Shown here: one piece after another, positions 1 through 56,412 of the stretch
How positions within the stretch are numbered: position 1 is the stretch's first letter
Layout: every line of letters starts with the position of its first letter
Virus record (IMG/VR): IMGVR_UViG_2718218136_000004
Strand: one strand, 5' to 3'
Origin: a virus
Lineage: Duplodnaviria > Heunggongvirae > Uroviricota > Caudoviricetes
DNA length: 56,412 nt
The notes under the pieces: generated by a model
The model's input: only the letters and a program-made list of their open reading frames with translations
Told to the model about the DNA's origin: nothing
Databases searched by the model: none
Translations under genes and position numbers: made by a program

Positions 1-1026
1 TTACTTGGAATATTTTCTTGGAATATTTTCAGGTAACGGGACATCAAGTGTTGGTGAAACTTTAACCTTCCTGTCATAGATTAGCACTTGCCCTTCGGTT
101 TTGTGACCAGAGAAAAGTTGCTTATCCCGGCTGCTTCCTTCATAGTCTGAAATTCCTTTCGCCTTCAGATCATGAAAGGTGAAGTCGGTTAAAATACCTG
201 AAATTTTTCCAGCACGATTTCTTGCATCTACCCACATTTCGTTAAAGCCTTTGTACATATATCGGTTGCCGTATTGATTGCTGATCACATAGGCAGATTT
301 TGGTAACTGTTTTGCTTTTTCGATCGCTGCCTGTAATCGTGGACTCCATGCTTTTATCTGTTTTTTTCCGGTTTTCCCTTGCTGGATGAATATCCCGTCG
401 TTTCCAATCTGTTCCCATTTCAGCGATAACACATCGGAAACCCTCGCTGCACACAGATAGGCAATTTCCATTGCGATAAAAACAGGAAGAGGTGCAACGC
501 TTAATACTGCCTGGTATTCTTTGTCGGTTACATATCGTTCGCGGTTTTTGGCCTTGAATTTACTTACACCTGCACATGGGTTAGCCTTCACGTACCCTCG
601 CTCATACCCCCAACTGTAAACACGGGACATACTGCTTTTTTCATGGTTGGCTTGCGTTTTACTCTGCTCCCCTCTTTTGTCCATGTATCGACGGATGTGT
701 TCTGGTTTTATGGAATCCGCTGGTACCTTACCGAATACGGCAAGCAACTTTTTTTGATGTTGCAGATAATCTTTTTGTGTTCTTGGACTAAGGTCACTGT
801 AATAGGCGCTGGCGAGGAATTTTTCCCACAAGCGACCGAATGTCATTGCACGATCGCGATTATTTACAGTTTCCTCATACTTTTTCCATAAAGCAGCTAA
901 ACCATCCTTGATGGCGGTTAGTGTGACAGATTCTCTGGATGTTGGTTTCCATACATAACTATATTTATTTGGGTATACATTTGGAGGTAATTTTTCGTGT
1001 TCAGGATTTTTCCTTCGTCTTCCCAT
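1..1026 (-). CDS. int: Prophage tyrosine integrase (lambda-family site-specific recombinase)
   Basis: 341-aa ORF, complete (stop TAA at 1-3); terminal position in a lambdoid prophage, adjacent excisionase-like gene; C-terminal region with conserved His/Arg/Tyr-type catalytic context. Confidence 0.85.
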   Translation of the reverse strand: MGRRRKNPEHEKLPPNVYPNKYSYVWKPTSRESVTLTAIKDGLAALWKKYEETVNNRDRAMTFGRLWEKFLASAYYSDLSPRTQKDYLQHQKKLLAVFGKVPADSIKPEHIRRYMDKRGEQSKTQANHEKSSMSRVYSWGYERGYVKANPCAGVSKFKAKNRERYVTDKEYQAVLSVAPLPVFIAMEIAYLCAARVSDVLSLKWEQIGNDGIFIQQGKTGKKQIKAWSPRLQAAIEKAKQLPKSAYVISNQYGNRYMYKGFNEMWVDARNRAGKISGILTDFTFHDLKAKGISDYEGSSRDKQLFSGHKTEGQVLIYDRKVKVSPTLDVPLPENIPRKYSK

Positions 1027-1229
1027 CAGATCGCACCAAAATTCGGCTCTACCTCGCGTGGTGGTAAAGTTTTATTGCAGGTAAATAGATCCCGGCTGAC
1101 AATCGGTTTGCCACTACGATTGGTATAGAACGGAAGCCCGTTTTCCATTAACCATTTTCGCTGGTGGCTTGCATATTTGCAGCCCGTTAATATTAGCAAT
1201 TCATCTTCGGTTAAAAATAAGCTGCTCAT
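1026..1229 (-). CDS. Excisionase-like small protein (DUF4224-like) next to int
   Basis: 67-aa ORF directly upstream of int with 1-nt overlap; sequence MSSLFLTEDELLILTG... resembles DUF4224 proteins typically paired with phage integrases. Confidence 0.5.
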   Translation of the reverse strand: MSSLFLTEDELLILTGCKYASHQRKWLMENGLPFYTNRSGKPIVSRDLFTCNKTLPPREVEPNFGAI

Positions 1230-1287
1230 AGCTATATCTCATAACCGCCGCTAACTATATACGGTTAGCGGCAATTAGGGTTGAACA

Positions 1288-3759
1288 TTAAAAATCAGCC
1301 TGACTCGGGATCAGTTTTTGCCAGATAGCTGAAACGTATTTTGCCTGGTAACGAGCGTCATCAAGTGCATTATGGCGCTCACCTTCGAATGGAATAGCCG
1401 TTCTGGCATCGAAGTCTATGGCTTTCCCCAGCTCAACGATTGTGCGTACATCGCGATCGTTGTAGTAACGCCACGGGCAGGGGATCCCCTGCCGTTCGTA
1501 TGAACGGCGCAAAATCGTGTTGTCGAAGTTGGCTCCATTTCCCCAGACCTGAACAAAAAATTCACCGGAGTTTTCGTCGATAAATTCCCGCAATTGTAAC
1601 AGTGCATCATCTAACGGGATTTCATCGGTCATAATGGCAGATTGCGCTTCGCGTGATTGCTTAAGCCACCATTTAATGGTGTCCCGATCAATGACTCCGC
1701 CAGCAGTTTCCAGATCGATAGTCTTACTAAATTCCGGTCCCATATCTCCGGTTTGCGGATCGAAAAATATTGCACCTATTGAGATGATCGGGGCATCAGG
1801 ATTTTTTCCCATGGTTTCAAGGTCGATCATTAGATGGTCACACGTTCTGCTGGTGGATGTGATTTCTTGATGACCGTTCACCTTAATTGAGTGAGCTGCC
1901 GTCTCGCCAGTTTCATTATCGCTATCGTGATGCCGATTGCCGCCAGTGTTCTCCTTGTGTGGATGTTCAGCGCCCTCCATTTCCTCCGGATCATCTTCCT
2001 GAACTTCAACCTGATACTCTTCATCGAATGTTTCCTGGTATGTTGCGTCGCCCATCACCGCGCCACAATCAGGGCAGTTGCCGCCGCCGGTCTGACCGCA
2101 GGCGGTGCAGACTTTTTCCACTTCCTGTTGCGCCACTGGTTCAGGCTGTTTCGTTTCTGGCTCGTTTTGTAACGCATTTGGGCTGTTTTGTTCCGCTTTT
2201 TGGTAGTTCCGTTCCGATTCATGCTGGTTCTGGTTTACAGAATCGCGGGTCTGGATCCCCTTAACCCATTTCGGATCATTCGGGTCGCTAATCCCTGCAA
2301 CAAATTCTCCGCGAGAGGCAGCAAGCAACTTATCGGCGTCAGGCTGGCTGATATTGGCTGCCTGCATAATTTTGTTTACTTCGTCAGCGGTAACTTTTAC
2401 CGGCCCTGGTTGTGCGGTCGTGTCAGATGCACCAGTATTTTGTTGTGAACCTGAGTATGTACCGTTTTTGCGGGCGAAATATTCTTCTTTCGTGATTTCA
2501 GTAGCCCCGGCAGCCAGTGCCTTATCCAGACCAGAAAGTTTGTTTGCGCGACCGTATTTTTCGCCATCCTTGTCGGTGAAGAGGAAGTAGAACGGCCCCT
2601 CACGCTCTACAGATGGTTCGACTTCCACTTTGCATTCGGTTTTTTCGTTGTCCGGAATTGCCGTTTCCACTGCATCAGTTTCTGGTACTGGCGACGAGAG
2701 AGTATCAGTTGCGCTCTGATTTCTTCCTTCATCTTCAAACACGCCCTTTGTAGTCAGGTATTCAGTAATGTATTTGTTCAGTGCCACAGGGTCTTTGTGA
2801 ATGTCGATCGGACGTTCACGGACAAGGCCAAAAATAGTCCGGCGGTCGTAGCGAAGGGCATCAGGCTGTTTGCGCATTGATGCCGAGATACGCTTCCAGT
2901 CTTCGCGGTCGTTGTCGATAACTTCATTTTTTGCCCAGCGATGGATGCTGCCGTCAATGTTTCCGGCATCCACATCACCAGGCCAGAGAGCGTAGGCCAG
3001 TTCGTCATCCAGTGTTTTCCATGTCTGCTTGTATTCGCGATGAATGGCAGCAATGACCAGGCTGATTTTTCCTGTTGAATTTTCAGTGTGCTGTTGATTG
3101 GCTCTGGCGCGGGCGAGATCAACAACAGACGTGTATTTTCCGGCTTCCTTGCGTTCACCTTCGCGACGTTTTTTCCAGATGCGCATCTCTGCCTGAATTT
3201 CGGGCCATTTGGCACCAGGCTTACATTTATGCTTAACCCACCCGATGGCATGCAGCTTAAGCTCCGGATACATAGCGTTAACTTCTGGCATTTTCATCAA
3301 CGCTTCAACGATATGTCCGTCGAATGTTGCCATGTCTTCCTGCAACAATTCCTGCGCGCTAATCACCATATCAACGGTGATGTTTTCACATGTGTCGAAC
3401 TTAACCATGACAGCGTTCTGTACTTCAGGGGCCAGCTTGTCAAAAGTGACGTTCATCGGATCTGATTCAGTCTCAACCGGGACAAAGGAAGCAGACTCCT
3501 CATCCCAGCGGTTTTCCTGCATATATTCAGCATCCCAGGAATCGAGGGCAGGGCGGGGTATACCGGGTTTATCCTCGCAAACAAGAAATTTATAAGCGCA
3601 GTCCTGAGCAGCCGGATAATGTTCCAGGAATTGCCAGTGAAATTTTGCGCGGGCGCGACGTTCATCACCGGCTTCAATGGCAGTGGCTACAGCGACTGCA
3701 CCTTCTTCCTTTATTGCCTGTTCGTCCGGAATGGCGGCGCAAATAAAGACTTTACTCAT
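1288..3759 (-). CDS. Large prophage exonuclease, C-terminal DEDDh (DnaQ-like) 3'-5' exonuclease domain
   Basis: 823-aa ORF; C-terminal motifs IDLETMG (Exo I-like D-x-E) and HNALDDA (Exo III-like H-x4-D); position matches the exonuclease gene between int/xis and the dicB operon in Qin/Rac-type prophages. Confidence 0.7.
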   Translation of the reverse strand: MSKVFICAAIPDEQAIKEEGAVAVATAIEAGDERRARAKFHWQFLEHYPAAQDCAYKFLVCEDKPGIPRPALDSWDAEYMQENRWDEESASFVPVETESDPMNVTFDKLAPEVQNAVMVKFDTCENITVDMVISAQELLQEDMATFDGHIVEALMKMPEVNAMYPELKLHAIGWVKHKCKPGAKWPEIQAEMRIWKKRREGERKEAGKYTSVVDLARARANQQHTENSTGKISLVIAAIHREYKQTWKTLDDELAYALWPGDVDAGNIDGSIHRWAKNEVIDNDREDWKRISASMRKQPDALRYDRRTIFGLVRERPIDIHKDPVALNKYITEYLTTKGVFEDEGRNQSATDTLSSPVPETDAVETAIPDNEKTECKVEVEPSVEREGPFYFLFTDKDGEKYGRANKLSGLDKALAAGATEITKEEYFARKNGTYSGSQQNTGASDTTAQPGPVKVTADEVNKIMQAANISQPDADKLLAASRGEFVAGISDPNDPKWVKGIQTRDSVNQNQHESERNYQKAEQNSPNALQNEPETKQPEPVAQQEVEKVCTACGQTGGGNCPDCGAVMGDATYQETFDEEYQVEVQEDDPEEMEGAEHPHKENTGGNRHHDSDNETGETAAHSIKVNGHQEITSTSRTCDHLMIDLETMGKNPDAPIISIGAIFFDPQTGDMGPEFSKTIDLETAGGVIDRDTIKWWLKQSREAQSAIMTDEIPLDDALLQLREFIDENSGEFFVQVWGNGANFDNTILRRSYERQGIPCPWRYYNDRDVRTIVELGKAIDFDARTAIPFEGERHNALDDARYQAKYVSAIWQKLIPSQADF

Positions 3760-3851
3760 TTTGTTTTACCTCATTACAGATTTAAGGGTGAACAAATCCC
3801 TGCCATTTCTGGCATATAAGAATGAAATCGGATGTTTATTACGGAACTGTT

Positions 3852-4043
3852 TTAAAGACCTGCCGGGATTTCGTTATTATCCTGGTGAATAACTTTATCG
3901 ACCGGGTAACAGTTACCGGGAATTTTCTGTTCGGTTGCTGCAGTCACACACTCCTGCATTGTCCTGTGAACACTGACTGCAATATCAACTGGCTCTCCGG
4001 AAACAAGAAAAAATGTCAGAACAAGTGCAAATGCTGTATTCAT
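3852..4043 (-). CDS. ydfD: YdfD-like small protein with N-terminal hydrophobic segment (Qin-type lysis/toxic peptide)
   Basis: 63-aa ORF MNTAFALVLTFFLVSGEPVDIAVSVHRTMQEC...; start overlaps dicB stop (ATGA); matches recalled K-12 YdfD. Confidence 0.6.
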   Translation of the reverse strand: MNTAFALVLTFFLVSGEPVDIAVSVHRTMQECVTAATEQKIPGNCYPVDKVIHQDNNEIPAGL

Positions 4044-4228
4044 TGCCAGCATCCTTTTTGTATCGGACGTAAACGGGCCAGCATTGAAAGAATGCATATT
4101 TTATTTAATAACTCCCGTTCGTGTTTTCTCTTGTTAATGGCATCTTCAGTAAATACAGGGTTACTGATAGTGACACCAATTTCAAAACAACCTTCAGACG
4201 TATTAACGTTTGGTAATAACGTTTCCAT
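4040..4228 (-). CDS. dicB: Cell division inhibitor DicB
   Basis: 62-aa ORF METLLPNVNTSEGCFEIGVTISNPVFTEDAINKRK... with GAGGA RBS 7 nt upstream; near-identical to recalled K-12 DicB; lies downstream of dicF as in Qin. Confidence 0.75.
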   Translation of the reverse strand: METLLPNVNTSEGCFEIGVTISNPVFTEDAINKRKHERELLNKICILSMLARLRPIQKGCWQ

Positions 4229-4402
4229 TATCGCGTCCTCAACAATGAATTTTGTGATGCAGTGCCTGGTGCCTCCAGGTGACGTTAACCAGTTAACAAT
4301 TAACGCCGGATACAGAGAATCCACCCATAACACTGTTTTTGGTTTTAACTGTTCCGCGTGCGCTTAGCCGCATTCACCGCATCACAAAATTCACTTTAAA
4401 AA

Positions 4403-4455
4403 GGGCGGCAGAGCAGTCACGGAGTAAAACTGATACCGCCAAACGTCACCAGAAA
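4403..4455 (-). ncRNA. dicF: DicF small regulatory RNA (ftsZ-targeting sRNA of Qin-type prophages)
   Basis: Minus-strand sequence TTTCTGGTGACGTTTGGCGGTATCAGTTTTACTCCGTGACTGCTCTGCCGCCC followed by a T-run matches the recalled 53-nt DicF; located between ydfC-like and dicB as in the K-12 dicB operon. Confidence 0.65.
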
Positions 4456-4796
4456 ATTGATAACAGAGGGCGTTGCAGCGGGGTTGTCACTTAAGCGTAT
4501 GGTCAACCTGACAACCCGGTGTCCTCAACGGGGGAAGGAATAACCCCGCCATACTTACCGCCGCGCCATTTCGCGGATTGCCACAACCGGAAGCGCACGG
4601 TCGACGAAAATTTAACGACAGGCTATCTATGAACCAGCTACCTCGCCGTGCGCTTTCGCGTTATGGTCTGACTTTTCAGGGAAATATCCTTTCAGTAAAC
4701 TGTCAGTGCCGGATGCTCACCCGTGTCCGGCGCACGCACTCCACCTCACCCGTGGAGAACTCCTTAATTACCAACCTTAGCTTCGTTGGTTAGCTA

Positions 4797-5015
4797 TTAA
4801 CGCGGGTATGTAATCATTCTGGCAATGCTTAATGCCGCTGCTTTTTCCAGATTGGTGATATCCTGCTCCAGAGCGGACAGATTTTCAGCCTGCTTAGCCC
4901 TGGCTTCATTAGCCCATTTCAGATCCTGCGCTGCATTAATTTTCTGGCGCATCCACTCATAAAGTTCATCATCGGTATAGTCTGGCGCGATTATGACGGG
5001 TTCTCGTTTCTGCAT
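4797..5015 (-). CDS. ydfC: YdfC-like hypothetical protein (dicB operon)
   Basis: 72-aa ORF MQKREPVIIAPDYTDDELYEWMRQKINAAQDLKW...; operon position matches K-12 ydfC. Confidence 0.55.
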   Translation of the reverse strand: MQKREPVIIAPDYTDDELYEWMRQKINAAQDLKWANEARAKQAENLSALEQDITNLEKAAALSIARMITYPR

Positions 5016-5041
5016 ACTGATTCCTCGCGGTGCTACTTCGC

Positions 5042-5172
5042 TTATCAGCCGTTAGATTTTGCCGAGCTGGAAAGCGCCTGTTTAAACTCACTGAAGCTGA
5101 GAGCTTCTTCGCCTTCGGCAAGGTCTTCGAAGTATTCTTCGTAAGCCTTTTCCATGATTGTGTCGAAATCCA
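5042..5172 (-). CDS. ydfB: YdfB-like small acidic protein
   Basis: 42-aa ORF MDFDTIMEKAYEEYFEDLAEGEEALSFSEFKQALSSSAKSNG read from the minus strand; below the 60-aa cutoff of the ORF track; position between ydfA-like and ydfC-like. Confidence 0.45.
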
Positions 5173-5174
5173 TA

Positions 5175-5330
5175 TCACTCACCTGAGTTTCTTTCCAGCC
5201 AGCGACGGGCACCATTTTCGGTTTTAAACGTTTTGCTTTTGGTATACGTCATCGCGGTGAACGTGCCGTCCTGGTTGGGAAACACGCCGTACACCAGAGA
5301 TTCGTTGTTGCCAAGATCGATAGTATCCAT
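5175..5330 (-). CDS. ydfA: YdfA-like small protein (first gene of leftward dicB-type operon)
   Basis: Internal start MDTIDLGNNESLVYGVFPNQDGTF... (51 aa) with GAGG RBS; the longer 78-aa ORF extension has no RBS support. Confidence 0.5.
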   Translation of the reverse strand: MDTIDLGNNESLVYGVFPNQDGTFTAMTYTKSKTFKTENGARRWLERNSGE

Positions 5331-5514
5331 GCTGACCTCATTTCCCCTTAACGCTGGGGTAGCGGAACAAAAACCTGCTGCATAGTTATTAAAGTTGAAC
5401 CCTGCCGTCATGTTCTTACGCCTCGGGCTGGCTACTTAACCCCTGACCACTGCCTGGTAACTCGAAGTATTGCCCTGCATTCTGTGGGGCGGGGTGGGTT
5501 GGTATGAAAAGAAG

Positions 5515-5555
5515 GATACCCATAGGTATTTAAAAAGTAAATACCCATGGGTAAC
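5515..5555. promoter_or_regulatory. Operator-like palindromes (GATACCCATAGGTAT / ATACCCATGGGTA) downstream of the repressor gene, candidate OL/PL region for the leftward dicB-type operon
   Basis: Two near-palindromic sites sharing the half-site ATACCCA, which is also present in the sites between the repressor and cro-like gene. Confidence 0.4.
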
Positions 5556-5595
5556 TTTTTGCGGTGTCTTAACTGGTGACTAGTTGTTTGGTGAG

Positions 5596-6015
5596 CTATG
5601 ATGCGTTTTGTGCTTTCTTTTTACGGATTTCTTCGTAGATCATATTGTAATACTGTTTTTTCTCTTCAAGAGTTTTTAATAAGTTATCCGCTTCACTTTC
5701 TGGCAGTTCGTCTAAGAGATCTAAAAAAATACGTTGTCGTGGCGTTAGAACCCTTGTTTCATAACTGGAGGCTGTGTTCGTTGATGATGAAACGATACCA
5801 TCCATCCATCCCCGGGGTAACCCAAAGGACTCTTCGATAATCTCCACCATATCATCAGCGATCCGTTTTTTTCCCTTTTTCCCCTCTGGGTACAACATTC
5901 TTGATACATAAGAAGGCTCGCGCCCGATCTTTCTGGCCACGTTAACCGCTTTACCATCGCATTTCTCATCACGAATTTTGATGAGTTGCTGTCGTCTAAA
6001 TTCATATTTGTCCAT
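5596..6015 (-). CDS. Prophage repressor, DicA/RacR-like (N-terminal HTH, no peptidase domain)
   Basis: 139-aa ORF; HTH segment KAVNVARKIGREPSYVSRML; C-terminal LLDELPESEADNLL resembles the DicA C-terminal LPESEQD motif; divergent from a Cro-like gene. Confidence 0.7.
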   Translation of the reverse strand: MDKYEFRRQQLIKIRDEKCDGKAVNVARKIGREPSYVSRMLYPEGKKGKKRIADDMVEIIEESFGLPRGWMDGIVSSSTNTASSYETRVLTPRQRIFLDLLDELPESEADNLLKTLEEKKQYYNMIYEEIRKKKAQNAS

Positions 6016-6039
6016 AGGTAAATAATAGATGCGATTACC

Positions 6040-6090
6040 GCAAGGTAAACAACCTGTGGGTATTGACTTTTGTTTACCTGTGGGTATTCT
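6040..6090. promoter_or_regulatory. Operator/promoter region between divergent repressor and cro-like genes (direct repeats ACCTGTGGGTATT x2 plus inverted GTAAACAA/TTGTTTAC)
   Basis: Repeats at 6051-6064 and 6075-6088 in the 100-bp divergent intergenic region. Confidence 0.5.
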
Positions 6091-6115
6091 TTACTGTGTT
6101 TACTAAGGAGTAGCT

Positions 6116-6397
6116 ATGGAAGAATTAAGAATATTTCTCAATTCTCTTTCGTCAGATGAACAGCGTATGTTTGCATGCGAGTGTGGTACCAGCATCGGTT
6201 ATCTAAGAAAGGCATTGAGTAAAGGTCAAGTGTTAGGGGCATCGTTATGCGTCCTTATTGAGCGAGCCAGTAATGGTGAAGTTACACGTCAGCAACTAAG
6301 GCCTTTTGATTGGATGAATATTTGGCCCGAGCTGGAAGATACCAAAACGTTAACACAACCACTTTCTAGGAGCTTGATTCATGAAAATCAAGCATGA
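6116..6397 (+). CDS. Cro-like HTH regulator, YdaS family
   Basis: 93-aa ORF; CECGTSIGYLRKALSKGQ...ASLCVLIERASNGEVTRQQLRPFDW matches the YdaS/Cro-like family; followed by a YdaT-like gene. Confidence 0.7.
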   Translation: MEELRIFLNSLSSDEQRMFACECGTSIGYLRKALSKGQVLGASLCVLIERASNGEVTRQQLRPFDWMNIWPELEDTKTLTQPLSRSLIHENQA

Positions 6398-6806
6398 ACA
6401 CATCCGCATGGCGATGAATGCCTGGGCGCATCCGGACGGTGAAAAAGTTCCGGCAGCTGAAATAACCAGGGCTTATTTTGAACTGGGTATGACGTTCCCA
6501 GAACTGTATGACGACAGCCATCCGGAAGCCCTGGCTCGCAATACCCAGAAAATTTTCCGCTGGGTAGAGAAAGACACCCCTGATGCAGTTGAAAAAATTC
6601 AGGCGTTGTTACCAGCGATCGAAAAGGCAATGCCACCTTTGCTGGTGGCCAGAATGCGCAGCCACAGTTCAGCTTATTTTCGGGAGCTGGTGGAGACGCG
6701 GGAGCGACTGGTGAGAGACGCTGATGATTTTGTCGCAGTGGCAATCGCCGGTTTCAATCAGATGAACCGTGGTGGCCCGGCAGGAAATGCTGTGGCAGTA
6801 CATTGA
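6381..6806 (+). CDS. YdaT-like protein (CII-like regulator, formerly annotated as toxin YdaT)
   Basis: 141-aa ORF starting MKIKHEHI..., same start and length as recalled Rac YdaT; overlaps the upstream ydaS-like stop. Confidence 0.7.
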   Translation: MKIKHEHIRMAMNAWAHPDGEKVPAAEITRAYFELGMTFPELYDDSHPEALARNTQKIFRWVEKDTPDAVEKIQALLPAIEKAMPPLLVARMRSHSSAYFRELVETRERLVRDADDFVAVAIAGFNQMNRGGPAGNAVAVH

Positions 6807-6877
6807 CTGACAATAGCCATATCGAATCGCTTCCGGCAACTCGTGAGTAAAAAGATTCGGTATCAGAAGAGGTGAGT

Positions 6878-7948
6878 ATGGCTAACGCCTGGCTCAGATT
6901 ATGGCATGACATGCCAAATGACCCTAAGTGGCGAACAATTGCCAGGGTGTCAGGGCAGCCAATTGCAACAGTGATGGCAGTGTATATCCACCTCCTGGTG
7001 AGCGCGTCACGAAATGTCACGCGAGGTCACATTGATGTCACGACAGAAGATTTGGCAAGTGCGCTCGACGTGACAGAAGAGGTAATTGATTCAATTTTGC
7101 AGACGATGCAGGGGCGGGTACTTGATGGTGATTTAATCACTGGATGGGAAAAACGCCAGGTGCTTAAAGAGGACAACGGCAATATTTCGCAAACCGCAAA
7201 ATCTCCTGCAGAGCGCAAGAGGGCGCAGCGAGAGAGGGAAAGAAAGCGGGAACAAAATGGCGATTGTCACGGCGCGTCACGAAATGTCACGCACATGTCA
7301 CGACGAGTCACGACAGATAAAGATACAGATAAAGATACAGATCAAGAAGATCAAAACACTATGGTCCATGGCGTAAAAAACGCCACGAACCAGGCAGGGG
7401 ATGTTCAGACCGTCAATCTTGGTCAGCCAGCAGGCACGACACCGGAAGCCGATTCAGCGTATGCGCTGAAAGCCGATTCGGGCGCTGTGCAGCAGGTGAT
7501 GACCCCAAGGCCGGAGCAATCACACCAACTGCAGCAGCCTGAAGCCGATTCCGCCATTCAGCGGGAAGCCGATCGGGTAGTCCCGGAAAACACCGGGCTG
7601 TCTGTGGGACGAGTGGATTATCCGGATGTGTTCGAACAGGTCTGGCGGGAGTACCCGTTGCGTGCCGGAGCAAACCCGAAGAAATCCGCTTTCAGTGCCT
7701 GGAAGGCCAGATTACGCGAGGGGGTGCCACCAGAGGCCATGCTGGATGGCGTGAGGCGTTACGCAAGATACTTGGCGGCTACCGGGAAAACGGGAACGGA
7801 ATTTGTTCAGCGAGCGACGACGTTTTTTGGACCGGACCGGAATTTTGAGAACCCCTGGTTGCTCCCGGTAAGCGGCACGAACAACCAGCGTTGTGTGAAT
7901 CATATTTCTGAACCGGATAACGAAATTCCGCCGGGCTTCAGGGGGTAA
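6878..7948 (+). CDS. Replication initiation protein, lambda O-like (phage replisome organiser N-terminal domain) with internal ori iterons
   Basis: MANAWLRLWHDMPNDPKWRTIA... N-terminus typical of phage replisome organiser proteins; RBS AGAAGAGG 6 nt before ATG at 6878; GTCACG iteron clusters inside the ORF. Confidence 0.7.
   Translation: MANAWLRLWHDMPNDPKWRTIARVSGQPIATVMAVYIHLLVSASRNVTRGHIDVTTEDLASALDVTEEVIDSILQTMQGRVLDGDLITGWEKRQVLKEDNGNISQTAKSPAERKRAQRERERKREQNGDCHGASRNVTHMSRRVTTDKDTDKDTDQEDQNTMVHGVKNATNQAGDVQTVNLGQPAGTTPEADSAYALKADSGAVQQVMTPRPEQSHQLQQPEADSAIQREADRVVPENTGLSVGRVDYPDVFEQVWREYPLRAGANPKKSAFSAWKARLREGVPPEAMLDGVRRYARYLAATGKTGTEFVQRATTFFGPDRNFENPWLLPVSGTNNQRCVNHISEPDNEIPPGFRG
7008..7360. 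repeat. Candidate prophage origin of replication: two clusters of GTCACG iterons plus an adjacent AT-rich GATAAAGATACAGAT direct repeat, inside the O-like gene
   Basis: GTCACGAAATGTCACGCGAGGTCACATTGATGTCACGAC at 7008-7050 and GTCACGGCGCGTCACGAAATGTCACGCACATGTCACGACGAGTCACGAC at 7268-7318, followed by GATAAAGATACAGATAAAGATACAGAT. Confidence 0.5.
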
Positions 7949-7988
7949 GTGTTAATTTCTGGTCATGAGGTAATTTTCAGGAGGACTT

Positions 7989-8411
7989 GTGGCAAAAGTT
8001 TTTACACAAGAAGAGCGGGAAAAAATTAAAGGGCAGGTTGTTGAACTCGTACGCCGGAGTGGGCGCGAGACGTTACGGCAACTGGAAGCCAAGACAGGTG
8101 CGACAAGATATCTGATGAGCGTTCTTGCCAGAGAGCTGGTTGCCAGTGGCGATGTATACAACTCTGGTTACGGGTTATTCCCGTCTGAACAGGCGCGTAA
8201 GGACTGGCAAAATGCCCGCAAAAAACTCTCAAGGGCAAAGGTGAAGAAACCTGCAGTGGTTGATCCGGACCTTATCTGGTCGTTACCAGACGGCGAAATA
8301 CGCCGCTACGACAGGCGCCTGAATATAATCTGTCGCGAGTGCCGGAAGAGCGAAGCTATGCAGCGTGTACTGGCTTTCTATCAGGGTAATTTTCCGGAGG
8401 TAGCGCAGTGA
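7989..8411 (+). CDS. Hypothetical prophage protein
   Basis: 140-aa ORF with good coding appearance, translationally coupled to the downstream methyltransferase. Confidence 0.45.
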   Translation: MAKVFTQEEREKIKGQVVELVRRSGRETLRQLEAKTGATRYLMSVLARELVASGDVYNSGYGLFPSEQARKDWQNARKKLSRAKVKKPAVVDPDLIWSLPDGEIRRYDRRLNIICRECRKSEAMQRVLAFYQGNFPEVAQ

Positions 8412-8881
8412 GTGCACCGGCAACCATTCTTGATATGTGCTGTGGCAGTCGCATGTTCTGGTTCGATAAGAATGACGACCGGGCGATATTTAGCGATATC
8501 AGAAAGGAAGAGCACACATTGTGTGATGGACGACGCCTGATTATCAGTCCTGATCTGATAGCTGATTTTCGTGCACTACCATTTGCAGACGCATCTTTTT
8601 CGATGGTTATATTCGACCCTCCGCATCTTGAGCGTGTTGGTGATAACGCCTGGATGGGAAAGAAATATGGACGGCTGAATAAAGATACCTGGCGTGATGA
8701 TTTGCGGCAGGGATTTAAAGAAGCCTTTCGTGTGTTGCGTCCATCCGGCGTTCTGATTTTTAAATGGAATGAAACGCAAATACCTGTTCGCCAGATATTG
8801 ATACTGACCGACAGAAAACCTGTTATCGGTCAACGAACAGGAAAAAACGATAAAACCCACTGGATTATTTTTATGAAATAG
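8408..8881 (+). CDS. Orphan DNA methyltransferase (N6-adenine/N4-cytosine class, DPPH motif)
   Basis: 157-aa ORF with VIFDPPH catalytic-type motif and SAM-binding-like LDMCCGS segment; no adjacent restriction endonuclease. Confidence 0.65.
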   Translation: MSAPATILDMCCGSRMFWFDKNDDRAIFSDIRKEEHTLCDGRRLIISPDLIADFRALPFADASFSMVIFDPPHLERVGDNAWMGKKYGRLNKDTWRDDLRQGFKEAFRVLRPSGVLIFKWNETQIPVRQILILTDRKPVIGQRTGKNDKTHWIIFMK

Positions 8882-9025
8882 GCATCCAGTGAGTAGGTTC
8901 GTAAGGTTACAGATACGTATATCTGAATAATTAAATTCAGTTCTGTAAATAAAATTTAATCCTTAACCGGAGGGATTTCTGTACCCTCAAATCATCAGGA
9001 GGCCGCCCGAAAGGGCGGTAGTGAA

Positions 9026-9208
9026 ATGCGAAAGTTCAAAATAATTATTGAAACAGGAATAGCTGGTGGAGATTTTGAGGATGTATTCGAAGTGGACGAT
9101 GACGCAACACCAGATGAAATTCATGACGAAGCAAAAGAAATTTTCTTTAACTACTGCAATTACTCATATCACGAAATAAAAGACGAGGAGGAAGAACAAA
9201 ATGGCTGA
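9026..9208 (+). CDS. Hypothetical small acidic protein (nin-like region)
   Basis: 60-aa ORF. Confidence 0.4.
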   Translation: MRKFKIIIETGIAGGDFEDVFEVDDDATPDEIHDEAKEIFFNYCNYSYHEIKDEEEEQNG

Positions 9209-9377
9209 TTTTGGTTCAACTAAATACAATGTCAGTTTTGAAGAATGGCATGAACTGTTAATGGACTATGCAGAGTTACGTGGTGGAAGTGCTGCTGATG
9301 CTGAAGCCTGGCGTGATGACTACGAAGCAGGAAAAACACCTGTCGAAGCATATTGTGATGAGTGGGGCGATGAATGA
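9201..9377 (+). CDS. Hypothetical small protein
   Basis: 58-aa ORF MADFGSTKYNVSFEEWHELLMDYAELRGG... read from sequence; overlaps neighbours in operon-like fashion. Confidence 0.35.
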   Translation: MADFGSTKYNVSFEEWHELLMDYAELRGGSAADAEAWRDDYEAGKTPVEAYCDEWGDE

Positions 9378-9733
9378 GCGAGATTAATTATCAGGAAGGG
9401 CATGAAACGGTAGGGCAGGCAAAACCAGTTGCATGGCGATATCGCTATGTGAAAAAAAGCGTTACGGACTTTCAGGAGAAGATGTGGGTTGGTGACTGGA
9501 AATATGTACCGACAAAAGAGGATTGCAACGACAGGCCGAACTATGAAATTCAGGCGTTATTCACTGCACCGCCTGCGCCACTGACACCAGAAGGATTGAT
9601 TAAAGCAGTGCGCTTCTATGAACAGGTTAAGCGTGAGAATCCGCCAGTCGAAACCGGAGCATGGAAAGACGCGGTTGACTGGGTGCTCAAAGAGGCTTGC
9701 CAGGCTGTAAACATTGGCATCAAAGGAGACTGA
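9374..9733 (+). CDS. Hypothetical protein
   Basis: 119-aa ORF in a co-directional gene series. Confidence 0.45.
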   Translation: MSEINYQEGHETVGQAKPVAWRYRYVKKSVTDFQEKMWVGDWKYVPTKEDCNDRPNYEIQALFTAPPAPLTPEGLIKAVRFYEQVKRENPPVETGAWKDAVDWVLKEACQAVNIGIKGD

Positions 9734-9734
9734 T

Positions 9735-9944
9735 ATGGCTATTGCCGCAAGTTACACAATGCATCTCTATTGTGACTGCCGCCAGTGTACGGAAGGTGTA
9801 TATCCAGTGCCAGACTTCGGTGAGTATATAGGTACGTCATGGGCTGGCTGTGCAAAAGAGGCGCGCAAGGATGGCTGGCGAATAAGCAAAGACAAAACGC
9901 GTGCTTTTGCACCCGGGCATAAAGTTTTGAGGATTAATAAATGA
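9735..9944 (+). CDS. Hypothetical Cys-rich small protein
   Basis: Start at MAIAASYT with AAAGGAG RBS; CxCxxC-type cysteine pattern. Confidence 0.4.
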   Translation: MAIAASYTMHLYCDCRQCTEGVYPVPDFGEYIGTSWAGCAKEARKDGWRISKDKTRAFAPGHKVLRINK

Positions 9945-10621
9945 CCACTATAACCAAAGAGCGACTGCTGACAATCAAACAGTGGCGCGAAACATACGGA
10001 CCTGGTAGCAACGTTGTACTGCCAGCAGAAGAAGCGGAAGAACTGGCGCGGATTGCGCTGGCCTCGCTTGAGGCAGAGCCAGTTGGTGCATTCCACATTG
10101 CTGAACAGCAAGTTGACGGCACAAGTGACTATCTCAAGGATGGAGAATGGCCTATTGATAATGGGATTATTGAAGTCTACGCCGCTCCGCCAGTACCGGT
10201 AGTACCTGCTGCATTACCTGAGAACGACGATGAGGACGGGCATGACATTGATTATCTTGAGCCATCTGAAGTTTACGCGCTTGGGCGAACAGCTGGCTGG
10301 AACGCCTGCCGCGCCGCCATGCTTCATGGTAAATACGAACAACCACAAAACGCACAACAAAATATTCCGGAAAATATTCCCGGTGGCAACTCTCCGGTAA
10401 CTCCGGATAGTTGGATAAGCTGTAGTGAGCGAATGCCGAACGATAAACAGTATGTTTGGTGTTGGGGTAAGTCTTACGGCTGGACTGAGTGCAATACCTT
10501 CGAAGGGTATTACGATTGGTCGAGAAACAAATGGTGGGCAGTTACTGACGATGGGGAAGAACCGGCATCGAAAGTAACCCACTGGATGCCGATACCAGAA
10601 CCGCCGCAGGAGGCGAAATGA
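9941..10621 (+). CDS. DUF551-domain protein
   Basis: C-terminal WISCSERMP...VTHWMPIPEPP, characteristic of the DUF551 C-terminal domain common in enterobacterial prophages. Confidence 0.65.
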   Translation: MTTITKERLLTIKQWRETYGPGSNVVLPAEEAEELARIALASLEAEPVGAFHIAEQQVDGTSDYLKDGEWPIDNGIIEVYAAPPVPVVPAALPENDDEDGHDIDYLEPSEVYALGRTAGWNACRAAMLHGKYEQPQNAQQNIPENIPGGNSPVTPDSWISCSERMPNDKQYVWCWGKSYGWTECNTFEGYYDWSRNKWWAVTDDGEEPASKVTHWMPIPEPPQEAK

Positions 10622-10878
10622 TGAATGTAAAAGAGAAGGTTTTGCAGGTGATGCGTTCCCGGGCTGCCCTGCAAGATAAAGCTCTCGGCGGGGAATATCC
10701 ATTCAGGATGGCAACCTGGAATCTGCGGTTGGCAATGGAGAAGGAATTTCCTGATGAAGAATGGCGTTCGGCAGATTTGCGCAAAATTCTTATGGAGATG
10801 GCTAAAGACGGAACAGTATCCAAAGATACCCATGCCAGACGGATTGGTCAGGCGGTATGGAGACTGGAGGTGAGATAA
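10618..10878 (+). CDS. Hypothetical protein
   Basis: 86-aa ORF overlapping the upstream stop. Confidence 0.45.
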   Translation: MMNVKEKVLQVMRSRAALQDKALGGEYPFRMATWNLRLAMEKEFPDEEWRSADLRKILMEMAKDGTVSKDTHARRIGQAVWRLEVR

Positions 10879-10961
10879 TGAGCTGGCCTGAAGCATTCAC
10901 AACGGTAGGAATTGCGATGGCGGTGGCGCTGGTGGTGTATTCGATTTGCCGCTGGGGATAA
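10878..10961 (+). CDS. Small hydrophobic peptide (27 aa)
   Basis: MSWPEAFTTVGIAMAVALVVYSICRWG with strong GGAGGTGAG RBS. Confidence 0.35.
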   Translation: MSWPEAFTTVGIAMAVALVVYSICRWG

Positions 10962-11172
10962 AAACGGTTTGCGGGAAAAGGAGAGTTAAGTAGAATTGCA
11001 GCGGGTGCTTGAGGCTATCTGTCTCAGGCATGAACACCAAAAGGCAGATAGAGAAAAGCCCCAGTTAACATTACGCGTCCGGCAAGACGCTTAACATTAA
11101 TCTGAGGCTCAATCTATGAACGGCAAATCTAGGTTAGCCTCTTACGTGCCGAAAGGCAAGGAGAAGCAGGCT

Positions 11173-11328
11173 ATGAAGCAGCAAAAGGCGATGTTAGTCG
11201 CCCTGATCGTCATCTGTATTACCGTCATTGTGACGGCACTGGTAACGAGGAAAGACCTCTGCGAGGTACGAATCCGAACCGGCCAGACGGAGGTCGCTGT
11301 CTTCACAGCTTACGAACCTGAGGAGTAA
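11173..11328 (+). CDS. hokD: Hok/Gef-family type I toxin, HokD (RelF)-like
   Basis: MKQQKAMLVALIVICITVIVTALVTRKDLCEVRIRTGQTEVAVFTAYEPEE is near-identical to recalled K-12 HokD; AAGGAG RBS; upstream in-frame extension to 11116. Confidence 0.8.
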   Translation: MKQQKAMLVALIVICITVIVTALVTRKDLCEVRIRTGQTEVAVFTAYEPEE

Positions 11329-11471
11329 GAGACCTGGCGGGGGAGAAATCCCTCGCCACCTCTGATGTGTCAGGCATCCTCAACGCACCCGCACTTAACC
11401 CGCTTCGGCGTTTTTTCCGTTGATTAACTCTAGTTATTAGAGAACCGAACTTTTATTGATGGGGCAGGGAG

Positions 11472-11864
11472 ATGAAGAAACTTGTTTTAGTCGCAGGTGT
11501 AATGATTGCAACAGTAATGTTGGGAGGGTGTGCAGCAAAGGTCGATCCAGCGTTGAAAGCAGAAGCAATGAAGCCACTAACATGTAATGATGAAAAGCAA
11601 TGTGACTTTTATTGGAAACGAGCGCAATTCTGGTTGGCTAATAATTCCTCATGGAAAATTCAAACGGCGACAGACACGCTAATTTCCACTTATAACCCTT
11701 CACCAAATAGCCCATTCCTCGCTTATCAAGTGAGTAAAATGCCAAATGAAGATGGATCCGCAAGAATTTTCATCAAGCCTTTTTGCGATAATATGTTTGG
11801 CTGTCAACCAAACCCCTATCAGGCAATTGTTTCCTTTAAAAACTTCGTTAAAACTGGGCAGTAA
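11472..11864 (+). CDS. Putative lipoprotein (moron)
   Basis: Signal peptide with lipobox MLGGC; followed by intrinsic terminator. Confidence 0.6.
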   Translation: MKKLVLVAGVMIATVMLGGCAAKVDPALKAEAMKPLTCNDEKQCDFYWKRAQFWLANNSSWKIQTATDTLISTYNPSPNSPFLAYQVSKMPNEDGSARIFIKPFCDNMFGCQPNPYQAIVSFKNFVKTGQ

Positions 11865-11993
11865 TGTATAGCGGGACGGTAAATTATTAGTGAAAACGCT
11901 GTAAACCCTATGGATTGAGTCAGGATTTAATCCGATAATTATTCTATCGTTCCTTTACAAGTCCGGCATATTACCTTCAGTTTGTTTTAGCAT

Positions 11994-12020
11994 ACCCGCT
12001 TCGGCGGGTTTTGTTTTTTT
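11994..12020 (+). terminator. Intrinsic terminator after the lipoprotein gene
   Basis: CCCGC-TTCG-GCGGG stem-loop followed by TTTTGTTTTTTT. Confidence 0.55.
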
Positions 12021-12371
12021 CTGGCATTCTGGTTTACAATACGCACGCCAGCCTGAACAACTGGCACCTGCTGCGCCAGCAGAGACAACCGATGGCGCAC
12101 GATACCAAATTACACAATTCTAATGATTCTGCCGTCTTTGCCAGCAGGCGCGGACGGCGTTTTCACGTATTCAAATCAGACTGGTTCCAGCATCCTCCAT
12201 GCACTGAAGAGCAGGCGGAATGGATAATTCAGTGTTACCGCAGGCGCGGATACGAGGTTAAGAAAGCCCTCAGCCTCGATTATCGTCACTGGATAATCTA
12301 TGTCAGGCTCCCTTATTCCGAACGCCCACCGCGCCCATCCCGCACATACCAGCAACGGATCTGGAGGTAAC

Positions 12372-13427
12372 GTGCGGATATTACTTCGACCTGTTCTGGT
12401 ACCGGAACTTGGGCTGGTGGTCCTTAGGCCGGGCCGTGAATCCATGCAAGTATTTCATAACCCTCGAGTGCTGGTGGAGCCTGAACCGAAAAGCATGCGT
12501 AATCTGCCGTCCGGGGTCGTTCCTGCCGTTCGCCAGCCGCTGGTGGAAGACAAAACATTGCTGCCGTTTTTCAGTAACGCACGGGTGATTCGTGCTGCTG
12601 GTGGTGCTGGTGCATTGTCTGACTGGCTGTTGCGCCATATTAAATCCTGCCAGTGGCCACACGGCGATTATCATCACAGCGAAACCGTCATTCACCGTTA
12701 TGGTACCGGCGCAATGGTGTTGTGCTGGCACTGCGACAACCAGCTGCGTGACCAGACATCCGAATCACTCGAGCAACTTGCTCATCAAAACCTGTCAGCA
12801 TGGATGATTGACGTCATCGGTCACGCAATAAGCGGTACGCAGGAGCGTGAATTATCTCTGGCTGAATTATCCTGGTGGGCGGTCCGCAATCAGGTGGCGG
12901 ACGCGCTACCGGAAGCGGTATTACGTCGTTCGCTGGGGTTGCGTGCGGAAAAAATCCGCTCAATGTACCGTGAAAGCGACATCGTACCGGGAGAGCAGAC
13001 CGCCACCAGCATACTGAAGCAGCGCACAAAAAATCTTGCGCCGCTGCCTCACGCCCACCAGCAAAACCCGCCACAGGAAAAGACGGTGGTCAGCATTGCC
13101 GTTGATCCGGAGTCACCGGCTCAGTATCTCCAGCGCCAGAAACCACAACGGGAAGAGATGCCTGTATACACGCGTTGGGTAAAAACGCAGAAATGCATGA
13201 CGTGCGGTAATCAGGCAGATGATCCGCATCACATCATTGGTCATGGACTGGGAGGGATGGGAACAAAGGCTGATGATTTGTTTGTTATTCCTCTGTGCCG
13301 TAAATGTCATAACGAACTGCACGCCGGGGTAAAAGATTTTGAAGAAAAACACGGCAGCCAGCTGTTGTTGCTGATTCGTTTTTTAATGCACGCGAGAAAT
13401 TCGGGTGTCCTGAAGTGGAAAGCATGA
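12372..13427 (+). CDS. DUF968/NinG-like protein with C-terminal HNH-like zinc-binding motif
   Basis: C-terminal CMTCG...HHIIGHGLGG...CRKCHNELH; probable GTG start at 12372 after a GGAGG RBS. Confidence 0.5.
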   Translation: MRILLRPVLVPELGLVVLRPGRESMQVFHNPRVLVEPEPKSMRNLPSGVVPAVRQPLVEDKTLLPFFSNARVIRAAGGAGALSDWLLRHIKSCQWPHGDYHHSETVIHRYGTGAMVLCWHCDNQLRDQTSESLEQLAHQNLSAWMIDVIGHAISGTQERELSLAELSWWAVRNQVADALPEAVLRRSLGLRAEKIRSMYRESDIVPGEQTATSILKQRTKNLAPLPHAHQQNPPQEKTVVSIAVDPESPAQYLQRQKPQREEMPVYTRWVKTQKCMTCGNQADDPHHIIGHGLGGMGTKADDLFVIPLCRKCHNELHAGVKDFEEKHGSQLLLLIRFLMHARNSGVLKWKA

Positions 13428-13793
13428 ATGACTGAACGCATAGAATTTGTTTTGCCTTACCCGCCGACGGTGAATACCTACTGGCGACGTCATGGCAATA
13501 CGTATTTCATCTCGGAAGCCGGAAAGCGTTATCGCCGTGATGTGGCGCTAATTGTTCGCCAGCAGCGGCTGAAATTAAACCTGTCCGGAAGGCTGGCGAT
13601 AAAGATTATTGCAGAGCCACCGGATAAGCGCCGCCGCGACCTGGACAATATCCTGAAGGCACCACTGGATGCGCTGACGCATGCCGGACTTCTCATAGAC
13701 GACGAGCAGTTTGATGAAATCAATATTGTGCGCGGACTGCCTGTTCCTGGTGGTCGGCTGGGGATAAAAATCACAGAACTGGAGTGCGCATGA
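13428..13793 (+). CDS. rusA: Holliday junction resolvase RusA
   Basis: 121 aa; LPYPPTVNTYWR...RRRDLDNILKAPLDALT...GGRLGIKITELE matches the RusA family. Confidence 0.85.
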   Translation: MTERIEFVLPYPPTVNTYWRRHGNTYFISEAGKRYRRDVALIVRQQRLKLNLSGRLAIKIIAEPPDKRRRDLDNILKAPLDALTHAGLLIDDEQFDEINIVRGLPVPGGRLGIKITELECA

Positions 13794-14479
13794 ATAACCA
13801 GTATTTACAGTTTGTGCGTGAGCAGCTCATTATCGCTACCGCTGATTTGAGTGGGGCAACAAAAGGTCAGCTTGAAGCCTGGCAGGAGAATGCCATGTTT
13901 GATACAGGGCGTTACAGGCGTAAAAAAATCCGGTACCGCGATGAAGTGACTGGAAGAATGATAACGCGGGATAGTCCACCGATACCGGGAAAACAATCAC
14001 TGGCGAAAGGCTCATCAATTGCTCTGGTAAGTCAGGTTGAGTTTTCGACATCATCATGGCGACGGGCAGTTCTGTCTCTTGAAGAACATCATAAAGCCTG
14101 GTTGTTGTGGTGTTACAGCGGGATTATTTGTTGGGAATATCAGATCGCGATAACACAGTGGGCGTGGAATGAATTTAATACTCAATCCGGTACCAGAAAA
14201 ATTGCAGGGAAAACGCAGGAACGCCTGAAAAAATTAATCTGGCTGGCGGCGCAGGCAGTAAAAGCAGAACTTTTTGGTGGGGAAGGTTATGAATACCAGG
14301 AGCTGGCATTACTGGCGGGAGTGACAACTAAAAACTGGTCCAAAACATTTACTCGTCACTGGGTTGCAATGAAACACATTTTTCACCGACTTGATAGTGA
14401 GGCTTTATTGTTTGTAATGAGAACACGTTCAAAACAAAAGGCGGCATTTTCAAAGCAAAGTGTTGCAAAAGTAGATTGA
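13790..14479 (+). CDS. Putative late-gene antiterminator Q-like protein
   Basis: ~230-aa ORF immediately upstream of a promoter-plus-terminator unit and the tRNA/lysis region, the canonical Q position; family assignment by position more than sequence. Confidence 0.45.
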   Translation: MNNQYLQFVREQLIIATADLSGATKGQLEAWQENAMFDTGRYRRKKIRYRDEVTGRMITRDSPPIPGKQSLAKGSSIALVSQVEFSTSSWRRAVLSLEEHHKAWLLWCYSGIICWEYQIAITQWAWNEFNTQSGTRKIAGKTQERLKKLIWLAAQAVKAELFGGEGYEYQELALLAGVTTKNWSKTFTRHWVAMKHIFHRLDSEALLFVMRTRSKQKAAFSKQSVAKVD

Positions 14480-14491
14480 AAGGCATATATT
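14463..14491 (+). promoter_or_regulatory. Candidate late promoter pR' (TTGCAA-17 bp-TATATT)
   Basis: Sigma70-like -35/-10 with 17-bp spacing just after the Q-like gene and ~55 nt upstream of an intrinsic terminator. Confidence 0.4.
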
Positions 14492-14543
14492 TCATGCAAA
14501 TCTGATATTTTGCCGATTTTGTACGTGATGGCAAAAGCAAACA

Positions 14544-14570
14544 AAACCCGCCCACAAGCGGGTTTTTTTG
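14544..14570 (+). terminator. Intrinsic terminator (tR'-like)
   Basis: CCCGC-CCACAA-GCGGG stem-loop followed by TTTTTTT. Confidence 0.6.
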
Positions 14571-14689
14571 TGCCACTTATCTCGGATAGAAATGGTGAAT
14601 GCGCTGGTGGAGGAAGTAAGGGTAATTTTTAACTAGGTGATTCTTGAATGCTTGCAACATTTATTTCGTAACGTTATTATCCTGCGCCC

Positions 14690-14765
14690 GGCCCTTTAGC
14701 TCAGTGGTGAGAGCGAGCGACTCATAATCGCCAGGTCGCTGGTTCAAATCCAGCAAGGGCCACCA
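14690..14765 (+). tRNA. tRNA with CAU anticodon, tRNA-Ile2 (ileX/ileZ-like) or Met
   Basis: 76 nt; 7-bp acceptor stem GGCCCTT/AAGGGCC, D-arm with GG, anticodon loop CTCATAA, T-loop TTCAAAT, 3' CCA. Confidence 0.8.
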
Positions 14766-14766
14766 A

Positions 14767-14843
14767 CCGTCACCAGTTCATCAGGAAAGAGCGTCAACCC
14801 TTTAAGTTGAGTGTGCGAAGTTCGAGTCCCCGGTGGCGGTCCA
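14767..14843 (+). tRNA. tRNA-like sequence, non-canonical (possible pseudo-tRNA)
   Basis: Acceptor stem 7/7 paired (one G-U), D-stem GTTC/GAGC, anticodon stem TCAAC/GTTGA with loop CCTTTAA (C at position 33), T-loop TTCGAGT but T-stem does not pair. Confidence 0.3.
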
Positions 14844-14845
14844 GT

Positions 14846-14921
<76 letters not shown>

Positions 14922-14924
14922 TAT

Positions 14925-14999
<75 letters not shown>

Positions 15000-15202
15000 G
15001 TTAGAGTCTTTCAGTCTGCGATGATGGGAAATCCCGGAGTGACTGAAAGACGTTTAAGTTATGAATGATCGCCTTTTTTTGCAAAATTGCTGTGCAGAAA
15101 TACTAACCTTCGGGCAGGCGATCATTCATAAGCACTCTGCTTTTATTCCGATTAACTGTGGGTGGTTTGTTGGATAGAGTGCTTTCCTTACTGTATATAT
15201 TG

Positions 15203-15230
15203 TTTCGCCCGCTTTTGCGGGCTTTTCTTT
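15203..15230 (+). terminator. Stem-loop plus T-run upstream of the lysis cassette
   Basis: CGCCCGC-TTTT-GCGGGC followed by TTTTCTTTT. Confidence 0.4.
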
Positions 15231-15291
15231 TCAAATCCCTTTCATTTCTCAGTGTAAAACTACGCCATCCGTTATTTGCGGAGGTGAGGCT

Positions 15292-15507
15292 ATGAAATCC
15301 ATGGACAAAATTTCAACGGGCATTGCCTATGGCACCTCCGCAGGCAGTGCTGGCTACTGGTTTTTACAGTGGCTTGATCAGGTCAGTCCGTCACAGTGGG
15401 CTGCGATTGGTGTGCTGGGGAGTCTGGTTCTGGGCTTCCTGACTTATCTGACAAATCTGTACTTCAAAATCAGAGAAGACAAGCGTAAGGCTGCACGGGG
15501 AGAGTAA
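15292..15507 (+). CDS. Class II holin (pinholin), phage 21 S21-like, dual-start motif
   Basis: [63 protein letters not shown]... matches recalled S21; Met1/Met4 dual start; GGAGGTGAGG RBS. Confidence 0.85.
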
Positions 15508-15511
15508 TTCA

Positions 15512-15862
15512 ATGACTCAAAACTATGAACTGATTGTGAAAGGGATCCGCAATTTTGAGAATAAAGTTACGGTAACTTTAGCGTTACGGGACAAAAAACG
15601 CTTTGACGGCGAAATTTTTGACCTGGACATCTCGCTGGACCGTGTTGAAGGTGCCGCGCTGGAGTTTTATGAGGCAGCAGCCAGAAGGAGCATCAGACAG
15701 GTCTTCCTGGATGTTGCTGCCGGGTTATGTGAAGGGGATGAGCAGTCGCCGGAAAAGCGCCCCGTAATTTTAGAGGCGCAGAATGTGTGGATAACCTGCA
15801 AAGGAAAGCTACCAGGAAGAATTACTGGTTCTCTGAAGACTCCTCCGGAATCACAACCTTAA
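15512..15862 (+). CDS. Hypothetical protein inserted between holin and endolysin
   Basis: 116-aa ORF with GGGGAG RBS; no recognised family. Confidence 0.45.
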   Translation: MTQNYELIVKGIRNFENKVTVTLALRDKKRFDGEIFDLDISLDRVEGAALEFYEAAARRSIRQVFLDVAAGLCEGDEQSPEKRPVILEAQNVWITCKGKLPGRITGSLKTPPESQP

Positions 15863-15925
15863 GTCACTGACCGGAACAGATAAACCTGTCCGTGGGCAGA
15901 AACCGATAAATCCTGATAAATATCC

Positions 15926-16459
15926 ATGAACGCAAAAATCAGATACGGCCTGTCGGCTGCCGTTCTGGCACTGATTGCCGTCGGTGCGCCCGCGCCTGAT
16001 ATTCTCGACCAGTTTCTGGATGAAAAAGAAGGTAACCACACAACGGCATACCGCGATGGTTCCGGCATCTGGACCATCTGTCGGGGTGCCACGATGGTGG
16101 ATGGAAAACCCGTTTTTCCCGGTATGAAACTGTCGAAGGAAAAATGCGACCAGGTCAACGCCATTGAGCGTGATAAGGCGCTGGCATGGGTGGAGCGCAA
16201 TATTAAAGTACCACTGACCGAACCACAGAAAGCGGGTATAGCGTCATTCTGTCCCTATAACATTGGCCCCGGTAAGTGTTTCCCGTCGACGTTTTATAAG
16301 CGGCTGAATGCCGGTGATCGTAAGGGCGCATGCGAGGCGATTCGCTGGTGGATAAAAGATGGTGGGCGCGATTGCCGCATACGTTCAAATAACTGCTATG
16401 GACAGGTTATTCGTCGTGACCAGGAAAGCGCATTAGCCTGTTGGGGGATAGATCAGTGA
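15926..16459 (+). CDS. SAR endolysin (signal-anchor-release lysozyme)
   Basis: N-terminal hydrophobic Gly/Ala-rich SAR-like segment [16 protein letters not shown] followed by lysozyme-like E...D...T region; position after pinholin. Confidence 0.75.
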
Positions 16460-16923
16460 GCAGAGTCGCAGCGATTATTTATACTCTGGTTATCTGCACC
16501 ATCGTCTGCCTGTCGTGGGCGGTCAATCATTACCGTGATAACGCCATCGCCTACAAAGAACAGCGTGATAAAAAAGTCAGTGAGCTGAAGCAGGCGACTG
16601 CCACCATCGCTGACATGCAACAGCGTCAGCGTGATGTTGCTGCGCTCGATGCAAAGTACTCGAGAGAATTAGCCAATGCGAAAGCTGAAAATGAAACTCT
16701 GCGCGCTGATGTTGCCGCTGGTCGTAAGCGCCTGCGGGTCAATGCCAGTTGCTCCGCAGCCGTGCGTGAAGCCACCGGACCCACCAGCGTGGATAATGCA
16801 ACCAGCCCCCGACTGGCAGACACCGCTGAACGGGATTATTTCACCCTCAGAGAACGGTTGATGACGATGCAGAAGCAACTGGAAGGGGCACAGCTATACA
16901 TTCGTGAGCAATGTCTCAGATAA
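16456..16923 (+). CDS. Rz: Spanin inner-membrane subunit Rz
   Basis: [38 protein letters not shown]... closely matches lambda Rz; GTG start overlaps endolysin stop. Confidence 0.85.
16676..16861 (+). CDS. Rz1: Spanin outer-membrane lipoprotein Rz1, embedded in Rz in the +1 frame
   Basis: [22 protein letters not shown]...[30 protein letters not shown] matches lambda Rz1. Confidence 0.85.
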
Positions 16924-17101
16924 AAAACGGCCAAGGATAATCCGCTAAAGATTCGCCGGTGGCGAAAGAGAGCCAAGGTGCCAACCTACGCTATTACTTA
17001 TGATAATGCAACAGACGAAGCGGGACATTCAGGTGCATAACAAAGCGTGGCAGGTGAACTGCAAACCTGAAAAGGCGCAAAAATCTGCGCCAGAATGGTA
17101 G

Positions 17102-17587
17102 TTATTTTGTGGTTTTGAAAAGTTTCATGTACTGATTGATAGGTTTTCCTGAGTAAGAATCTGTCCCTGGCTCAGGAGTATCAGATAAAACTTTTGCAGC
17201 TAATTTGTTGGAGGCTTGATTACCAACCCCGACAATAGCCTCTACATAGAATTCATTGAAGGAATTTCTAAATCCGTATTGCATTTCTTCAATGCTGGCG
17301 ATGAGAAGTTGAGTACCGATGCCTTGCGCTTTATATTCATCGGCTACTGCATAGCCAACGCCAAAGCATGGTTTACCTTCAACAAACTCTGCAGGGACAT
17401 ATATAGCAACACCTTTAACATTTTCTCCTTCAAAGAATGCATAAGTAAACCGTGGTGTACCCTCTGCATCATCCAAAAGCACCTTCATATTTGGGTGAAC
17501 TATGCATGGTGAAGGCTTAATCAGACCATTAGAAAAGGCGTATTGAAAACTAATTAATGAGTCTGTTGGATCAACGAGTTCTGGCAT
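17102..17587 (-). CDS. GNAT-family acetyltransferase-like moron
   Basis: 161-aa ORF on the opposite strand in an AT-rich island; segment AVADEYKAQGIGTQLL resembles the GNAT acetyl-CoA binding motif. Confidence 0.55.
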   Translation of the reverse strand: MPELVDPTDSLISFQYAFSNGLIKPSPCIVHPNMKVLLDDAEGTPRFTYAFFEGENVKGVAIYVPAEFVEGKPCFGVGYAVADEYKAQGIGTQLLIASIEEMQYGFRNSFNEFYVEAIVGVGNQASNKLAAKVLSDTPEPGTDSYSGKPINQYMKLFKTTK

Positions 17588-17831
17588 TTTGAGTCCTATG
17601 TATTTTGATATAAGCGATTCAACATACTACTTTCTTACGTTTAATTCTTTAACATTAACGAGCCAGGATACGAAATTTTGAAAAAGAGTAAAGTTTTTAA
17701 TAATTCATTCAAAGCATATCGCATGTGCACATCTAAGAAAGGCTTTCAGCTGTGAGCCTGGGTAAACCGTAAACTTTCGGCGACTCTGCCGTGCGACAGG
17801 TTCACGTCTAACATGTCTAAAAGGAAGAGTT

Positions 17832-18032
17832 ATGAAGTTTCAGGTCGCTAAACTGTATCGTGGTAAACATTTCGCAGGGTATGGGATTGCAGTTGATGGT
17901 GAGTTACTGGAAGGGCAGCTTTCCGCCAGGACAGAGTCACGCGGAGGCGAGCCACCAACAGTCACTGTGACTTTCAGACTGACAGCAGAACATATCGAGA
18001 ATCAGCCCGTCATTCAACTGAACAGGGGGTGA
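17832..18032 (+). CDS. Hypothetical small protein
   Basis: 66-aa ORF with AAGGAAGAG RBS. Confidence 0.4.
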   Translation: MKFQVAKLYRGKHFAGYGIAVDGELLEGQLSARTESRGGEPPTVTVTFRLTAEHIENQPVIQLNRG

Positions 18033-18039
18033 GATATTT

Positions 18040-18390
18040 ATGCCATCACGAATCCCACGCGCCTGCCGTAAGCGTGGATGTGCAGGTACAACCACAGACA
18101 GTTCTGGTTACTGCGATAAACATCGTGGCGAAGGATGGGTACAGCATCAACGCGGACTGAGCCGCCACCAGCGTGGCTATGGCTCGAAATGGGATGCCAT
18201 ACGTGCGCGCATACTGAAGCGTGATAATCATCTGTGTCAGAACTGCCTGCGCAATGGGAGAGCCGTTGAAGCCAGAACTGTGGACCACATCATTCCGAAA
18301 GCTCATGGTGGCACGGATGCAGACAGTAACCTGCAGAGTCTGTGCTGGCCCTGTCATAAAGCAAAAACAGCGCGCGAACGCATCAATTGA
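18040..18390 (+). CDS. HNH endonuclease associated with the packaging module
   Basis: Cys-rich zinc finger plus DHIIPKAHGG...N...LCWPCH HNH motif; directly upstream of terS. Confidence 0.8.
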   Translation: MPSRIPRACRKRGCAGTTTDSSGYCDKHRGEGWVQHQRGLSRHQRGYGSKWDAIRARILKRDNHLCQNCLRNGRAVEARTVDHIIPKAHGGTDADSNLQSLCWPCHKAKTARERIN

Positions 18391-18538
18391 TAACAGTTCC
18401 CATCTGTAGGGGAGGGGCGGGTCAAATCTCTGCAACCCTGGCTGCTCAGTACCGCCGCCTGACCCTTCCTCACATCGCCGCAGGTTCGAAAACTTTTTTT
18501 TGGAAATGTGAACAAACGATTGATAGGTAAGACCGATT

Positions 18539-19021
18539 ATGTCAGGACCTCCGAAAACCCCGCCACGCCTGCATTTGATTCGAGGTAACCCCTCAAAGCG
18601 CCCCGTTAAAGACCACAAAAAAACCGCTAAAAAGGATGAAAAAGGTCTTCCTAAAATTCCGCAGCATTTAGGGGCTCAGGGGAAGTACTGGTTCAGGCGA
18701 ATGGCGGAAGAGCTGAATGCGGAAGGGATCATTTCTCAGCTTGATGCGCGTGCGCTCGAGCTGCTGGTGGAAGCCTACACCGAATATCGGCATCACTGCG
18801 AAACACTCGATGTTGAGGGGTATACCTACCGCACGGAAACGCAGAGCGGTGATGTACTGATTAAGGCGCACCCCGCGGCGGCAATGAAAGCGGATGCCTG
18901 GAAGCGGATCCGGGCAATGCTTGCAGAGTTTGGTATGTCACCGGCAAGCCGGGCTAAAGTAAATATCGCCGGACCGGATGATGTTGATCCGCTGGCGGAG
19001 CTTTTAAAAGCGAGAGACTGA
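18539..19021 (+). CDS. Terminase small subunit (P27 family)
   Basis: 160-aa ORF immediately upstream of and overlapping terL; similar architecture to the insert-encoded TerS. Confidence 0.75.
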   Translation: MSGPPKTPPRLHLIRGNPSKRPVKDHKKTAKKDEKGLPKIPQHLGAQGKYWFRRMAEELNAEGIISQLDARALELLVEAYTEYRHHCETLDVEGYTYRTETQSGDVLIKAHPAAAMKADAWKRIRAMLAEFGMSPASRAKVNIAGPDDVDPLAELLKARD

Positions 19022-20048
19022 TGGCAAAAGTGGCTGACGGGATCCGCTACGCCGAACGTGTTGTTGCAGGAGAAATTGTTGCTGGCGAATTTGTCCGCCT
19101 GGCCTGCCAGCGTTTTCTTGATGATCTGAAGTACGGCGAAGAGCGGGGGATTTATTTCAGTGAACCCCGTGCGCAGCACATCCTGAATTTCTACAAATTT
19201 GTGCCTCATGTAAAAGGGGCGCTGGCAGGCCAGCCCATTGAGTTGATGGACTGGCATGTATTTATCCTCATTAATATTTTTGGTTTTGTCATTCCGCTGG
19301 TCAATGAAGAGACCGGGGAAGTTGTCATGCGCAGCGATGGCAGCGGACGTCCGGTGATGGTGCGCCGGTTCCGGACGGCGTACAACGAAGTCGCCCGTAA
19401 AAACGCAAAATCAACTCTGTCATCGGGTATCGGCCTGTATATGACGGGGGCAGATGGTGAAGGCGGAGCTGAGGTGTATTCAGCCGCAACCACGCGTGAC
19501 CAGGCCAGAATCGTGTTTGAAGACGCCAAAAATATGGTCAGAAAAGCCCGGTCGACACTCGGGCGGTTGTTTGATTTCAACAAGCTGGCGATTTACCAGG
19601 AGCAGAGCGCATCAAAATTTGAACCGCTTTCTTCGGATGCAAACAACCTGGATGGTCTGAACATCCACTGCGCCATTATTGATGAGCTGCATGCACATAA
19701 AACCCGTGACGTGTGGGACGTTCTGGAAACGGCAACCGGTGCCCGTCTGCAGTCCCTTTTATTTGGTATCACCACGGCAGGGTTTAACAAGGAAGGGATT
19801 TGTTACGAGCAGCGTGATTACGCCATCAAGGTATTGCGTGGCTATAACAGCGACGTGGAGGGCGCGGTAAAAGACGACTCCTACTTTGCGATTATTTACA
19901 CCCTCGATGAGGGAGATGATCCGTTTGATGAAACGGTCTGGCAGAAAGCGAATCCTGGCCTGGGCATCTGTAAACGCTGGGATGATCTGCGTCGTCTGGC
20001 GAAAAAAGCGAAAGAACAGGTCTCTGCGCGGGTGAATTTTTTTACCAA
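19021..20048 (+). CDS. Terminase large subunit, 5' portion (ATPase domain), interrupted by insertion at 20042-20048
   Basis: N-terminal 342 codons align with the insert-encoded TerL up to ...ARVNFFTK; ORF then continues in frame into insert sequence and the integrase gene. Confidence 0.85.
20042..20048. repeat. attL crossover core (TTACCAA)
   Basis: Identical 7-bp core at 35490-35496; flanking sequence partially conserved (TT[T/C]TTACCAA). Confidence 0.5.
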
Positions 20049-20178
20049 GAAAGTAACATCACGCCGTAACAACAGTGCGACCTGTCCTGATTTTTTTAGT
20101 AACCAAATGAAAGAAAAAGTTTTTTTTCTTGTTCGTCGTTTTTGTTTTTTCTGGAAGGTTCTGGCTGTTTTCATCATT

Positions 20179-20200
20179 TGTGTATTGCACTGTGTATTGC
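20179..20200. repeat. Tandem TGTGTATTGC repeats near attL, candidate integrase arm-type binding sites
   Basis: TGTGTATTGCACTGTGTATTGC just upstream of int; near-identical GTGTATTGCGCTGTGTATTGC near attR. Confidence 0.45.
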
Positions 20201-20220
20201 AAAAACGGGTTATAAATCAC

Positions 20221-21444
20221 ATGGCGCTAAACAAACTGAGCGATAAAAAACTTCGTTCCCTGCTTGGACGCAGGAGTGAGAGGCAGGAAACCATCGCTGA
20301 TGGTAACGGGCTTTCGGTACGGGTCAGTAAATACGGATGTGTTAGTTTTGTTTTCTTTTACAGACTGGCGGGAAGGGGAACCGCGCCCATCTGGCTGACA
20401 CTTGGAAAATATCCTGATCTGAGTCTCAAATCAGCGAGAGAGATGCGCGATCAGTGTCGAACCTGGCTTGCGGAGGGCAGAGATCCACGGATTCAGATAA
20501 AAATTGAACGGGAAGCCACCTTGCAACCTGTTACCGTTCGTGAGGCACTTGAATACTGGCTTGATAATTATGCAATGGATAAGCGTAGGGGAGCAGAACA
20601 TATCAGGCAGTGCTTTGGTAAACATATTTATCCGGTGATTGGTCATGTACCACTTAGTGATTGCTCTATATCTATGTGGATCAAGTGTTTTGACAAAATA
20701 AAAAAAGTAGCACCTGTACAGGCCGGAGCTTTGTTGCGTATATCAAAACAGGCGCTTAAATTTTGTAGGGTAAGAAAATACGCGATTAGTCATGAAATTG
20801 ATGATCTTGAGGTCTGTGATGTGGGAAAAAAGTCTGCGCGAAGAAGCAGGGTTTTAACAGATGATGAAATCAGAGATTTATGGCGAAGTATTAATACTGA
20901 TTATGACAATCACGAATTATCATATGAAAACCGAATTATTTTACGTTTCCTGGTAGTTTTTGGTTGTCGACTGTCAGAAGTATTACTGTCGTCCTGGGTA
21001 GAGTGGGATTTTGATAAGAAATTATGGCGCGTTCCCGCTGATCATAGCAAAAATGGCAGGGAAATAATCAGACCGATTCCTGATGGCATGTTTAACTGGT
21101 TAGTTACGTTAAAAAAAATAACAGGTAACAAAGAAAATGTGATTGGGTTTGATATGCGTCAGTGTACGGCAAGCGTAACTATCGGTAAGACATGGAAAAG
21201 GATGAAACACTCGGAGAAATGGACGGCGCATGATATGCGAAGAGTGTTTGCCACAAAACTAAGTGATCATGGTTTTGAACATAATGTGGTTGAACAGTTG
21301 CTTGGGCACACATTAGGCGGTGTTGCCGGGGTTTATAACAGAAGCCAGTATATGGACAGAAAAAAAGAAGCTATGAACTGGTGGTACGACTATCTGAATA
21401 AGCAAATTAGTGGTGACAGTAATGATTCAAATAGTTACGCGTGA
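20221..21444 (+). CDS. int: P4-like tyrosine integrase of the satellite
   Basis: MALNKLSDKKLRSLLG... N-terminus typical of P4-family integrases; catalytic context FGCRLSEV, HDMRRVFAT, GVYNRSQY. Confidence 0.85.
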   Translation: MALNKLSDKKLRSLLGRRSERQETIADGNGLSVRVSKYGCVSFVFFYRLAGRGTAPIWLTLGKYPDLSLKSAREMRDQCRTWLAEGRDPRIQIKIEREATLQPVTVREALEYWLDNYAMDKRRGAEHIRQCFGKHIYPVIGHVPLSDCSISMWIKCFDKIKKVAPVQAGALLRISKQALKFCRVRKYAISHEIDDLEVCDVGKKSARRSRVLTDDEIRDLWRSINTDYDNHELSYENRIILRFLVVFGCRLSEVLLSSWVEWDFDKKLWRVPADHSKNGREIIRPIPDGMFNWLVTLKKITGNKENVIGFDMRQCTASVTIGKTWKRMKHSEKWTAHDMRRVFATKLSDHGFEHNVVEQLLGHTLGGVAGVYNRSQYMDRKKEAMNWWYDYLNKQISGDSNDSNSYA

Positions 21445-21475
21445 AGAACTTGAAAATGATGAAACAATCGACAGG

Positions 21476-21643
21476 ATGATTAAGGAAGATGAATGTGCAT
21501 GGTTAACCGCTCTTGGCAGGAGACACAGATCGTTACTTGAAAAGGAAGGAAAATTTCCACGAAAAATATGTATTGGCCCACAAACAAAAGTCTGGCGCTT
21601 ATCTGAGGTGCTGGAATGGGTAAAAGGTGAATGGAAACCCTGA
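21476..21643 (+). CDS. AlpA-family transcriptional regulator
   Basis: WLTALGRRHRSLLEKEGKFPRKICIGPQTKVWRLSEVLEWV fits the AlpA HTH pattern; start uncertain (alternative ATGs at 21410 and 21422). Confidence 0.55.
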   Translation: MIKEDECAWLTALGRRHRSLLEKEGKFPRKICIGPQTKVWRLSEVLEWVKGEWKP

Positions 21644-21666
21644 GTTAAATTAAATGAGATATAATC

Positions 21667-21690
21667 AACCCGTCTTTTGGCGGGTTTTTT
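21667..21690 (+). terminator. Intrinsic terminator after first alpA-like gene
   Basis: ACCCGTC-TTTT-GGCGGGT followed by T-run. Confidence 0.5.
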
Positions 21691-21706
21691 TATAGGTGAT
21701 ATTTTT

Positions 21707-21985
21707 ATGCAAAAATTTATTTATCCTACACCCGAAGAACGCATTCAGATTCTGAAAGATCATGGCGAACCGTATGATCGCCGTATACGCGAACATGAGT
21801 GTGCCAATCGTACCGGGCTTTCAAGAAGCAGACGTTGGGTACTTGAACAGGAGGGAGCATTTCCTGCTCGTGCTCATTTAGGGAAAGTGTCTGTTTCCTG
21901 GTTGCTCTCTGATGTGCTCTGGTGGGTTATGCATCCGCCAGGAGTAAAGGAAGTAAACAGCCCATACAAAAACGCCAATAAGTAA
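21707..21985 (+). CDS. Second AlpA-like regulator
   Basis: CANRTGLSRSRRWVLEQEGAFPARAHLGKVSVSWLLSDVLWWV fits the AlpA-like HTH pattern. Confidence 0.5.
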   Translation: MQKFIYPTPEERIQILKDHGEPYDRRIREHECANRTGLSRSRRWVLEQEGAFPARAHLGKVSVSWLLSDVLWWVMHPPGVKEVNSPYKNANK

Positions 21986-21995
21986 TTACCGACAA

Positions 21996-22024
21996 CCCCG
22001 CACCACGCAATGCGGGGTTTTTTG
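21996..22024 (+). terminator. Intrinsic terminator after second alpA-like gene
   Basis: CCCCGCA-CCACGCAA-TGCGGGG followed by TTTTTTT. Confidence 0.55.
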
Positions 22025-22042
22025 TATGTGAGGTAAAAAGCA

Positions 22043-22621
22043 ATGAATAAAAATATTGCCGTGACGGGCAAGGGTGACGCACGTCATGTGAAAAAATTCT
22101 GTGATATTCGTGATCTGGTCGTTCTGCGCTTTGATGGCGTGGATGTTCGTGTGGTGTATCTAAACGGCGATCCGTGGTTTGTTGCAAAGGATGTTTGTGC
22201 TGCGCTGGAACTGACCAATTCGCGTACGGCGTTGCAGATGCTTGATGATGACGAAAAGGGAGTAAATTTAACTTACACCCCCGGAGGAAATCAGAATATG
22301 AGCATTATCTCCGAGTCAGGTTTCTACAAACTAATAGCCCGCAGCCGCAAAGCAACGACGCCTGGCACATTTGCTCATCGTTTCAGTAACTGGGTATTCA
22401 GAAATGTGATACCGGGTATCAGAAAAACGGGGGCTTATGGTATCCCGTGGGGCGCATTACAGGATTTTTCCCGCCGCAAAGAGCAATACCAGATAAGTGC
22501 CAGCGAGAAGGGGAGGGAGCTACAGGCATGTAAGCGCAAAAAGCGTGAGCTGGAGGAAGAAGAAAAAAGGCTGATACGTGAATACCAGCCTGAGTTTTAC
22601 TTTGGTGAGCGTATTCAGTAA
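22043..22621 (+). CDS. Bro-N domain protein (antirepressor-like)
   Basis: N-terminal VRVVYLNGDPWFVAKDVCAALELTNSRTALQML matches the Bro-N/KilA-N antirepressor domain. Confidence 0.65.
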   Translation: MNKNIAVTGKGDARHVKKFCDIRDLVVLRFDGVDVRVVYLNGDPWFVAKDVCAALELTNSRTALQMLDDDEKGVNLTYTPGGNQNMSIISESGFYKLIARSRKATTPGTFAHRFSNWVFRNVIPGIRKTGAYGIPWGALQDFSRRKEQYQISASEKGRELQACKRKKRELEEEEKRLIREYQPEFYFGERIQ

Positions 22622-23064
22622 CCACACGCGGTGTTGATTATACGGTACATCGTGTTGACCGGGAAGCTACCCACCAGCAAGGCAAAATCTTCTGCTAAAA
22701 AATGACATATGACCAGTCGTCCGGAAAGCATGAAATTTTACAAAAATGGAAAATGAAGATTTTTATTGTGCTGGTGGGTAAAAACAAAAAGCGCCCCGTT
22801 ACCGGAGCGCCCTTGCGAACAATTAACCTACTGCGCAAAAAATGAATCTGTGCGGGGGGATTATATCAACCGTGGTCGAAATGACCATAGTTGCAGGATA
22901 ACAGGCAAAACAAAGGCCACCCGCTACGGTGGCCCCTTGACACAAGCTACACGTTATCCCCAACGCATGAGCATAACCAACAATGCCACATTTACGGCTG
23001 GTGGGCAAATCCTGAGCTGTTCTGTAATTACAGAAACTACGGCATTGTCGCGGTTAGGTTATGA

Positions 23065-23217
23065 TCAACTTTTTTTCAACTCTATATCGCAAGCACGCCG
23101 TAATATATCGCCTTCATTGCTTCCGCAAAGATTCTTTTTCTCGAAGCATGATTTTAAGATAAAGGCGGCGACAATTAGAACAATCGCACAGAGTGCACAA
23201 TTTTTAAGTTTTGGCAT
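23065..23217 (-). CDS. Small hydrophobic peptide (50 aa)
   Basis: [28 protein letters not shown]... with AGGAG RBS 7 nt upstream; downstream of an RHH-like gene on the same strand. Confidence 0.4.
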
Positions 23218-23271
23218 CTTTTACTCCTATGGTTGCCGCCGTGATTCCTCACACCACGGCGCTGGTGATGG

Positions 23272-23451
23272 TTATTCCTGCTCTTTGGCCTTGCGACGCT
23301 GGCGGTATTCAACTTCTCGCTTTAATGCTGCTGTTACAAACTGCCCTGTACTTTCACCAGGCATTTTTACCGCCTCAACATTGTTCATAACTTCATGCGG
23401 AACCCTTGCCGCAACTGTTTGTGATTTTGCGTTTACTGCTTTTGTTGCCAT
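23272..23451 (-). CDS. Ribbon-helix-helix-like small DNA-binding protein
   Basis: 59 aa; ...[17 protein letters not shown]...[16 protein letters not shown] fits an RHH strand-helix-helix pattern; adjacent to palindromic operators. Confidence 0.45.
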
Positions 23452-23501
23452 GTTGTGTACCCCTTACAAAAAACAAATGCAGTATGCAGGAAAAAAAATA
23501 A

Positions 23502-23553
23502 GTGTTCAACACTTGACGTGTTTAACACTAGGGCTTAAATTGGTGTTCAACAC
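23502..23553. promoter_or_regulatory. Satellite operator region: three GTGTT(C/T)AACAC palindromes between divergent operons
   Basis: Palindromes at 23502-23512, 23518-23528, 23543-23553. Confidence 0.45.
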
Positions 23554-23650
23554 CTTGCTGATGCAAGGTGCAGAAACGACGAAACCCGGCAGTGCGCTAA
23601 CACTAACCGGGCTTCTAACCACCAACGATAGAAAGCGTATCGAGGTAGCT

Positions 23651-24190
23651 ATGCTAAATCATACCACACACCCGCAAGGGCGGGACTCGCACAACCTGAA
23701 TAAACCCGATGTAAAAAACCTGTTGATCGCCACTGCCAGCCAGGGCTATGATTTACCCGCACCAGCAAAATCTGGTGCCGGGATTGGCGTCCTGGTATTT
23801 AACGAAGCGCACAACACGCGCCCTGCGTGTTTTTTTGTGCCGGATAGTCACACCTTATCAATGGTGGGCTGTATGGGGGCGGAGCAATCCGCGCCGGGTT
23901 CTTCGTTAACCGGTTACGCCAACCCTGTACAGTCCACCGCCAGCGAAATTGGCGTTTCCTGCGGTGGGTTTATTAAACCTAACGAAGAGGCTGCCAACAT
24001 GGCTACTATCCCTACCCTTGTACATTCCCAAACTGCCTTTATCTGGCGCTTTATCATCTTTGGCGCGTCAGAGTCCCAAATCATCCACGTCACCGCCTGG
24101 ACGGAACGCGAAGCGCGTAACCATTGCCCGTCAGGTTGTGTCGCTGTATTCGCCGCCCGTATTCGTCAGGGGGTGCGCCATGTGCAATAA
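23651..24190 (+). CDS. Hypothetical protein (first gene of satellite rightward operon)
   Basis: GAGG RBS before ATG at 23651; stop overlaps next start; amino-acid composition not strongly protein-like. Confidence 0.3.
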
Positions 24191-24425
24191 CACCCGTCCG
24201 GACGCAGCCGCCGAAGCCATCAAAACGCTGATGCACGCGCTGATTGATATTTCATGCACGGTAGCAACCGCAGAAAAACACATTACCAGAGAGACGGAAT
24301 ATACAGGGGCGATAATCCCGCATTCGCTGGCTTACGCACAGCTTACCGCTGATATGGCGCTGAATGAGGCTAAAGCCATCCTGATTGCTGATTGTGAAAA
24401 TGGCGGGGGCGATTATGCGAAATAA
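24180..24425 (+). CDS. Hypothetical protein
   Basis: 81-aa [28 protein letters not shown]..., start overlaps upstream stop. Confidence 0.4.
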
Positions 24426-24633
24426 ACATGATATTGAAGACCTGGCATTTGAAGCCCTGCACTCTGCGAAAAAAATCAGGGAAGTCGTCAATATGTGGAT
24501 GAACAGCCTTAGCACCGATAAATCCGATAGCAGAGAAGAAATTCTTATTTCTTTGTTGTTAGACCTGGCAAATACACAGGTTTCTCTGACATCTGATATT
24601 GAGCTCGCCGCTAAAAAGCTGCCTCTGGAGTAA
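24412..24633 (+). CDS. Hypothetical protein
   Basis: 73-aa [28 protein letters not shown]..., start overlaps upstream stop. Confidence 0.4.
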   Translation: MMRNKHDIEDLAFEALHSAKKIREVVNMWMNSLSTDKSDSREEILISLLLDLANTQVSLTSDIELAAKKLPLE

Positions 24634-24639
24634 AAAAAC

Positions 24640-24954
24640 ATGAAAAAGAAAAATTCTGGCTTTACTGCCAGCGGTCACGCTCGGCCTGAAATCCGCCCCG
24701 GTGATATTTTCCGGGATAAATACGGCAGCACGATAACGATTAAAACCGTCGATGATTTTCGTGTGACCTATATCCGCGAAGGTTATGCGCATCCCTGCGT
24801 GTCGTCACATATGCGCTTTGACAGGGAGTTCACCCTGGTAAGCAAAGCACCACCAGCAGAATTAAGCGACATCGACAGAATCATGCGCGTTACAGGAATG
24901 GAACGCATTAAGGCAGTACGTGAAATTATTCGTGAACGGGGAAAGGCAAAATGA
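24640..24954 (+). CDS. Hypothetical protein
   Basis: 104-aa ORF overlapping the start of the replication gene. Confidence 0.45.
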   Translation: MKKKNSGFTASGHARPEIRPGDIFRDKYGSTITIKTVDDFRVTYIREGYAHPCVSSHMRFDREFTLVSKAPPAELSDIDRIMRVTGMERIKAVREIIRERGKAK

Positions 24955-27077
24955 AGCGCGCACCAAACTTAAAGCACCAGCCAGCCGACAAAATGACGGA
25001 GGTTATCATCTTTGCGGGTAGTGATGCGTGGAGCCATGCGAAAGAGTGGCAGGAATGGGCAGGTAAGCATATTGCCGCCGACAATGTGCCGCCTGTCGTT
25101 CTGTCAGATGAACACCTGAAAGATATTACCGGTTATCAAATTATTGATGATAGCCGTCAGTGTGTGCGTATTTACCGCGCAGGGCACATCACTGAACGTA
25201 GCCTCACACAGATCGTCACGTTGCTGGCTGTGGCTGGCGTGAAGACCGTATACGAATACGCGGGGATAACTGACACCAGCCCGGCGGATTTATCCGACCA
25301 GTTGCCTCGCCTCAAAGACGAATACGAGCGCGGGGAAAGTCTGGTGTTGCCCTTAAAGAAAAAAATCACAGAAAGCCCGGGTGATGATGAATTAAAGCCC
25401 CGCGTTGAAAGCCGCGCCGATGGTGTTTTCTGGGTAACGCCAAAAGTGGATAAGCAGTCAGGCGAAATTATCCGGCCTGAAACGTGGTTATGCTCCCCGC
25501 TTGAGCTACTGGGAACGGGGACAATCGGCAAAGAGCATTACCGCGTGATGCGCTGGAAAAAGCCAGCAAACCATGAAGTCATCACGATGGCGGTTCCGTG
25601 CGGTGGCATTGGCGACCGTGACGGCTGGCGGCTGCTGAAAGACCACGGACTGAACGTGACAACCAACGGTAAATACAGGGCTATCCTGGCTGACTGGATG
25701 CAGTTAAGCGGAAACCATGAGGAATGGCAGTTAAGCACAACAACGGGCTGGCATTTTGGCGCGTACATCATGCCGGACGGTTCGGTCATTGGTGATTGCG
25801 AAAAGCCAGTCCTGTTTACCGGAAAAACGGCTGCCGTTAATGGTTATTCCGTGGCAGGAACGGCGGAGGGCTGGCGCGACAGTGTGGCGCGACTGGCTGG
25901 TGGTAATCCGTCCATGATGCTGGGTGTGGCGGTATCGCTATCCGCACCATTAATCGGGCTGGTGGGTGCTGACGGCTTCGGGGTACATCTTTTCGAACAG
26001 TCATCGGCAGGTAAGACCACAACGCAGAACATCGCATCAAGTTTATGGGGAGAGCCGGACGCGCAGCGGCTGACCTGGTACGGCACAGCGTTAGGTATCG
26101 CCAACGAAGCAGAGGCACACAATGACGGGCTTTTACCCCTGGATGAAATAGGCCAGGCCGGAAACGCGCGGGAGGTGTCCACGTCAGCCTATACGCTGTT
26201 TAACGGTTCGGGGAAATTACAGGGGGCGAAGGACGGCGGCAACAGGGAGATCAAACACTGGCGCACGGTGGCAATCAGCACCGGAGAAATGGACGTTGAG
26301 ACATTCCTCAAAACGGAGGGGATAAAAGTCAAAGTGGGGCAGCTTGTCCGCCTGCTTAACGTTCCGATGGAAAAAGCCACGCAATTTCACGAATACAGCA
26401 CCGGAAAGGCGCACGCAGACGCGTTAAAGGATGCCTGGACAGAAAATCACGGGGCGGCGGGTCGTGAGTGGGTTAAATGGCTGGCAGAACACCAGCAGGA
26501 GGCAAAGGACACGGTAAGGACATGCCGTGAGCGGTGGCGCAACCTGATACCGGAGAGCTACGGCGAACAGGTTCACCGTGTGGGGGAGCGATTTGCCATA
26601 CTGGAGGCCGCGCTTGTGCTTTCAGGTCATGTTACTGGCTGGGATGAGCAGGAATGCCGCGATGCCATACAGCATAATTTTAATGCCTGGGTGAAGGAGT
26701 TCGGCACGGGTAACAGGGAATTTAAACAGATGGTTGAACAGGCAGAAGCTTTTTTAGCGTCGTTCGGATTCAGCAGATACCTTCCGTGGCCCAATACCGA
26801 CGAGCGTGATTTACCGATTAAAGAACTTGCCGGATACAGAAAGGGGAGTATCAGAAACGAAGATGACGAGTTCCGTTTTTACACGTTCCCGCATGTATTT
26901 GAGGGTGAGATAGCACAGGGATTTAATCCGTCTCACTTTGCCCGCGCGTTGAGTGCTGCCGGAATGCTGGAAGCGGGTAACGATCGCCGTTACAAGAAAA
27001 AGGCGCTCGGCAAAATTGGGGGGAAGCAGCATGTTTTTTACGTGCTGATGTTCCAGCCAGAAAGCGAAGAAGATTAA
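24951..27077 (+). CDS. Satellite replication initiator, primase/helicase-like P-loop NTPase (DUF927-like)
   Basis: 708-aa ORF with Walker A-like SSAGKTTTQN; immediately upstream of an iteron/AT-rich origin and an SSB gene. Confidence 0.6.
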   Translation: MKRAPNLKHQPADKMTEVIIFAGSDAWSHAKEWQEWAGKHIAADNVPPVVLSDEHLKDITGYQIIDDSRQCVRIYRAGHITERSLTQIVTLLAVAGVKTVYEYAGITDTSPADLSDQLPRLKDEYERGESLVLPLKKKITESPGDDELKPRVESRADGVFWVTPKVDKQSGEIIRPETWLCSPLELLGTGTIGKEHYRVMRWKKPANHEVITMAVPCGGIGDRDGWRLLKDHGLNVTTNGKYRAILADWMQLSGNHEEWQLSTTTGWHFGAYIMPDGSVIGDCEKPVLFTGKTAAVNGYSVAGTAEGWRDSVARLAGGNPSMMLGVAVSLSAPLIGLVGADGFGVHLFEQSSAGKTTTQNIASSLWGEPDAQRLTWYGTALGIANEAEAHNDGLLPLDEIGQAGNAREVSTSAYTLFNGSGKLQGAKDGGNREIKHWRTVAISTGEMDVETFLKTEGIKVKVGQLVRLLNVPMEKATQFHEYSTGKAHADALKDAWTENHGAAGREWVKWLAEHQQEAKDTVRTCRERWRNLIPESYGEQVHRVGERFAILEAALVLSGHVTGWDEQECRDAIQHNFNAWVKEFGTGNREFKQMVEQAEAFLASFGFSRYLPWPNTDERDLPIKELAGYRKGSIRNEDDEFRFYTFPHVFEGEIAQGFNPSHFARALSAAGMLEAGNDRRYKKKALGKIGGKQHVFYVLMFQPESEED

Positions 27078-27099
27078 TTTTTTCTCGCGTGTAGGGTGA

Positions 27100-27255
27100 A
27101 AATTTTGCGGGTTATGCGGGTTATTTCTGTGGATAAATCAGTATCCATATGATTATTAAAGGAATGACAGGAAAATCGTAACCCGCAAAATACCCAAAAT
27201 AACCCGCAAAACGGCAGTTATAACCCGCAAAAGTGCGATTATAACCCGCAGAATT
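27100..27255. repeat. Candidate satellite origin of replication: GCGGGTTAT x2, AT-rich spacer, ATAACCCGCAAAA x4
   Basis: Inverted iteron sets flanking an AT-rich segment immediately 3' of the replication gene. Confidence 0.6.
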
Positions 27256-27313
27256 TCACAGTAAGGGTGTAAACAAGCGTAACTATCAACGTTAAAACCG
27301 GAGAACAGACAGC

Positions 27314-27739
27314 ATGACAGCACAGATAGCGGCTTACGGGCGGCTGGTGGCTGACCCGCAGTTAAAGACCACCAGCAAGGGGACACAAATGGCTATGGCG
27401 AGTATGGCGGTTCCCCTGCCGTGCAGCCAGGCAGATGAAGGAACGGCGACGATGTGGTTATCCGTCCTGGCGTTTGGCAGACAGGCCGATGCACTGGCAA
27501 AACACCAGAAAGGCGAACTGGTGAGTGTGGCGGGTAACATGCAGGTAAGCCAGTGGACAGGCCAGAACGGCGAAATGCGGCAGGGCTGGCAGGTCATCGC
27601 AGACAGCGTAATCAGTGCGCGAACGGCGCGACCGGGCGGCAAAAAAGGCCAGCAGGGCCAGGCTACTGACGCACTGAACAGGGCAAAACAACAGACAGGC
27701 CAGCACGATGATCCGTACGGGGACGGGATACCGTTTTAA
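27314..27739 (+). CDS. Single-stranded DNA-binding protein (SSB-like)
   Basis: 141-aa ORF ending ...DDPYGDGIPF, resembling the acidic SSB C-terminal tail (DDDIPF). Confidence 0.6.
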   Translation: MTAQIAAYGRLVADPQLKTTSKGTQMAMASMAVPLPCSQADEGTATMWLSVLAFGRQADALAKHQKGELVSVAGNMQVSQWTGQNGEMRQGWQVIADSVISARTARPGGKKGQQGQATDALNRAKQQTGQHDDPYGDGIPF

Positions 27740-27754
27740 GCAGTGAGGTACAGC

Positions 27755-28051
27755 ATGATTAAAGACAGCAAAGCGGAAGAACTGGAGGCTAAAGGGCTGT
27801 ACCGGAGAGCGGCGGCACGTTGGGCTGATGTTATGTGGCTGGTGAGCACTGACAAGGAGCGCGAACAGGTGGCAAAGCGTCGCGCGGAATGTATCCGTAA
27901 GGCAGCGCGTCAACCAGTCATACCGGATAATTTCGGAATACTGAAAGAGGCCATAAACCGCACACATACCGGGATGGGCTTACAGAAACCTGGCGGTGAG
28001 ATGTTCAGGAACTACCCGAAAAAAAAAGGGATAATTGATAACGGTTGTTAA
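27755..28051 (+). CDS. Hypothetical small protein
   Basis: 98-aa ORF with GTGAGG RBS. Confidence 0.4.
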   Translation: MIKDSKAEELEAKGLYRRAAARWADVMWLVSTDKEREQVAKRRAECIRKAARQPVIPDNFGILKEAINRTHTGMGLQKPGGEMFRNYPKKKGIIDNGC

Positions 28052-28083
28052 CTGTTTCTGGTATCGTGGCAGCAGGAGGAAAC

Positions 28084-28332
28084 ATGCCAGTGACATTTGA
28101 AGAAGTCCAGCAACATAAAAAGCTTCATGATTTTGATGATCTGGAAACCACGACAGTAAAAAAATATCGCCGGCTGCTTTCTTCCGATGCGTTATTTTTT
28201 GTGGATCATCATGATTTTCTGCGTAGCTCACTGACCGGGGAAATTTTCGCAACCAACCGTGAGCAGGTGGAAGCGATGATCGAATATCTGTGGAAAATAA
28301 GACGCAGAATGCGGGATCCAGTGAAACAATAA
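28084..28332 (+). CDS. Hypothetical small protein
   Basis: 82-aa ORF with AGGAGG RBS. Confidence 0.45.
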   Translation: MPVTFEEVQQHKKLHDFDDLETTTVKKYRRLLSSDALFFVDHHDFLRSSLTGEIFATNREQVEAMIEYLWKIRRRMRDPVKQ

Positions 28333-28605
28333 AGCGATAAAGGCCTGGATTTTTTTCAGGTCTTTTTTCAGGTTTTGTAAATTATTTGTTCGTGGTTGTT
28401 CCAGGTTGTTCGGTGATTCTGGCTGATGTTTACATACTGATTTTTATGTATATGTTGGCGTGTGGCACTCAGACGTGAGCCGCCACAATGCCGCCTGACC
28501 CCCTGCGCGATGCCGGGTTGATCTGCGAGATGCCGAGAGTGTCGGGCGGCGCTCCCTCCGTGTTGGTTTCACGTCCTGAATCTTAACCAATACGAGAAAA
28601 CCTTC

Positions 28606-29775
28606 ATGAAGAAATTAATCGAACTCCGCCAGCAAAAAACCGCCCTGAAAAACCAGATGCGATCCCTGCTGGAAAAAGCCGACAGTGAAAACCGCAGCCT
28701 GAACGATGACGAGGGCAAACAGTTTGATGAACTGCGTGCAAAAGCCGATTCCCTCGACACAGAAATTTCCCGCCTCGAGTCTGTGGCTGATGAAGAACGC
28801 AGCAAGCCAGGAACGGGCATCCAGAAATTATCATCTGATGAATTGCGTAACTATATCGTAACCGGAGATGTGCGATCACTGTCCACCAGCACTGACAGCG
28901 GCAGGGATGGCGGATATACCGTAATTCCTGAGCTTGATCGCGAAGTCATGCGCCAGCTACAGGATGACAGTGTTATGCGCGTGATCGCGACCGTGAAGAC
29001 CGCAAAATCAAATGAGTTTCAGAAACTGGTTTCCACTGGCGGCGCAACTGTAGGAAGAGGCACAGAAGGCAGCGCGCGCAGCGAAACCAACACCCCGAAA
29101 ATTGAACGCGTAACCATCAAGCTGAATCCGATCTACGCCTACCCGAAAACCACGCAGGAAATCCTGGATTTTTCAGAGGTGGATATTCTGGGCTGGTTAT
29201 CCTCCGAAATTGCCGACACGTTCGCCAGCACCGAAGAGGATGATTTTGTTAATGGCGACGGTAACGGCAAGCCGAAAGGATTCATGGCTTACACCCGTGC
29301 GGCGACCAGTGACAAAACCCGCGCTTTTGGCACCATTGAAAAAATGGTAGCGGCAAGTGGAACCGCCATTACAGCGGACGAACTGATCGACATTCTCTAC
29401 AAGCTGAAAGCGAAATACCGCAAAAATGCCGTCTGGGTGATGAACTCGGGCACGGCAGGGACACTACAGAAGCTGAAAAATGAGAACGGCGATTATATCT
29501 GGCGCGACAGCCTTAAAGAAGGTGCGCCGGATATGTTGCTTGGTCGTCCTGTTTACTGCCTGGAGTCCATGCCGGACATCGGCGCAGGAAAAGCACCGCT
29601 AGCGGTTGGCGATTTCAGTCGTGGTTATTTCATCGTTGATCATGTAACAGGGATTCGCACCCGACCGGACAACATTACTGAACCCGGATTCTACAAGGTC
29701 CACACGGATAAATATCTGGGCGGTGGTGTGGTGGATTCAAACGCCATCAAAATTCTGGAAATGAAAGCTGGCTAG
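28606..29775 (+). CDS. Satellite major capsid protein (HK97 fold) with N-terminal coiled-coil delta domain
   Basis: 389 aa; C-terminal region co-linear with the prophage capsid protein (38304-39509). Confidence 0.8.
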   Translation: MKKLIELRQQKTALKNQMRSLLEKADSENRSLNDDEGKQFDELRAKADSLDTEISRLESVADEERSKPGTGIQKLSSDELRNYIVTGDVRSLSTSTDSGRDGGYTVIPELDREVMRQLQDDSVMRVIATVKTAKSNEFQKLVSTGGATVGRGTEGSARSETNTPKIERVTIKLNPIYAYPKTTQEILDFSEVDILGWLSSEIADTFASTEEDDFVNGDGNGKPKGFMAYTRAATSDKTRAFGTIEKMVAASGTAITADELIDILYKLKAKYRKNAVWVMNSGTAGTLQKLKNENGDYIWRDSLKEGAPDMLLGRPVYCLESMPDIGAGKAPLAVGDFSRGYFIVDHVTGIRTRPDNITEPGFYKVHTDKYLGGGVVDSNAIKILEMKAG

Positions 29776-29787
29776 TCATGAGTAAGG

Positions 29788-29810
29788 AGGAGGCTGCGGC
29801 CTCCTTTTTC
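29788..29810 (+). terminator. Stem-loop with T-run after satellite capsid gene
   Basis: AGGAGGC-TGCG-GCCTCCT followed by TTTTT. Confidence 0.4.
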
Positions 29811-29829
29811 AGCTTTATGGAGTACACCG

Positions 29830-30390
29830 ATGAAAAACACCGATTTTGAAATCCGCACATCTGAACTGACCGCCAGCGATAAAAAACTGGTGGGTTATGC
29901 CGTTCGCTGGAACAGCCTTTCAGAAATTATCTGGGACGAATTCCGCGAACAGTTCACGCCGGGGGCTTTTGCTGACTATCTGGCGGCGGGTAATGATGTG
30001 CGCTGCCTGTATGAGCATGACTATACCCAACTGCTGGGGCGCACCAAATCCGGCACTCTGGTACTGACTGAGGATAACACCGGGTTACGTTTTGAGCTGA
30101 CACCGCCGGATACCCAGCTTGGAAAAGATGTGCTTACGCTGGTGGAGCGTGGCGACATTACAGGAATGAGCTTTGGTTTTCGCGCATTATGCGAGGAGTG
30201 GAGTATCGCGCAAAAACCGTATTTGCGTACCGTAACTGCCGCAGAACTCCGTGAAATCACGATAACGTCGATGCCTGCTTATCCCGAATCCGGCGTGGAG
30301 ATTGCCCACCGTTCGTTGTTTGCACAGCACCCTGAATTACGCCCGGCAGGAAATAATCGTCATCGCTGGGCTGAACTGGCGGGGTTGTGA
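29830..30390 (+). CDS. Satellite prohead protease (HK97 family)
   Basis: 186-aa ORF similar in N-terminus to the prophage protease; between capsid and portal genes. Confidence 0.75.
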   Translation: MKNTDFEIRTSELTASDKKLVGYAVRWNSLSEIIWDEFREQFTPGAFADYLAAGNDVRCLYEHDYTQLLGRTKSGTLVLTEDNTGLRFELTPPDTQLGKDVLTLVERGDITGMSFGFRALCEEWSIAQKPYLRTVTAAELREITITSMPAYPESGVEIAHRSLFAQHPELRPAGNNRHRWAELAGL

Positions 30391-30391
30391 T

Positions 30392-31615
30392 ATGTGGTGG
30401 CCTTTTAGTCGTAAAAAAAGCGAGCTGCGTAACCTGTCCATTGATGATTTTCTGGCGCTGTCCGGCGTACCGAATACCGGAGCCGGAGAATATGTTTCTG
30501 CCGGGACGGCTGAATCATTGCCTGCTGTGATGAACGCGGTTTCTGTCATCGCTGAGGCGGTGGCCACGATGCCGTGTTATCTGTATCTGGTACGTAATGA
30601 CAAGGGCAGGGAGGCGCGGGAATGGTTGGACAGTCACCCGGTCGATATTCTGCTGAATGAGCAGCCTAATTCGTGCCAGACACCTTACCAGTTTAAACGC
30701 ACAATGATGCGTCACTGCCTGCTGAACGGTAACGCCTATGCGGTTATTGAGTGGGGGCGGGACGGTCAGCCAAAATCACTTCATCCTTATGCGCCGGGGT
30801 GTGTTGTACCGGAACGCACAGGCGCACACAAATACCGCTATACCATCACCGAACCCTATACAGGAACGGTGCGCACGTATTTACAGGAAGAAGTTCTGCA
30901 TCTCCGCTATGCCTCGGATGATGGCTTTCTGGGGCGCTCCCCTGTCACGATTTGCCGTGAGGCACTTGGGCTTGGCCTTGCTCAACAGCGCCACGGAGCC
31001 AGCATTATGAAAGATGGCATGATGGCGGCAGGGATTATCACGTCAGGCGAATGGCTGGACGGCGTGAAAGGTAAACAGGCATTGGATGCTCTGGAACGCT
31101 ACAAGGGGGCGAAAAATGCCGGAAAAACGCCAATCCTTGAAGGGGGCATGGATTACAAGCAACTGGGAATGAGTAACCAGGATGCGGAATGGCTGGCCTC
31201 CCGTCGCTTCTCCATTGAAGACATTGCCCGTATGTTCAACGTATCGCCTATTTTTCTGCAGGAATACAGCAATAGCACCTACAGCAATTTCAGCGAGGCA
31301 AGCCGCGCGTTTCTGACCATGACAATGCGCCCATGGCTGGCGAACTTCGAACAGCAAATCAAGGCTGCTTTGCTGGTGGCTTCTCCCGTACCTGGTACCC
31401 GTTATCTGGTTGAGTTTGATTCAGCCGATTTACTGCGCGCCACACCTACCGAACGTTACGCCACGTATGAGAAAGGAATTAAGAACGGGATCATGAATCC
31501 GAACGAAGCCCGTGAGCGTGAGGGAATGCCGCCGCGTGAAGGTGGCGACGAGTTCAGCCAGGCATGGAAGCAGGAAGTGACAATCAGCAAGAACAGTAAG
31601 GGCGGTGACGAATGA
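30392..31615 (+). CDS. Satellite portal protein (HK97 family)
   Basis: ATG at 30392 after protease stop; segments homologous to the prophage portal (36420-37661). Confidence 0.8.
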   Translation: MWWPFSRKKSELRNLSIDDFLALSGVPNTGAGEYVSAGTAESLPAVMNAVSVIAEAVATMPCYLYLVRNDKGREAREWLDSHPVDILLNEQPNSCQTPYQFKRTMMRHCLLNGNAYAVIEWGRDGQPKSLHPYAPGCVVPERTGAHKYRYTITEPYTGTVRTYLQEEVLHLRYASDDGFLGRSPVTICREALGLGLAQQRHGASIMKDGMMAAGIITSGEWLDGVKGKQALDALERYKGAKNAGKTPILEGGMDYKQLGMSNQDAEWLASRRFSIEDIARMFNVSPIFLQEYSNSTYSNFSEASRAFLTMTMRPWLANFEQQIKAALLVASPVPGTRYLVEFDSADLLRATPTERYATYEKGIKNGIMNPNEAREREGMPPREGGDEFSQAWKQEVTISKNSKGGDE

Positions 31616-31950
31616 TAGCCGGAAATATGCGGGACCGGGTGACGATTATGACATTTACCACACAGCGCCTGCCGTCAGGTGCGATCCAGCAGATATGGAC
31701 GGAAGGGGAAACCATCTGGGCAGAGGTCAAGGGGATCAGCGGACGGGAATTACTGACCGCAGGCGCAGAAACCGCACCTGCAACGATTCGGGTATGGGTT
31801 CGCTATCGTGGCGACATATCCGCCGCCAGTCGCCTGAAAGTGCTTACCGGCGCTTTTGCCGGGAGCACGCTTAATATCATCGGGATCCCCTTACCTGATG
31901 CGAAAAGAACCCGGCTGGAAATTCTGGCAAAGGTGGGTACAGAAAAATGA
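31612..31950 (+). CDS. Satellite head-tail adaptor / head closure protein
   Basis: 112 aa, about 60% identical by eye to the prophage homologue at 40074-40412 (shared TIWAEVKGISGRE, RLEIL). Confidence 0.7.
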   Translation: MIAGNMRDRVTIMTFTTQRLPSGAIQQIWTEGETIWAEVKGISGRELLTAGAETAPATIRVWVRYRGDISAASRLKVLTGAFAGSTLNIIGIPLPDAKRTRLEILAKVGTEK

Positions 31951-32243
31951 CAGCAGAAAAAATAACCCTGGAAGAGGCCAAACTTCACTGCCGCATAGAT
32001 GGTAACACAGAAGACACACTGATTCAGGCATACATAAGCGCGGCGCTGGAGGTATGCCAGAAGCATATTGGCAGGCGTTTTGATGACGGCCTGGAATTTA
32101 CCCCTGCAATAAAAATTGGTTGCCTGATGTACATCTCGCAACTGTACGAGTACCGGACAACGCTTGGCGATACCGATACAAAAGAAATTCCCCTGACGAT
32201 TTCCGCGCTCTGGTCGGTTTATCGTGATGTGGGGGTGTACTGA
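31947..32243 (+). CDS. Satellite head-tail connector (gp6-like)
   Basis: 98-aa ORF; related to the prophage protein at 39760-40065 (shared CRID...N...E pattern). Confidence 0.6.
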   Translation: MTAEKITLEEAKLHCRIDGNTEDTLIQAYISAALEVCQKHIGRRFDDGLEFTPAIKIGCLMYISQLYEYRTTLGDTDTKEIPLTISALWSVYRDVGVY

Positions 32244-32683
32244 TGCCATGGCAACCATTAAGGCGATGCACTGAGCCGGGCTGTAATAAGCGCGTGAAGT
32301 CCGGCAAGTGTGAAGAGCACAGGCGGGCTGCATGGCGTGCAGAGGATGCCAGACGGGGACACCGCCGCGCACGTGGGTATTCCCGACTGTGGGACAAATA
32401 CCGCGCCATGTACCTGAAAAAAAATCCGTTATGCGTGCGTTGTCTGGCTAAGGGTATTTATACGCCAGCTCTTGTGGTGGATCACATCATTCCCATCAAT
32501 GGCGGCGGTGATGTTCTCTTCTGGCCTGAGTGGAACCACCAGGCATTGTGCCAGACGTGCCACAACCGTAAGACGACACGGGAAGATCCAGCCACGAAAG
32601 CGAACCGTAAGGCGGGCATGTATCGCGAGCAGGAAGAACGGGCGGCACATCGTAACGACTGGATGTATGGCGATGATGACTGA
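32243..32683 (+). CDS. Satellite HNH endonuclease
   Basis: Cys-rich N-terminus and VVDHIIPINGGGD...ALCQTCHNRKT HNH motif; upstream of terS. Confidence 0.8.
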   Translation: MPWQPLRRCTEPGCNKRVKSGKCEEHRRAAWRAEDARRGHRRARGYSRLWDKYRAMYLKKNPLCVRCLAKGIYTPALVVDHIIPINGGGDVLFWPEWNHQALCQTCHNRKTTREDPATKANRKAGMYREQEERAAHRNDWMYGDDD

Positions 32684-32971
32684 ACAGGAGCAAAACAGGC
32701 TGATACGTGGACTGATAAGGCAGCGTGACTTATGGAAGACACAGGAGACAGGGCACAAAGCCAACAGGACAGAGCGCACAGAACGCACCACAGCGAAGCG
32801 ATTAACCGACCGTGACCGCGAGGTCATGGAATGTTTTCGCAATCGCTGGTGAGGCCGTCAGAGGGGGTGGGGGAGGTTTTCAGGACGAAACCGCCCCTGC
32901 CGGACACCGACCGCCTCCTCAAATTTTTGTGCACGGGAATTTTTTTGAAAATAATTGGGCGAAAAAAGAAC

Positions 32972-33328
32972 ATGGCAAGACCACCAAAAGCCCCCGCTTA
33001 CCTGGATGAAATCGCGGTCAGGCAGTGGAAGGAAAAATCGCGCCAGCTTTCCGGGCGGGAAGACCTTACCCCCGCCGACTGGAGCAATCTGGAACTGTAT
33101 TGTGTTAACTACTCCATATACCGCAAAGCCGTCGAAGACCTTGCGACGCGCGGGTTCAGCATTGTTAACAGTCAGGGCAGCGAGAGCAGAAACCCCGCCC
33201 TGAGCGCAAAGGCTGACGCGGAAAGAATAATGATCAAAATGGCTTCTTTGCTGGGTTTTGACCCGGTAAGCCGCCGCAGAAATCCACCGGAAACAGAGGA
33301 AGAGGACGAGCTTGACCGCCTGGCATGA
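32972..33328 (+). CDS. Satellite terminase small subunit (P27 family)
   Basis: Start at MARPPKAPAYLDE... (ATG 32972); upstream of and overlapping terL. Confidence 0.65.
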   Translation: MARPPKAPAYLDEIAVRQWKEKSRQLSGREDLTPADWSNLELYCVNYSIYRKAVEDLATRGFSIVNSQGSESRNPALSAKADAERIMIKMASLLGFDPVSRRRNPPETEEEDELDRLA

Positions 33329-34973
33329 GTACGCAGAAGGCGTAAAAAACGGCAAAATTACGGCCTGTAAACGACTGAAACAGGCCGTTAAACGGTATTT
33401 TTATGACCTTGAAAACCCCCTTTACACGTTCGAACCGGAGGTCGTGGAGCGGTTTATTGCCTTTTCCAGGGTGTGTCCGCACGTAAAAGGCGCAATGCGT
33501 GGTAGCCCCATTGAGCTGGAGCCGTGGCAGCAGTTCGCCTTTGCGTGCATCCTGGGCTTTAAGGTTAAGGCCACCGGACGGCGCAAATACACCAGCGCAT
33601 TCATTGAAGTACCGCGAAAAAATGCCAAATCCACGGTCGCCGCTATCCTGGCTAACTGGTTTCTGGTTATGGAAAACGGGCAGCAGGATATTTACACCGC
33701 CGCCGTGAGTCGTGATCAGGCGCGGATCGTGTTTGATGATGCGCGTCAGATGTGCCTTTTATCCCGACCGTTACGAAAGCGGGTAAATATTCAGGCACAC
33801 AAGGTGATACACCCGAAAACCAACAGCCTGTTAAAGCCACTGGCAGCAAAAGCGGCAACCATTGAAGGTACAAACCCGAGTCTTGCCATTGTAGATGAAT
33901 ATCACCTGCACCCTGACAACGGGGTTTATTCCGCGCTTGAACTGGGAATGGGGGCGCGTCCGGAGGGGTTATTATTTGCCATCACCACATCGGGGAGCAA
34001 CGTTGTTTCAGCCTGTAAACAACACTACGACTATTGCTGCCAGATACTGGATGGTGAAGAGGTGAACGAATCCATGTTCGTACTGATTTACGAGCTGGAT
34101 GATGAAAGCGAGGTTGACGATCCGGCGATGTGGATAAAGGCGAATCCCAATATCGATGTTTCCGTCGATCGTGAAAAACTGGCCTCAACCATCCAGAAAG
34201 CGCGGGGTATTCCGTCGCAGTGGGTGGAAATGCTCACCAAGCGATTCAATATCTGGTGTCAGGGGGCTACGCCGTGGATGGGTAACGGTGCATGGGCGGA
34301 GTGCGCCGGAACGTTCGCGGAGGCGGATTTATACGGGCAGGAGTGCTACGTGGGGCTGGACTTATCATCAACCAGCGATATTTCTAGCGTGTGCTATGCC
34401 TTTCCGGTCGGTAAAAAGATTATGCTGGTTTCCCGTCACTATCTGCCGGAATTTCAGTTACAGAACCCCGCCAATAAAAACCGCGCCATTTATCGCCAGT
34501 GGGTAAAGGCGGGCTGGATACGCACAACACCGGGTGACTGCATTGATTATGACCGTATCCGTGATGACATCATGGTGGATGCAGAGAATTTCAGTATCAG
34601 GCTGGTGGGCTTCGATACATGGAACGCCACTCACCTGAGAACACAGCTACAGGGGGCGGGATTTGAGGTGGAGCCGTTCCCGCAAACGTACCTTCGTTTC
34701 AGTCCGGCGGCGAAATCGTTCGAAGTTTTTGTTAACCGGAAGGTGATTGTGCATCGTGGTGATCCGGTGCTGGCCTGGTCAATGAGTAATGTTGTGATGC
34801 AGAGTGACGCGAACGCCAATATCAAGCCGAACAAGAAAAAATCATCCAACAAGATAGACCCGAGCGTTGCGGCGCTGATGGCGTTTGGCACATTCCAGGC
34901 AGAGCATGAGGAATTTGCATTCGATATGAGCGACAGCCACAAAGAGCGGCTTGCGACGTTTGATGGTGTGTAA
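33312..34973 (+). CDS. Satellite terminase large subunit, intact
   Basis: 553-aa ORF co-linear with both fragments of the split prophage terL (ATPase and nuclease domains). Confidence 0.85.
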   Translation: MTAWHEYAEGVKNGKITACKRLKQAVKRYFYDLENPLYTFEPEVVERFIAFSRVCPHVKGAMRGSPIELEPWQQFAFACILGFKVKATGRRKYTSAFIEVPRKNAKSTVAAILANWFLVMENGQQDIYTAAVSRDQARIVFDDARQMCLLSRPLRKRVNIQAHKVIHPKTNSLLKPLAAKAATIEGTNPSLAIVDEYHLHPDNGVYSALELGMGARPEGLLFAITTSGSNVVSACKQHYDYCCQILDGEEVNESMFVLIYELDDESEVDDPAMWIKANPNIDVSVDREKLASTIQKARGIPSQWVEMLTKRFNIWCQGATPWMGNGAWAECAGTFAEADLYGQECYVGLDLSSTSDISSVCYAFPVGKKIMLVSRHYLPEFQLQNPANKNRAIYRQWVKAGWIRTTPGDCIDYDRIRDDIMVDAENFSIRLVGFDTWNATHLRTQLQGAGFEVEPFPQTYLRFSPAAKSFEVFVNRKVIVHRGDPVLAWSMSNVVMQSDANANIKPNKKKSSNKIDPSVAALMAFGTFQAEHEEFAFDMSDSHKERLATFDGV

Positions 34974-35049
34974 CGGAATGGATGAGAGAGGACAATGCTC
35001 ATTTAATGGAATAAATTTTCAGTATTATCGGCACCCACTTTCAGGGATG

Positions 35050-35210
35050 TTTTTGCGGGTTATTTGAGTGGTGTTTGCGGGTTATTTTGAATGTCTTGCG
35101 GGTTACATTCTGGCTGATATTTAGATACGTTGTTTTTTAACGTATTGATATTAAAGAGTAAAAAATACTTAGCACGCGAAGATAACCCGCTAACCCGCAT
35201 AACCCGCACT
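35050..35210. repeat. Second iteron cluster near the satellite right end: TTGCGGGTTA(T/C) x3, AT-rich spacer with palindrome, ATAACCCGC x3
   Basis: Same motif and inverted architecture as the cluster at 27100-27255. Confidence 0.5.
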
Positions 35211-35393
35211 GTTTTGTATATATATACGAAAAATTGCATTCAGGGGGGGATCGAAATTTCTACTGCCTCTTATCTCTTTGAGTGCTCACCTCGTCAGATT
35301 GTTACACACAAGAAATAAAAAATGCTTCGCGATGGTAGGTCGAATCACTGTATCAAAAAACGGTGTGTATCAGCATTAAAACAATACAGATAC

Positions 35394-35414
35394 GTGTATT
35401 GCGCTGTGTATTGC
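35394..35414. repeat. GTGTATTGC repeats near attR, candidate integrase arm-type sites
   Basis: GTGTATTGCGCTGTGTATTGC; further GTGTAT / CAATAC copies at 35361-35390. Confidence 0.45.
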
Positions 35415-35489
35415 TCGATGATTTATAAAGACTGTTTTTTCATGTTAACTGATTGATATACAGGTGATTTTAAAAAACTTGAAATATTC

Positions 35490-35496
35490 TTACCAA
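35490..35496. repeat. attR crossover core (TTACCAA)
   Basis: Direct repeat of 20042-20048. Confidence 0.5.
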
Positions 35497-36226
35497 ACAC
35501 ATGAATGTGTGGGTAACAGCAGAGTCTGCCTGGATGGACATGATTAAGTGGGAGAAGTGCGAATACATTGCCCCGCGACATGAGCTGAAAACGTATCCCA
35601 TGTGGGTCGGCGTTGACCTTGCTCATAAGATTGATATCTGTGCGGCGGCAAAACTCTGGCGAACGGATAACGGGCATGTTCATGCCGATTTTAAATTCTG
35701 GCTCCCGGAAGGACGGCTGGAACGATGCTCGCGGCAGCAGGCAGAACTTTACCGGAAGTGGGCGGAGATGGATAAGCTGATTCTGACGGATGGTGATGTT
35801 ATCGATCATGCTCAGATAAAAAGTGACTTACTGGAATGGATTGGTGGTGAAAACCTCAGGGAACTGGGATTTGACCCGTGGAGCGCGATGCAGTTCAGCC
35901 TGGCACTGGCTGAAGAAGGGATACCGCTGGTGGAGGTTCCGCAGACGGTTCGCAATCTGTCAGAGGCCATGAAGGAAACGGAATCACTGGTCTATGCCGG
36001 ACGTTTCCATCACAGCAATCATCCGGTCATGAACTGGATGATGTCTAACGTTACGGTAAAACCGGACAAAAACGACAATATCTTCCCGAATAAATCCACG
36101 CTGGAAGCCAAAATCGACGGCCCTGTTGCGATGTTTACAGCAATGAGCCGGATGCTGGTCAATGGTGGTGAACCGGAGCCGGATCTGTCTGAACATCTGG
36201 TCAGCGTGGGCATCCGCTCGCTTTAA
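35490..36226 (+). CDS. Terminase large subunit, 3' portion (nuclease domain), continuation of the gene interrupted at 20048
   Basis: Translation ...[14 protein letters not shown]... is co-linear with the insert TerL segment ...TKRFNIWCQGATPW...; downstream motifs also conserved. Confidence 0.85.
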
Positions 36227-36237
36227 CCGAGGTCATT

Positions 36238-36420
36238 ATGTTTCTGATAATTCTCGCGCCACTGGTGGGCGTGCTGGGTGCGCTTTTGCTGGCGTATGGT
36301 GCCTGGCTGATTTATCCCCCGGCGGGTTTTGTTGTTGCCGGGGCGCTGTGCCTGTTCTGGTCGTGGCTGGTGGCGCGATATCTCGACCGTACACAGCCGT
36401 CTGTCGGCGGAGGTAAATAG
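36238..36420 (+). CDS. Small membrane protein
   Basis: 60-aa hydrophobic ORF between terL and portal. Confidence 0.4.
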
Positions 36421-37661
36421 TGTTCTTTTCGGGATTATTTCAACGAAAAAGTGACGCGCCGGTGACCACGCCAGCAGAGCTGGCGGATGCTATCGGGCTG
36501 TCATACGACACCTATACCGGAAAGCAGATCAGCAGCCAGCGGGCCATGCGACTGACGGCGGTTTTTTCCTGCGTCAGGGTGCTGGCAGAGTCGGTCGGGA
36601 TGTTGCCCTGCAATCTGTATCACCTGAACGGCAGCCTGAAACAGAGAGCCACCGGCGAACGTCTGCATAAGCTGATCTCCACGCATCCCAATGGATATAT
36701 GACGCCGCAGGAGTTCTGGGAGCTGGTGGTCACCTGTCTGTGCCTGAGGGGAAACTTTTACGCCTACAAAGTGAAAGCATTTGGCGAAGTGGCTGAACTG
36801 CTGCCCGTCGATCCTGGCTGTGTGGTACCGAAGCTTAACAGTAGCTGGGAGCCGGTCTATCAGGTCACATTCCCGGACGGCTCCACGGATGTACTGAGCC
36901 AGGAGGATATCTGGCATGTGCGCACGCTGACGCTGGACGGACTGGTGGGGCTGAATCCCATCGCCTATGCCCGCGAGGCAATATCGCTGGCGGCAGCGAC
37001 CGAAGAGCACGGGGCCAGACTGTTCAGCAATGGTGCGGTGACGTCCGGTGTGTTGCGTACAGAGCAGACGCTGTCAGATCAGGCTTACGAGCGCCTGAAG
37101 AAAGATTTTGAGGAGCGTCACACCGGGCTTGGCAATGCTCACCGCCCGATGATCCTTGAGATGGGGCTGGACTGGAAGTCGATGGCGCTGAACGCCGAGG
37201 ACAGCCAGTTCCTGGAAACCCGCAAGTTTCAGCTTGAAGAAATCTGTCGTCTGTTTCGGGTGCCGTTGCACATGGTGCAGAACACCGATCGCGCCACCTT
37301 CAACAATATCGAAGAGCTGGGGCTGGGATTTATCAACTATTCACTGGTGCCGTATCTGACCCGCATTGAGCAGCGGATCAACACCGGACTGGTACGAAAA
37401 AGTAAGCAGGGCGTTTATTACGCCAAATTTAACGCCGGGGCGTTACTGCGCGGGGATATGAAGTCCCGTTTTGAAGCCTACGCCACCGGGATCAACTGGG
37501 GAATTTACTCTCCTAATGACTGCCGCGACCTGGAAGATATGAATCCGCGTCCCGGTGGTGATGTCTATCTCACCCCGATGAACATGACCACGAAACCCTC
37601 CGATGGCAGTAAAGCCGGTAAGCAGAAGGATAACGCCAATGCAGACGAAACAACGTCTTGA
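36420..37661 (+). CDS. Portal protein (HK97 family)
   Basis: 413-aa ORF, GTG start after GGCGGAGG RBS; downstream of terL. Confidence 0.85.
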   Translation: MFFSGLFQRKSDAPVTTPAELADAIGLSYDTYTGKQISSQRAMRLTAVFSCVRVLAESVGMLPCNLYHLNGSLKQRATGERLHKLISTHPNGYMTPQEFWELVVTCLCLRGNFYAYKVKAFGEVAELLPVDPGCVVPKLNSSWEPVYQVTFPDGSTDVLSQEDIWHVRTLTLDGLVGLNPIAYAREAISLAAATEEHGARLFSNGAVTSGVLRTEQTLSDQAYERLKKDFEERHTGLGNAHRPMILEMGLDWKSMALNAEDSQFLETRKFQLEEICRLFRVPLHMVQNTDRATFNNIEELGLGFINYSLVPYLTRIEQRINTGLVRKSKQGVYYAKFNAGALLRGDMKSRFEAYATGINWGIYSPNDCRDLEDMNPRPGGDVYLTPMNMTTKPSDGSKAGKQKDNANADETTS

Positions 37662-38289
37662 TGTACCGCTGAGTCTGAAATCTGTCAGTGACTCCGGTGA
37701 GTTTGAAGGGTATGGCTCCGTCTTTGGTGTAAAGGACAGCCACGATGATGTGGTGATGTCCGGGGCATTTGCTGCTTCCCTGCGGGCGTGGAGTGACAGA
37801 AAAGCGTTACCTGCGCTGCTCTGGCAGCACCGCATGGATGAACCCATCGGTGTTTACACCGAAATGAAGGAAGACGATGTCGGGCTTTACGTCAGGGGAC
37901 GGTTGCTTATTGATGATGATCCCCTCGCAAAACGCGCACATGCACACATGAAGGCCGGTTCGTTAACCGGCCTTTCTATTGGGTACGTCCTGAAAGACTG
38001 GGAATACGACCGGAGCAAAGAAGCCTTTCTGCTGAAAGAAATCGACCTCTGGGAAGTCAGCCTGGTGACGTTCCCGTCTAACGACGAGGCGCGGATCAGC
38101 GACGTCAAGAACGCACTGGCCCGCGGGGAAATCCCCGAACAGAAAAAAATCGAAAGAGTCCTGCGTGATGTCGGACTCTCCCGTACCCAGGCCAAAGCAT
38201 TCATGGCCGGGGGCTATGGCGCACTGTCCCTGCGCGACGCTGAGGATGTGGGCTCTGCACTGAATGCACTGAAAAATCTGAACTTCTAA
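37639..38289 (+). CDS. Prohead protease (HK97 family)
   Basis: Start MQTKQRL...; GYGSVFGVKDSHDDVV... similar to the satellite protease. Confidence 0.8.
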   Translation: MQTKQRLDVPLSLKSVSDSGEFEGYGSVFGVKDSHDDVVMSGAFAASLRAWSDRKALPALLWQHRMDEPIGVYTEMKEDDVGLYVRGRLLIDDDPLAKRAHAHMKAGSLTGLSIGYVLKDWEYDRSKEAFLLKEIDLWEVSLVTFPSNDEARISDVKNALARGEIPEQKKIERVLRDVGLSRTQAKAFMAGGYGALSLRDAEDVGSALNALKNLNF

Positions 38290-38303
38290 TCAGGAGAAAT
38301 ACG

Positions 38304-39509
38304 ATGGCGGTTGATATTAAAGATGTCGAACAGGTCGCGCAGGAGCTGCAGCAGAAGTTTGACGACTTCAAAGCAAAGAACGACAAGCGCGTTGAGGCGA
38401 TTGAGCAGGAAAAAGGCAAACTTGCCGGGCAGGTGGAAACCCTGAACGGAAAACTCAGCGAGCTGGAAAATCTCAAAAGCGATCTTGAAAAAGAGCTGCT
38501 TGAGCTGAAACGTCCGGCAGGTGGTGCGCAAAATAAACTGGCCACCGAGCATAAAGAAGCGTTTGTGGGCTTCCTGCGTAAAGGCCGTGAAGATGGTCTG
38601 CGCGATCTGGAGCGTAAGGCATTACAGGTGGGCACCGATGAAGACGGCGGCTATGCCGTGCCGGAAGAACTGGATCGCAACATTCTCAATCTGCTGAAAG
38701 ATGAAGTGGTGATGCGCCAGGAAGCCACGGTGATCACCGTTGGCGGTTCCGACTACAAAAAACTGGTGAATCTGGGCGGCACGGCTTCCGGATGGGTTGG
38801 CGAGACTGACGCGCGCTCCCAGACTGCCACCTCAAAACTGGGACTGATTGAACCTTTCATGGGGGAAATCTACGGTAACCCGCAGGCCACCCAGAAAATG
38901 CTGGATGATGCTTTCTTCAACGTGGAGGCCTGGATCAACAGCGAGCTGGCAACCGAATTTGCCGAACAGGAAGAAATTGCCTTTACCACCGGCGATGGTA
39001 CCAAGAAGCCGAAAGGGTTCCTGGCGTATGAGTCCACTGATGAAACCGACAAGGTCCGGGCGTTCGGCAAACTTCAGCATATTGTATCCGGCGAAGCGAC
39101 GGCAGTGACCGCAGATGCCATTATCAAACTGATTTACACGCTGCGTAAGGCACACCGCACTGGCGCGAAGTTCATGATGAACAACAACAGCCTGTTTGCC
39201 ATCCGTCTGCTTAAAGACAGCGAGGGTAACTATCTGTGGCGTCCGGGGCTGGAACTGGGGCAGCCGTCCTCTCTGGCGGGTTACGGTATCGCTGAAAACG
39301 AACAGATGCCGGATATCGCCGCTGATGCGAAAGCCATTGCATTTGGTAACTTCAAACGGGGTTACACCATCGTTGACCGTATCGGCACCCGCATTCTGCG
39401 TGACCCGTACACCAATAAACCGTTTGTCGGTTTTTATACCACCAAGCGCACCGGCGGGATGCTGGTCGATTCGCAGGCCATCAAACTGCTGAAGATTGCA
39501 GCAGCGTAA
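38304..39509 (+). CDS. Major capsid protein (HK97 fold) with N-terminal coiled-coil
   Basis: 401-aa ORF; followed by a stem-loop; homologous to the satellite capsid protein. Confidence 0.85.
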   Translation: MAVDIKDVEQVAQELQQKFDDFKAKNDKRVEAIEQEKGKLAGQVETLNGKLSELENLKSDLEKELLELKRPAGGAQNKLATEHKEAFVGFLRKGREDGLRDLERKALQVGTDEDGGYAVPEELDRNILNLLKDEVVMRQEATVITVGGSDYKKLVNLGGTASGWVGETDARSQTATSKLGLIEPFMGEIYGNPQATQKMLDDAFFNVEAWINSELATEFAEQEEIAFTTGDGTKKPKGFLAYESTDETDKVRAFGKLQHIVSGEATAVTADAIIKLIYTLRKAHRTGAKFMMNNNSLFAIRLLKDSEGNYLWRPGLELGQPSSLAGYGIAENEQMPDIAADAKAIAFGNFKRGYTIVDRIGTRILRDPYTNKPFVGFYTTKRTGGMLVDSQAIKLLKIAAA

Positions 39510-39559
39510 TCATTCAGGGGGCGCAGAAGTGCGCCCCTGTTCTGACAGGTGAAAGAATC

Positions 39560-39748
39560 ATGATCCTGAAACAAGATCTGAAATGGTCACCGGACGGTAT
39601 GCGTGTTGAGATTATTCGGGCCGGTGAGTATGAAGATAAAGAATTACCCGAACGGGTACGCGAAATTGCCACTGCAGCTGGGATTGTCTCTGATAAGAGA
39701 ACACCTGTTGCGCGGGGGGCTGATAAGTCTAAAAAACAGCATTCATAG
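39560..39748 (+). CDS. Hypothetical small head-module protein
   Basis: 62-aa ORF. Confidence 0.4.
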   Translation: MILKQDLKWSPDGMRVEIIRAGEYEDKELPERVREIATAAGIVSDKRTPVARGADKSKKQHS

Positions 39749-39759
39749 AGGTTGCCCAA

Positions 39760-40065
39760 ATGATGCCCACTCTGGAAGAGCTTCGTGTTCAGTGCCGGAT
39801 TGATGATGACAATGAACAGGAGAATTCTCTTCTTATGATGTATCTGGCTGCTGCCAGGGAAGAGGCTGAAAAGTTTTTAAACCGGACGCTTTACGATGAA
39901 ACTGTTTCTGAGCAGGATACGACCGGGCTTGTAATAACACCTCTGATAAAACTGCGTCTTATGCAACTGGTTGGCTACTGGTACGAGAACAGGGAAATGC
40001 AGGATGCAGTGCCTGATTTTTTCTATACCGGACTGCGGATGTATCGATTTCATCCCGGAACATAG
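39760..40065 (+). CDS. Head-tail connector (gp6-like)
   Basis: 101-aa ORF in canonical position. Confidence 0.6.
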   Translation: MMPTLEELRVQCRIDDDNEQENSLLMMYLAAAREEAEKFLNRTLYDETVSEQDTTGLVITPLIKLRLMQLVGYWYENREMQDAVPDFFYTGLRMYRFHPGT

Positions 40066-40073
40066 GAGGATTC

Positions 40074-40412
40074 ATGCAGGCAGGAAGATTACGTGATCGT
40101 GTGGTTATTCTGAATGCCACCACCGTTCGGTCTCCGTCAGGGCACCCTGTGGAAACAATGACGGAGGGGGCAACCATATGGGCAGAAGTTAAGGGGATCA
40201 GTGGCAGGGAGAGAATATCCGGAGGCGCAGAAACTGCTCAGGCTACAGTGAGGGTCTGGATGAGATTCCGGCGAGATGTAACAGCAACTTCATGTCTGAA
40301 AGTGCTGACTGGTGCATTCAAAGGCGCGATTCTGAGTATAGACGGTCCGCCGATACCGGATGCTCGTGCCACACGGCTTGAGATACTCTGTTCTCAGAAG
40401 GGGAATGTGTGA
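40074..40412 (+). CDS. Head closure / head-tail adaptor protein
   Basis: 112-aa ORF; close homologue of the satellite protein at 31612-31950. Confidence 0.7.
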   Translation: MQAGRLRDRVVILNATTVRSPSGHPVETMTEGATIWAEVKGISGRERISGGAETAQATVRVWMRFRRDVTATSCLKVLTGAFKGAILSIDGPPIPDARATRLEILCSQKGNV

Positions 40413-40858
40413 TGGATTTCAGTCTTGATTTTTCAGGTCTGGCGGATATTGCACGGGATCTGGAGACGCTCAGCAGGGCAGAAAACAATAAGGTACTGCG
40501 CGATGCCACCCGTGCCGGTGCTGAAGTTATGCGGGATGCAGTTGTTGAACGTGCGCCGGAGCGAACCGGGAAACTGAAGAAAAATGTGGTTGTTCTCACT
40601 CAGCGTTCAAAGCGTCGGGGGGAAATTATCTCGGGTGTCCACATTCGTGGACGGAACCTGCGGACCGGAAACAGTGATAACAGCATGAAAGCCAGTGATC
40701 CCCGAAATGCGTTTTACTGGCGCTTTGTGGAGCTGGGAACGATAAACATGCCCGCGCATCCGTTCATTCGCCCGGCTTTCGATACGACAGAGGAACTGGC
40801 AGCACAGATTGCCATACAGCGAATGAATCAGGCTATTGATGAGGTCTTAAGTAAATGA
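40409..40858 (+). CDS. Tail component, HK97 gp10-family
   Basis: 149-aa ORF with ...NMPAHPFIRPAF... context. Confidence 0.55.
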   Translation: MMDFSLDFSGLADIARDLETLSRAENNKVLRDATRAGAEVMRDAVVERAPERTGKLKKNVVVLTQRSKRRGEIISGVHIRGRNLRTGNSDNSMKASDPRNAFYWRFVELGTINMPAHPFIRPAFDTTEELAAQIAIQRMNQAIDEVLSK

Positions 40859-41199
40859 GAGAGACCACACTGTATTCCCTGCTGTCTCAACTGGCCGGAG
40901 GACAGGTTTATCCTTATGTGGTCCCGCTGACGGAGGGAAAGCCTGCGGTATCTCCGCCATGGCTGGTATTTTCTGTGGTGTCTGACACTGCGTCTGATGT
41001 GCTTGATGGTCAGGCTGAATCCAGAATTACCGTGCAGATCGATGTCTGGGCAACAGTACCTGATGACGCAGATGATATCCGTGAGCAGGCGCTTGATGCG
41101 GTAAGGCAACTTGCACCCTCCGTTATTTCTAAAACTCAGGGTTATGATCCTGATTCCCGTCTGAGCAGAGCCACGCTTGAATTTCAGGTAATAGCCTGA
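40855..41199 (+). CDS. Tail terminator-like protein
   Basis: 114-aa ORF immediately before the major tail gene. Confidence 0.5.
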   Translation: MRETTLYSLLSQLAGGQVYPYVVPLTEGKPAVSPPWLVFSVVSDTASDVLDGQAESRITVQIDVWATVPDDADDIREQALDAVRQLAPSVISKTQGYDPDSRLSRATLEFQVIA

Positions 41200-41217
41200 G
41201 GTCGTTAATGATTTTAC

Positions 41218-41242
41218 CCACCCGCCGCTGGCGGGTTTTTTA
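41218..41242 (+). terminator. Stem-loop plus T-run before major tail gene (possible attenuator)
   Basis: CCCGCC-GCT-GGCGGG followed by TTTTTT. Confidence 0.4.
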
Positions 41243-41258
41243 TTTTCAGGAGACGAGT

Positions 41259-41963
41259 ATGTCCTCTAATTTTGAGCGTTCGCAACTGACGAAAATTATG
41301 ATTTCGTCTGCACCGGTAACAGCAGAAACCCTGGATTCTGCCAGCTATCTTGGTCTGAGCTGTACAATCAAAGAGGTGCAGTTTACCGCAGGACAAAAGC
41401 AGGATATTGATGTCACCACGCTGTGTTCTGTTGAGCAGGAAAATATTAACGGTCTTGGTGCCGCGTCAGAGATTTCCATGTCAGGCAACTTTTACCTCAA
41501 TGCTGCCCAGAACGCGTTGCGCAGTGCCTATGACAATGACACCACGTATGGCTTTAAAGTTATTTTTCCGTCAGGAAACGGATTTACCTTTATGGCAGAG
41601 GTGCGTCAGCATACCTGGTCTGCAGGAACCAATGGTGTTGTGGCTGCAACGTTTTCCCTGCGCCTGAAAGGTAAACCTGTGCTGACGACAGAGCCGCTGA
41701 AAGTGAAGGTCGATTTAAACAGCACGCTGCAGGTTTCTGCCGGAGCGAAACTCGAAATGGTGGTTGAGGCTGCCGGTGGTGTGCCGCCTTATTCTTATGT
41801 CTGGAAGAAAGGTAGTTCTCCTGTTTCCGGACAGACGGCGGCAACATTCAGTAAGGCATCAGCAGCATCAGGTGATGCCGGTGCGTATACCTGCGAGATT
41901 TCTGATTCAGCAAGCCCTGTTAACAAGGTGACCTCCACTTCCTGCACTGTTACCGTCAGTTAA
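41259..41963 (+). CDS. V: Major tail protein with C-terminal Ig-like domain (lambda V-like)
   Basis: Start MSSNFERSQL after AGGAG RBS; C-terminal Ig-like region ...GGVPPYSYVWKKGSSPV...GAYTCEI... Confidence 0.8.
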   Translation: MSSNFERSQLTKIMISSAPVTAETLDSASYLGLSCTIKEVQFTAGQKQDIDVTTLCSVEQENINGLGAASEISMSGNFYLNAAQNALRSAYDNDTTYGFKVIFPSGNGFTFMAEVRQHTWSAGTNGVVAATFSLRLKGKPVLTTEPLKVKVDLNSTLQVSAGAKLEMVVEAAGGVPPYSYVWKKGSSPVSGQTAATFSKASAASGDAGAYTCEISDSASPVNKVTSTSCTVTVS

Positions 41964-41977
41964 TGAGGATAGATGTG

Positions 41978-42349
41978 ATGACTAAAAATATCCGCAATCT
42001 GGCACTGGCAACGATGTCGGGGTTTCGCCATAAAACTGTTGATGTGCCTGAATGGGAGGGAGCAACGGTTGTATTACGGGAACCTTCTGCAGAAGCCTGG
42101 TTGCGCTGGCAGGAGATCGTTAAAGCAAAAGATGATGAGACACCGTTATCCGTTGCGGAGCGCGCCCGCCGAAATCTGGAGGCAGATGTTGAACTGTTCA
42201 TTGATGTTCTGTGTGATACCGGACTGCAACCTGTATTTTCAGAGGATGATCGTGAACAGGTGATTGCCGTGTATGGTCCGGTGCATGCGCGGCTTCTTCG
42301 GCAGTCTCTGGAACTGATCAGTGATGCCGGCGAGGTTAAAAAAAAGTAG
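41978..42349 (+). CDS. G: Tail assembly chaperone (lambda G-like)
   Basis: ORF ending in slippery AAAAAAG followed by a -1 frame ORF, the lambda G/GT arrangement. Confidence 0.7.
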   Translation: MTKNIRNLALATMSGFRHKTVDVPEWEGATVVLREPSAEAWLRWQEIVKAKDDETPLSVAERARRNLEADVELFIDVLCDTGLQPVFSEDDREQVIAVYGPVHARLLRQSLELISDAGEVKKK

Positions 42350-42651
42350 CGCTTCCGGGGATGCGTTTTCTGATGATGCTGGCGCTCAGGATGGGGCGCA
42401 CATTGTCAGAGTTACGCCGGGAAATGTCAGCATCAGAAATCATGATGTGGGCAGAATTTGACAGGTTCAGTCCGCTGGGGGACGAACGGGCTGATATCCG
42501 GGCTGCCCAGATTGTTTCAGCTGTTTACGGTGCGCAGGGGGTCAAAGTGCCACTGAATGATGCGCTTCTTCAGTGGGAGAAGGAGCAGACAGAAGGCGTA
42601 TCAGATCCATTTGCCGGACTGGAAAACGCGCTTTTAATAGTGTCTCAGTGA
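42340..42651 (+). CDS. T: Tail assembly chaperone frameshift extension (lambda T-like), expressed as G-T fusion by -1 frameshift at A_AAA_AAG (42340-42346)
   Basis: -1 frame open from 42340 to 42651; T-frame stop TAA at 42337-42339 lies just before the slippery heptamer. Confidence 0.6.
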   Translation, partial: KKVALPGMRFLMMLALRMGRTLSELRREMSASEIMMWAEFDRFSPLGDERADIRAAQIVSAVYGAQGVKVPLNDALLQWEKEQTEGVSDPFAGLENALLIVSQ

Positions 42652-42691
42652 GTCAACATAACCGCTTCGGCGGTTTTTTTTCGTCCGGAGA

Positions 42692-45600
42692 ATGAGTGTG
42701 GCGACATTACGTGAACTGATTATTAAAATCTCGGCAAATTCCCGGTCATTCCAGTCAGAGATCTCCCGGGCTTCGCGTATGGGGCAGGATTACTACCGTA
42801 CCATGCAGAACGGAGGCCGGCAGTCCGCTGCTGCATCCCGTGAAATGCGGCGTGCACTGGCAGAAGTGACGGATCAGATAAATACAGCTAAATCTTCGGC
42901 ACTGAATATGGCGGGGGCATTTGCCGGAGCTTTTGCTACCGGTCATCTTATTTCTCTCGCCGATGAGTGGAATTCAGTAAATGCCCGTCTGAAGCAGGCT
43001 TCACAGTCCAGTGATGATTTTCAGGTATCACAACGTGAATTAATGGCAATCAGCCAGAGAACGGGAACGGCGTTTTCTGATAACGCCAGCCTTTTTGCCC
43101 GCTCTGCAGCTTCCATGCGGGAGTATGGCTACAGTTCTGAGGAGGTACTGAAAGTCACCGAGGCGATCTCCACGGGCCTGAAATTATCCGGTGCCAGTAC
43201 AGCAGAAGCCAGTTCGGTGATCACGCAGTTCAGTCAGGCACTGGCGCAGGGAGTGCTGCGCGGTGAAGAATTTAACTCTGTGAATGAGAACGGCGATCGT
43301 GTTATTCGTGCGCTGGCTGCGGGAATGGGTGTTGCCCGTAAGGATCTGAAGGCCATGGCGGATAACGGAAAACTGACCGCCGATAAGGTTGTTCCTGCAC
43401 TGATTAGTCAGCTTGGGGCGTTGCGTGATGAATATGCAGCAATGCCTGATACTGTTTCATCCTCTGCAACCAAAGTTGAAAACGCCTTTATGGCCTGGGT
43501 TGGTGGTGCGAACGAGGCAAGCGGAGTGACAAAGACACTCACCGGGGTGTTGAATGGTGTTGCAGACAATATTGATACCGTGGCTGCTGCAGCTGGCGCA
43601 CTGGTTGCCGTCGGGGTAGCCCGATATTTTGGCAATATGGCGTCGTCTGCTGGATCTGCAACTGCCGGATTAATTACTGCAGCCAGAAACGAAGTGGCTC
43701 TTGCTGAAGCGCAACTTCGGGGGACACAGATAGCAACCGCCAGGGCGCGTGCGGCGGTTTATCGTGCGCAACAGGCGGTTGTTGCTGCTCGCGGTACCGA
43801 AAGGCAGGCCGCAGCAGAAGCGAAGCTGACAGCTGCCCAGGCGTCACTTACCCGTAATATTGCGGCCAGAACAGCTGCACAGACAACGCTGAATACTGTC
43901 ACGTCAGTGGGGAGTCGTCTGTTAAGTGGTGCGCTGGGGTTGGTTGGTGGTGTGCCGGGACTCGTCATGCTGGGGGCGACGGCCTGGTACACGATGTATC
44001 AGAATCAGGAGCAGGCCAGAGAATCTGCACGCCAGTATGCCGCAACAATCGACGAAATTCGCCAGAAAACGTCGGCAATGTCGCTTCCTGAAGCGTCAGA
44101 TAATGAGGAAAAGACGCGGCAGGCACTTGATGAGCAAAACAGGTTAATTGACGAGCAGAAAAGTAAGATTAAATCCTTACAGGAAAAAATTGCTGGCTAT
44201 CAGTATGTGCTGGCAAACCCGGGCTGGACAACCGATAACGGTTTTATGATTAACCACATGACGTCGGTAAAAACTGTCACAGAAGGGCTTGCAGAAGCAA
44301 CAAATCAACTGGCAGTTGAACAGTCCCGTCTCACACAAATGCAGGGCAAAGCGCAATCCATTCAGGATGTGCTTGCCGGGCTGGAGGAGCGACGGGTGGC
44401 GTTGATCCGTCAACAGGCCGCGGAACAAAACAAAGCGTATCAGTCCCTGTTGATCATGAATGGGCAGCATACCGAGTTTAATCGCCTTCTCGGGCTCGGT
44501 AATGAATTACTTCTGCAGCGACAGGGGCTGGTGAATGTACCGTTACGGCTACCACAGGCAACCCTGGATGATAAACAGCAGACCGCACTGAATAACAGCG
44601 AGCGCGAACTGGCTCTGTCCCGCCTGAAGGGGGAAGCCCGTGAGCGTGCCCGCCTGGGTTATGCTGCGGATGATCTCGGCTTTGTGGGAGAGGCGTATCA
44701 GACAGCCAGACAGAATTATATCAATAACTCACTGGATGCCTGGCGAAATAACCAGGCAAATAAACCCAAAGCGTATAAAAAGACCGAAGCGGAAAAAACA
44801 GAAGATATTTATAAACGGCTGATTAAACAGCAAAAAGAACAAATAGCACTGGCAGGGCAGAATACTGAACTGGCTAAGATGAAATATCAGGTCAGTCAGG
44901 GCGAATTATCAACCCTGTCAGAAGCGCAGAAAAAAACGCTTTTGCAGAATGCAGCACTCATCGACCAGAAAAAGATTCGTGAGCAGCTTGCTGCGTATGA
45001 GAGCAGTCTGGCGGACAGTAATGCCAGTGCCCGGGCATCTGACGAAGCGCAGTTGCTGGGATATGGTGAAGGCTCACGGATGCGTGAACGACTCCAGGAA
45101 ATGTGGAGTATCCGGCAGGCGTTTGAGCAGAAAAATAACGAGCTGCTGAGACAGTATCAGGCCGGAGAAATTGAAGAAGCCCTGTGGAAACAGGAGAAAG
45201 AACTGAATAAAAAATATCTGGAAGAGCGTCTCAGCGATCAGCAGGATTATTATGCAAAGGCCGATGCTTTACGTAATAACTGGAATGCAGGACTCCAGGA
45301 GGGGCTGACCAACTGGGCAGACAGTGCCACCGATTATGCTTCGCAGGCGGCAGATGCTGTCGTTTCCACTATGGACGGACTGGTATCAAATATTTCCGAT
45401 GCACTGGCCGGAAATGTTGTGGACTGGAGAAACTGGGGGAGTTCAATTCTCCAGGAAGTTTCAAAAATTCTGATGAATGCGGCCATTGTTAACGGACTGA
45501 AGTCACTCTCCGGTGCCGGAGGGTGGCTTGGTACGGTCGGCGGATGGATTTCGGGGGCGGTGGCAAACGCAAAAGGTGGTGTTTACACATCGGCAAATCT

Positions 45601-45925
45601 GAGTGCTTACAGTAACACTATTGTGGATACACCGACGTATTTTGCTTTTGCGAAAGGTGCCGGGCTGATGGGCGAGGCCGGGCCTGAAGCTATCATGCCA
45701 CTGACACGGGCAGCGGACGGCTCTCTTGGGGTCAGAGCCATTGGCAATGTGAATAGTGGCGGGGGGTTTGTTTATTCTCCCGTGTATCACATCAGCATTC
45801 AGAATCAAGGGAGCAATGGCGAGATAGATGCGCGCTCAGCCAGGGGACTGGTGGATCTGATCGACAGCAGGGTTGTGTCAATTATGCAGTCATCGCGTCG
45901 GGATGGAGGATTGTACAGTGCCTGA
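42692..45925 (+). CDS. H: Tail tape measure protein (lambda H-like)
   Basis: 1077-aa ORF, Ala/Gln-rich coiled-coil-like, in canonical position. Confidence 0.85.
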   Translation: MSVATLRELIIKISANSRSFQSEISRASRMGQDYYRTMQNGGRQSAAASREMRRALAEVTDQINTAKSSALNMAGAFAGAFATGHLISLADEWNSVNARLKQASQSSDDFQVSQRELMAISQRTGTAFSDNASLFARSAASMREYGYSSEEVLKVTEAISTGLKLSGASTAEASSVITQFSQALAQGVLRGEEFNSVNENGDRVIRALAAGMGVARKDLKAMADNGKLTADKVVPALISQLGALRDEYAAMPDTVSSSATKVENAFMAWVGGANEASGVTKTLTGVLNGVADNIDTVAAAAGALVAVGVARYFGNMASSAGSATAGLITAARNEVALAEAQLRGTQIATARARAAVYRAQQAVVAARGTERQAAAEAKLTAAQASLTRNIAARTAAQTTLNTVTSVGSRLLSGALGLVGGVPGLVMLGATAWYTMYQNQEQARESARQYAATIDEIRQKTSAMSLPEASDNEEKTRQALDEQNRLIDEQKSKIKSLQEKIAGYQYVLANPGWTTDNGFMINHMTSVKTVTEGLAEATNQLAVEQSRLTQMQGKAQSIQDVLAGLEERRVALIRQQAAEQNKAYQSLLIMNGQHTEFNRLLGLGNELLLQRQGLVNVPLRLPQATLDDKQQTALNNSERELALSRLKGEARERARLGYAADDLGFVGEAYQTARQNYINNSLDAWRNNQANKPKAYKKTEAEKTEDIYKRLIKQQKEQIALAGQNTELAKMKYQVSQGELSTLSEAQKKTLLQNAALIDQKKIREQLAAYESSLADSNASARASDEAQLLGYGEGSRMRERLQEMWSIRQAFEQKNNELLRQYQAGEIEEALWKQEKELNKKYLEERLSDQQDYYAKADALRNNWNAGLQEGLTNWADSATDYASQAADAVVSTMDGLVSNISDALAGNVVDWRNWGSSILQEVSKILMNAAIVNGLKSLSGAGGWLGTVGGWISGAVANAKGGVYTSANLSAYSNTIVDTPTYFAFAKGAGLMGEAGPEAIMPLTRAADGSLGVRAIGNVNSGGGFVYSPVYHISIQNQGSNGEIDARSARGLVDLIDSRVVSIMQSSRRDGGLYSA

Positions 45926-46259
45926 GCCTGAAGTTTTTAACTGGATCCCCCGTGAGGGGATGGAGACGACACGAAAGCCATCAGTTATTACGGTAAAGTT
46001 TGGTGACGGATATGAACAGCGACGGGCTGGTGGTCTGAATGCGGATCTGAAAACGTTTAAACCGGTATTTCGTGTCACAGATGAATATTCCCGTGCCGCG
46101 CTGGACAGTTTTTTATCCCGTCATGCCGGGATTCGTGCTTTTTTGTGGCGTCCGCCAAAACACAACAGGACTGTCCGGGTTGTCTGCAGGGAGTGGAGCA
46201 TTTCGGATAATGCCATGTATACCGATTTTAACTGTACCTTTGAAGAGGTCACTCACTGA
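45918..46259 (+). CDS. M: Minor tail protein M
   Basis: VKFGDGYEQRRAGGLNADLKTF... matches lambda M; GTG start after GGAGGA RBS. Confidence 0.8.
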   Translation: MPEPEVFNWIPREGMETTRKPSVITVKFGDGYEQRRAGGLNADLKTFKPVFRVTDEYSRAALDSFLSRHAGIRAFLWRPPKHNRTVRVVCREWSISDNAMYTDFNCTFEEVTH

Positions 46260-46957
46260 TGCAGGATATACAGCAGGAAACACTCAATGAGTGCACTAAA
46301 ACGGAGCAATCCGCGCTGATCGTGCTCTGGGAAATTGATCTGACAGAGGTCGGCGGAGATCGTTATTTCTTCTGTAATGAGCAGAACGAAAAAGGTGAAC
46401 CAGTCACCTGGCAGGGGCGGCAGTATCAGGCCTATCCCATTCAGGGGAGTGGATTTGAGATGAACGGCAAAGGAGCCAGTGCAAGGCCAACGCTGAAAGT
46501 CTCTAATCTGCACGGCATGGTCACCGGGATGGCGGAAGACCTGCAGAGTCTGGTCGGCGGAACGGTGGTCAGGCGTAAGGTTTACGCCCGTTTTCTGGAT
46601 GCGGTGAACTTCGTCAACGGAAACAGTGACGCCGATCCGGAGCAGGAGGTAATCAGCCGCTGGCGCATTGAGCAGTGCAGCGAACTGAGCGCGGTCAGTG
46701 CCTCCTTTGTACTGTCCACGCCGACGGAAACGGACGGCGCTGTTTTTCCGGGCCGCATCATGCTGGCTAATACCTGCACCTGGACCTATCGCGGTGATGA
46801 GTGCGGTTATCACGGTCCGGCGGTCGCGGATGAATATGATCAGCCGACGTCCGATATCACGAAGGATAAATGCAGCAAATGCCTGAGTGGCTGTAAGTTT
46901 CGCAATAACGTCGGCAACTTTGGCGGCTTCCTTTCCATTAACAAACTTTCGCAGTAA
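46259..46957 (+). CDS. L: Minor tail protein L
   Basis: MQDIQQETLNECTKTEQSALIVLWEIDLTEVGG... near-identical to lambda L. Confidence 0.9.
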   Translation: MQDIQQETLNECTKTEQSALIVLWEIDLTEVGGDRYFFCNEQNEKGEPVTWQGRQYQAYPIQGSGFEMNGKGASARPTLKVSNLHGMVTGMAEDLQSLVGGTVVRRKVYARFLDAVNFVNGNSDADPEQEVISRWRIEQCSELSAVSASFVLSTPTETDGAVFPGRIMLANTCTWTYRGDECGYHGPAVADEYDQPTSDITKDKCSKCLSGCKFRNNVGNFGGFLSINKLSQ

Positions 46958-46962
46958 ATCCC

Positions 46963-47706
46963 ATGACAGAGACAGAATCAGCGATTCTGGCGCACGCCCG
47001 GCGATGTGCGCCAGCGGAGTCGTGCGGCTTCGTGGTGAGAACGCCGGAAGGGGAAAGATATTTTCCCTGCGTGAATATCTCCGGTGAGCCGGAGGCGTAT
47101 TTCCGGATGGCTCCGGAGGACTGGCTGCGGGCAGAAATGCAGGGTGAGATTGTGGCGCTGGTCCACAGTCACCCCGGTGCTCTGCCCTGGCTGAGTGAGG
47201 CTGACCGGCGGCTGCAGGTGCAGAGTGATTTGCCGTGGTGGCTGGTCTGCCGGGGGGCGATTCACAAGTTCCGCTGTGTGCCGCATCTTACCGGGCGGCG
47301 CTTTGAGCACGGGGTGACGGACTGTTACACGCTGTTCCGGGATGCTTACCATCTGGCGGGAATTGAGATGCCGGATTTTCATCGTGAGGATGACTGGTGG
47401 CGTCACGGTCAGAATCTCTATCTGGATAATATGGAGGCAACGGGGCTGTATCAGGTGCCGTTGTCAGCGGCGCAGCCGGGCGATGTGCTGCTGTGCTGTT
47501 TTGGTTCATCGGTGCCGAATCATGCCGCTATTTACTGCGGCGACGGCGAGCTGCTGCACCATATTCCTGGACAACTGAGCAAACGAGAGAGGTATACCGA
47601 CAAATGGCAGCGACGCACACACTCCCTCTGGCATCACCGGGCATGGCACGCATCTGCCTTTACGGGGATTTGCAACGATTTGGCCGCCGCATCGACCTTC
47701 GTGTGA
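46963..47706 (+). CDS. K: Tail assembly protein K
   Basis: MTETESAILAHARRCAPAESCGFVV... near-identical to lambda K. Confidence 0.9.
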   Translation: MTETESAILAHARRCAPAESCGFVVRTPEGERYFPCVNISGEPEAYFRMAPEDWLRAEMQGEIVALVHSHPGALPWLSEADRRLQVQSDLPWWLVCRGAIHKFRCVPHLTGRRFEHGVTDCYTLFRDAYHLAGIEMPDFHREDDWWRHGQNLYLDNMEATGLYQVPLSAAQPGDVLLCCFGSSVPNHAAIYCGDGELLHHIPGQLSKRERYTDKWQRRTHSLWHHRAWHASAFTGICNDLAAASTFV

Positions 47707-48245
47707 AAACAGGGGCCGAAGCCATCCGGGCGCTGGCCATGCAGATCCCGGCGTTTCGTCAGAAACTGAGCGATGGCTGGTATCAGGTGCGCATTGCCGG
47801 GCGTGATGCAGGCGAAAACGAATTATCAGCCCGTCTTAATGAGCCGCTGAAAAATGGTGCCGTGATCCATATCGTGCCGCGTCTGGCAGGAGCCAAAAGT
47901 GGCGGTGTGTTTCAGGCTGTGCTGGGGGCGGCTGTTATGGCGGTTGCTATATGGATGCCGGGGGTAGGAATTATGGCGAGTAATCTGCTGTTTTCTCTCG
48001 GTGCCAGTATGACGCTTGGCGGTGTTGCACAGATGCTGGCCCCTAAACCCAAAACCCCCCGCACACAGACAACGGATAACGGCAAACAGAACACCTATTT
48101 TTCTTCACTGGATAATATGGTTGCCCAGGGCAATGTTCTGCCCGTTCTGTACGGTGAAATGCGCGTGGGATCACGTGTGGTATCTCAGGAGATCAGCACA
48201 GCAGATGAAGGTGATGGTGGTCAGGTTGTGGTGATTGGTCGCTGA
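47604..48245 (+). CDS. I: Tail assembly protein I
   Basis: Start MAATHTLPLASPGMARICLYGDLQRFG... matches lambda I; overlaps K. Confidence 0.85.
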   Translation: MAATHTLPLASPGMARICLYGDLQRFGRRIDLRVKTGAEAIRALAMQIPAFRQKLSDGWYQVRIAGRDAGENELSARLNEPLKNGAVIHIVPRLAGAKSGGVFQAVLGAAVMAVAIWMPGVGIMASNLLFSLGASMTLGGVAQMLAPKPKTPRTQTTDNGKQNTYFSSLDNMVAQGNVLPVLYGEMRVGSRVVSQEISTADEGDGGQVVVIGR

Positions 48246-48305
48246 TGAAAAACGTTTTATGTGAAACCGCCTCCGGGCGGTTTTATCGTTTATGGAGCAT
48301 GACGA

Positions 48306-51300
48306 ATGGGTAAAGGCAGCAGTAAGGGGCATACCCCGCGCGAAGCGAAGGACAACCTGAAATCCACGCAGCTGCTGAGTGTGATTGATGCCATCAGCGA
48401 AGGGCCGATTGAAGGTCCGGTGGATGGATTAAAAAGCGTGCTGCTGAACAGTACGCCAGTGCTGGACAGTGAGGGGAATACCAACATCTCCGGCGTCACG
48501 GTGGTGTTCCGGGCCGGTGAGCAGGAGCAGACACCGCCGGAGGGATTTGAATCCTCCGGCTCCGAGACGGTGCTGGGTACGGAAGTGAAATACGACACGC
48601 CGATCACCCGGACCATCACGTCGGCAAACATTGACCGACTGCGTTTTACCTTCGGCGTGCAGGCACTGGTGGAAACCACCTCAAAGGGGGACAGGAATCC
48701 GTCGGAAGTCCGCCTGCTGGTTCAGATACAGCGTAATGGTGGCTGGGTGACGGAAAAAGACATCACCATTAAGGGCAAAACCACCTCGCAGTATCTGGCC
48801 TCGGTGGTGGTGGGTAACCTGCCGCCGCGCCCGTTCAATATACGGATGCGCAGGATGACGCCGGACAGCACCACAGACCAGCTGCAGAACAAAACGCTCT
48901 GGTCGTCATACACCGAAATCATCGATGTGAAACAGTGCTACCCGAACACGGCACTGGTCGGCGTGCAGGTGGACTCGGAGCAGTTCGGCAGCCAGCAGGT
49001 GAGCCGTAATTATCATCTGCGCGGGCGTATTCTGCAGGTGCCGTCGAATTATAACCCGCAGACGCGGCAATACAGCGGTATCTGGGACGGAACGTTTAAA
49101 CCGGCATACAGCAACAACATGGCCTGGTGTCTGTGGGATATGCTGACCCATCCGCGCTACGGCATGGGGAAACGTCTTGGTGCGGCGGATGTGGATAAAT
49201 GGGCGCTGTATGTCATCGGCCAGTACTGCGACCAGTCAGTGCCGGACGGCTTTGGCGGCACGGAGCCGCGCATCACCTGTAATGCGTACCTGACCACACA
49301 GCGCAAGGCGTGGGATGTGCTCAGTGATTTCTGCTCGGCGATGCGCTGTATGCCGGTATGGAACGGGCAGACGCTGACGTTCGTGCAGGACCGGCCATCA
49401 GATAAGGTGTGGACCTATAACCGCAGTAATGTGGTGATGCCGGATGATGGTGCGCCGTTCCGCTACAGCTTCAGCGCCCTGAAGGACCGCCATAATGCCG
49501 TTGAGGTGAACTGGATTGACCCGAATAACGGCTGGGAGACGGCGACAGAGCTTGTGGAGGATACGCAGGCCATTGCCCGTTACGGTCGTAACGTCACGAA
49601 AATGGATGCCTTTGGCTGTACCAGCCGGGGGCAGGCACACCGAGCCGGGCTGTGGCTGATTAAAACGGAGCTGCTGGAAACGCAGACCGTGGACTTCAGC
49701 GTGGGTGCTGAAGGGCTTCGCCATGTGCCGGGCGATGTCATTGAAATCTGCGATGATGACTATGCCGGTATCAGCACCGGTGGTCGCGTGCTGGCGGTGA
49801 ACAGCCAGACCCGGACGCTGACGCTCGACCGTGAAATCACGCTGCCATCCTCCGGCACCACGCTGATAAGCCTGGTTGACGGAAATGGCAATCCGGTCAG
49901 CGTGGAGGTTCAGTCCGTCACCGACGGCGTGAAGGTGAAAGTGAGCCGGGTTCCTGACGGCGTTGCTGAATACAGCGTGTGGGGGCTGAAGTTGCCGACG
50001 TTGCGCCAGCGCCTGTTCCGCTGTGTGAGTATCCGTGAGAACGATGACGGCACGTATGCCATCACTGCCGTGCAGCATGTACCGGAAAAAGAGGCCATCG
50101 TGGATAACGGGGCGCACTTTGACGGCGACCAGAGCGGCACGGTGAATGGTGTCACGCCGCCAGCGGTGCAGCACCTGACCGCCGAAGTCACCGCAGACAG
50201 CGGGGAATATCAGGTGCTGGCGCGCTGGGACACGCCGAAGGTGGTGAAGGGCGTGAGCTTCCTGCTCCGTCTGACCGTAACAGCGGATGACGGCAGTGAG
50301 CGGCTGGTCAGCACGGCCCGGACGACGGAAACCACATACCGCTTCACGCAACTGGCGCTGGGGAACTACAGGCTGACTGTCCGGGCTGTAAATGCGTGGG
50401 GACAGCAGGGCGAGCCGGCATCGGTATCGTTCCGGATTGCCGCACCGGCAGCGCCGTCTCGGATTGAGCTGACACCGGGCTATTTTCAGATAACCGCCAC
50501 GCCGCATCTTGCGGTTTATGATCCGACGGTACAATTTGAGTTCTGGTTCTCGGAAACGCGGATTACCGATATCAGGCAGGTTGAAACCACAGCCCGCTAC
50601 CTTGGCACGGGGCTGTACTGGATAGCCGCCAGTATCAATATCAAACCGGGCCATGATTATTACTTTTATATCCGCAGTGTGAACACCGTTGGCAAATCGG
50701 CATTCGTGGAGGCCGTCGGTCGGGCGAGCGATGATGCGGAAGGTTACCTGGATTTTTTCAAAGGCAAGATAACCGAATCCCATCTTGGTAAAGAGCTGCT
50801 GGAAAAAGTCGACCTGACGGAGGATAACGCCAGCAAACTGGAGCAGTTTTCGAAAGAGTGGAAGGATGCCAACGATAAATGGAATGCCATGTGGGCTGTC
50901 AAAATTGAGCAGACCAAAGACGGCAAACATTATGTCGCGGGTATTGGCCTCAGTATGGAGGACACGGAGGAAGGCAAACTGAGCCAGTTTCTGGTTGCCG
51001 CTAACCGTATCGCGTTTATTGACCCGGCAAACGGGAATGAAACGCCGATGTTTGTGGCGCAGGGCAATCAGATATTCATGAACGACGTGTTCCTGAAACG
51101 CCTGACGGCCCCCACCATTACCAGTGGTGGAAATCCACCGGCATTTTCCCTGACACCGGATGGGCGGCTGACGGCGAAAAATGCCGATATCAGCGGTAAC
51201 GTGAATGCGAACTCCGGGACGCTCAACAACGTCACGATTAACGAGAACTGTCGGGTTCTGGGAAAACTGTCCGCGAACCAGATTGAAGGCGATCTCGTTA

Positions 51301-51701
51301 AAACAGTGGGCAAAGCTTTCCCCCGGGACTCCCGTGCACCGGAACGGTGGCCATCAGGGACCATTACCGTCAGGGTTTATGACGATCAGCCGTTTGACCG
51401 GCAGATTGTTATTCCGGCGGTGGCATTCAGCGGCGCTAAACATGAGAGAGAGCATACTGATATTTACTCCTCATGCCGTCTGATAGTGCGGAAAAACGGT
51501 GCTGAAATTTATAACCGTACCGCGCTGGATAATACGCTGATTTACAGTGGCGTTATTGATATGCCTGCCGGTCACGGTCACATGACGCTGGAGTTTTCGG
51601 TGTCAGCATGGCTGGTAAATGACTGGTATCCCACAGCAAGTATCAGCGATTTGCTGGTTGTGGTGATGAAGAAAGCCACCGCAGGCATCAGTATCAGCTG
51701 A
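48306..51701 (+). CDS. J: Tail tip / host specificity protein J
   Basis: 1131 aa; N-terminus [37 protein letters not shown]... matches lambda J. Confidence 0.9.
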
Positions 51702-51720
51702 ATTTTATAACCCATATACG

Positions 51721-51745
51721 GGCGCCAGAAATGGCGCCTTTTTTA
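51721..51745 (+). terminator. Intrinsic terminator after J
   Basis: GGCGCC-AGAAAT-GGCGCC followed by TTTTTT. Confidence 0.6.
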
Positions 51746-51768
51746 TTGCAGAAAAGCGAGAGGTAATT

Positions 51769-52368
51769 ATGCGTAAAGTTTGTGCAGCCATTTTGTCCGC
51801 AGCCATCTGTCTGTCCGTATCCGGTGCGCCTGCATGGGCGTCTGAACATCAGTCCACACTGAGCGCAGGGTATCTTCATGCCCGTACGAACGCTCCCGGC
51901 AGCGATAATCTGAACGGGATTAACGTGAAATACCGTTATGAGTTTACGGACACGCTGGGGCTGATTACGTCCTTCAGTTATGCCAATGCTGAGGATGAGC
52001 AAAAAACGCACTACAGCGATACCCGCTGGCATGAAGATTCCGAGCGTAATCGCTGGTTCAGCGTGATGGCGGGGCCGTCTGTACGCGTGAATGAATGGTT
52101 CAGCGCGTATGCGATGGCGGGTGTGGCTTACAGCCGTGTGTCGACTTTCTCCGGGGATTATCTCCGCGTAACTGACAACAAGGGGAAAAAGCACGATGTG
52201 CTGACCGGAAGTGATGACGGTCGCCACAGCAACACGTCTCTGGCGTGGGGAGCTGGCGTGCAGTTTAACCCGACCGAATCCGTGGCCATTGATGTCGCTT
52301 ATGAAGGCTCCGGCAGTGGTGACTGGCGCACTGACGGGTTCATCGTGGGTGTTGGTTATAAATTCTGA
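51769..52368 (+). CDS. lom: Outer membrane protein Lom (Ail/Lom family)
   Basis: Signal peptide and beta-barrel-like sequence matching lambda Lom; flanked by terminators. Confidence 0.85.
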   Translation: MRKVCAAILSAAICLSVSGAPAWASEHQSTLSAGYLHARTNAPGSDNLNGINVKYRYEFTDTLGLITSFSYANAEDEQKTHYSDTRWHEDSERNRWFSVMAGPSVRVNEWFSAYAMAGVAYSRVSTFSGDYLRVTDNKGKKHDVLTGSDDGRHSNTSLAWGAGVQFNPTESVAIDVAYEGSGSGDWRTDGFIVGVGYKF

Positions 52369-52394
52369 TTAGCCAGGTAACACAGTGTTATGAC

Positions 52395-52421
52395 AGCCCG
52401 CCGGTTCAGGCGGGCTTTTTT
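52395..52421 (+). terminator. Intrinsic terminator after lom
   Basis: AGCCCGCC-GGTTCAG-GCGGGCT followed by TTTTTT. Confidence 0.6.
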
Positions 52422-52432
52422 GTGGGGTGAAT

Positions 52433-55400
52433 ATGGCAGTAAAAATTTCAGGTGTACTGAAAGACGGCACAGGAAAACCGGTACAGAACTGCACAATCCA
52501 GCTGAAAGCAAAACGTAACAGTACCACGGTGGTGGTGAACACGCTGGCATCTGAAAATCCGGATGAAGCCGGGCGTTACAGTATGGACGTTGAGTACGGT
52601 CAGTACAGCGTTATTCTGTTGGTGGAAGGATTCCCGCCGTCACATGCCGGGACCATCACAGTGTATGAAGATTCCCGACCCGGTACGCTGAATGATTTTC
52701 TCGGTGCCATGACGGAGGATGATGCCCGTCCGGAGGCACTGCGCCGTTTTGAGCTGATGGTGGAAGAGGTGGCGCGTAACGCGTCCGTGGTGGCACAGAA
52801 CACGGCAGCCGCGAAGAAGTCAGCCAGTGATGCCAGCACATCAGCCCGTGAGGCGGCAACCCATGCGACTGATGCTGCAGGCTCAGCACGCGCAGCCAGC
52901 ACGTCAGCCGGACAGGCCGCGTCGTCGGCTCAGTCAGCGACTTCCAGCGCAGGAACGGCATCAGCAAAAGCCTCTGAGGCATCAAAAAGTGCTGCCGCTG
53001 CAGAGTCCTCAAAAAGCGCGGCGGCCACCAGTGCCGGTGCGGCGAAAACGTCAGAAACGAATGCGGCAGCGTCACAACAATCAGCAGCCACTTCTGCATC
53101 CACCGCGACCACGAAAGCGTCAGAAGCAGCCACTTCAGCACGGGATGCGGCGGCCTCAAAAGAGGCGGCAAAATCATCAGAAACGAACGCATCATCAAGC
53201 GCCAGTAGTGCCGCTTCCTCGGCAACGGCGGCAGGAAATTCCGCGAAGGCGGCAAAGACGTCTGAGACAAACGCTAAGTTCTCTGAAACGGCAGCGGAAC
53301 AGAGTGCCTCAGCTGCGGCAGGCTCAAAAACAGCGGCTGCATCATCTGCCAGTGCCGCGTCAACAAGTGCCGGGCAGGCCTCAGCCAGTGCCACCGCCGC
53401 CGGAAAATCGGCAGAAAGCGCCGCATCGTCTGCTTCAACAGCCACAACGAAGGCTGGCGAAGCCACTGAACAGGCCAGCGCAGCAGCGAGGTCTGCTTCC
53501 GCAGCGAAGACATCCGAGACGAACGCGAAAGCGTCGGAAACCAGCGCAGAATCCTCAAAAACGGCTGCCGCATCGTCCGCCAGTTCGGCGGCGTCATCGG
53601 CATCATCGGCGTCTGCTTCAAAAGATGAGGCGACCAGACAAGCGTCCGCAGCGAAGGGCAGCGCCACGACAGCATCCACGAAGGCGACAGAGGCAGCTGG
53701 CAGTGCGACGGCGGCAGCACAGAGCAAAAGTACGGCGGAATCTGCAGCAACGCGCGCCGAGACAGCGGCAAAACGGGCAGAGGATATTGCATCCGCCGTG
53801 GCGCTTGAGGATGCGAGCACGACGAAAAAGGGGATAGTACAGCTCAGCAGCGCGACCAACAGCACGTCTGAAACGCTGGCGGCAACGCCAAAGGCAGTAA
53901 AAGCAGCCTATGACAATGCAGAGAAACGTCTGCAGAAAGACCAGAACGGCGCTGATATACCCGATAAGGGACGCTTCCTGAACAACATTAACGCGGTCAG
54001 TAAAACAGACTTTGCTGATAAGCGTGGTATGCGTTATGTGCGGGTTAACGCTCCTGCAGGTGCAACATCTGGAAAATATTATCCTGTTGTTGTTATGCGT
54101 TCTGCTGGCTCAGTAAGCGAACTGGCATCAAGGGTCATTATCACCACGGCAACGCGAACCGCAGGCGATCCGATGAATAACTGCGAGTTTAACGGATTTG
54201 TTATGCCTGGTGGCTGGACTGACAGGGGGCGTTATGCTTATGGAATGTTCTGGCAATATCAAAACAATGAACGAGCCATCCACTCAATAATGATGAGTAA
54301 TAAGGGCGATGATTTGCGCTCTGTGTTCTATGTTGATGGCGCTGCTTTCCCTGTTTTTGCGTTTATCGAAGATGGCCTGTCAATATCCGCACCTGGTGCT
54401 GATCTCGTTGTTGATGATACGACCTATAAGTTTGGGGCAACAAATCCGGCGACTGAATGTATCGCGGCGGACGTTATCCTTGATTTTAAGAGTGGGCGTG
54501 GTTTTTATGAGTCCCATTCGTTAATCGTTAACGATAACTTGTCGTGCAAAAAACTTTTTGCCACAGACGAAATTGTAGCGCGTGGTGGTAATCAGATTCG
54601 AATGATAGGTGGGGAGTATGGTGCATTATGGCGTAATGATGGCGCTAAAACTTACCTGCTGCTTACCAATCAAGGTGATGTTTATGGTGGCTGGAATACA
54701 TTAAGACCGTTTGCTATTGATAACGCAACCGGCGAACTGGTTATTGGAACCAAACTGTCCGCAAGTCTGAACGGTAATGCATTAACAGCAACAAAGCTGC
54801 AAACGCCAAGACTGGTTTCTGGTGTTGAGTTTGATGGTTCCAAAGATATTACTTTAACCGCCGCGCATGTGGCTGCTTTTGCCAGAAGGGCAACGGATAC
54901 ATATGCCGATGCGGATGGTGGCGTTCCCTGGAATGCCGAATCAGGCACTTATAATGTCACCCGCTCTGGCGACAGCTATATTCTGGTTAACTTCTATACC
55001 GGAGTCGGAAGTTGCCGGACCCTGCAGATGAAGGCGCATTACAGAAATGGTGGTCTGTTCTACCGTTCTTCAAGAGATGGCTATGGTTTTGAGGAAGACT
55101 GGGCAGAAGTTTATACCTCGAAAAATCTTCCACCAGAAAGCTACCCAGTCGGCGCACCAATCCCGTGGCCATCAGATACCGTTCCGTCTGGTTATGCCCT
55201 GATGCAGGGGCAGACTTTTGACAAATCTGCCTACCCGAAACTTGCAGCCGCTTATCCGTCAGGCGTGATCCCTGATATGCGTGGCTGGACGATTAAGGGC
55301 AAACCTGCCAGTGGTCGGGCCGTATTGTCTCAGGAACAGGACGGCATTAAATCGCATACCCACAGCGCCAGCGCATCCAGTACGGATTTGGGGACGAAAA

Positions 55401-55831
55401 CCACATCGTCGTTTGATTACGGAACCAAATCCACGAATAACACTGGTGCGCATACCCATAGTTTAAGTGGCAGCACGAATGCAGCTGGTAATCACAGCCA
55501 TAGAGATGGCCGTCGATTTAACCCCAGTGTTTTTAAAGATACTTATCAATATGGTTATACAAGCTCAGGTCAAAATACCTGGGGTGTACAAGGCTCAGTA
55601 GGTATGTCTACGGGGGCGTTAGCTAATACCAGTACAGATGGTAATCATAGCCACTCACTGTCCGGCACAGCAGCATCTGCAGGTGCACACGCACATACTG
55701 TCGGTATTGGTGCACACACGCACTCCGTTGCGATTGGTTCACATGGACACACCATCACCGTTAACGCTGCTGGTAACGCGGAAAACACCGTCAAAAACAT
55801 CGCATTTAACTATATTGTGAGGCTTGCATAA
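52433..55831 (+). CDS. stf: Side tail fibre protein with long Ala/Ser-rich repeat region
   Basis: N-terminus [26 protein letters not shown] matches lambda Stf; internal repeats (SAAAS.. / AKTSETNA..). Confidence 0.8.
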
Positions 55832-56412
55832 TGGCATTCAGAATGAGTGAACAACCACGGACCATAAAAATTTATAATCTGCTGGCCGGAACTAATGAAT
55901 TTATTGGTGAAGGTGACGCATATATTCCGCCTCATACCGGTCTGCCTGCAGACAGTACCGATATTGCACCGCCAGATATTCCGGCTGGCTTTGTGGCTGT
56001 TTTCAACAGTGATGAGGCATCGTGGAATCTCGTTGAAGATCATCGGGGTAAAACGGTTTATGACGTGGCATCAGGGGACGCGTTATTTATTTCTGAACTC
56101 GGTCCGTTACCGGAAAATGTTACCTGGTTGTCGCCGGAAGGGGAATATCAGAAGTGGAACGGTACAGCCTGGGTGAAAGATGCAGAAGCAGAAAAACTGT
56201 TCCGGATCCGGGAGGCGGAAGAAACAAAAAACAGCCTGATGCAGGCAGCGAATGAGCATATTGCGCCACTTCAGGATGCTGTAGATCTGGAAATCGCAAC
56301 GGAGGAAGAAAACTCGTTGCTGGAAGCCTGGAAAAAGTATCGGGTGTTGCTGAACCGTGTTAATACAACAACTGCACCGGATATTGAATGGCCAGTAGCA
56401 CCTATAGGGTAA
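55831..56412 (+). CDS. tfa: Tail fibre assembly protein
   Basis: [39 protein letters not shown]... matches lambda Tfa; stop TAA at 56410-56412. Confidence 0.85.

Follow-up and report, generated by a model that had tools for sequence, protein, structure and literature searches.

Two iteron clusters in a capsid-forming PICI

The window, the whole 56,412-nucleotide stretch of DNA analysed here, carries a capsid-forming PICI (cf-PICI), a kind of satellite described previously (10.1101/2022.09.08.507074), inserted into terL of an HK97-like prophage. Of the interrupted terL, the N-terminal portion ends near position 20050 and the C-terminal portion restarts at 35487, with a 7-bp repeat, TTACCAA, present as the attL core at 20042-20048 and as the attR core at 35490-35496. 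When the flanks were joined with a single TTACCAA, the product matched an uninterrupted terL in 905 E. coli genomes, with identity of up to 99.7%. Based on the core copies at both ends and the rejoining of the flanks as an intact terL, the element was delimited at 15,448 bp. Its capsid and packaging genes (28606-34973) encode an HK97-type capsid, a protease, a portal, connectors, an HNH endonuclease, a P27-family TerS and TerL, with the terL stop codon at 34973. Upstream of the capsid block are a DUF4222 gene, rep (24951..27077, plus strand), ssb and perC, of which rep encodes a 708-aa DUF927 protein, an initiator-helicase of the SaPI Rep / SCCmec Cch family. On the excised circle, int is the next gene past the right end of the element.

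We counted 17 copies of the 8-mer core GCGGGTTA in the 56-kb window against 1.49 expected, with a maximum of 5 among 100 dinucleotide-preserving shuffles. Twelve of the 17 copies sit in two clusters, six at 27107-27249 (module 1, M1) and six at 35055-35207 (module 2, M2), whose starts are 7,948 bp apart. No third cluster was found within the element, even with one mismatch allowed. On the excised 15.4-kb circle, the two modules are nearly opposite one another, separated by arcs of 7.95 kb and 7.50 kb.

M1, the putative core origin, lies immediately 3' of rep, beginning 30 bp past its stop codon. In it, two abutting forward iterons (27107 and 27116) are separated by a 55-bp spacer (69% A+T) from four reverse iterons that recur every 21 bp (27179-27249). 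M2, by comparison, starts 7,978 bp beyond the end of rep and is therefore not immediately 3' of it; it lies between terL and attR, 82 bp from the terL stop codon and 283 bp from the attR core. The left arm of M2 (35055..35105, plus strand) contains three GCGGGTTA iterons, which start at 35055, 35077 and 35098 and recur at intervals of 22 and 21 bp, or two helical turns; the same arm and spacing were present in all homologous copies. In full, the forward repeats are TTTGCGGGTTAT at 35052-35063 and 35074-35085 and CTTGCGGGTTAC at 35095-35106. A 77-bp spacer of 70% A+T (35106..35182) separates this arm from the right arm (35183..35207, minus strand), in which three GCGGGTTA iterons abut at 35183, 35191 and 35200 and the reverse repeats in full read GATAACCCGC-TAACCCGC-ATAACCCGC at 35181-35207.

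Both clusters have opposed iteron sets around an A+T-rich region, the layout of SaPI and PICI origins. Since M1 has two abutting plus four spaced iterons and M2 has three spaced plus three abutting ones, each module is a 180-degree rotation of the other. A preliminary description of this DNA had reported the second cluster at 35050-35210, after terL and just before attR, as built of the same repeat unit and in the same inverted arrangement as a first cluster at 27100-27255. Every sequence that it quoted was found where it had been placed, and the shared repeat unit and the position relative to terL and attR were borne out. The arrangement holds in so far as opposed repeats surround a spacer in both clusters, but the two layouts are mirror images rather than parallel copies. 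The palindrome TACGTT-N7-AACGTA highlighted in the same description is present at 35126-35144 but is not conserved in the homologous copies at loci L004 and L003, and it is probably incidental.

The two spacers, at about 70% A+T, stand out from the element as a whole (50% A+T). When 40-bp stretches of the element were ranked from the least stable upwards by nearest-neighbour stability, one within the M2 spacer (35133-35172) came second and one within the M1 spacer fourth, with instability z values of about +3.5 and +3.1, respectively. The M2 spacer also contains an exact match to the IHF consensus, TATCAATACGTTA (35138-35150, minus strand), one of only 4 such matches in the window; its core is retained in other copies, with variation at the N4 positions. 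Directly 3' of the abutting iterons is a 29-nt block, ACTGTTTTG(TA)5CGAAAAATTG (35208..35236). The general form of this block, ACTGTTTTG(TA)nCGAAAAATTG with 5 to 7 TA units, is common to right-end and origin-adjacent copies of M2, and in other genera that use different iterons its position is held by the motif TGTTTT..TATATA. The (TA)n block suggests a candidate DNA unwinding element.

Beyond it lies a right-end block (35237..35345) that travels with M2 in E. coli PICIs. When the right-end copies of M2 were aligned, 3 of 48 repeat-core columns varied compared with 40 of 77 spacer columns, and the repeat cores were intact while spacers and flanks had diverged by 15-30%, an invariance that is partly circular because many of the profiled loci were gathered by exact repeat matches.

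Arrangements of the second module across islands and genera

Using BLAST, we detected matches to the M2 region in 371 of 5,426 complete E. coli genomes and matches to M1 in 603. The preliminary description had named as a refuting outcome that the repeats might belong to an unrelated family widespread in the host chromosome; clusters occurred only in PICI-type islands. In BLAST searches of phage and plasmid collections, M2 was present in no phage or plasmid record and no phage or plasmid origin carried its repeats, the sole match being 75 bp in a 2-kb fragment record from an O157 lysate.

Three arrangements were distinguished among the E. coli islands. In the adjacent arrangement (A), M2 comes straight after M1 downstream of rep, with a gap of about 45 bp, and no repeat cluster follows terL; EcCIEDL933 and 12 further GCGGGTTA-type loci are of this kind. 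EcCIEDL933 is the prototype cf-PICI, and its M2 adjoins the origin, 8 kb from att. In the split arrangement (B), M1 follows rep and M2 is at the right end beside attR, as in the window and in many other islands; the hosts include a non-capsid island inserted at tRNA-Gly as well as cf-PICIs that occupy prophage terL, yifB and cspD/clpS. In the orphan arrangement (C), a right-end GCGGGTTA M2 occurs in an island with a non-cognate Rep. Orphan hosts include L004/L179, with a P4-family primase and CTGTCTACC repeats; L055, also with a P4-family primase, and CCTCTACC-type repeats; L060/L065, with a P4-like Rep and nine TGTTCACC repeats; and L180, which has a DUF927 Rep plus its own complete adjacent double module of GGGACAAC. 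This class made up about 3 of 13 right-end E. coli copies, in a sample of roughly that size that was ascertained by BLAST similarity and in which Rep was checked for part of the copies. At least one orphan-carrying genome lacks a GCGGGTTA-type M1 anywhere. The orphan copies beside non-cognate Reps indicate that M2 can persist without a resident cognate Rep, and rep cassettes have been swapped between otherwise near-identical cf-PICIs, for example between L038 and L055. Across islands, the occurrence of M2 was independent of integrase type and of packaging type.

We also surveyed Rep relatives from 80 species-representative genomes with 10-kb flanks. The repeat of each locus was called de novo from only the 220 bp after rep, and the whole locus was then scanned with it. 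For M1, this survey is free of the circularity that affects the conservation profile. An adjacent double module of about 260-330 bp was present at 41 loci. At a further 10 loci, M1 was joined by a distant cluster of the locus's own 8-mer, +0.3 to +9 kb downstream, and 23 loci had M1 only, 14 of these with a full 10-kb flank, with the limit that distal clusters were detectable only if their repeats were intact. The remaining 6 loci had no clear repeat. An M1-type module therefore followed rep in 74 of 74 relatives with a callable iteron, and 51 of the 74 carried two modules. The preliminary description had considered two origin-like clusters in one element unusual; within this Rep family they are the norm, and it is their separation that is special.

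At every two-module locus, the M2 repeat was the same as the M1 repeat, over a range of repeat types. The adjacent double modules alone were built of at least 12 different 8-mers, among them GTGGGTTA, CGTGGTTC, ACGGGTTA, GTTGGTTC, GGGACAAC and TGTTGTCT, together with TTATCCCA, TCGGTTCA, GTCGGTTC, TTGTACCA, GACACACT and GTCGGGTA. Distal copies in Rosenbergiella, Serratia, Chimaeribacter, Lonsdalea, Pantoea and Limnobaculum reproduced the anatomy of M2 with GTTGGTTC or GGTCGGTT, having three spaced repeats, an A+T spacer and three abutting inverted repeats, followed by TGTTTT..TATATA. Overall, the split layout was found with cognate repeats of intact number, spacing and orientation for at least five repeat specificities in several genera. 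This distribution argues that the double module is the common state and that the split state arose repeatedly. The 14 full-flank relatives with M1 alone indicate that M2 is not universally required.

Rep as the probable reader of the repeats and the role of M2

Rep matched Pfam DUF927 with an E-value of 5.8e-46, PDB entry 8tch ('Pathogenicity island protein') with 3.5e-15, and 5dgk (Cch) with 0.0023; its match to NCBIfam Cch1 (E=2.2e-10) was under the family cut-off. The initiator thus belongs with the self-loading helicases of the SaPI Rep / Cch family (DUF927, MCM-like), as in SaPI and PICI origins. The P4 alpha-type model TIGR01613 did not match the window Rep, whereas the Rep of L004 matched it at E=4.2e-30.

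In SaPI Reps, iterons are read by a C-terminal winged helix (PMC9371898). The C-terminal 110-120 residues or so of the window Rep (about nt 26718-27074) gave a sub-threshold match to Pfam HTH_56, 'Cch helix turn helix' (E=6e-4; 20.3 bits against a cut-off of 26.2). An AlphaFold model built from a 10-sequence alignment had a mean pLDDT of 45, and of less than 50 over the C-terminal domain, too poor to assign a fold. The E. albertii Rep is 95-100% identical to the window Rep over about 600 aa and 13-39% identical in the last 110 or so residues, and in E. albertii both M1 and the distal M2 are built of GGGACAAG. Conversely, Reps with divergent N-termini and a conserved C-terminal domain retain GCGGGTTA. 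Over all locus pairs, C-terminal identity was 0.71 for loci with the same repeat and 0.47 for loci with different repeats, and in some pairs with different repeats the helicase core was 0.96 identical and the C-terminal domain 0.61-0.75. Together, these comparisons suggest that the C-terminal domain is likely the iteron reader. The DUF4222 protein encoded upstream of rep was considered as an alternative reader and rejected, as in elements sharing GCGGGTTA it is only 48-50% identical to that of the window, while their Rep C-terminal domains are conserved.

Since the M2 repeat always matches that of M1 and the repeat follows the Rep C-terminal domain, we interpret M2 as a Rep-cognate origin module. 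Specifically, M2 (35055-35236) would be the second module of a two-module iteron origin used by the satellite's own DUF927 initiator-helicase, a reading to which we assign a probability of about 0.6. Judged from sequence, M1 is the invariable core origin, and M2 mirrors it while adding a (TA)n block and an IHF-type site. That M2 is cognate is well supported; that it is active, and in which role, we infer. Cargo between the modules, which in this element comprises ssb, perC and the genes for the capsid and for packaging, would account for the location of M2 at the right end beside attR.

We propose that, after induction, the C-terminal HTH domain of Rep would bind the six M2 repeats as well as the M1 repeats, that IHF would bend the M2 spacer, and that Rep hexamers, once loaded, would melt the DNA in the A+T spacer or in the (TA)n block. 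In cis, M2 might offer Rep a second site for loading, or it might be an auxiliary origin region that cooperates with M1 through Rep-mediated looping, a cooperation modelled on ori and crr of phage P4. In sequence terms, a second origin, an enhancer and a control site are all compatible with these observations.

The main rival to a Rep-cognate origin module is that M2, here and in some or all other hosts, is a non-functional relic of a once contiguous origin, carried in a right-end block that PICIs exchange by recombination. Such a history would fit the orphan copies beside unrelated Reps, including the one whose host element possesses a complete origin with a different specificity, as well as the evident swapping of rep cassettes between L038 and L055 and the existence of M1-only relatives. 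However, an intact, cognate split layout recurs in several genera and with no fewer than five repeat specificities, which speaks against decay, as do repeat cores that stayed intact beside diverged spacers and flanks and, in the window element, a resident Rep that is cognate to M2. We therefore regard a relic as an unlikely explanation for this copy. From the orphan copies and the 14 relatives without M2 within 10 kb, M2 is perhaps accessory, and in some hosts it may be a relic.

The orphan copies also allow a second, speculative interpretation, which we consider improbable: that M2 is a portable origin cassette acting at a distance and in trans. In cognate elements, M1 and M2 would pair across the cargo by Rep-mediated looping into a split origin of the P4 ori/crr kind. 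Islands with an intact orphan copy (such as L004, L055, L060 and L180) would be replicated by a DUF927 Rep from another PICI, whether co-resident or incoming, and the adjoining cos-like motif might add cross-packaging in some lineages. If so, one satellite would hitch-hike on another's replication.

A second array of the initiator's repeats outside the core origin is the defining layout of copy-control loci, and M2 is such an array, cognate to Rep. It could thus titrate Rep, or pair with M1 to restrain initiation, in the manner of P1 incA or F incC. Three features make this quite unlikely: a satellite needs burst replication after induction rather than copy restraint; M2 is laid out as a full origin, its opposed repeat sets enclosing the element's second least stable DNA, and has a (TA)n block; and in most relatives M2 is contiguous with M1, which is unusual for control arrays.

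Very unlikely is a primary role for M2 as a Rep-controlled promoter or operator, which would serve a small ORF-ssb operon where the modules are adjacent and, at the right end of the circularised element, would act across attP into int. The 29-nt (TA)n block of adjacent copies does end 13 nt before the start codon of the ORF, and int does follow the right end on the excised circle. Nevertheless, a consensus scan found no sigma-70-like promoter on the plus strand of M2, what would be the -35 position lies within the repeats and is a poor match, and a terminator scan was likewise empty. Rfam searches of 34900-35600 and of the homologous L004 region returned no known RNA family, only sub-threshold plant miRNA noise.

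The preliminary description had also proposed M2 as a packaging (cos/pac) accessory site, here for the satellite terminase, which we now consider highly implausible. M2 does sit just 3' of terL, and in other PICIs the block 3' of it has a 23-31-nt motif in common with the putative cos region upstream of terS, in the HNH-terS spacer (local alignment score of 32-34, reached by 0 of 500 shuffles). In the window, however, the right-end copy of this motif is degenerate and not significant. EcCIEDL933, with TerS 87% and TerL 92% identical, has M2 at its origin and no cluster after terL. M2 is also found in classical, capsid-redirecting PICIs of the EcCICFT073 kind that have a lambda-like cosN elsewhere (L004), and the repeats track Rep, not the terminase. 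In LR881103, the linear record of a 16.5-kb cf-PICI obtained from particles, the ends fall within the HNH-terS spacer at a point that corresponds to about 32889 in the window, although record ends are possibly not true physical ends. The HNH-terS spacer of the window (32853..32971) is probably the cf-PICI cos region and the likely start of packaging.

The same description's suggestion that M2 belongs to the attP arms, as Int or Xis binding sites, has its proximity of about 280 bp to the attR core in its favour and carries next to no weight, given that M2 occurs at no fewer than five attachment sites of E. coli islands (at least prophage terL, cspD/clpS, tRNA-Gly, yejO and yifB) with four integrase types, is 8 kb from att in EcCIEDL933, and is not needed to explain the att arms, which have arm-type repeats GTGTATTGCNCTGTGTATTGC at 20180 and 35394 and an IHF-consensus match at 35446-35458. 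Of the four roles originally offered for M2, a second origin and an initiator-binding site thus survive, and packaging and attP functions fall away.

Comparison with known origins and significance

Our results suggest that a mirror-image double module, beyond the single iteron locus described so far for PICIs and SaPIs, is the norm in a large enterobacterial satellite family, cf-PICIs included, that the two halves have been parted repeatedly by up to 9 kb of cargo, and that the distal half can stay behind when replication cassettes are swapped. Should M2 be active, minimal replicons and deletion designs for PICIs must include it, the cargo would lie between two Rep-loading sites, and it would become possible to test for cross-talk among co-resident satellites. 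Annotation can take the repeat type of an origin from the roughly 200 bp after rep and its specificity from the last 110 or so residues of Rep.

The origins of SaPIs and PICIs consist of short repeats in opposite orientation flanking an A+T-rich melting region, 3' of rep (PMC9371898, PMC6092414), and that of EcCICFT073 has been studied by plasmid-maintenance assays (PMC6092414). The window element resembles these systems (SaPIbov1, SaPI1, EcCICFT073) in its self-loading helicase of the same family, with a putative repeat-reading region at the C-terminus, and in having M1 directly 3' of rep. The published origins are, however, a single locus after rep, whereas the Rep family of the window typically has two mirror-image modules, and in the window element M2 lies beyond the cargo, at a distance of 7.9 kb, with its additional (TA)n block and IHF-type site. 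We found no mention of a distal, double or split origin in published reports on PICIs and SaPIs (10.1101/2022.09.08.507074, PMC9371898, PMC6092414), and the abstracts returned by literature searches on PICI or DUF927 iterons concerned other elements. Among described systems, the layout of the window element has parallels in plasmids and in phage P4.

Iteron plasmids offer one such parallel. In R6K (gamma, alpha and beta), P1 (incC and incA) and F (incB and incC), arrays of the initiator's repeats are spread over kilobases and are thought to communicate by initiator-mediated looping, either activating a distant origin or restraining copy number. The window element likewise has several arrays of one initiator's repeats. 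It differs in that the initiators pi, RepA and RepE are unrelated to Rep, that those replicons are stable plasmids rather than induced satellites, and that M2 has a complete origin layout of its own.

Satellite phage P4 offers the other. From work of Flensburg and Calendar in 1987 and Ziegelin et al. in 1993, P4 ori and crr reportedly share TGTTCACC repeats bound by the alpha protein. One report states that crr is needed in cis for P4 replication (10.64898/2026.03.30.715334). As in P4, the window satellite has two regions kilobases apart that share the short repeat of its own initiator, with six plus six copies of GCGGGTTA in clusters 7,948 bp apart. In contrast to P4, the window Rep is not an alpha-type initiator, the repeat sequence is different, and in most relatives of this Rep the two regions are contiguous.

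Rep specificity and orphan right-end modules

We compared Rep, the DUF927 initiator-helicase of the satellite (gene at 24951-27077), with the Rep of the Escherichia albertii locus L099 (10001-12136), and found the two nearly identical outside a replaced C-terminal segment of ~110 aa. The repeat sequence in L099 is changed in both origin modules, matching the new Rep C-terminus. Judged from these sequences, nature has swapped a domain in the E. albertii Rep, which would pinpoint the specificity determinant in the C-terminal ~110 aa.

Intact right-end GCGGGTTA modules were also present in islands with a non-cognate replicase. These replicases are of two kinds: P4-family primases with CTGTCTACC, CCTCTACC or TGTTCACC repeats, as in the classical PICI L004 (module at 12022-12174), in L179, in L055 (475-605) and in L060 and L065 (about 375-528), and a DUF927 Rep that owns a complete GGGACAAC double origin, as in L180 (11936-12174). 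The orphan GCGGGTTA modules reflect either a swap of the replication cassette that left the distal module behind, or use of the module in trans.

Insertion into the prophage terL

An HK97-like prophage carries the capsid-forming PICI (cf-PICI) within its large-terminase gene (terL; regions 19021-21444 and 35487-36230), with a 7-bp duplication of the core TTACCAA at attL (20042-20048) and attR (35490-35496). An 807-aa ORF at 19021-21444 was rejected as a real gene, being an artefact of read-through from the terL N-terminus into the int region. The junction running from the cf-PICI terL through the right-end repeat module (module 2) to the 3' part of the prophage terL was seen again in many IMG/VR loci (including L008, L009, L017, L024, L033, L052 and L084), and the unsplit terL target was found in 905 E. 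coli genomes. Since the cf-PICI lies inside the prophage terL, the satellite disrupts a packaging gene of a potential helper until excision. Each att arm contains one copy of the tandem repeat GTGTATTGCNCTGTGTATTGC (20180-20200 and 35394-35414), likely the arm-type sites of the integrase, and the stretch from the right-arm repeat to the core contains an exact match to the IHF consensus (35446-35458).

One of the loci compared, L187 (LR881103.1, 16,548 bp), was deposited as the phage 'Escherichia phage vB_KppS-Ant' and is actually a cf-PICI, sequenced from an induced lysate. Its genes include int, a P4-type primase, capsid, portal, HNH, TerS and TerL, and tail genes are absent apart from a single ORF whose annotation is tape-measure protein.

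Motifs shared with the packaging and capsid regions

In several PICIs (L003 3770-3880, minus strand; L004 12195-12315; L184 12180-12300), the block that immediately follows the right-end module on its 3' side contains a 23-31-nt motif, ACCG-CCGCCTCNTCAAATTTTTRYRCAC..GAAWT, that also occurs in the cf-PICI HNH-terS spacer, and ACCGCCGCCT is common to this block and the prophage's own HNH-terS spacer. The window sites compared with these blocks were 32905-32935 and 18451-18461; local alignment scores for the shared motif were 32-34, reached by 0 of 500 shuffles. The window's own right-end copy of the 23-31-nt motif is degenerate. HNH-dependent terminases could use the motif as a cos-like site, including in islands that lack capsid genes.

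A 22-nt motif, ATTCTGGCTGATNTTTANATAC, occurs where the spacer of module 2 begins (35107-35128) and again upstream of the capsid gene, at a distance of 191 bp (28416-28437), the two sites matching at 20 of 22 positions. Weaker versions (15-19/22) align at the equivalent capsid-upstream position in other cf-PICIs, and the capsid-upstream copy in the window overlaps a possible promoter, TTTACA-16-TATGTT. Short repeats of the type TTGTTCG(T/G)G were also observed upstream of the capsid operon (28386-28415) and near attR in L004 (12395-12430); a common regulator, for instance AlpA or Xis, may act at these repeats.

Tracts and repeats flanking module 2

Across otherwise near-identical copies of module 2, the (TA)n tract (window 35217-35226) has 5 to 7 units, and the length of the subsequent G-run (35241-35247) ranges from about 5 to 9; this variation in length suggests slippage-prone tracts directly beside the repeats. 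The direct repeat GTAAGACAnnGTAAGACA lies directly 5' of the distal origin module in L115, L133, L134 and L156, four islands of Rosenbergiella, Chimaeribacter, Lonsdalea and Pantoea; the E. coli module copies show nothing equivalent. At the right end of EcCIEDL933 (L002 19378-19800), the interval from the last gene to attR is filled by 4-5 copies of a ~30-nt unit, GGCGCGGTAACTNNNTGATATT..., each followed by a short hairpin-forming sequence; in the window, module 2 occupies this interval.
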